Shown in pieces: positions 1-32,000 of a DNA stretch of 32,000 nucleotides; positions within the stretch are counted from its first letter, which is position 1; every line of letters starts with the position of its first letter. Under the pieces are notes generated by a model. The model was given only the letters and a program-made list of their open reading frames with translations. It made no database searches and was not told where the DNA came from. The translations under genes and the position numbers were made by a program. Source of the DNA: Promethearchaeia archaeon (GTDB taxonomy: Archaea > Asgardarchaeota > Lokiarchaeia > Sigyniarchaeales > SOKP01); NCBI GenBank assembly GCA_046497275.1, contig JAWOFX010000091.1, positions 1 to 32,000 on the forward strand. Reading direction: 5' to 3'.

Positions 1-33
1 AATACTGAAAATAAGTTTAACTAAATAATTATT

Positions 34-40
34 GTGAGGT
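34..40 (+). promoter_or_regulatory. Shine-Dalgarno-like motif GTGAGGT in front of ATG 44
   Basis: GTGAGGT at 34-40, followed by AAA and ATG (44-46). It resembles archaeal GGAGGTGA-type ribosome-binding sites and supports 44 rather than 115 as the start. Confidence 0.55.
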
Positions 41-43
41 AAA

Positions 44-354
44 ATGGCTGAAGAATTTGATGGCAAACATTGTTCTGAATGCGGTGGAGACTCTTTTAGA
101 ATTGCCCACGATGAATGGATGAGAATTTAAGCATTTCGCAAAAAATCATCAATCGAACATTCAGATTCGTGGAAAATGGACAATTGAAGATGTGTAATAA
201 TTGCGGGGCCAAATTTCTAGTCTGTGAGGAATGTGGAAATTTATACACAAGAGTGCATCCCGCATTAGAGACTTGGGAGGTTTCAGAGAAATGTCCTGTA
301 TGTGGGCATGTAGATCCCTCAGTAAAGGCTTGGGATGGAACTTCCCCAAGATAA
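44..354 (+). CDS. Small double zinc-ribbon protein (4 x CxxC), spliced CDS join(44..123,153..354), 93 aa: MAEEFDGKHCSECGGDSFRIAHDEWMSRTFRFVENGQLKMCNNCGAKFLVCEECGNLYTRVHPALETWEVSEKCPVCGHVDPSVKAWDGTSPR
   Basis: Manual translation: ATG 44 reads MAEEFDGKHCSECGGDSFRIAHDEWMRI then TAA (128-130). The tracked ORF 115..354 in another frame carries CNNC, CEEC and CPVC. Removing 124-152 joins them (80+202=282 nt, 94 codons) and gives four CxxC motifs. Confidence 0.8.
124..152 (+). other. Putative 29-nt bulge-helix-bulge (tRNA-endonuclease-type) intron in a protein-coding gene
   Basis: Central helix G118AUG121 pairs with C147AUC150. 3-nt bulges are A122GA124 and A151AU153. Inner helix A125UUU128/A143AAU146; outer pairs G117-C154 and U116-G155. 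Cutting after the second nt of each bulge excises 29 nt and restores the frame (ATG AG|T CGA = M S R). Confidence 0.75.
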
Positions 355-362
355 GACTAATC

Positions 363-380
363 TTTTTTTCCTTCTTATTT
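363..380 (+). terminator. T-rich archaeal terminator-like tract after the zinc-ribbon gene
   Basis: TTTTTTTCCTTCTTATTT starting 9 nt after the stop at 354. Confidence 0.4.
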
Positions 381-648
381 ATTATACAGGTATGTAAAAA
401 TTTAAATTCTTGAATTGTATTTGAGAATTAATTTTATTGTTCACTTGCTCTTTTTATTTTAGTTTTTAAGATTGAAATGAGAAATATAAAAAAAAATCAA
501 TCTATTTCGAGTGATCTTGAGTTTATCAAGAATAGAATAAAATTAACATAGGTCTCATGATTTTATTAATTAGGAGTAAAGAAAATTTAAATTAAATAAT
601 AACAATAAATGATAAAACGAAGCCTTATTAAAACTACAATCAAAGATT

Positions 649-1131
649 ATGAGTAAAAATAATAATATTAAAGTAGAAATTGCTTCACCAGAGCAAATTA
701 ATGCGCTAAAGGAGCTTACGAAACTATTAGTTGAAGGTTTGGGAGAAGAATTTGAGCCTAAAAGATTTGATTGGGGTATCAGAAGAAGATTGTTTGATCC
801 CCTTCAAAGGCACGGAATTTTAATAGCCACTGACGAAAGCAGTGGAGAAGTTGCGGGTATGATAATTGCTGAACTTCGTATTGATCCCTTTGGGAAATCT
901 GAAGGATATATAAAGCAATTTTTCTTAAAAGAGAATTATAGGGGAAGAGGTATAGGTCATACTCTTCTAAAGAAGGCATTAGAACATTTAAAGAAAATTC
1001 AAGTCGAAAAAGTCAAAGTGAATATTAGAGAACAAGCTAAACGCGCAGCTAATCTTTACGAGCAAATGAACTTTGAAAAACGATATGAAGTTCTCGAATT
1101 AGACCTTGAAAAAGATTATCCTAACAAATAA
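649..1131 (+). CDS. GNAT-family N-acetyltransferase
   Basis: Acetyl-CoA binding motif A (FFLKENYRGRGIGHTLL) and motif B-like NIREQAKRAANLYEQMNF; 160 aa. Confidence 0.85.
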   Translation: MSKNNNIKVEIASPEQINALKELTKLLVEGLGEEFEPKRFDWGIRRRLFDPLQRHGILIATDESSGEVAGMIIAELRIDPFGKSEGYIKQFFLKENYRGRGIGHTLLKKALEHLKKIQVEKVKVNIREQAKRAANLYEQMNFEKRYEVLELDLEKDYPNK

Positions 1132-1150
1132 GAAGTGTTGAATATTTTTT

Positions 1151-2134
1151 ATGAGCATTGATTTGGGAAGTCCTTGGGTTGAGAAATATAGACCAAAAGA
1201 TTTTAGTGAAATTGTTAGTCAAAATATTGCGGTAAATAACTTAAAATCATTTGTAAAAAGAAAATTTGATATGCCACATATGATTTTTACTGGTCCAGCG
1301 GGAACCGGAAAGACAAGTACTGCTCTAATAATCGCAAATAAATTACTCAAAGGGGAAAAATATTATCGAAATGTATTAGAATTAAATGCTTCTGATACTG
1401 TAAGAATGAAATTTGTCAGAGAAAAACTCAATGATTTTGTAAATCAAAATATGATCATAACAGAAAATGAGTTGAAAATAGTAATTTTAGACGAAGCTGA
1501 TAATATTCCAAAAACAGTTCAGCAAACATTAAGAAGGATAATTGAGAGTGCCCCTACTAATGTGAAGTTCATACTTATGTGTAATTATATTAACCAGATA
1601 ATCGATCCAATCGTATCAAGATGTGCTGTTTTTAGATTTGTAAGCCTTCCTAAAGAAAAAATAGTAGAAAAATTAAAACTTATCGCGAAAAAAGAGAATT
1701 TATCTATTCCAAAAGAAAGGGAAGAAGAAGTTTTTGATACTCTATTTTTTATCTCCTCAGGCGATTTAAGAAAAGCTATTAACACCCTTCAGATGGCAGT
1801 TTCGCTGGAATTAATTAAAAGTCTTAATGTAAATGAACTTCTAAAAATCTCTGGATTTATCGAAAACACTGTGTTTGAAGAACTCAGAGAAGCATTGTTA
1901 AAAAGTGATTTTCTAAAAACAAGGACAATCTTTAATTCCATAGAATATTTAGATAGTCGTAATTTTATTCGTCAATTATTAAAGATTATCCCAGATTTAA
2001 AAGATTTAAGTACTATTAGAAAATCTCACCTTATTGCTTATTTTGGTGAAATAGATTTCAAAATAAGCCAAGGCGGGGATGAGGAGATACAATTAACAGC
2101 TCTTTTAGCTTCAATTGTTTCTAATAGCAAATAA
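1151..2134 (+). CDS. rfcS: Replication factor C small subunit (catalytically canonical)
   Basis: PWVEKYRP, Walker A GPAGTGKT, ELNASD, Walker B ILDEAD, SRC motif (IVSRCAVF), C-terminal collar motif EEIQLTALL. Confidence 0.95.
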   Translation: MSIDLGSPWVEKYRPKDFSEIVSQNIAVNNLKSFVKRKFDMPHMIFTGPAGTGKTSTALIIANKLLKGEKYYRNVLELNASDTVRMKFVREKLNDFVNQNMIITENELKIVILDEADNIPKTVQQTLRRIIESAPTNVKFILMCNYINQIIDPIVSRCAVFRFVSLPKEKIVEKLKLIAKKENLSIPKEREEEVFDTLFFISSGDLRKAINTLQMAVSLELIKSLNVNELLKISGFIENTVFEELREALLKSDFLKTRTIFNSIEYLDSRNFIRQLLKIIPDLKDLSTIRKSHLIAYFGEIDFKISQGGDEEIQLTALLASIVSNSK

Positions 2135-2161
2135 TAATTAAAAAATACTAAATGATCAAAA

Positions 2162-3208
2162 ATGGTAAATAATTCTCCTATATGGAGGTTAAAATATCAA
2201 CCAAAAAATCTAGATGAAATAACTGGAAGAGAAAATACTATCTCACGGTTGAAGGAAATAATTCAAAAAGGGAACTTTCCACATCTACTACTCACCGGAG
2301 CAGAAGGTATAGGGAAAACAACCATAGCACGATTATTTGCTAAAGAGTTTTTGGGGCGCTATTATGATGCAAACTTTAAATTGGTCTATGCTGATGTAGG
2401 ATTAACACAAGAAGAGAGGGCGCAAGCACGCTCAGATGCATATATTTCTACCAGCAGAATTGGAAGTATGGCAGGGAAAAAAATTACTACCCCTGCTTTT
2501 ATTCAAATAAAAATAAAACCATTTGTTCAATTAAAAGCAATTGGAGACATTCCATTTAAAATTCTTGTTGTTAAAAATTTTGAGAGATTAGGATCTGATC
2601 AACAAGGCTTCAGAAGATTGATGGAAATATATGGATCAAACTGTAGAATGATACTAATTACTACGAAGATTTCAGGTATAATTGATCCAATTGTATCAAG
2701 ATGTCAGCTTTTTTTAATTCCACAAATAAATTATAATAATTTTGAAAATTTAATAAATCAGATTGCTAAATCTGAATCACTGGAATTAGGACAAGGAGTT
2801 GTAGAATTTCTTTTTCGATTATCAAAAGGTAAGATCGCAAATGCTATAGATTTATTACAATTATGTAGTACTACAGGGAAAAAAGTCGATTTAGAGTCTC
2901 TTTATAAAAACTCAAAAAATTTTGAAAATCAAGAGATAAGAGATCTATTAAAATTAACCTTTACTGAAGATTTTAAAGAAATAAGAGAACATTTTAGAGA
3001 AATTTTATCAGAATACAAATATAATGTTCATGAATTTTTCATAAAAATTTTAAGTGAAATCCATAAACTTCCAATTTCTCAATATGGAAGAGCAAGACTG
3101 ATTAATATGATTGCAGATTCTGATTTTAGATCTCTTGATGGATTAGATGACGATATTCAGATATCTGCTTTATTGACAAAATTATCCGAATTTAGTGAAT
3201 ATTTGTGA
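2162..3208 (+). CDS. Second, divergent RFC small-subunit paralog
   Basis: IWRLKYQP, NFPHLLLTGAEGIGKT, IIDPIVSRCQ and DDIQISALL align with RFC-S. Walker B is replaced by VVKNFE and there is an insertion of about 27 aa. Confidence 0.85.
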   Translation: MVNNSPIWRLKYQPKNLDEITGRENTISRLKEIIQKGNFPHLLLTGAEGIGKTTIARLFAKEFLGRYYDANFKLVYADVGLTQEERAQARSDAYISTSRIGSMAGKKITTPAFIQIKIKPFVQLKAIGDIPFKILVVKNFERLGSDQQGFRRLMEIYGSNCRMILITTKISGIIDPIVSRCQLFLIPQINYNNFENLINQIAKSESLELGQGVVEFLFRLSKGKIANAIDLLQLCSTTGKKVDLESLYKNSKNFENQEIRDLLKLTFTEDFKEIREHFREILSEYKYNVHEFFIKILSEIHKLPISQYGRARLINMIADSDFRSLDGLDDDIQISALLTKLSEFSEYL

Positions 3209-3212
3209 TGAT

Positions 3213-4571
3213 ATGAGTAATAATTCAAATGAACCATGGGTTGAAAAATACAGACCCAAAAGTATTAAGGAAATGGCACTTCCGATGGCAAAACTGGGGA
3301 GGCAGCGAGTTAATGTTGCTGAAAAGTTAAAAGAATTCATACATAATTTTTTTGAAGAAATTAAAAAGATAAATGAAAAAAACCAACAGATTAGATCTTT
3401 TAACAGAACTGCCACTGAAAAACAACAGAAAGAAGAGATATCTCTCCCCCCAGAAAAAGCAGCGGTACTATTGGAAGGACAACCTGGAATTGGAAAGACC
3501 TCAATTGTATATGCTCTTGCAAATGATTTAAATATGGAAGTTATAGAAACGAATGCTTCTGATACTAGAACAAGAGACAGTTTGGAAGCAAAATTGAAAG
3601 AGACTTCAAAATCAAGGGGCATTATGGATTTCATAAGTGAAAAGAAGAAAAAATTACTCCTTATAGATGAAATCGATGGGATATACGGAAATAAAGACAG
3701 AGGCGCGGTACCAGCTATATTAGATATAGTTAAACAAACACAATTTCCGATAATAATGTGCTCCAATGAATATAAATCAAATCTTCAATCTCTCTATAAT
3801 ATAATTCCAAGATATGAAGTACATCCTCTTCCCAAGGACGAGATGATTAAAATTGCCGCTAAAATTATGAAAAATGAAAATGTAAAAGAGATTACTAAGG
3901 AGGATTTAGAACTCATTATTGAGAGAAATGGAGGAGATTTAAGAGGAGTAATTAACGATCTTCAAGCATTGAGTAAGGGTGAGAGAAGTTCTGACGAAGA
4001 AAGAAAGGACATGATTTATTCCTTCCATCGCGATACTACAGAAGAGATATTTGGTATTATCCGTGATTTGTTTCAAGAAGTCGAAACTTTAGAGCAGGCA
4101 AGAGAACTTACCAATAAATCGGATGTTGATTACAACTTCTTATACAAATGGATCAATCAAAATATACCATCATTTATTACTTATAAGGATGAATTAGAAA
4201 ACGCTTATGAAAACCTCGCAGAGGCAGATAAGATTTTTGGAAGAATTAGAAGAAATATGGAGTGGTCATTATTACCTTATTTCTACGATCTTTTTGCTGG
4301 AGGGGTTGTTTTGGTTCAGAAAAAAAGTCGATCTAAGGGATTCAGACCAGTTAATTTTCCCAGATATAGTAGTTCAGCAGGAATGTCTTTGAGTAATGCT
4401 GAAAAAAGTCTCTATCAAAAAATACGGCAAGTCTATGAAATATCACAAACTGAAGCATTAAGAGATTTCCTTCCATTTCTTAAAGTCTTATCAAGTTTAT
4501 CCAGAAGGAATCTAAAAGAAATTAGCGATTGGTTAGATTTAACTGCTAAAGAAAAAAATTTGTTAAAATAG
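3213..4571 (+). CDS. rfcL: Replication factor C large subunit
   Basis: PWVEKYRPK, GQPGIGKT, ETNASD, LLIDEIDG, GDLRGVIND, no SRC motif. Start placed at ATG 3213, 4 nt after the upstream stop, instead of 3195. Confidence 0.92.
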   Translation: MSNNSNEPWVEKYRPKSIKEMALPMAKLGRQRVNVAEKLKEFIHNFFEEIKKINEKNQQIRSFNRTATEKQQKEEISLPPEKAAVLLEGQPGIGKTSIVYALANDLNMEVIETNASDTRTRDSLEAKLKETSKSRGIMDFISEKKKKLLLIDEIDGIYGNKDRGAVPAILDIVKQTQFPIIMCSNEYKSNLQSLYNIIPRYEVHPLPKDEMIKIAAKIMKNENVKEITKEDLELIIERNGGDLRGVINDLQALSKGERSSDEERKDMIYSFHRDTTEEIFGIIRDLFQEVETLEQARELTNKSDVDYNFLYKWINQNIPSFITYKDELENAYENLAEADKIFGRIRRNMEWSLLPYFYDLFAGGVVLVQKKSRSKGFRPVNFPRYSSSAGMSLSNAEKSLYQKIRQVYEISQTEALRDFLPFLKVLSSLSRRNLKEISDWLDLTAKEKNLLK

Positions 4572-4843
4572 TTTCTTAATACAGAAAAATTTTTTATTTA
4601 CTTTATCTACCCATTTTTAGGTAGGAAAAGAGATTGGTCTAAGGGCTCAGAAACTATTTATATTCGTTTTTATTAATGATTTAGATTAAATATTGAAGAA
4701 TTCAATTATATTTTCCTTTCCTTAAATTTATTTTGAAAATATTCTTTTATATTCTCACTCTATGTGTGAATTAGTGTTTTGATTATTTATATATCTTATG
4801 AGTAATTTAAAAATACAGATTAAATATTATTTGTTTGATAAAA

Positions 4844-5476
4844 ATGACAGAAGAAGAAGAATTAGATGAAGTTGAAAAAGAAGCACACATGAATAAGAGA
4901 TCCCAATTATTATTAAAAGTAATCGGTGCCGCTATCTTTGGAGCCCTTTCAGCAGTGAGTTACCCTCTTTTGAAACCTTTAATAGATGCAACGCGAGTAC
5001 CTCAAGGATTAGCGCTTTTTGATCCTATCTCAATTATTTGGGTAACTTGTTTTTTAATCTTCGGTCCATATGCCGGAGTCTTATGTTGTTTAATAGGTTT
5101 CGTGACTTTAATACCATTTGATCAATCTATTCCGATTATTGCTCCCTTTTTAAAATTTTCTGCAACTATTCCCTTAATCATTATCCCGACTTTAGTTTTA
5201 AGATTATATAAGAAAAGAGAGAATATTAATAGAAGTCAGAAACTATTAAAACCATTTAATTATTTCGTTTCAGGTGCTTTATCAATTGTGGTCAGAATAA
5301 TGGTAATGATTTTACTCAATATTATAGTATATTTGGCATTCTTTGGAAGAGCTGGTTTGGAAGCATGGTTAGTCTTAATTGTTATTGTAAATGCTATTAC
5401 TAGTGTCTGGGATTTATTTGTACCTTATATAATAATTAAGGGTCTAAATATATACAAAGAATTTCAAATATGGTAA
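4844..5476 (+). CDS. ECF-type transporter substrate-binding (S) component, substrate unknown
   Basis: About 210 aa, roughly six hydrophobic segments, AIFGALSAV and FDPISIIWVTCFLIFGPYAGVL patterns typical of S components. ATG 4844 preferred over TTG 4835. Confidence 0.65.
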   Translation: MTEEEELDEVEKEAHMNKRSQLLLKVIGAAIFGALSAVSYPLLKPLIDATRVPQGLALFDPISIIWVTCFLIFGPYAGVLCCLIGFVTLIPFDQSIPIIAPFLKFSATIPLIIIPTLVLRLYKKRENINRSQKLLKPFNYFVSGALSIVVRIMVMILLNIIVYLAFFGRAGLEAWLVLIVIVNAITSVWDLFVPYIIIKGLNIYKEFQIW

Positions 5477-5495
5477 TTTTTTTTATTTTTTTCTT
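5477..5495 (+). terminator. T-tract terminator
   Basis: T8-A-T7 directly after the TAA at 5474-5476. Confidence 0.5.
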
Positions 5496-5578
5496 AGTAT
5501 CTTTTCAAATGCCAAATATTAATATAGATTTGAAATAAATTTTATTATTATTCAAAAATATACATTGAGCTGGTTTAA

Positions 5579-6376
5579 ATTTCAAATCTCAAATATGAGT
5601 CCATAAATCTTAAACAAAATAATGGAGTATTAAATATTATTTTAAATCGACCAGAAAAATTGAATGCGTTAAATTATCCATTAATAATGGAAATTGTTGA
5701 TGTTCTGGAAAAATCAATGAAAAATAAAGAAATTAGAGTAATCACAATTAAAGGTGCCGGTAAATGTTTTTGTACTGGAGATGATTTAAAAAAAATGGGG
5801 CCTAATGGCGTCCAATTTGCACCCTTAGATGATGGATCTCAACTCCCCCATCAGCGAATGGTAAGATTAATTAGAAAAATTCAAAAACCCGTAATAGCTT
5901 TACTCCATGGTTATTGTTTAGGTGCAGGATTTGATCTCGCCTTAGCGTGTGATTTTAGAATTGCAGCAAATAATCTTGAGATTGGTGATCATCGCGCCTC
6001 GCGTGCAATCTGTGTTATGAGTGGGGGTACTTGGTTCCTCCAGAGGATTGTAGGATTTGGGAGGGCAACCGAGATAATTTTGACAGGAAAACATCTAAAT
6101 GCAAAAGAAGCATATGAAATTGGATTAATTACTCAATATTTTTCGGAAAATGAATTTGAAAAAGAATCCGAAAAATTTATTCAGAAGATTGCGCAGATGC
6201 CTACAAAATGTCTTGGTTATAATAAAACTATGTTAAATTACTCTCTCCGAAATGATCTATTTCCCTCCTTAAAAAATGAATTTAGACTCTATTGCAAAAA
6301 TATTGCAACTAAAGATTTTGGAGAGGGAATGAAATCATTTCAAGAAAATAGAGAGCCAAAATTTATTGGAAAATAA
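5579..6376 (+). CDS. Enoyl-CoA hydratase/isomerase (crotonase) family protein; start uncertain (ATT 5579 proposed, TTG 5660 would truncate the fold)
   Basis: In-frame upstream extension ISNLKYESINLKQNNGVLNIILNRPEKLNAL, then FCTGDDL, GYCLGAGFDLALACDFRIA, and C-terminal EGMKSFQENREPKFIGK. Confidence 0.85.
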   Translation: MSNLKYESINLKQNNGVLNIILNRPEKLNALNYPLIMEIVDVLEKSMKNKEIRVITIKGAGKCFCTGDDLKKMGPNGVQFAPLDDGSQLPHQRMVRLIRKIQKPVIALLHGYCLGAGFDLALACDFRIAANNLEIGDHRASRAICVMSGGTWFLQRIVGFGRATEIILTGKHLNAKEAYEIGLITQYFSENEFEKESEKFIQKIAQMPTKCLGYNKTMLNYSLRNDLFPSLKNEFRLYCKNIATKDFGEGMKSFQENREPKFIGK

Positions 6377-6397
6377 TTCAAATAAGAAAATAAGAAA

Positions 6398-7660
6398 ATG
6401 GAAATTACAAATAATTTAAAAGAGTATATTCAAGATAAAGCTGTCCAAAGATTTTTGAAATATGTTAAAATAGATTCCCAGTCTAAGGAGGATTCCAACT
6501 CCTTTCCCTCAAGGAAGGAGCAGATTCAATTTGGAGAGATTTTGGTGGAAGAATTAAAAACATTGGGATTAGAAGATATTGTCCATGATACATATGGATA
6601 TATATATGCTCACATTCCCCCCTCTGAAGGCTATGAAAATATTCAATCTATTGGATTCATCGCTCATCTTGATACAGCGCCCTCAGTGAGCGGTAAAAAT
6701 GTGGAACCTGTGATTCATAAAAATTATGATGGAGGAATAATAAAATTCGAAGAGAATGAGGAGTTAGAACTCTCTCCAGAAGATTCTCCTGAATTAAATG
6801 AATATATAGGTTATAATATTATTACCTCCAAGGGAGATACTTTACTGGGAGCGGATGATAAGGCAGGTATCGCAGAAATTATTACAATGTGTGATGTTTT
6901 TAATAAGTTTAAAGAATTAAAGCATGGACCTATAATTGTTTGTTTTTTTCCAGATGAGGAATTAGGAAAAGGTACGGAACATATTGATTTATCTAAGTTA
7001 CCAGAGATTTGTTACACTATTGATGGATCTAAAATGGGAGAATTAGAATTTGAATGTTTTGATGCATGGAAACTCAAAATTAATTTTAAGGGATTGAATG
7101 TTCATCCAGGATATGCTAAAGGGTTGATGATTAACTCAATAAGGATAGCAACTCAATTTTTAAATGAAATACCAGAAAACGAAATTCCAAGAAACACTGA
7201 AAAAAGAGAAGGATTTTATCATTTAACCAATTTAATGGGAGATCCTGAAGAATCAAAGGTAACTCTTCTGTTAAGAGATTTTGATAAAGAAAATAATCTA
7301 AAAAGATTTGAGTATCTTAATAAATTAAAAGAACTCTATGAACTGCGATATAACGGTCTAAAGATTGATATAAAGCGTGAACATCAATATGAAAACATGA
7401 AAAACTATATAGAAAATAATTCAGGGGTGATAAATCTCGCGAAAAAGGCAATTCTTAAGGCTGATTTAGAACTTGAAATTCATTCCATTAGAGGGGGAAC
7501 AGATGGTGCGCATTTAAGTGCGAAGGGGATTCCAACACCTAATATCTTTACTGGAGGATTACTTTTTCATTCTAAAAAAGAATATATTCCTACAATAGCT
7601 TTAAAAAAGGCTACAGAAGTAATTCTTTATTTAATTAATCTATGGACTGAATTAAAATAA
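6398..7660 (+). CDS. pepT: Peptidase T (tripeptide aminopeptidase, M20B)
   Basis: RFLKYVKIDSQS, IAHLDTAP, LLGADDKAGIAEI, FPDEELGKG, YTIDG, HPGYAKG, IRGGTDGAHLS, PNIFTGG, FHSKKE. Confidence 0.93.
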   Translation: MEITNNLKEYIQDKAVQRFLKYVKIDSQSKEDSNSFPSRKEQIQFGEILVEELKTLGLEDIVHDTYGYIYAHIPPSEGYENIQSIGFIAHLDTAPSVSGKNVEPVIHKNYDGGIIKFEENEELELSPEDSPELNEYIGYNIITSKGDTLLGADDKAGIAEIITMCDVFNKFKELKHGPIIVCFFPDEELGKGTEHIDLSKLPEICYTIDGSKMGELEFECFDAWKLKINFKGLNVHPGYAKGLMINSIRIATQFLNEIPENEIPRNTEKREGFYHLTNLMGDPEESKVTLLLRDFDKENNLKRFEYLNKLKELYELRYNGLKIDIKREHQYENMKNYIENNSGVINLAKKAILKADLELEIHSIRGGTDGAHLSAKGIPTPNIFTGGLLFHSKKEYIPTIALKKATEVILYLINLWTELK

Positions 7661-7687
7661 AAGATTAAAAAAAGAAAAATAATATAA

Positions 7688-10339
7688 TTATTTTTTACTA
7701 GAGTATTTTGCTGAGATAATTTTCACCAATTCCATCCAAAAGCTAAAAACTATAGAAATTCCGAAGATCAAAAGCCACTCCAGAGCACCAATAGCGGTTA
7801 CTCTGAGTACATCTTGAAGACCCGGTACATAAACGATTAAAAACATCACTCCAATTGCTCCTAAAGCCCAAATTATCATCATCTTATTAGAAAGATACCC
7901 CACTTTTTTCAAGGGATCTCTAATTGTCCTCATATTGAGTGCTAACAATACATGGGAAATCATCCAAGTAGCAAAAGCCATCGTCCTTGCCACGGGTGCG
8001 GGATAAAATGTTAGAGCAAATAGATATACAATCAATACTGCTCCAATAAGACTAATGGCTCCCATAATAATGCCCAAATTCATTTGTTTATCAATAAATT
8101 TAGCATCTGGATCTCGTGGTGGTAGTTTCATTACATCTGTTTCACTAGGTTCTACAACAAAAGTTACCGATGCTGCTAAATCCATAAATAATTCTAAAAG
8201 GATGATTTGAATAGGTGCAAACGGCAATTGCAGTCCAAATATTACAGGCAAGAGAAATATTACAATAAGTGCCATTTTGACAGCTAAATAATAACGGACA
8301 CCCTTTCTGAGATTATCATATAGTTTCCTTCCCTCTTCTACCGCATAAGTAATGGTTGCAAAGTTATCATCAAGAAGAACCATATCAGCAGATTCTCTGG
8401 CTACATCAGTTCCAGAGATCCCCATAGCAACACCAATATCAGCTTTTTTTAAGGCAGGAGCATCATTAATACCATCTCCGGTCACAGCAACTTGTTCTCC
8501 GTTTTCTTTTAGAGCTTCAACAATTTTGAGTTTATGTGCTGGAGTCGTTCGTGAAAAGATATTAATATAATTTACTCGTCCTTTCAATCCATCTTTATCC
8601 ATTTCTTCCACATCTGAACCCAGCAATACTTTTGCAGAGTCTATCCCGATTTCTTTTCCGATCGCTTGAGCTGTCTGCTCATAATCACCTGTAATCATTA
8701 TTACTCTAATTCCTGCATTTTTACACTCCTTTATAGCATCACTAACTTCACCTCTGGGAGGATCGATAAAACCAGCAATTCCACAGAATGTTAAATCTTT
8801 TTCAGCCTCTTCTTGCGATATATCAGGAGTGTTTAGTTCCTTAAATGCAAATCCTAATACTCGTAATCCGCTTTCTGCCATTTCTTCAACTATTTGTATG
8901 ATTTCTTCTCTAAGTTCTGTTGTTAATTGTTTCTTTGCTCCATCAGAAATGTATTCTTTTGAATTATTGAGTATTTGTTCTGTCGCTCCTTTAATAAATA
9001 AATTATAATCGTTATTAAATTTATAAATCTGCGACATCATCATTCTTTTATTATCAAAGGTAAATTCTTGGTTTAACTCATATTTCTCTGATAAGTCAGA
9101 ATATGAGATATTAGCTTCTTCAGCAGCTTGAATCAATGCTATTTCCATTGGATCTCCCCTATAAGAAGTAGATACTCCAGTTCCCTCTACTAATACATCG
9201 TTAACCATGGCACCAATCTCTAATACTCGTCTCTGGCACTCTGATAATTCCTTACCATTAAGTTCAATTAGTTCTCCGTCTGAATATATTTTGGTTAATT
9301 TCATCTGATTTTGTGTAAGAGTTCCTGTTTTATCAGTTGCTATTACCGTTACACTTCCTAATGTTTCAGCTGTTCTTAAATATTTGACGAGAGCGTTATT
9401 TTTTGAGAGAGAATAAGCTCCTAATGCCAAAACAACTGTTATTATAATTGGCAATTCTTCTGGAATTGTGGCAAAGGATAAACTCAAACCTGTTAAGACC
9501 ATTTCATACCATGGTTTTCCCTGAATTATCCCAATAATAGGTATTATTGCCGCAAAAAATAGGGCAATTCCAACAAGCCATAAAGATAATTGTTTCATAG
9601 CCATCTGTAATGGTGTTTTAGGTTCTTTTATACTTTTAGTAAGACCAGCAATTTGCCCTAATTCTGTATCCATTCCAGTTGCTACTGCTATCCCTTTTCC
9701 CTTGCCTCTGGTCACAGTTGTGCCAGCATATGCCATATTTACTCTTTCCATTAAATCAGTTTTTTCAGAAAGTGTCTCTTCTGCATTTTTAGTCACCGGT
9801 AAAGATTCACCTGTAAGGGGAGATTCATCTATTTGAAGCCCATAGGCTTCTGTTAAGCGAACATCAGATGGAACACGTTTTCCAACTTTTAAATAAATAA
9901 CATCTCCAGGAACTATATTTTCTGGTTTGATCTCTCTTATTTCTCCCTCTCGGAGCACTATTGCTTCTGGAATTGCTAATTTTTTCAAAGACGCAATTTT
10001 TTTCTTCGCCCGATATTCGTTATAGATCTCAACGAAAACTAACACTGCAATTATTACAAAAATAGTAATTCCATCAAAAATATCCCCTTGTTCAAAAAAT
10101 ATTCCGAAAATAGTATAGAGGATTCCTACACCGAAAAGAAGTAAAATCATAGGTTCAAAAATTTCATGCAGTAAAACCTCTAGAAACCTAACTTCCTGCT
10201 CTTCTTCAAGTTTATTAGGACCATATTTTTCGAATCTGTTTGTGATATCCTCTTCTGATAAGCCTTGTGATAGATTAACTTTTAATTCTGTTGAAATCTC
10301 CTCAATTGATTTTGTATATGGATTTTTAATTTCACTCAT
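7688..10339 (-). CDS. Cation-transporting P-type ATPase (type II-like)
   Basis: LTGES, PEELP, DKTGTLT phosphorylation motif, KGATE, DPPR, MITGD, TGDGINDAPALKKADIGVAMG, ten-TM layout. Confidence 0.93.
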   Translation of the reverse strand: MSEIKNPYTKSIEEISTELKVNLSQGLSEEDITNRFEKYGPNKLEEEQEVRFLEVLLHEIFEPMILLLFGVGILYTIFGIFFEQGDIFDGITIFVIIAVLVFVEIYNEYRAKKKIASLKKLAIPEAIVLREGEIREIKPENIVPGDVIYLKVGKRVPSDVRLTEAYGLQIDESPLTGESLPVTKNAEETLSEKTDLMERVNMAYAGTTVTRGKGKGIAVATGMDTELGQIAGLTKSIKEPKTPLQMAMKQLSLWLVGIALFFAAIIPIIGIIQGKPWYEMVLTGLSLSFATIPEELPIIITVVLALGAYSLSKNNALVKYLRTAETLGSVTVIATDKTGTLTQNQMKLTKIYSDGELIELNGKELSECQRRVLEIGAMVNDVLVEGTGVSTSYRGDPMEIALIQAAEEANISYSDLSEKYELNQEFTFDNKRMMMSQIYKFNNDYNLFIKGATEQILNNSKEYISDGAKKQLTTELREEIIQIVEEMAESGLRVLGFAFKELNTPDISQEEAEKDLTFCGIAGFIDPPRGEVSDAIKECKNAGIRVIMITGDYEQTAQAIGKEIGIDSAKVLLGSDVEEMDKDGLKGRVNYINIFSRTTPAHKLKIVEALKENGEQVAVTGDGINDAPALKKADIGVAMGISGTDVARESADMVLLDDNFATITYAVEEGRKLYDNLRKGVRYYLAVKMALIVIFLLPVIFGLQLPFAPIQIILLELFMDLAASVTFVVEPSETDVMKLPPRDPDAKFIDKQMNLGIIMGAISLIGAVLIVYLFALTFYPAPVARTMAFATWMISHVLLALNMRTIRDPLKKVGYLSNKMMIIWALGAIGVMFLIVYVPGLQDVLRVTAIGALEWLLIFGISIVFSFWMELVKIISAKYSSKK

Positions 10340-10467
10340 TATAATCCACGAAAGATTATTTGATTTTTTATATTAATTTTAGTTCTAAAAACTTTAAAAT
10401 TGATTATTTTATGAATTATTAAAAATTTCGGAATATAAAAAATCAAGTATTCAAATAGAATGATTTA

Positions 10468-12174
10468 TCATGTGAGAGACAAAAAGTAGCTTAACCCTTG
10501 ACCTAATCCATATACAGACGAAATAGTTGCCCCAAAAAAGATCTGAATAATAATAAATGAACTAATTAATGTAGATAAAAAATTTTTTGTATCTTCATAG
10601 AGATAAGTATTTTTAACACTAACAACAAACATAACTAAATTTGTGGCTACAAATCCAGGCACAAGAATCCAGCTTAATGTGATCCCAAATATAATGCTTT
10701 GCATAACTGCTGAAAGGCCTATCATAATTGCAATCCTTCTTTTTTTAGAATTTATAATTTTTAATTCAGGATAAATGATCTCTCTATAAAAAATTTCCAA
10801 ATTGACATATAAGGGAAATGCTGTCAATGCAAGAAGAAAATCGCTTAATTTTGTAGGGAAAAAGAATGCAAAAGGATATGATATGGAAAAAATCAAATAA
10901 AATCCTATAAAAAAAATGGCACTTAACATTGAAAACCCAATACTATTTAATTTAAATTGTGAAAGTATAGAAGTTCTCAGAGTTGATAAAAAAGTTTTCT
11001 TTGATTCTGTATTATCATATAGTGTCATTAATCGGAAAAGTATAAATGAGAACATTAAAATTAGAGACCCAATTAATAATGCAAATACCCCTAATGCGAT
11101 GGTGAAGAAAAGATAAGTGAATATGAATATTAAAAAGTATCCAATTATTCTCAAGGCAGTTTTTTTATTATCTTTTTCAATTATTTCATTTTTTATAAAA
11201 TAAGTATCTTTCATTGGGCGTAAATTAAAGAATGAGGAAAAATATCTCGCAAGGTACATAGAAGTTAAAAACAAAAGAAATAAATTTATAAAGAGAAATA
11301 AGTAGTTAAGATAATAGGAAACTGAAATTGGCCCATTAATATCCTCAGAGTTGAAAAAGATTGCTTCAAAAAAATTGATCGTATTAATCTCTAAACTAGT
11401 ACTTACAATTAGATGTTCCATTCCAAACATAGGAGTTGTTACCTGTATTAGAGTTCCATTGGTCAGAGCTTGGGCGGCTAGGGCATTATCCTCAAATGGA
11501 AGGACGGGATCATTGATGTGATGGATAATTAATAGATTTTGGACGTTAGATTCATTTATTAAGTTAATTGGAATATAATCATTAAAAATAGAATCCTCAC
11601 TAATGCCAAATCCTCCTAAATCTAAATCTACTAACCCCGCCCAGGTAACTGTGGCATTAAACCTAGGATCCAAGGCATCATTCATTAAAACGACCATTCC
11701 CCCTAAAGAATGACCGATTAAACCAATTTGGGAACTATTAATCTCATTTTTATAGATGGTGAGGGTTTCTAATTTATCTAAAAGATTAGAGCAATCTTGC
11801 GCTAGTCCAGGGAGATTATTATCTCCTATATTGAAAAGATTTCCGCCACTCTCTCCGTGACCTTGATAATCAATTGATGCCACAAAAAATCCTCTTTTTG
11901 TAAGTTCTACGGGAGCTCTTAGATCAAAATCTCTCTGACTCTGGAAAGCATGAGCAAAAATAACAAGTGGGTGTTTATCTTGAAATTCCAAATCATTGCT
12001 TGGATAATAAAGATTTGCATATAATTTAGCTCCAGCAGATTCAAATTCTATTCTTTCATAATAATTATAACTATAAGAACGATTGATATAGAGAAATAAA
12101 AGAGAGATTACAAAAATAAAACTAACGATAACAATTTTGTAGATTTTTGATTTTTTCTCTGACTTCTTCTCCAT
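10468..12174 (-). CDS. Alpha/beta-hydrolase with N-terminal membrane anchor and C-terminal multi-pass membrane domain
   Basis: IDYQGHGESGG, nucleophile elbow GHSLGG, one N-terminal TM, and about eight hydrophobic segments after residue ~285. Confidence 0.7.
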   Translation of the reverse strand: MEKKSEKKSKIYKIVIVSFIFVISLLFLYINRSYSYNYYERIEFESAGAKLYANLYYPSNDLEFQDKHPLVIFAHAFQSQRDFDLRAPVELTKRGFFVASIDYQGHGESGGNLFNIGDNNLPGLAQDCSNLLDKLETLTIYKNEINSSQIGLIGHSLGGMVVLMNDALDPRFNATVTWAGLVDLDLGGFGISEDSIFNDYIPINLINESNVQNLLIIHHINDPVLPFEDNALAAQALTNGTLIQVTTPMFGMEHLIVSTSLEINTINFFEAIFFNSEDINGPISVSYYLNYLFLFINLFLLFLTSMYLARYFSSFFNLRPMKDTYFIKNEIIEKDNKKTALRIIGYFLIFIFTYLFFTIALGVFALLIGSLILMFSFILFRLMTLYDNTESKKTFLSTLRTSILSQFKLNSIGFSMLSAIFFIGFYLIFSISYPFAFFFPTKLSDFLLALTAFPLYVNLEIFYREIIYPELKIINSKKRRIAIMIGLSAVMQSIIFGITLSWILVPGFVATNLVMFVVSVKNTYLYEDTKNFLSTLISSFIIIQIFFGATISSVYGLGQGLSYFLSLT

Positions 12175-12311
12175 AATTTAAAAATTAATTTGAAATATTT
12201 AAGAATTTTATTTATTTTTTAAACAATAAGAATAGAATTAAAAAGAATCCAGAATTAATAAATAAGAAATCTATATGTTATTAGAAAATATTCCATTTAA
12301 GTGATATAAAG

Positions 12312-12995
12312 ATGGATCAAATGACAGAAAAGAAAAAAAGCATTAATTTAATTGATGAAACAATTAATGCCATTGATAATATTAAGGAATCCCTCCAATC
12401 GGCAAAAAATGAATTAGAAAAATTAGAAGAAGATAAAGAAAAACTAAGTAACGAAACAAAATTATTAGAAAGCGAAAAAATTCAACTTGAAGAAGAAAAA
12501 AGGAATTTAGAACAAGAAAAAATACAATTAGAACAAGATAAAGAGAAATTAATGGAGGCAACTAGAAAACTGGAACAAGAAAAGGAAGAAAAAGATCAAA
12601 GAATTGGAGATCTTACTTCTGAACAAATGAAATTACTCGATGAGTATAAAAAAGTTAAAAAAGAATTAGAAAAACTCTCGAAAATTGTGGAAGATCAAGA
12701 AGAGTTTAATATTGAGCGTATAAAAGCTTTGCTTTCAATTTATAATGTTTTATTGGAAGAGATCTGGCAAGGAACGCCTCATTTTAGGATACTCCTTCTA
12801 GTTCACGGGGAAAGTGAGGAAATGTCAAGAGAAACAATCAAAAATACTACTGGAATTGAAGGTGCTATGGTTTTGAGAGCAATACATGAATTAGCGAATA
12901 TAGATTTAATTGAATATGATGAAGACAATGATATAGTAAAACTAAAAAAAAGATTATTTAAACGAGAAGATCTAACCGAAAAAGATGATCAATGA
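12312..12995 (+). CDS. Coiled-coil protein with probable C-terminal winged-helix domain
   Basis: Long E/K-rich heptad region, then HFRILLLVHG...MSRETIKNTTGIEGAMVLRAIHELANIDLIEYD, a wHTH-like pattern (inference). Confidence 0.65.
   Translation: MDQMTEKKKSINLIDETINAIDNIKESLQSAKNELEKLEEDKEKLSNETKLLESEKIQLEEEKRNLEQEKIQLEQDKEKLMEATRKLEQEKEEKDQRIGDLTSEQMKLLDEYKKVKKELEKLSKIVEDQEEFNIERIKALLSIYNVLLEEIWQGTPHFRILLLVHGESEEMSRETIKNTTGIEGAMVLRAIHELANIDLIEYDEDNDIVKLKKRLFKREDLTEKDDQ
12465..12548 (+). repeat. Four imperfect 21-nt tandem repeats encoding heptads LESEKIQ/LEEEKRN/LEQEKIQ/LEQDKEK
   Basis: ttagaaagcgaaaaaattcaa, cttgaagaagaaaaaaggaat, ttagaacaagaaaaaatacaa, ttagaacaagataaagagaaa read directly. 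Confidence 0.6.
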
Positions 12996-13018
12996 AAATC
13001 CAGACCATCTCAATAATA

Positions 13019-13912
13019 TTAATCGGGAAGATCAATATTTAATTTTTTAACAATTTCTTTATATCGTGAACGAAGAGTTACTTCTGTTATTCCAATGGTA
13101 TCGGCAATTTCTTTTTGTGTTAATTCAATATGCTTTAATTTCGTTGCAATATAAATCGCTCCCGCACACAATCCTTTTGGATCTTTCCCACTTATTGGGA
13201 AATATTTTGTAAACATTTCGACTATTTTTATAGCAACTCGTTCTGTATCCGCATTAAGATTTAACTCAGCATTAAATCGTGGAATAAGTGCGCTTGGATT
13301 GGTATTAGGGGCTTTTAATTTCAATTCCTTAATAATTGCTCGATACGATCGTTTAACATCTTTTGCACTTTCATTCGATTGCTCTAAAATTTCTTGAAGA
13401 GTCCGTGGAATTTTCTTTTTTCTACATGAAAAATATAAACATGCAGCAACCATCGCATTAATAGATCTTCCACGCAATAATTTGTTTTTAAAGGCTTGTC
13501 TGTAGATCCGCATTGCTTCCATTTTCACATGGGTTGGTAAATCGAGATTACTGCTAATACGTTTTAATTCAGTAGTGGCAATAAGTAGATTCCGTTTGGC
13601 CCAGGGCATACGAGTATCCCATTTCGCTGCCCTCTTAAGATCAGGATTTTTTATATCTTTTTTATTAATTACGGTTGTTAATTCCATATCGGGGATAAGA
13701 TTGGAAATTGGGGATCCAGTTCTATCACGTGCTTGTTTTTCTTGCTGAGTATATGCTCTTTTTCCACTATGATTGTAATCAAGTCCTCGCTCATTTATAA
13801 CTAACCCACAATTCGAGCAGACGATCTCACGTGTATTTTCTATTGCAATAGCTTGTCCTCCGCATTCTGGACAAGTTGTCGGTTGATTGTCTTTTTCTGA
13901 TTCTATTCCCAT
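13019..13912 (-). CDS. tfb: Transcription initiation factor IIB (TFB) paralog
   Basis: N-terminal zinc ribbon CPECG...VCSNCGLV, two cyclin repeats (LLRGRSINAMVAACLY, SGKDPKGLCAGAIY), C-terminal HTH TQKEIADTIGITEVTLRSRYKE. Confidence 0.93.
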   Translation of the reverse strand: MGIESEKDNQPTTCPECGGQAIAIENTREIVCSNCGLVINERGLDYNHSGKRAYTQQEKQARDRTGSPISNLIPDMELTTVINKKDIKNPDLKRAAKWDTRMPWAKRNLLIATTELKRISSNLDLPTHVKMEAMRIYRQAFKNKLLRGRSINAMVAACLYFSCRKKKIPRTLQEILEQSNESAKDVKRSYRAIIKELKLKAPNTNPSALIPRFNAELNLNADTERVAIKIVEMFTKYFPISGKDPKGLCAGAIYIATKLKHIELTQKEIADTIGITEVTLRSRYKEIVKKLNIDLPD

Positions 13913-13983
13913 TTTTCAACCCCTAAATATTTATAATCATTAATAAAATAAATAATTTTAAGAAAAAAATTATTGTGTATCAA

Positions 13984-16593
13984 TTATATAGTTGTTTCTC
14001 CTACTTTTTCAAATTCTAAATCTTTATGAGAATTAGTAGCCACTTGTATAAGATCGCCGTCCATAAATTTACCCTCTAATATCCTTAAGGATAAAGGATC
14101 TTGAATGTATTTTTGTATCGCTCTCTTTAACGGACGCGCTCCAAATTCAGGATCAAATCCTTTTTCAGCGAGAACTTTTTTAGCATCTTCCGTTAATTCT
14201 ATTTGTACCTTATGGTCTTCCAAAGTCTTATTGAGTCTTCTAATCTGTATATCCACTATATCTTTTATTTGTTCTCTTTCCAAGAAATTATAGATAATTA
14301 TATCATCAACCCTATTAAGAAACTCAGGTTTGAAATGTCGTCTCATGGTCTTCATAATTAAATCTTCATCAATATCCTTGCCACTTTCCCGTGCTTCCAA
14401 TATATATTGACTGCCGATATTACTTGTCATAATCAATACTGTATTCTTAAAATCGACAGTTCTGCCGTGCCCATCAGTAAGACGTCCATCATCCATAATT
14501 TGTAAAAGTATATTAAATACATCTTGATGTGCTTTTTCAATCTCATCAAATAGAATAACAGAATAAGGTCTCCTTCTCACAGATTCGGTTAAATAGCCTC
14601 CTTCTTCGAATCCAACATAACCCGGAGGGGCTCCAATCAATCTGGCAACACTATGCCTCTCCATAAATTCTGACATATCTATTCTTACCATCGCATCTTC
14701 ATCATCAAATAAGAATTCTGCTAACGCTTTTGCTGTTTCAGTTTTTCCCACTCCAGTAGGTCCTAAGAAAATGAACACACCAATAGGTCGATTAGGATCT
14801 TGAATCCCTGCTCGTGCTCTTCTAATTGCATTTGAAACTGCTTTTAATGCTTGATCTTGCCCAACTACCCTCTTTTTCAAACGATCTTCCATTTTTAATA
14901 ATTTTTCTCTTTCAGTTTCTAGCATTTTTGAGATAGGTATTCCAGTCCATTGAGAAACCACCTCAGCAATATCTTCTTCTCCTACTTCTTCTTTCAGCAT
15001 CGGAGATTCTTCTTGAATTTCCTCCAATTTTTCTTGATTTTCTTTTAAATCTTTCTTTAATTCATTTAGTACTCCGTAGGTTAATTCAGCAGCTTTTTCA
15101 AGTTCTCCTCTCTTTTCTGCTTTTTCTGCTTGTAATTTTGTTTCTTCTATTTTTTTCTTTGTTTCACTGATTTTAGTAATAATTTCTTTTTCATTTCTCC
15201 ATCTTAGTTTTAATTGATCTGCTTGTTCTTGTAATTCATGCAGTTCTTCTTCTATTCTTTCTTTTCTTTCTTCTGCTGCTTTTCCAGTTTCTTTTTTAAG
15301 TGCTTCTTTTTGAATTTCAAGTTGAATAATTTGGCGTTCTATCTCATCAATTTCAGTAGGCATACTGTCGATTTCTATTCGTAATCTTGAAGCGGCTTCA
15401 TCCATTAAGTCTATTGCTTTATCTGGCAAAAATCTTGCCGAAATGTAACGATTAGATAATTTAGCTGCCGCAATAATTGCAGAATCGGATATTCGTACAC
15501 CATGATGTACTTCATATCGTTCTTTAAGTCCACGTAGGATAGCGATAGTATCTTCAACACTAGGTTCCTCTACATATACAGTTTGAAATCTTCTGGTTAA
15601 TGCTGCATCTTTTTCAATATATTTCCGATATTCATCTAATGTCGTAGCCCCTATAGCCCTTAATTCGCCTCTCGCCAGCGCAGGTTTCAACATATTTGAC
15701 GCATCTATCGCTCCTTCAGCCGCACCAGCACCTACAAGAGTGTGTAATTCATCAATAAATAGAATATATTTTCCCGCACCTTCTTCAACTTCTTTCAAAA
15801 ATGCTTTAAGTCTATCTTCAAATTCTCCTCGATATTTCGCACCTGCTACCATCGAGGCCAAATCTAATGCTACAATCTCTTTATTTTTTAATAATTCGGG
15901 CACATCTTCATTTGCAATTCTTTGAGCCAAACCTTCTACAATAGCAGTCTTTCCTACTCCCGCTTCTCCAATCAAAACAGGATTATTTTTAGTTCTTCTA
16001 GAAAGAATATGCATAAGGCGTCGGATTTCTTTATCTCGCCCGATAACAGGATCCAATTTTCCTCTACGAGCTAAATCAGTTAAATTTCGACTATATTTAT
16101 CAATTGCACGGTATTTTGCTTCAGGATTTTGATCAATAATTCGTCTACTACCCCTCACAGCTTTAAGTGAGGTAAGAATTCTATCCTTGGTGATCCCAAA
16201 GTTCTGCATAACTTTATAAATAGGCAGTGTATCAACAGACGCTAAAGCCATGAGAACATGCTCAGTACTTAAATACTCATCTCTCATATTAGCAGCAATT
16301 TCCCACGCAACATCAAACATTTTCTTCGTATTTTGTGAGATTCGTGCTTCTCCAGCCCCTGTTCCAGTTACTTGTGGTAATTTCTCGAGTTCATTATTTA
16401 AATCGTTTAAAAAATGTGAAATATTAATACCTAACTTTTGTAATAAGGGACGAGCTACTCCATCTTGCTGTTCTGCCAGGGATATTAAAACATGAACTGG
16501 TTCAATTAATTGATGATTATTATTATCTGCTAATGATTTTGCCGTCATTAGCGCTTCTTGCACTTTAACTGTAAATTTATCTAATTTCATCAT
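13984..16593 (-). CDS. clpB: ClpB/Hsp100 disaggregase
   Basis: N-domain, two AAA+ modules ([16 protein letters not shown]), coiled-coil middle domain ([19 protein letters not shown]), [10 protein letters not shown], pore loops GAKYRG and GYVG. Confidence 0.96.
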
Positions 16594-16609
16594 TTTCTCT
16601 CACCCTTTA

Positions 16610-17656
16610 TTATAATCCTGTTTTCTTTAATTCCTCTAACAAATCTTTTTGTTTTTTATTAAGATTACTGGGAACTTTGATTTTTATTCGTACCATTAAA
16701 TTTCCTCTATTCTCAGAATTTATGATAGAAAATCCTTGATTTTTTAATCGCAATACCGTACCATCTTCAGTCCCAGCGGGGACAGAAACATTTAAATTGC
16801 GATTGATCCCTTGAACTTGGATTTGTCCACCTAAAGCGGCAGTTGTGAATGGAATTTCTGCGTTCACATATACGTCATCTCCCTTTCTCTCAAAAATAGG
16901 ATGATCATTAATATGAATATTAATATAGAGATCTCCCGATTTTCCTCCGTTTGTGCCTGGCATTCCTTTTCCTTTTAAGCGGAGTTTTTGCCCTTCCCGA
17001 ATACCTTTAGGGATTTTGACTGTTAACGTTTCTGTTGATCTTGTTTGAGGATTTGTAAATTGTATTCGCTTTTTTCCACCATAGAATGCATCCATAAAAT
17101 CGATGGTCATATCATATTTTAAATCTTGTCCTTCTTGAGGTACATTTCTAGACGTTCTTCTTCCAAATGGAGAACCCGACTTTGCGCTACGACTTCTTCC
17201 GCCACCTCCGAACACATCAAAAATGTCTTCAAGATCACTAAAAAAGTCAAAACTCGATGCCTGTCCAGATCCGCCTCTCCCCCCCATTCCTCCAAAAATA
17301 TCTCCAAAGTCAAATCCACCTCCTCCGGGGCTTCCCGAAGAATAATATACAGTTCGACCATCTGGGGTTCTATAAACTCCGCCACCAGGACCTCCAGGTC
17401 CACCGGGACCTCCAGGGCCTCCTTTAGGCATCTCTCCTTCTGTGACTCCGAATTTATCATACATTTCACGCTTTTCTTCGTCACTAAGAACTCTATACGC
17501 TTCATTGATCTTTTTAAATTTTTCACCTGATCTATCCTCATCTGGATTAACATCAGGGTGATATTTTCGTGCTTGCTTACGGAATGCTCTCTTTATCTCG
17601 TCCTGTGTGGCACTCTTGTCTATTCCCAATATTTTATAATAATCTTTTTTTGCCAT
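16610..17656 (-). CDS. dnaJ: Class B J-domain co-chaperone (no zinc finger)
   Basis: KDYYKILG J-domain with HPD, long G/F-rich region, C-terminal beta domains (GQDL...[18 protein letters not shown]...GDL), no CxxCxGxG repeats. Confidence 0.9.
17378..17422 (-). repeat. 9-nt coding repeat, (GGP)x4 followed by GGG, in the DnaJ G/F region
   Basis: Translation [15 protein letters not shown] with synonymous variation between units. Confidence 0.7.
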
Positions 17657-17722
17657 AAATTTGAAACCTCATTAAATAATAACATAAATCATAATACAAT
17701 AATTAATAATCGTACATAAATT

Positions 17723-17758
17723 AAAAAAATAAAAAAAATAAATTAGACTTTAAGTCTA
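17723..17758 (-). terminator. Small hairpin plus T-tracts after dnaK
   Basis: TAGACT-N3-AGTCTA palindrome (17744-17758) overlapping the dnaK stop, followed on the minus strand by T8 and T7 runs. Confidence 0.45.
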
Positions 17759-19666
17759 TTCATACTCCGCATCTACTACATCATCTTGACCTGTAGCTCG
17801 ACGGTATTGTTCCTCTTCAATCTCATCTTGGGTCTTTTTCGGTCCGCCAGAACTATATGTAGATCCAGGTGTTCCACCCATACCTCCAGGTGGAGCTCCT
17901 TGATATGCTTGACCGGGTTGTTGCCCTTGACCATACATTCTTGAGGAAACTTCATGTAGAGCTTGTTGTAGTGCTTCTATTTTGTTTTCTATGTTCTGTT
18001 TATCGTCAGTTTGAAGTGCATTCTTCAAATCTTCGATTTTTTGATCAATTTTATCTTTGAGATCTCCGACCATTTCTTCATTTTCCCGAAGGATCTTTTC
18101 AGCTTGATATACGATTGCCTCTCCACGATTTCGAACTTCTATAAGTTCTTTGAACTTTTTGTCTTCTTCTGCATGTCGTTCGGCTTCCCTGACTTTCTCT
18201 TCAATTTCTTCATCACCCATCTTAGTCGATGCGGTGATTGTAATTGATTGAGATTGTCCAGTAGCCTTATCTTCAGCTGTGACATTTAGGATACCGTCAG
18301 CATCAATATCGAAAGTGACTTTAATTTGAGGCACTCCTCGTGGAGCTGGTGGAATTCCACTCAGATGAAATTTACCAAGTGAAATATTATCTCTCGCTTT
18401 TGGTCGTTCTCCTTGTAGTACATGAATCTCAACTGTATTTTGATTATCGGCAGCAGTTGTGAAGGTTTCTGTAGCTTGTGTTGGAATGGTAGTATTTCTG
18501 TCAATTAATTTTGTAAAGACTCCACCTAATGTTTCAACTCCTAAAGACAATGGAGTCACATCCAACAATAATAGATCTTCTACTTCACCGGTTAATACTC
18601 CTCCTTGAATGGCAGCACCCATCGCAACACATTCCATCGGATCGATACCGCGTTCTGGTTTCGCTCCTAAGAATTCCTTGAATTTTTCTTGGACACTTGG
18701 CATTCTGGTTGGACCTCCAACAAGAATAATTTTATCGACTTCATTGCTTTTCATTCCTGCATCTTGAATAGCCTTTTTAATTGGACCCTCTAACCTCTTT
18801 AATACAGGGTCTATCAACTGTTCTAATTTTGCTCTCGTAATCTCCATGTTTAGATGTTTTGGACCAGAATCTGTTGCTGTGACATAGGGTAAATTAATCT
18901 CAGTTTTTAATACTGTAGATAATTCGATCTTTGCCTTTTCAGCAGCTTCTTTGACTCTTTGTAGTGCCATTTTATCGTTTCGTAAATCAACACCTTCTTG
19001 TTTCTTGAATTCCTCTACGATGTATTCAACGAGTTTGTCGTCCATATCACGACCGCCTAATTGTGTATCTCCAGCAGTGGAAATAACTTCAAATACTCGA
19101 TCGTCCATTTCCATTATAGTGACATCAAATGTACCGCCTCCAAGATCTAATACTGCAATGTTTAAATGTTGTCCTTTTTTATCCAAACCAAATGCTACGG
19201 CTGCAGCGGTCGGTTCGTTAATTAATCGGCGAACATTTAATCCGGCGATCTTACCAGCGTCCTTGGTTGCTTGTCTCTGATTGTCGTTAAAATAGGCTGG
19301 AACAGTTATTATCGCATCTGTGACTTCCTCTCCTAAATAGTCGCTGGCATCTTGCTTAATCTTTCTTAGGATCATAGCAGAGATTTCTTGTGGAGAATAT
19401 TCCTTCCCGTCAATTTCAACGGTGTATGAGGTTCCCATTTTTCTTTTGATTCCTGTAATGGTTCGCTCAGGATTTGAAATTGCTTGTCGTCTGGCAGGTT
19501 CTCCTACTAATCTTTGCCCATCCTTAGTGAATGCTACGACTGATGGAAATGCTTTACCGTATAAAGTAACACCTTCCTTACTCGGAATAATCTCAGGATG
19601 GCCACCACTTAATATAGCGGCTGCGGAGTTGCTTGTTCCTAGGTCAATACCAATTATTTTTCCCAT
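17756..19666 (-). CDS. dnaK: Chaperone DnaK (Hsp70)
   Basis: [51 protein letters not shown]-terminal DVVDAEYE. Lacks the ~24-aa diderm insert. Confidence 0.98.
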
Positions 19667-19739
19667 ATTGTTTCACTTCTTAATTTATTTTATATTTAGA
19701 ATTTTTAATTTGATTTTTCTTTAATTTTTATTAACAAAA

Positions 19740-20387
19740 TTAACATAATTTTTTAGAAACCACGACCTTTGCTGGCCTTAAGACTTCCTTGTTAAAATAA
19801 TATCCTTTTTCTAATTCTTCGAGCACAGTATTTTCGGGTTTATCACTATCTTCTCGAACTAACATCGCATCATGTTTATACGGATCGAATTTTTCTCCTT
19901 CACAGTCCATTGGTTCAATGCCTTCTTCCTTTAATATTTTCTCGAAGTTCGTAAGGATCATCTCAAACCCTTTCTTTATTGAATGATCATCTTCCAGAGT
20001 ATTGATGATTTCGTTTGCACGTTTTAAATCATCATAATGACTGACAAGTTTTCGAACTATCTTCTCTGTGGCAAAACGTTTATAATTCGCACTATCTCGA
20101 TCGACGCGCTTTTTATAATTCTCATAATCTGCTTGAAGTATTTGTAATCTATTCAGGTATTTTTCATTTTGTTCTTTAAGATCTTTGATTTTTGCTTGGG
20201 CTTCGTCGAGTTTCTGTTGAAGTTCATCGTTTTTTTCTTTTGATTCTTCCTTCTCTTTCTTGAGATCTTCGTATTTTTGTTCCTTTTCTATAAGCTCCTT
20301 AAATCTTTCAACTGAAATCTGATTTTTTTCTCGATTAGAGTGATTTTGTGGATACATTTTCCTTTCAAATTGGTTTCTAAATACCAT
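19740..20387 (-). CDS. grpE: Nucleotide exchange factor GrpE
   Basis: LQADYENYKKR, GEKFDPYKHDAM, ELEKGYYFNKEVLRPAKVVVS. Confidence 0.95.
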   Translation of the reverse strand: MVFRNQFERKMYPQNHSNREKNQISVERFKELIEKEQKYEDLKKEKEESKEKNDELQQKLDEAQAKIKDLKEQNEKYLNRLQILQADYENYKKRVDRDSANYKRFATEKIVRKLVSHYDDLKRANEIINTLEDDHSIKKGFEMILTNFEKILKEEGIEPMDCEGEKFDPYKHDAMLVREDSDKPENTVLEELEKGYYFNKEVLRPAKVVVSKKLC

Positions 20388-20417
20388 ATTTTTCAGCTTT
20401 TTTTATTATGTCAACCG

Positions 20418-20437
20418 AAGGTTTACAATTAAACCTT
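20418..20437. promoter_or_regulatory. Perfect 8-bp inverted repeat AAGGTTTA-CAAT-TAAACCTT, candidate operator of the chaperone locus
   Basis: Read directly. It lies 30 nt upstream of the grpE start and just downstream of a TATA-like element. Confidence 0.55.
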
Positions 20438-20460
20438 ACTTAATATTATTTGTAAATTGA

Positions 20461-20474
20461 AATATTTAAATATT
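20461..20474 (-). promoter_or_regulatory. TATA-box-like element (TTTAAATA within palindromic AATATTTAAATATT) for grpE
   Basis: Minus strand reads GAAAATCGTAATATTTAAATATT, a purine-rich BRE-like stretch followed by TTTAAATA. Confidence 0.4.
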
Positions 20475-20657
20475 ACGATTTTCAAATATAATAAAAGAAG
20501 AACCTTTCCTTTCACAATTTAAACTTTTTTCTAAATTTCATTTATTGGATATATATCTCATTTATAAAGGATTAGAGCCGTCAAATTCTAAAGTTCTATA
20601 TTATTGTGGTAAAATAACTATAAAAAGGTCGTGGTTTCACGTTATTAGAAAAGATTT

Positions 20658-22067
20658 TTAATTTGTATCAGACTTATTTCGAATAATTTCCAAATGTTTT
20701 TTTAGAGTTTCGACAAGGTTAGCTTTTTCCTTCCAAAGATTATGTTGTTCTTGCGGATCTTTTCTTAAATTGTATAATTGACCTTTGGGCATTCCTTTTT
20801 TTGCTCTCTTTCGTATTGGAGGGGTAAATCCCCCTGAACCAAGACCCTTTATTAATTTCCAATCTCCATTTCGAATGGCAAATAATCCAATATCAGAATG
20901 ATTTATCATAAACTCCCTTATATTGTTTGTACTCTTTTTTCCTAAAAATGCATTCAACATGTTTTCGCTATCTTCTGCAGCATTCGGGAGGGATTCTCCA
21001 ATAAGAGCACATAGAGTTCCAAAAATATCTACCAAACAGGTAGGTTCATTCGAGATTGCATTTGTAGGAATATGGTTTTTCCATTTTGCAATCAAGGGTA
21101 TTCGATGTCCCCCTTCCCAAATATCAGCTTTTTGTCCCCTCCAATTCCCATTAGATTTATGACCATAATCTTTACCATTATAACAAATGGCTCGGGCTCC
21201 ATTATCACTTGTTATAATTAAAAGAGTTTTATCTAATAATCCTAAATGTTCAAGTTCTTGATATATCTGCCCAACTATCCAATCAAATAGTACAACCATA
21301 TCCCCTCGATCTCCTGCTTCGCTTTTCCCAATAACAAAATCTGGTCTAATATCACATGGACGATGAGGAGCTGAGGTACAAAAGTATAGAAAAAATGGGT
21401 TATCCTTCTGTTCCGCTACGTGCGTATTAATGAATTCTTTAGCTTTCTCTGTGAATTTAATATCTACTTCTTCATCTCTCCATCCTGGTGTCATCAAGCC
21501 TTGTACTTGTTGTTGGTATAACTCTTCTTTCATTATACTGGGAATTCCTACAGTATGGTCATTTTCTATAAAGCAATACGGATGCATATCCAGAGAGCCT
21601 GGAATTCCAAAAAAATAATCAAAACCTAATGATAGTGGGCCATCTTTGATTGGTTTACTATAATCAACATTCGGTTCTTTTTCCATCAAATTCATTATCG
21701 GCTCATAATCAGGAGTGGGCCATTTCAGACCTAAATGCCACTTTCCTATCGCGGCTGTATGATAGCCCTTCTTTTTAAGAAGGGAAGCGATGGTTGGTCG
21801 GTCTTTCTCAATTATAGGCCAACTATATCCCCACAACACACCTCGCTTTAAACGCGATCGCCAGCTATATCTTCCTGTAATTATTGAATATCTACTCGGT
21901 GAACAAACTGCCGAAGAAGAATGAGCATCTGTAAATCTTATGCCCTCAAAGGCAATTTTATCTATGTGAGGTGTAGGTATTTTCTCAGAACCATAACAAC
22001 CAACATCTCCATAACCTAAATCATCAGCAAGTATAAAAATAATGTTTGGATATGATATTTCTTCCAT
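20658..22067 (-). CDS. Arylsulfatase-family sulfatase (Cys-type)
   Basis: PNIIFILADDLGYGD, formylglycine motif C55-SPSR, GKWHLG, ITSDNG, GGHRIP, LYNLRKDPQEQHNL. Confidence 0.92.
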   Translation of the reverse strand: MEEISYPNIIFILADDLGYGDVGCYGSEKIPTPHIDKIAFEGIRFTDAHSSSAVCSPSRYSIITGRYSWRSRLKRGVLWGYSWPIIEKDRPTIASLLKKKGYHTAAIGKWHLGLKWPTPDYEPIMNLMEKEPNVDYSKPIKDGPLSLGFDYFFGIPGSLDMHPYCFIENDHTVGIPSIMKEELYQQQVQGLMTPGWRDEEVDIKFTEKAKEFINTHVAEQKDNPFFLYFCTSAPHRPCDIRPDFVIGKSEAGDRGDMVVLFDWIVGQIYQELEHLGLLDKTLLIITSDNGARAICYNGKDYGHKSNGNWRGQKADIWEGGHRIPLIAKWKNHIPTNAISNEPTCLVDIFGTLCALIGESLPNAAEDSENMLNAFLGKKSTNNIREFMINHSDIGLFAIRNGDWKLIKGLGSGGFTPPIRKRAKKGMPKGQLYNLRKDPQEQHNLWKEKANLVETLKKHLEIIRNKSDTN

Positions 22068-22197
22068 AGTTTTATATAGATGGTGTTGATTTTAAACTTT
22101 TTTAGGAAGAAGTTATTTGATGATAAAATAATTCCAAAAGATCATGTTGAAGTCATTATTAATAATAGTGTAAATTTTTTTAAAAAAAAAGAAAGAA

Positions 22198-22752
22198 TTA
22201 AGTTAATCTTTTTTTTGTGATGCGAATCACCAACAGGATTAGGGCTATAAAGAAAAATCCAATTCCTAAAATCAGAAGAGAAAATTTAATTAATGCGCTA
22301 ATTGAAGCAATAAATGGGACAATTGCAATAAAACTTGCTGGATTCTGAAGCATAATGAGTAAATTAATATTTTCAATTAGGTCAAATATTCCCGCGATTA
22401 AAGGTATTAGTGTAATATATAATCCTATGCTCTGAATTTTTCCGCTTAAGTTACGAGAAACTAAAAGAATAGACGCCGAGATAAAAAATCCATATCCGAT
22501 AATATATAAGAAATCCCAGTAGACTCCAATGGTTTGAGCTTCTATTCCGACAGTACCCCAAGCGGCGAATATTACTGTGATTCTCTCTGCAGTCCATGCG
22601 AATTCAAAATCTAACACATTATAAGTTGAGACAAACTTAGACAAGGGGGCAAACACTAATTGATTAATTAATATGAATAGTACAAATGCCCCAATAGTGA
22701 TTATTACCAGATATAGGGTACGCGGAAATTCTTTTAACTTATCTAAGAACAA
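22198..22752 (-). CDS. Hypothetical four-TM membrane protein
   Basis: TTG start, four hydrophobic segments, YWDFLYIIGYG and AGIFDLIENINLL motifs; no function assignable. Confidence 0.7.
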   Translation of the reverse strand: MFLDKLKEFPRTLYLVIITIGAFVLFILINQLVFAPLSKFVSTYNVLDFEFAWTAERITVIFAAWGTVGIEAQTIGVYWDFLYIIGYGFFISASILLVSRNLSGKIQSIGLYITLIPLIAGIFDLIENINLLIMLQNPASFIAIVPFIASISALIKFSLLILGIGFFFIALILLVIRITKKRLT

Positions 22753-22949
22753 TTTTATTACCTTTTGAAATGTTAAATTTATATTATTATAATTTCATTA
22801 GGATTAATTCTTTGATATAACTTTCCCTATCGTCTATTTTATTGAATAAATTAAGGCTAAAAAATTAAAAAAAATAAAAAAATTTAGAATATTTATAACT
22901 GATTTTTATTTTTTTATTTGAACAAGTATATATAGGATCAAATATGAGG

Positions 22950-23288
22950 TTAACATTCCAATAGTACTTTATCTTTCAAAATTTTTTTCAATTCAGCCAT
23001 ACAATTTTTAAAATCTAAAGCTGACCCTCTTCCTCTTGATTTAGTTTCCTCTTGAAATGATTTTGGTCCTGTTCTCAAAGGAGGAGGATGTAAAGCTTTT
23101 ATGGGTTTGTGATTTATATTATTATAATTCAGAGTTCTGATATTAACAACATCCCCAGAAATTCCTAAAATAATATCACGGATAAAACCCGAAACCGTTT
23201 TTTGAAACGCTTCTGCGGCTTGTTTTATCATCAATTTTTCTTCAGGGGTAACTCTAAATCCAATAGTCTTATTCCTTTTTTCATTCAT
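22950..23288 (-). CDS. Ribbon-helix-helix DNA-binding protein (MobC/DUF1778-like N-terminus)
   Basis: RNKTIGFRVTPEEKLMIKQAAEAFQKTVSGFIRDII fits the strand-helix-helix RHH pattern. Confidence 0.65.
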   Translation of the reverse strand: MNEKRNKTIGFRVTPEEKLMIKQAAEAFQKTVSGFIRDIILGISGDVVNIRTLNYNNINHKPIKALHPPPLRTGPKSFQEETKSRGRGSALDFKNCMAELKKILKDKVLLEC

Positions 23289-23524
23289 ATAAAATTATTT
23301 TCAAAATCCTCTTGTTTTCTTTTATTTTTTAAATCATATGTAAATTCCCCTTAATAAATGTTTTTTACTTCTTTGTGAAAAGTTTATAAGAAAAAGTTAT
23401 AAAAAAATCTTTTCTCTATATTTTTGGTAAATCATGAGAAGAAAATCCTCAGATTTCCTTTATGACTCAAAAATTCTTTTTTTTTTATTGATAAAAAGAG
23501 AAATTTGAGGTCTCTATTTATAAT

Positions 23525-24103
23525 TCAGTCTCCATTACTCTTCCTTCTTAGCTCTTGCCATTCGCTCCTCAATAATCTATACTTATATACATCATAGTAC
23601 TCTCCATTGACATAAACTTCCTCTTTCAATTCAGCTTCCTTGATTAGGCCAATCTTGTCCTCTGCAACCTTCCAAGATGCTATATTTGGTGTGTGAACTC
23701 CAGCATAAATCTTATGAAGATCTAATTCCTGAAATGCATAATCAATAACCATTTGAGCAGCTTCTGTAGCATAACCTTTTCTCCAATACTCAATCTCACC
23801 AATTCGGATAAATACATTAGCATTTCGATTAACCCAGTTGATATGATTTAACCCCACAAACCCAATCGGTTTCTTATCTTCTTTATGCCACATTTCAAAG
23901 GATATAAACTCTGGTGTTTGATCTTCATGAGGTTCAAACCATTGATCTATATTATCTTTAGTAATGGGAAATGCATTATGTGCAAATGTTCGTGCTTCTG
24001 GGATATTCATCCATTTTACATATAATTGTTTATGATCAGAATCTGATGGTCTTAGATCAATTCTATCTCCATATAAAAAGGATGGTTTATCTTTATCTTC
24101 CAT
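23525..24103 (-). CDS. RimJ/RimL-type GNAT acetyltransferase, copy 3
   Basis: IGFVGLNHINWVNRNANVFIRIGEIEYWRKGYATEAAQMVIDYAFQELDLHKI. Confidence 0.88.
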   Translation of the reverse strand: MEDKDKPSFLYGDRIDLRPSDSDHKQLYVKWMNIPEARTFAHNAFPITKDNIDQWFEPHEDQTPEFISFEMWHKEDKKPIGFVGLNHINWVNRNANVFIRIGEIEYWRKGYATEAAQMVIDYAFQELDLHKIYAGVHTPNIASWKVAEDKIGLIKEAELKEEVYVNGEYYDVYKYRLLRSEWQELRRKSNGD

Positions 24104-24134
24104 TTTTTTCCTCTTTTTTAAAAATTTTTAATGT

Positions 24135-24722
24135 TCATTTAGATTTTATCCAATCTTCCTTGAATATAGCATATTTTCTAGCATCATGACGTTTTCCATC
24201 AACATAGATGAAGTTTTTCAATCGTCCTTCTATTTTAAATCCCACATTTTCGGCACAAGACCATGAAGCTATGTTCGGCTCAAAAACTCCGGCATAAATC
24301 TTATTTAAGTTCAATTCTTTGAAGGCATAATCTAAAATTAATTTAGCTGCTTCAGTTGCTAATCCTTTTCCCCAATACTCCTTTTCTCCAATGATCATCC
24401 ATATATTAGCTTTTCTCACTATATAATCAATTCTGCTTAATCCTCCATTTCCTATTACCCGCCGATCTGCTTTATGCCATAGTTCAAAACCTATATGTTT
24501 TTTAGTTTCCTCTTGGGAGGGTTCTTCGAACCATTTTTTAAGATCTTCCTTTGTTTTAGGGATTTCATTTCGGCTAAATATTCTTACTTCTTGATCATTT
24601 ATCCATTTATAATATAACTCTAAATTATCCATATTTCTCGGGAGAAGATCAAGTTTTTCTCCTTTAACAAATGGAACAATCAATTTTTCCTTCTTTTTAT
24701 CCTTATTCTCATTATTTGGCAT
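24135..24722 (-). CDS. RimJ/RimL-type GNAT acetyltransferase, copy 2
   Basis: IGNGGLSRIDYIVRKANIWMIIGEKEYWGKGLATEAAKLILDYAFKELNLNKI. Confidence 0.88.
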   Translation of the reverse strand: MPNNENKDKKKEKLIVPFVKGEKLDLLPRNMDNLELYYKWINDQEVRIFSRNEIPKTKEDLKKWFEEPSQEETKKHIGFELWHKADRRVIGNGGLSRIDYIVRKANIWMIIGEKEYWGKGLATEAAKLILDYAFKELNLNKIYAGVFEPNIASWSCAENVGFKIEGRLKNFIYVDGKRHDARKYAIFKEDWIKSK

Positions 24723-24746
24723 CCATTACACCTAAACAACTATAAT

Positions 24747-25355
24747 TTATTTCTTATTTCTAACAGCTGTCCAATCTTCACGAAACACAGCATATTGTCT
24801 TTCTGGAAAAAATTTACCTTCCACATATGCCTCATCTTTCAATTTAGCTTCAAGTTCAAATCCAATTTTTTCCGCGGTTTTCCAACCGGAGATGTTTGGT
24901 TCCATTATTGTTGAAATAATTTTCTTAAGATTCAATTCTAAAAAACCATAATTAATTAGTAATTTACCAACTTCAGTTCCTATAGATTTCCTTTGATACT
25001 GGGGATCTAAAATGATTAAGATATTTGCGAAACGATTAAACCAATTTATGTCAATCAATCCGCACACACCTATAATTTTTTTATCTTTTTTATGCCAGAT
25101 ATCTAATAATATACTCCTTTCTTCTCCTTTTTCTTTTGATTTAATTTTTTTTTTAATCTCCTCTTTAGTTTGGGGAAATTCATTTCTAGAATACATCCTT
25201 AATTCTTCTAGATTAAACCACTTTATATAGAGATTGATATGCTCAAAATTTATAGGCAACAAATCAATGGCTTCTCCTTTAAGGAATGGAGCAATTATTT
25301 CTTCTTTTTCATTATCATCTTGCGTCTTCTCTACGTCCTTCCCTTTTTCACCCAT
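24747..25355 (-). CDS. RimJ/RimL-type GNAT acetyltransferase, copy 1
   Basis: IGVCGLIDINWFNRFANILIILDPQYQRKSIGTEVGKLLINYGFLELNLKKI. Confidence 0.85.
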   Translation of the reverse strand: MGEKGKDVEKTQDDNEKEEIIAPFLKGEAIDLLPINFEHINLYIKWFNLEELRMYSRNEFPQTKEEIKKKIKSKEKGEERSILLDIWHKKDKKIIGVCGLIDINWFNRFANILIILDPQYQRKSIGTEVGKLLINYGFLELNLKKIISTIMEPNISGWKTAEKIGFELEAKLKDEAYVEGKFFPERQYAVFREDWTAVRNKK

Positions 25356-25526
25356 TTTAAATCATGCTCTTGATAATAATTACGTGATTTAATTAATCTT
25401 TGATCTTATTTAATTGTGTTTAAGAGTACCTCTTTGTAGTGTTGGTTTTCAACTTTAAATCATTTACCACATTAGAGTAACTTATTTTGGTATTAAGGAT
25501 ATTAATTTAAAAAAAATTTAGCTCTC

Positions 25527-26222
25527 TCATATAAAGAATCGGATTATCCAAAAGCCAATAGTCACTAAAGTTCCCATTAAAAATAACAGAGGTCTTCCAC
25601 TTCCTCCTTGAGGTATCACATCTCGTATAACCATATAAAACAAAACGCCCAATGCGAAGGACAGAACATAATTAGTATAGATTTGTTCTAGTTCTAAAAT
25701 AACCCCCAAGGTCGCCCCGATGATTGGGAGTATGGATAAAAGGATCTTGCTAACCTTATCGTTCAAACGGATGTCTATTGAATCCAATGAAATAGAAGAG
25801 GATAACATTTGAAGGAAAAGAGGAATAGATAATTCTATCAGCACAAGTGGATCGGTTAAAAAAACAGCTGCGATAATGAAACCGACCATAAAATTATCAA
25901 ATCCAAATCCAAAAATGTGAATTATTTTAAGATCTTCCAATATCTTCTGCTTGTTCTCTACATGACGATAAATATATTTCTCAGCCAAGTGCATAATTAT
26001 AAAGCCAATAAGCATAAATAAAAACAGAAGACTTGAGAAATTTATTGAAACCAGATCAGGTATAAGAATTAAGAACAATAAAGAAATCAATAATCCAGAA
26101 CTTAAACTGAGGATCTGATCGCGGTATTTTGATGCTAATCCTGAAATCCGGTGACCAAAATAATCCGTTAGTCCCATTACTATAGCAACAATATATATTA
26201 AAACAATAAGGACCTCATTCAT
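25527..26222 (-). CDS. ZIP-family-like metal transporter
   Basis: Eight hydrophobic segments with SLSSGLLISLLFLILIPD, GFIIMHLAEKY and LSFALGVLFYMVIRDVIP patterns of ZIP (ZupT/GufA-like) proteins. Confidence 0.6.
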   Translation of the reverse strand: MNEVLIVLIYIVAIVMGLTDYFGHRISGLASKYRDQILSLSSGLLISLLFLILIPDLVSINFSSLLFLFMLIGFIIMHLAEKYIYRHVENKQKILEDLKIIHIFGFGFDNFMVGFIIAAVFLTDPLVLIELSIPLFLQMLSSSISLDSIDIRLNDKVSKILLSILPIIGATLGVILELEQIYTNYVLSFALGVLFYMVIRDVIPQGGSGRPLLFLMGTLVTIGFWIIRFFI

Positions 26223-26369
26223 GATATGATTTTTAAAATTCTTTAATAATTCTTAATGATGATAAATTATAGATATTAATAGTAATAGTTTTAATTATAA
26301 AAAAATTCCAGAAATGTCATAATTAGATTTTTGAATGAATTTTGCTTTTCAAAAAAAACAAAAATTGGT

Positions 26370-26388
26370 TTCAAATTTATTTAAAAAC
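26370..26388 (+). promoter_or_regulatory. Promoter motif TTCAAATTTATTTAAAAAC, shared with the paralog's upstream region
   Basis: Near-identical to 28311-28328, at nearly the same distance (about 51 nt) from the respective start codon; contains TATA-like TTTATTTAAA. Confidence 0.5.
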
Positions 26389-26439
26389 AACTTCAAATTT
26401 TCTAATCATAGAAAAATTACAGAATGGTGAATACCAAAT

Positions 26440-27489
26440 ATGCAAAAAAAATTTATCGTGATTTTGGCGATATCTGCGCTCCTAACTGCGGGAATTGTGA
26501 CATTCGGAATTTATGGATATGCAACGGCGGGAAAAGTAGAAAATACTTTTTATTACACCTACTCATCAACTGGAGGAGAGGTTGAAGATATTAATATCAA
26601 TACCGACATAGGAATGGTTGTTATTAATTACAACACTACTTCAATGGAATCCTATATGGAAGCTAATATAAATGCGTCAGTTGAAGGGTTATTTATAGAA
26701 GGAAAGCCCTTTGAAGAGTTTTACAACCAACCAGTCACAGCTAATGGATCATCAACTAAAACTCTCGAATTTTCAATGAAGAGAGATCAATGGTTTAATC
26801 CATCGACTTGGTTTTCTGTGAGGAGGGTTGTAATTAATTTAACATTAAGGACTGATGTCGTGTATAATATAAATGTAAATGTATCTCTCGGAACCATTGT
26901 ATTGAATGTTCCAGAAAATGTTACTATAGGGAATTTAGGTTTACTTTCTAGTACAGGGACAGTTTCTGTTGATTTGTCTGAAAACACTAAAATAAACACT
27001 GTTGATATTGAAACAAGTACTGGTAAGATCGAATTAGATAGTCTAAAAACTAATTATACTAATGGGATAGACTTAACCACGAGTACTGGATCCATTGAAG
27101 TATCTCTTTCTAATGGGATCATTAATGGAGATATTAACACAGAAACCTCCACAGGAAATTCTTACGTTGATATTTTTAATATGACTTATGAAACTAACTC
27201 TGTCTGGAGTATTAGGGGATCTACCGGGAATGTATTTCTAAATATTGAGCAAGATGAGAATATGAATGCGAATGTATCAAGTTCTGTTATAGTGAGCACT
27301 GGGAGGATTGAAGTGATTTACCGAGACTGGAGCGTTAATGTGGGAGCTAAGTTTGTGGGATCTACATCAACGGGAATCATAGACGCGGATCTGCCATATG
27401 AATCTTTGGGATTCGATAGTGCAGATTATACATATGACTTCACTCTAGAAACAAGTACAGGAAATATAATTTTCGCTGCAATTGAATAA
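26440..27489 (+). CDS. Membrane-anchored beta-repeat protein (DUF4097/putative adhesin-like), paralog 1
   Basis: N-terminal TM, then repeated T-S-T-G-x-I/V units (SSTGTV, TSTGKI, TSTGSI, TSTGNS, GSTGNV, VSTGRI, TSTGII, TSTGNI). Confidence 0.65.
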   Translation: MQKKFIVILAISALLTAGIVTFGIYGYATAGKVENTFYYTYSSTGGEVEDININTDIGMVVINYNTTSMESYMEANINASVEGLFIEGKPFEEFYNQPVTANGSSTKTLEFSMKRDQWFNPSTWFSVRRVVINLTLRTDVVYNINVNVSLGTIVLNVPENVTIGNLGLLSSTGTVSVDLSENTKINTVDIETSTGKIELDSLKTNYTNGIDLTTSTGSIEVSLSNGIINGDINTETSTGNSYVDIFNMTYETNSVWSIRGSTGNVFLNIEQDENMNANVSSSVIVSTGRIEVIYRDWSVNVGAKFVGSTSTGIIDADLPYESLGFDSADYTYDFTLETSTGNIIFAAIE

Positions 27490-27636
27490 AATACCTTTTT
27501 ACTTTATTTTTATTTTTTTAAATTGATTTATTATTTTCTTATGTTAATATATCCAAATTTAACCTTTAGGAATTTCATGAACAGTAAAACAAAAAATGAG
27601 AAAAAATATAACGTAATTTTAATAATTCTAGTATTT

Positions 27637-28161
27637 TCAGCCTCTTTGAAAGATATCTTTAAAGAGTGCTATAGTTAAAAGAATCCACACAATTCCCCAA
27701 TACCAGAAGGCGTGTTGCAGAAATTGAGTACCTACCCACCAAAACAACAATGCACTCCACCAACACATAAATAACACATATTGAGCAACTTGTTTTTCTT
27801 CAGTGATAAATGAAAGCGGCATTACTCGAAGCCATTTTTCATGCATTTTCTTAAAAAGTTTACAAGCAAACGGATAAAAGGTTATCATTAAAAGAACAAT
27901 GAATGTTATAATCCAATAAAGTGCCAATCCTACACTTATCACGGGATTTTTAATAATTTCAAAAATCATCCGAAGTACAAACCATACAAATCCCCATATT
28001 CCTGCCGTCAGTATGATAAAGTCATCAATTTTTGTATACCCCCATTTACCGAAACGCTCTTTTAGCTCTTTATCAAAAGTTTTTCCTTCCTTCTTAGGTT
28101 TTTTCTCCTTCTCTGGTTTTTCTTTTTCACTTTCTTCTTTTTCTTGTTCTGATTCTGCCAT
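27637..28161 (-). CDS. Hypothetical membrane protein with charged N-terminal tail
   Basis: E/K-rich first ~40 aa followed by about four Trp-rich hydrophobic segments. Confidence 0.7.
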   Translation of the reverse strand: MAESEQEKEESEKEKPEKEKKPKKEGKTFDKELKERFGKWGYTKIDDFIILTAGIWGFVWFVLRMIFEIIKNPVISVGLALYWIITFIVLLMITFYPFACKLFKKMHEKWLRVMPLSFITEEKQVAQYVLFMCWWSALLFWWVGTQFLQHAFWYWGIVWILLTIALFKDIFQRG

Positions 28162-28310
28162 CTTAAATACCTCTAAAAATTTGTATTTTTTAAGATATAA
28201 TCTCTAATTTAATTGAATAGTATTCTCCTATTTAATATTTAGTTGAATAATCTATTTATTCTAACTTTTTTCTTTTACGAAGAAAATCTAATTTAGTTTG
28301 AAAAATAAAG

Positions 28311-28328
28311 TTCAAATTTATTAAAAAC
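28311..28328 (+). promoter_or_regulatory. Promoter motif TTCAAATTTATTAAAAAC, twin of 26370-26388
   Basis: Read directly; 50 nt before ATG 28379. Confidence 0.5.
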
Positions 28329-28378
28329 TAAGTCTATTGTATATTATTACATACAAAATATTCTCATAGGAAAATAAA

Positions 28379-29407
28379 ATGCAAAAAAAATTTCTTGCGA
28401 TTTTATTTATCTCTGCTTTTTTCATTGGTGGAACCTTCATTTTTGGGCTAATTGGATTTTTTACTTATGGAAATATAGATCAATCTACTACTTATGAATA
28501 CGTAACGTCTGGAAATGAAACAGAAGCAATAAATCTAAGCGCAGATTTGTCGAATATCAATATAAAATATAATAACACTCCTATGGATGATCCCAATATT
28601 TCTATGAAAGCAGATTTAAAGATCCATTTAGAAGGGATTTTTGTATTAGGAAAAAAATTTTCTGATTTTTTTAACCCAATAACCATATTGAATGATTCCT
28701 CTATCGGATTAGAGATCAGAAAAAAAAATCTGAACTGGTTTAATCCAACCAATTGGTTCTTGGGAATCTTTGTTAATTTAACGATCACCTTGAGAACAGA
28801 TTTAAAATATAATATTACGGCAGAGGTCGGAACGGGCGATATCATTTTAGAATCTAAAAGTAAGGTAAACCTTAGTCAAATTGATTTAAAAACAAATTCT
28901 GGAGATATATTTCTTAATGCATTTCAAACTAATTTCACTCAAAATATTTGTCTTCAGACAAGATTAGGAGTTATTTACAGCATTTTTAATAATAGTTATC
29001 TTAACGGAAATCTTGATCTAAAAGGGAGTGCAGCTGATCTTAATCTAAATGCTATTAATTTTTCACTTCAAACTAATTCTTTCTGGAATTTGACTACTCG
29101 AAAAGGAGATATTAATATTAGAATTAAACAAAATAAAACCATGGGTGCTGATGTAGATATTAACGCATTTATAAGCGATATAGGAGATTTAAATTGTTTT
29201 TATAATGATACATTAAGTTCAGTAGGAACTCAAATTAGAGGGAACGTAATCCAAGGAGACGTAATCTTAAATGAACCTTTTAATGGATTTGAAATACTAT
29301 CGGGAAATTTAATTCAATCAGAAGATTACATTTCTGCGACTTATAAATTTGATATAGATTTGGATGCGGTTATTAGTTTCATAAATATATATGCGGAGAG
29401 CTCCTAA
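28379..29407 (+). CDS. Membrane-anchored beta-repeat protein (DUF4097-like), paralog 2
   Basis: Same MQKKF start and TM as paralog 1; shares WFNP(S/T)xW and NLTxxLRTD(V/L)xYNI motifs; degenerate GDI repeats. Confidence 0.65.
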   Translation: MQKKFLAILFISAFFIGGTFIFGLIGFFTYGNIDQSTTYEYVTSGNETEAINLSADLSNINIKYNNTPMDDPNISMKADLKIHLEGIFVLGKKFSDFFNPITILNDSSIGLEIRKKNLNWFNPTNWFLGIFVNLTITLRTDLKYNITAEVGTGDIILESKSKVNLSQIDLKTNSGDIFLNAFQTNFTQNICLQTRLGVIYSIFNNSYLNGNLDLKGSAADLNLNAINFSLQTNSFWNLTTRKGDINIRIKQNKTMGADVDINAFISDIGDLNCFYNDTLSSVGTQIRGNVIQGDVILNEPFNGFEILSGNLIQSEDYISATYKFDIDLDAVISFINIYAESS

Positions 29408-29412
29408 ATAAA

Positions 29413-30897
29413 TTAATCAAAAGACCCTTTTTCAAGTATCTCTCCCACATAATAAAGTCCAACAAGATTACCGCGTCTTTCAAATTTGCGAGAGACTAAT
29501 AAAATAATCACATGTTCATTCTCATTTACAACATTTATATCAACTGCAAATTTGACCGATTGTTCGATAATACTCTCAGCATCCATATTGAAAAAGTCGA
29601 TATTTTCTATATGAAATGGTTGGACCCCCCATACTAAATTAATTTCTCGTGCTGTCTTTTTAAAGGGAGTGATGGCAATAATGGGCAATTGAGGTCGATA
29701 TTTCGAAATCATCCTCGCTCCATATCCTCCACGAGTAATTACTAAGATTTTCCCTCGGAAATTCAATTCTTCCATCTCTTTTGCTAATGAGTGAATTGAA
29801 TGCCCTAAAGTCTGTGTATGAGTTAATCTATCAGAATCATATTCATCAGGGGTTCTCTGGGACATATTTTCATTTGCTGTATAGGCTATTTTATTCATAA
29901 ATAATACAGCATTTACTGGATATTTGCCAATCGCAGTTTCTGAAGAAAGCATAACTGCATCCGTTCCATCTAGAACTGCATTAAACACATCAGCTGCTTC
30001 AGCTCGAGTTGGCAACGGAGAGTTCGTCATAGATTCAAGCATTTGAGTAGCAACTATTACCGGTTTTCCTTCTTTATTGCATCTATATATTAGGTCTTTT
30101 TGTTTTAAGGGCACCTTATCGGGAGAGATTTCCACTCCTAAATCTCCACGGGCAATCATTACCGCATCAGAGACTTGTAAAATTTGATCAAAATTAGTTA
30201 ATGCAATTGGACGCTCAATTTTCGAAACTAATTTGATTTCATTGTTTCCATAATTTTCTAAAATCTTTTTTACTCTTAGAACATCATCCCCACCCGATAC
30301 GAATGAAATCGCAACATATTCAACATCTAATTCTGCTATTAATTCTAAATCTTTTATGTCTTTTTCTGTGGGAACCTTTTGCTGAATCTTTCCGCTGGGA
30401 ATATTCACTCCTTTGTTGTTGCTAATCTCTCCACCAGCGATAACTTCCCCTATAAAATGATCTTTCTGTTTCTCTTTTACTTGAATCTGAATTATTCCAT
30501 CATTAATATAGAGAAAATCCCCCTCGCTTATAGATTTAAGTAAGCCTTCCAATGGGATAGAGAATTGTTCGGCGTCCCCCAGAATGTCTTTTTCGAAAAT
30601 TTTGATTTTGTCACCAGTATGAAGGAAGTATGTTTCGTCATCCTTAAATTCTCCTACTCTTATTTTAGGTCCTTGTATATCTGCCATAATGCCGATATAC
30701 TGGGAAAGTTCTCTGATTTTCTTTACCACTTCTTTTTTTTCCTCACGAGTGCCATGCGAAAAATTGATCCGAAATACATCAACTCCCGCTTTTATAAGAT
30801 TTTTAATCATTTGTTTATCATCACTTGCGGGTCCCAAAGTGGCTATAATTTTAATAGTATTTTCACGCATTCTATATCTGGTTTCTTCTCCGTTCAT
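29413..30897 (-). CDS. pyk: Pyruvate kinase
   Basis: IIATLGPAS, FRINFSHG, DIQGPKIR, NNKGVNIP, SKIERP, MIARGDLGVE, ATQMLESM, PTRAE, DAVMLSSETAIGKYP. The start could be ATG 30870. Confidence 0.96.
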   Translation of the reverse strand: MNGEETRYRMRENTIKIIATLGPASDDKQMIKNLIKAGVDVFRINFSHGTREEKKEVVKKIRELSQYIGIMADIQGPKIRVGEFKDDETYFLHTGDKIKIFEKDILGDAEQFSIPLEGLLKSISEGDFLYINDGIIQIQVKEKQKDHFIGEVIAGGEISNNKGVNIPSGKIQQKVPTEKDIKDLELIAELDVEYVAISFVSGGDDVLRVKKILENYGNNEIKLVSKIERPIALTNFDQILQVSDAVMIARGDLGVEISPDKVPLKQKDLIYRCNKEGKPVIVATQMLESMTNSPLPTRAEAADVFNAVLDGTDAVMLSSETAIGKYPVNAVLFMNKIAYTANENMSQRTPDEYDSDRLTHTQTLGHSIHSLAKEMEELNFRGKILVITRGGYGARMISKYRPQLPIIAITPFKKTAREINLVWGVQPFHIENIDFFNMDAESIIEQSVKFAVDINVVNENEHVIILLVSRKFERRGNLVGLYYVGEILEKGSFD

Positions 30898-30974
30898 TTT
30901 TTTCTTCTCTCACTTAATTCCTTATTTATTTAGTAGATTTAGTATTATAAAAGAAAATCAAACATTAATAATTA

Positions 30975-31430
30975 TTATATTTTTCCTATATTTTTTATTG
31001 TTTCTAGCCTATTTTGAAAGTTGATTTTGAAAGATTTGAGGATATCTAAGTCTTGTGAGTACTCCTCTCGATTTTTAAGTTCTTTTAACGCTAATAGATT
31101 TATACGGTGAGTTTTAGGATATAGACTATACTGGATCAATCTAATATTATTTTTTAGAGCAAAATCCTTAGCTAATTTCACAAGCAAATCAGAACTCACA
31201 TTAGCTAATACAACTGCTAAAAAATATCTGTATTTTGGTTTTTTATCGTAATTTTTTGCGCCAATTAAAAAACTCCTAATCTCCTGCTCAATAATCTTAT
31301 ATATCCATTTGATCTTCAATTGCTGGTATTTTCCCTTTACTTTCTTGGAAAGAGGGGAGTGTTTTCCTTTCAGTTTTATTGCATTCGTAGTTTTTTCTTT
31401 TATAAAATCTTGAAGATTTCTATTTGACAT
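30975..31430 (-). CDS. Hypothetical basic protein
   Basis: About 150-aa ORF between aor and pyk on the same strand; ATG 31430 preferred over TTG 31436; no recognisable motif. Confidence 0.65.
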   Translation of the reverse strand: MSNRNLQDFIKEKTTNAIKLKGKHSPLSKKVKGKYQQLKIKWIYKIIEQEIRSFLIGAKNYDKKPKYRYFLAVVLANVSSDLLVKLAKDFALKNNIRLIQYSLYPKTHRINLLALKELKNREEYSQDLDILKSFKINFQNRLETIKNIGKI

Positions 31431-31512
31431 TTTCAAGGAAAAAACAGATTTTGTTAAACTAGTTAATAATGGAATTAAAATTTTTGATCTTGAAATAAAA
31501 GAAAAGTAAAAA

Positions 31513-32000
31513 TTAGTACAGATCGGGGATAACTAAATCTAGATCTAAATCCTTAAGTGTTTCTTTCAAGGGATATCCATTTTCAGGGTTCCATCCCAAT
31601 TTTTCACATAAATTTTCGAAATCTGGCTTATATTCTACCGTTATCCCTTCATTAGGTCCTGAAGTTTGAGGGGGATCCCCCACACTTCTCCCAGGGAGTC
31701 TGTTCTTAATTAATTCAATTCCTTCTCTTATTGTGTATGCTTGTCGTAAAGTCTGTATCCTTATTCCCGATCTCACACATTCATCCAATGTTAAATCCCA
31801 GCCTGTAAATGAATTAATTAATTCGAGAAATGGATATTCTCCCATATACCTCGCAAAAATACATAATCCCACAGAGCAATACGTTTGATGCATTCCAGTA
31901 TTTAGATAAAGAGTTTGGGCTTTAGATTCCATATCCTCGTATTTTTTCTCTGGATATTCTAGACTCGTAATAAATTTATCATATGGGGCAGTATCTTCAA
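31513..32000 (-). CDS. Aldehyde:ferredoxin oxidoreductase family protein, C-terminal part (5' end outside the window)
   Basis: The frame stays open from 31932 to the window edge. SVGLCIF, TGWDLTLDE, RIQTLRQAYTIREG, LPGR and KLGWNPENGYPLKETLKDLDL match the AOR C-terminal domain. Confidence 0.85.
   Translation of the reverse strand, partial: EDTAPYDKFITSLEYPEKKYEDMESKAQTLYLNTGMHQTYCSVGLCIFARYMGEYPFLELINSFTGWDLTLDECVRSGIRIQTLRQAYTIREGIELIKNRLPGRSVGDPPQTSGPNEGITVEYKPDFENLCEKLGWNPENGYPLKETLKDLDLDLVIPDLY

What the first reader, a model, noticed from the sequence alone, without database searches (positions are those of the whole stretch)
116..155. Candidate bulge-helix-bulge (tRNA-type) intron inside an mRNA of a probable Asgard archaeon
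Seen in sequence: ATG 44 with an SD-like motif reads through CSEC and stops at TAA 128-130, while the rest of the protein (three more CxxC) is in another frame. The intervening RNA folds as h-B-H-B-h': outer pairs G117-C154 and U116-G155; central helix GAUG(118-121)/CAUC(147-150); bulges AGA(122-124) and AAU(151-153); inner stem AUUU(125-128)/AAAU(143-146) capped by GC(131-132)/GC(138-139). Established: the archaeal splicing endonuclease EndA cuts after the second nt of each 3-nt bulge and RtcB ligates; such mRNA introns are rare, the classic case being crenarchaeal cbf5. Applying the rule removes 124-152 (29 nt), deleting the stop and restoring the frame (HDEWM-S-RTFRF). Structure geometry and frame repair are independent criteria and they agree to the nucleotide. 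Inference: this gene needs tRNA-type splicing to be expressed, and standard annotation would miscall it as a 79-aa ORF from 115.
Basis: partly seen in the sequence, partly recalled or inferred. Interest (0 to 1): 0.95.

Follow-up and report, generated by a model that had tools for sequence, protein, structure and literature searches.

The report
tRNA-type mini-intron in Asgard gene
A small zinc-binding protein gene of a Lokiarchaeon (an Asgard archaeon) is interrupted by a 29-base insert that almost certainly has to be cut out of the messenger RNA by the tRNA-splicing enzymes, a kind of mRNA intron so far proven for only one archaeal gene (cbf5).

Summary
ATG 44 reads 26 codons and stops at TAA 128-130, and the rest of the protein lies in another frame. 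Removing 124-152 gives a 93-aa protein colinear with uninterrupted Lokiarchaeal orthologues (…DEWM-K/S-RTFRF…).

Comparative evidence strongly supports the BHB-intron reading:
- Close alleles carry a 28- or 29-nt insert, and the downstream frame shifts to match.
- dN/dS across both exons is 0.02-0.04.
- 23 interrupted loci carry at least 10 unrelated insert sequences of 28-31 nt at three sites in the gene. All form the 4-bp helix with two 3-nt bulges.
- The cut-after-second-bulge-base rule usually rebuilds the consensus Lys codon.
- The inner stem covaries: 7 of 7 pairs have double changes.

The genome encodes two EndA paralogues and two RtcB genes. Its EF-1alpha, its only RNA polymerase A' gene, TFS and a cold-shock gene carry similar inserts.

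No RNA proof was obtained, because no public contig covered the junction.

This scan has flagged BHB mRNA introns before, on other genomes and, in unchecked notes, on this one. I found no paper reporting them in Asgard.

Verdict: a real feature and a new member of a known kind. Confidence 0.88, interest 0.8.

The parts
36..40 (+). Shine-Dalgarno-like GAGGT, 3 nt upstream of the start codon
   Evidence: Read directly from the sequence
44..123 (+). Exon 1: start codon, first CxxC knuckle (CSEC), ...AHDEWM plus the first two bases (AG) of the junction codon
   Evidence: Exon 1 protein is identical in five diverged alleles, with only synonymous changes. It matches residues 1-27 of the orthologues.
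124..152 (+). 29-nt BHB intron containing the in-frame stop TAA 128-130; predicted EndA cuts after 123 and after 152
   Evidence: Absent from most orthologues. It is 28 nt in L004 and L042, with a matching frame change.
153..354 (+). Exon 2: third base (U) of the junction Ser codon, RTFRFVENGQLK, three CxxC knuckles, stop TAA 352-354
118..121 (+). Central helix H, exon strand GAUG; pairs with 147-150
   Evidence: 100% paired in 15 site-1 alleles, with one-sided changes to G-U only
147..150 (+). Central helix H, intron strand CAUC (CAUU in L003, CGUC in L004)
122..124 (+). 5' bulge AGA; predicted cut between G123 and A124
   Evidence: cleavage rule
151..153 (+). 3' bulge AAU; predicted cut between A152 and U153
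   Evidence: cleavage rule
125..146 (+). Intron stem-loop h': AUUU 125-128 with AAAU 143-146, plus apical GC 131-132 with GC 138-139
   Evidence: All seven aligned inner pairs show changes on both sides across alleles
116..117 (+). Exon helix h, 5' strand UG; pairs with CG 154-155. A longer alternative is UGAAUG 112-117 with CAUUCA 158-163.
   Evidence: Invariant U-G and G-C in 15 alleles. The longer helix appears in the constrained fold.
154..155 (+). Exon helix h, 3' strand CG (first two bases of a CGN Arg codon)
   Evidence: All 17 site-1 intron alleles use CGN here. Intron-less alleles mostly use AGR (42 AGR, 12 CGN).

Best explanation
Window 124-152 is an archaeal bulge-helix-bulge (tRNA-type) intron inside the coding sequence of a 93-aa double zinc-ribbon protein conserved in Lokiarchaeia.

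Proposed mechanism: the pre-mRNA folds so that exon bases GAUG (118-121) pair with intron bases CAUC (147-150). This helix is flanked by the 3-nt bulges AGA and AAU, an intron stem and a short exon helix. The splicing endonuclease EndA (two paralogues here, one catalytic and one apparently structural) cuts after the second base of each bulge. RtcB joins the exons and probably circularises the 29-mer. The mature mRNA reads ...HDEWM-S-RTFRF... and encodes the full four-CxxC protein.

Shown here: the structure, its conservation and covariation, exact colinearity of the spliced product, purifying selection on both exons, presence of the enzymes, and similar inserts in essential genes of the same genome.

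Inferred, not shown: the actual cleavage and ligation in vivo.
For: 1. Colinearity. Uninterrupted orthologues of 87-94 aa have DEWM(K/S)RTFRF with exactly one residue where the junction codon falls. 133 of 161 genomes of the class carry the gene, and it is interrupted in only 9, counting the window's own genome.

2. Insert length and frame co-vary. The insert is 29 nt in the window, L002 and L003, and 28 nt in L004 and L042. In each case the downstream frame is offset so that excision restores it.

3. Selection. Among these five alleles dN/dS is 0.016-0.039 with dS up to 1.7. All exon-1 differences are synonymous.

4. Recurrence. 23 interrupted loci (19 distinct sequences, at least 10 unrelated insert sequences, 28-31 nt) lie at three sites:
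   - after GAUGA(A/G) of W-M
   - 6 nt upstream, after GAUGA(A/G) of D-E
   - at PALE|xWEV
   All have a 4/4 central helix with 3-nt bulges. A motif-free census fixes the excised length exactly and the position to +/-2 nt, and the BHB register lies inside that range.

5. In 12 of 17 site-1 alleles, only the BHB register rebuilds Lys (AA|A or AA|G), the consensus residue of intron-less orthologues.

6. Covariation. 88.6% of cells are paired against 32-45% when partners are slid. All 7 inner pairs show double changes. The covariation score is 0.337 against 0.136 for shuffles (0 of 500 reach it). At site 2, L062 has GACG/CGUU where L038 has GAUG/CAUU, a U-A to C-G swap made through a synonymous Asp codon.

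7. Chance. A strict BHB occurs in 0.33% of shuffles for the window insert and 0.2-2.3% for the other inserts that meet the strict rule; site 3 lacks an adjacent outer helix and passes only the relaxed rule (0.4% of shuffles).

8. Machinery. Two EndA paralogues each have both Pfam domains. One carries the Tyr/His/Lys catalytic residues and the other lacks the His, by my reading of the translated sequences. There are two RtcB genes. Asgard EndA is reported as the broad-specificity (alpha-beta)2 type with the L1 loop (PMC5829648).

9. Other genes in the same genome carry frame-restoring BHB inserts:
   - EF-1alpha: P-loop split as GHIDHG|KSTMMG, 32 nt
   - the only RNA polymerase A' gene: GHFGH|IELARP, 30 nt with a TAA
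   - TFS: 30 nt
   - a cold-shock gene: 29 nt
Against: No spliced transcript or excised circle was seen.

The window allele's BHB is thermodynamically weak. The exon helix adjacent to the bulge is only 2 bp (U-G, G-C). The MFE is a slipped register 2.7 kcal/mol more stable, with z = -0.14.

Site-2 alleles have only 1 bp of exon helix. The site-3 allele has an extra unpaired A opposite the 3' bulge, so some members are relaxed motifs.

The junction residue in the window is Ser rather than the majority Lys, although Ser is common in intron-less orthologues.
Confidence: 0.88

Rival explanations
1. Split or truncated gene without splicing. The 28-aa N-terminal peptide and a downstream product (the 79-aa ORF from ATG 115, or a shorter one) are translated separately, or only the downstream part is made.
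For: In the window, L002 and L003, an ATG at 115 opens a 79-aa frame covering all of exon 2. Gene callers annotate it that way.
Against: In the 28-nt alleles (L004, L042) that ATG is out of frame. A stop precedes RTFRF and the first start is the Met of LKMC. Yet RTFRFVENGQLK stays identical, with only synonymous changes. In-frame 30-nt inserts with one or two stops in other lineages give no such ORF. No orthologue has the ENLSISQKIIN residues. Exon 1 is under purifying selection in the frame that continues into exon 2.
Confidence: 0.04
2. Pseudogene: the gene was inactivated by a random small insertion and is decaying.
For: There is a premature stop and a frameshift in the genomic sequence. 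The gene is small and of unknown function.
Against: dN/dS is 0.02-0.04 over dS > 1 among insert-bearing alleles, and there are no other lesions. All inserts are 28-31 nt and BHB-shaped, in at least 8 separate places on the gene tree. Essential single-copy genes of the same genome (RNA polymerase A', EF-1alpha) carry the same kind of insert.
Confidence: 0.03
3. Translational recoding: ribosomes bypass (hop over) the 28-31 nt, as in phage T4 gene 60, or they frameshift.
For: A stop codon lies just after the take-off region and a hairpin sits in the gap. In some alleles (for example L090) the same AAA codon stands at both edges.
Against: In the window the codons before the gap (AUG, AGA, AUU) do not match the codon before the resume site (AAU). 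The same holds for L036 (AAU/UUU against AUA). The gap length changes the frame class (28, 29, 30, 31 nt), so no single frameshift works. Conservation is of the BHB geometry, not of take-off and landing pairs.
Confidence: 0.03
4. Assembly or sequencing artefact.
For: The source is a metagenome-assembled genome. Public contigs laid on the window did not cover 1-170.
Against: The same insert, with point differences and a 1-nt indel, occurs in independent assemblies from NCBI, JGI and GTDB genomes.
Confidence: 0.01

Closest known systems
BHB intron in the cbf5 (pseudouridine synthase) pre-mRNA of Crenarchaeota (Watanabe 2002; Yokobori 2009, PMC2738675)
   Same: - It is a short intron inside a protein-coding sequence.
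- It has a (partly relaxed) BHB with predicted cuts between bulge bases 2 and 3.
- Gene callers mistake it for a frameshift.
- Presence is patchy, implying gain and loss.
- The host has a heteromeric EndA.
   Different: - The gene is different (a 93-aa double zinc ribbon) and so is the phylum (Asgard / Lokiarchaeia).
- Three insertion sites occur in one tiny gene.
- Presence varies within a genus.
- Splicing is not yet shown experimentally, whereas cbf5 has cDNA and in vitro cleavage data.
Non-canonical BHB introns of Asgard and Thermoproteales tRNA genes (PMC11291895; bioRxiv 10.64898/2026.10.13.758758; PMC5829648)
   Same: The motif, size range and presumed enzymes are the same. [quoted passage not shown] Gains are repeated.
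   Different: The host RNA is an mRNA, so excision must also preserve the reading frame. Exon pairing is supplied by codons (the GAUG of Trp-Met or Asp-Glu, and a CGN Arg codon).
BHB intron in the 5' UTR of Haloferax volcanii HVO_1309 (PMC7714728)
   Same: It is an mRNA substrate of the archaeal splicing endonuclease. The excised piece is circular.
   Different: That intron lies in the untranslated leader and does not interrupt the coding sequence.
Unconventional HAC1/XBP1 mRNA splicing in eukaryotes (Ire1 cleavage, RtcB or Trl1 ligation); comparison from general knowledge
   Same: Both are spliceosome-independent removal of a short intron from an mRNA by an endonuclease plus a tRNA ligase, and both change the reading frame.
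   Different: The endonuclease (Ire1) and the recognition motif (paired stem-loops) are different, and that event is regulated by stress. No regulation is shown here.

Membership tests
Archaeal BHB (EndA/RtcB-spliced) intron | 4-bp central helix flanked by two 3-nt bulges on opposite strands, with the exon strand 5' of the first bulge | tested here: met
   GAUG 118-121 pairs with CAUC 147-150; bulges are 122-124 and 151-153. The geometry follows the definition quoted.
Archaeal BHB (EndA/RtcB-spliced) intron | At least one flanking helix of 2 bp or more (h from exon, h' from intron) | tested here: met
   h' is 4 bp (125-128 with 143-146). h is 2 bp (116-117 with 154-155), so the motif is of class hBHBh'.
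Archaeal BHB (EndA/RtcB-spliced) intron | Cutting after the second base of each bulge yields a functional RNA | tested here: met
   Excising 124-152 gives a 93-aa ORF colinear with uninterrupted orthologues. The same rule rebuilds Lys in 12 other alleles.
Archaeal BHB (EndA/RtcB-spliced) intron | Structure, rather than sequence, is conserved among homologous inserts (covariation) | tested here: met
   88.6% of cells paired, against 32-45% in slid controls; 7 pairs with double changes; 0 of 500 shuffles reach the covariation score.
Archaeal BHB (EndA/RtcB-spliced) intron | Host encodes the splicing endonuclease and an RtcB-type ligase | tested here: met
   Two EndA paralogues and two RtcB genes, all above the Pfam cut-offs.
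Archaeal BHB (EndA/RtcB-spliced) intron | Spliced RNA and excised (circular) intron exist in vivo; EndA cleaves in vitro | tested here: inconclusive
   Metatranscriptome contigs from two studies cover exon 2 (171-361), but no contig, RNA or DNA, covers 1-170. In vitro cleavage cannot be tested with these tools.
cbf5 intron lineage | Located in cbf5, at the codon of the catalytic Asp | tested here: not met
   The host gene is a double zinc-ribbon protein with only weak Zn_ribbon Pfam hits. It works like the cbf5 intron but is not homologous to it.
Self-splicing group I / group II intron | Ribozyme core of hundreds of nucleotides | tested here: not met
   The insert is 29 nt. No Rfam family matches anywhere in the window.
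Programmed translational bypass (T4 gene 60 type) | Matching take-off and landing codons flanking the gap | tested here: not met
   No matching codons in the window or in L036.

The most novel reading that the evidence does not exclude
This Lokiarchaeal lineage, and probably Lokiarchaeia more widely, carries a population of ~30-nt BHB mini-introns that repeatedly invade protein-coding genes, essential ones included (EF-1alpha, RNA polymerase A', TFS). Routine mRNA splicing by the tRNA-splicing enzymes would then be part of gene expression in close prokaryotic relatives of eukaryotes.

The introns appear to move:
- One 93-codon gene is hit at three sites.
- The gene tree needs at least 10 changes of intron state.
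- An identical 30-nt intron sits in host alleles only 70% identical.
- One insertion is flanked by an 8-nt direct repeat.
Probability: 0.6. Interest if true: 0.9.

Novelty: new member of a known kind. Interest (0 to 1): 0.8.

Why it matters
In the papers I could search, splicing of a coding sequence by the archaeal tRNA-splicing machinery is proven for only one gene family, cbf5 in Crenarchaeota. PMC7714728 says so explicitly.

This locus is a clean case in Asgard archaea that is easy to test experimentally. It has natural "mutants": different inserts, two lengths and three sites. Together these already act as a compensatory-mutation series.

If confirmed, three consequences follow:
1. Asgard gene catalogues are systematically wrong wherever such inserts occur. 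Sister alleles of this gene are annotated as 79-, 61-, 54- and 28-aa fragments.
2. Archaeal mRNAs can tolerate and propagate introns in essential genes.
3. The gain, loss and possible lateral spread of protein-gene introns can be studied in the closest prokaryotic relatives of eukaryotes.

Tried and rejected
1. Read laying. Three salt-lake metatranscriptome runs and one DNA run were laid on window 1-1200. Contigs cover 171-401 and 439-1200, but none covers 1-170. No joint, no retained intron and no DNA check of the insert could be read.

2. Plain thermodynamic folding gave z = -0.14, so it is not informative for this short AU-rich motif.

3. Genome-wide, homology-free scans looked for BHB candidates whose excision merges open frames. 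Counts equal those of controls with the 3' cut shifted by 1-2 nt: 5310 against 5280-5426, and 188 against 190-221. With inner stems of 6 bp or more there is only a weak excess (129 against 104-117). The method cannot count introns in this genome, and I make no estimate from it.

4. BLAST of the 29-mer against the genome found no second copy, so this is not a repeated element at the sequence level.

5. Function of the protein remains unassigned. Pfam gave only weak generic zinc-ribbon hits. The PDB sequence search gave E >= 0.03. The AlphaFold model had pLDDT 71. Foldseek found nothing specific in the PDB, and only its own family plus generic double zinc ribbons in AFDB.

6. Link between the CGN Arg codon and site-1 introns: 17/17 against 12/54, but only 3 of 5 independent pairs go the same way (p about 0.25). 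It is suggestive only.

7. ARAGORN and Rfam found no RNA gene in the window.

8. Complex prediction was not used, because no protein-binding claim is made.

Full report
**Observation**

The window opens with a small gene. GAGGT lies at 36-40 and ATG at 44. Twenty-six codons end in ...AHDEWM, followed by AGA AUU UAA (stop at 128-130). The remainder of a four-CxxC protein lies in another frame, listed as ORF 115-354.

The order of elements is exon helix, four exon bases of the central helix, 5' bulge, intron stem, four intron bases of the central helix, 3' bulge, exon helix. This is the published bulge-helix-bulge geometry (definition quoted), with cuts between the second and third bulge bases. 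Removing 124-152 joins AG|U and restores the frame.

The plain MFE fold is not significant: z = -0.14, in a slipped register 2.7 kcal/mol below the BHB conformer. The structure alone would therefore prove nothing.

**Orthologues**

A protein search with exon 2 found Lokiarchaeota/Promethearchaeota proteins of 87-94 aa. They have an N-terminal CxxC and a contiguous DEWM(K/S)RTFRFVE(N/K)GQL; P0010 reads exactly HDEWMSRTFRF. Six-frame searches found the gene in 133 of 161 genomes of the class, uninterrupted in nearly all, including five of the seven genomes of the window's own genus. The 29 nt is therefore an insertion relative to the family. The spliced product is colinear to the residue.

**Sister alleles**

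Four independent assemblies carry the same insert. L002 and L003 have 29 nt. L004 and L042 have 28 nt, one A fewer in the loop side of the stem. In the 28-nt alleles the downstream frame is offset by one, so excision again restores it.

Changes in the intron strand of the central helix keep pairing as G-U: CAUU in L003 and CGUC in L004. Across the five spliced coding sequences dN/dS is 0.016-0.039, with dS up to 1.7. Exon 1 differs only synonymously.

In the 28-nt alleles no start codon lies between the preceding stop and the Met of LKMC. Even so, RTFRFVENGQLK is unchanged apart from synonymous substitutions. These facts exclude a pseudogene. They make separate translation of the two halves very unlikely.

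**More inserts, more sites**

Relatives and metagenome contigs gave 23 interrupted loci (19 distinct sequences) among 112 loci carrying the gene.

I first ran a motif-free census that chose the excision maximising alignment to intron-less proteins. It fixes the excised length exactly (28-31 nt) and the position to within +/-2 nt. In every locus the BHB register falls inside that range and is the only register with a 4/4 central helix, apart from one weak alternative in L128.

- **Site 1** (the window's site) holds at least six unrelated insert sequences. All have GAUG pairing with CAU(C/U), 3-nt bulges, a 2-3 bp exon helix and inner stems of 2-8 bp. In 12 of 17 site-1 alleles the rule rebuilds AA|A or AA|G, which is Lys, the consensus residue. 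Neighbouring registers give Asn or Ile.
- **Site 2** lies 6 nt upstream, after the other GAUGA(A/G), between Glu and Trp. It occurs in four genomes of another genus. L062 shows a U-A to C-G swap in the central helix relative to L038, made through a synonymous GAU to GAC change.
- **Site 3** (PALE|xWEV, L041 and L124) uses the palindrome CUAG on both strands, AAA bulges and a 6-bp exon helix. Here the BHB is the MFE.

On a MAFFT alignment of the 15 distinct site-1 sequences, 88.6% of cells pair, against 32-45% when partners are slid. All seven inner pairs carry changes on both sides. The covariation score is 0.337 against 0.136 for shuffles, with 0 of 500 shuffles as high. Shuffling each insert gives a strict BHB at the permitted boundaries in 0.33% of trials for the window and 0.2-2.3% for the other inserts that meet the strict rule; the site-3 insert passes only the relaxed rule (0.4% of shuffles).

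**Machinery and genome context**

The genome (98.9% complete) has two tRNA-intron endonuclease paralogues, each with both Pfam domains. By my reading of the sequences, one has the Tyr/His/Lys catalytic residues and the other lacks the His, which fits an (alpha-beta)2 enzyme. It also has two RtcB genes. The literature reports that Asgard EndA is the broad-specificity (alpha-beta)2 type with the L1 loop, and that Asgard tRNA genes are heavily interrupted. ARAGORN finds only 19 tRNAs here, which is consistent with that.

Earlier first-stage notes of this scan listed many candidate mRNA introns in this genome. I tested five:
- EF-1alpha: GHIDHG|KSTMMG, 32 nt, C83:19114-19145.
- The genome's only RNA polymerase A' gene: GHFGH|IELARP, 30 nt with a TAA, GGGC/GCCC helix, 9-bp stem.
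- TFS: 30 nt, C130:8745-8774.
- A cold-shock gene: 29 nt, C121:8514-8542.
- A second cold-shock gene (contig C20): it has a 30-nt in-frame insert whose 3' bulge is not canonical.

The first four have frame-restoring BHB inserts. Essential genes cannot be pseudogenes, so this organism must remove such inserts.

**RNA evidence**

Metatranscriptomes from salt lakes hold this strain. However, the laid contigs start at 171-179 in RNA and DNA runs alike and none covers the junction, so nothing can be concluded.

**Rivals**

- Translational bypass needs matched take-off and landing codons. These are absent in the window and in L036.
- A frameshift cannot serve inserts of 28, 29, 30 and 31 nt that carry stops.
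- An artefact is excluded by the independent assemblies.

**Evolution**

On a tree of spliced coding sequences the intron state needs at least 10 changes. L119 carries an intron 30/30 identical to that of L036 and L037, although the host genes are only 70-72% identical. L098 and L103 are 87% identical in both gene and intron. This points to lateral spread or conversion.

The site-3 insert is flanked by an 8-nt direct repeat, CUAGAAAG.

All 17 site-1 alleles use a CGN Arg codon, which supplies the exon helix. Intron-less alleles mostly use AGR. Phylogenetically independent contrasts are too few for significance.

**Comparison and novelty**

The mechanism is that of the cbf5 pre-mRNA intron of Crenarchaeota. 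PMC7714728 (2020) calls it the only such case beside a Haloferax 5'-UTR intron. Eight full-text searches found no report of BHB introns in Asgard protein-coding genes.

This scan has reported analogous introns on other genomes (DPANN, ammonia oxidisers, a Hermodarchaeote dnaG). The phenomenon is therefore not new to the scan, but it is unpublished as far as I could find.

I class it as a new member of a known kind. The host protein is a double zinc ribbon of unknown function that lies next to a GNAT acetyltransferase gene and an RFC small-subunit gene.

Noticed in passing
own genome, contig C83:19114-19145 (+), outside the window: The EF-1alpha P-loop is split (GHIDHG|KSTMMG) by a 32-nt BHB insert: AUGG/CCAU central helix, bulges UAU and AAA.
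   Followed up: partly
own genome, contig C83:1644-1673 (+): The only RNA polymerase A' gene carries a 30-nt in-frame insert with a TAA, between GHFGH and IELARP. It has a GGGC/GCCC central helix, a 9-bp inner stem and no exon helix.
   Followed up: partly
own genome, C130:8745-8774 (+); C121:8514-8542 (-); C20:~17895-17925 (+): TFS (30 nt) and one cold-shock gene (29 nt) have clean frame-restoring BHB inserts. A second cold-shock gene has a 30-nt in-frame insert with two stops, but its 3' bulge is 4 nt or more, so the standard cut rule does not give the expected product.
   Followed up: partly
L119:96-125 compared with L036:238-267 and L037: The 30-nt introns are identical (30/30) although the host coding sequences are only 70-72% identical and sit in different clades of the gene tree. 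This suggests lateral intron transfer or gene conversion.
   Followed up: partly
L041 (G069:C13) and L124, site PALE|SWEV: The 29-nt insert is flanked by an exact 8-nt direct repeat, CUAGAAAG. It resembles a target-site duplication. Because CUAG is a palindrome, it also supplies both strands of the central helix.
   Followed up: no
L038, L039, L062, L040 (genus g11): An intron lies 6 nt upstream of the window's site, after the first of two GAUGA(A/G) repeats in GAU-GAA-UGG-AUG-AAA. The same exon word serves as the central-helix strand at both sites, as if the intron had slid or re-inserted.
   Followed up: partly
whole own genome: ARAGORN finds only 19 tRNA genes in a 98.9%-complete genome. 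Most tRNA genes are probably interrupted at non-canonical positions.
   Followed up: no
G006, G018, G033, G045, G108, G112, G116, G157-G160: Some genomes carry a second, diverged copy of this zinc-ribbon gene, in most of them directly adjacent to the first as tandem paralogues.
   Followed up: no
AFDB hit A0A524F3U7: A 68-aa 'uncharacterized protein' is 87% identical to residues 26-93 of the orthologue. It is probably another exon-2-only mis-annotation of an intron-bearing allele.
   Followed up: no
window 2162-3208 and 3195-4571 (+): Two long same-strand ORFs overlap by 14 nt. I did not check whether they are one interrupted gene.
   Followed up: no
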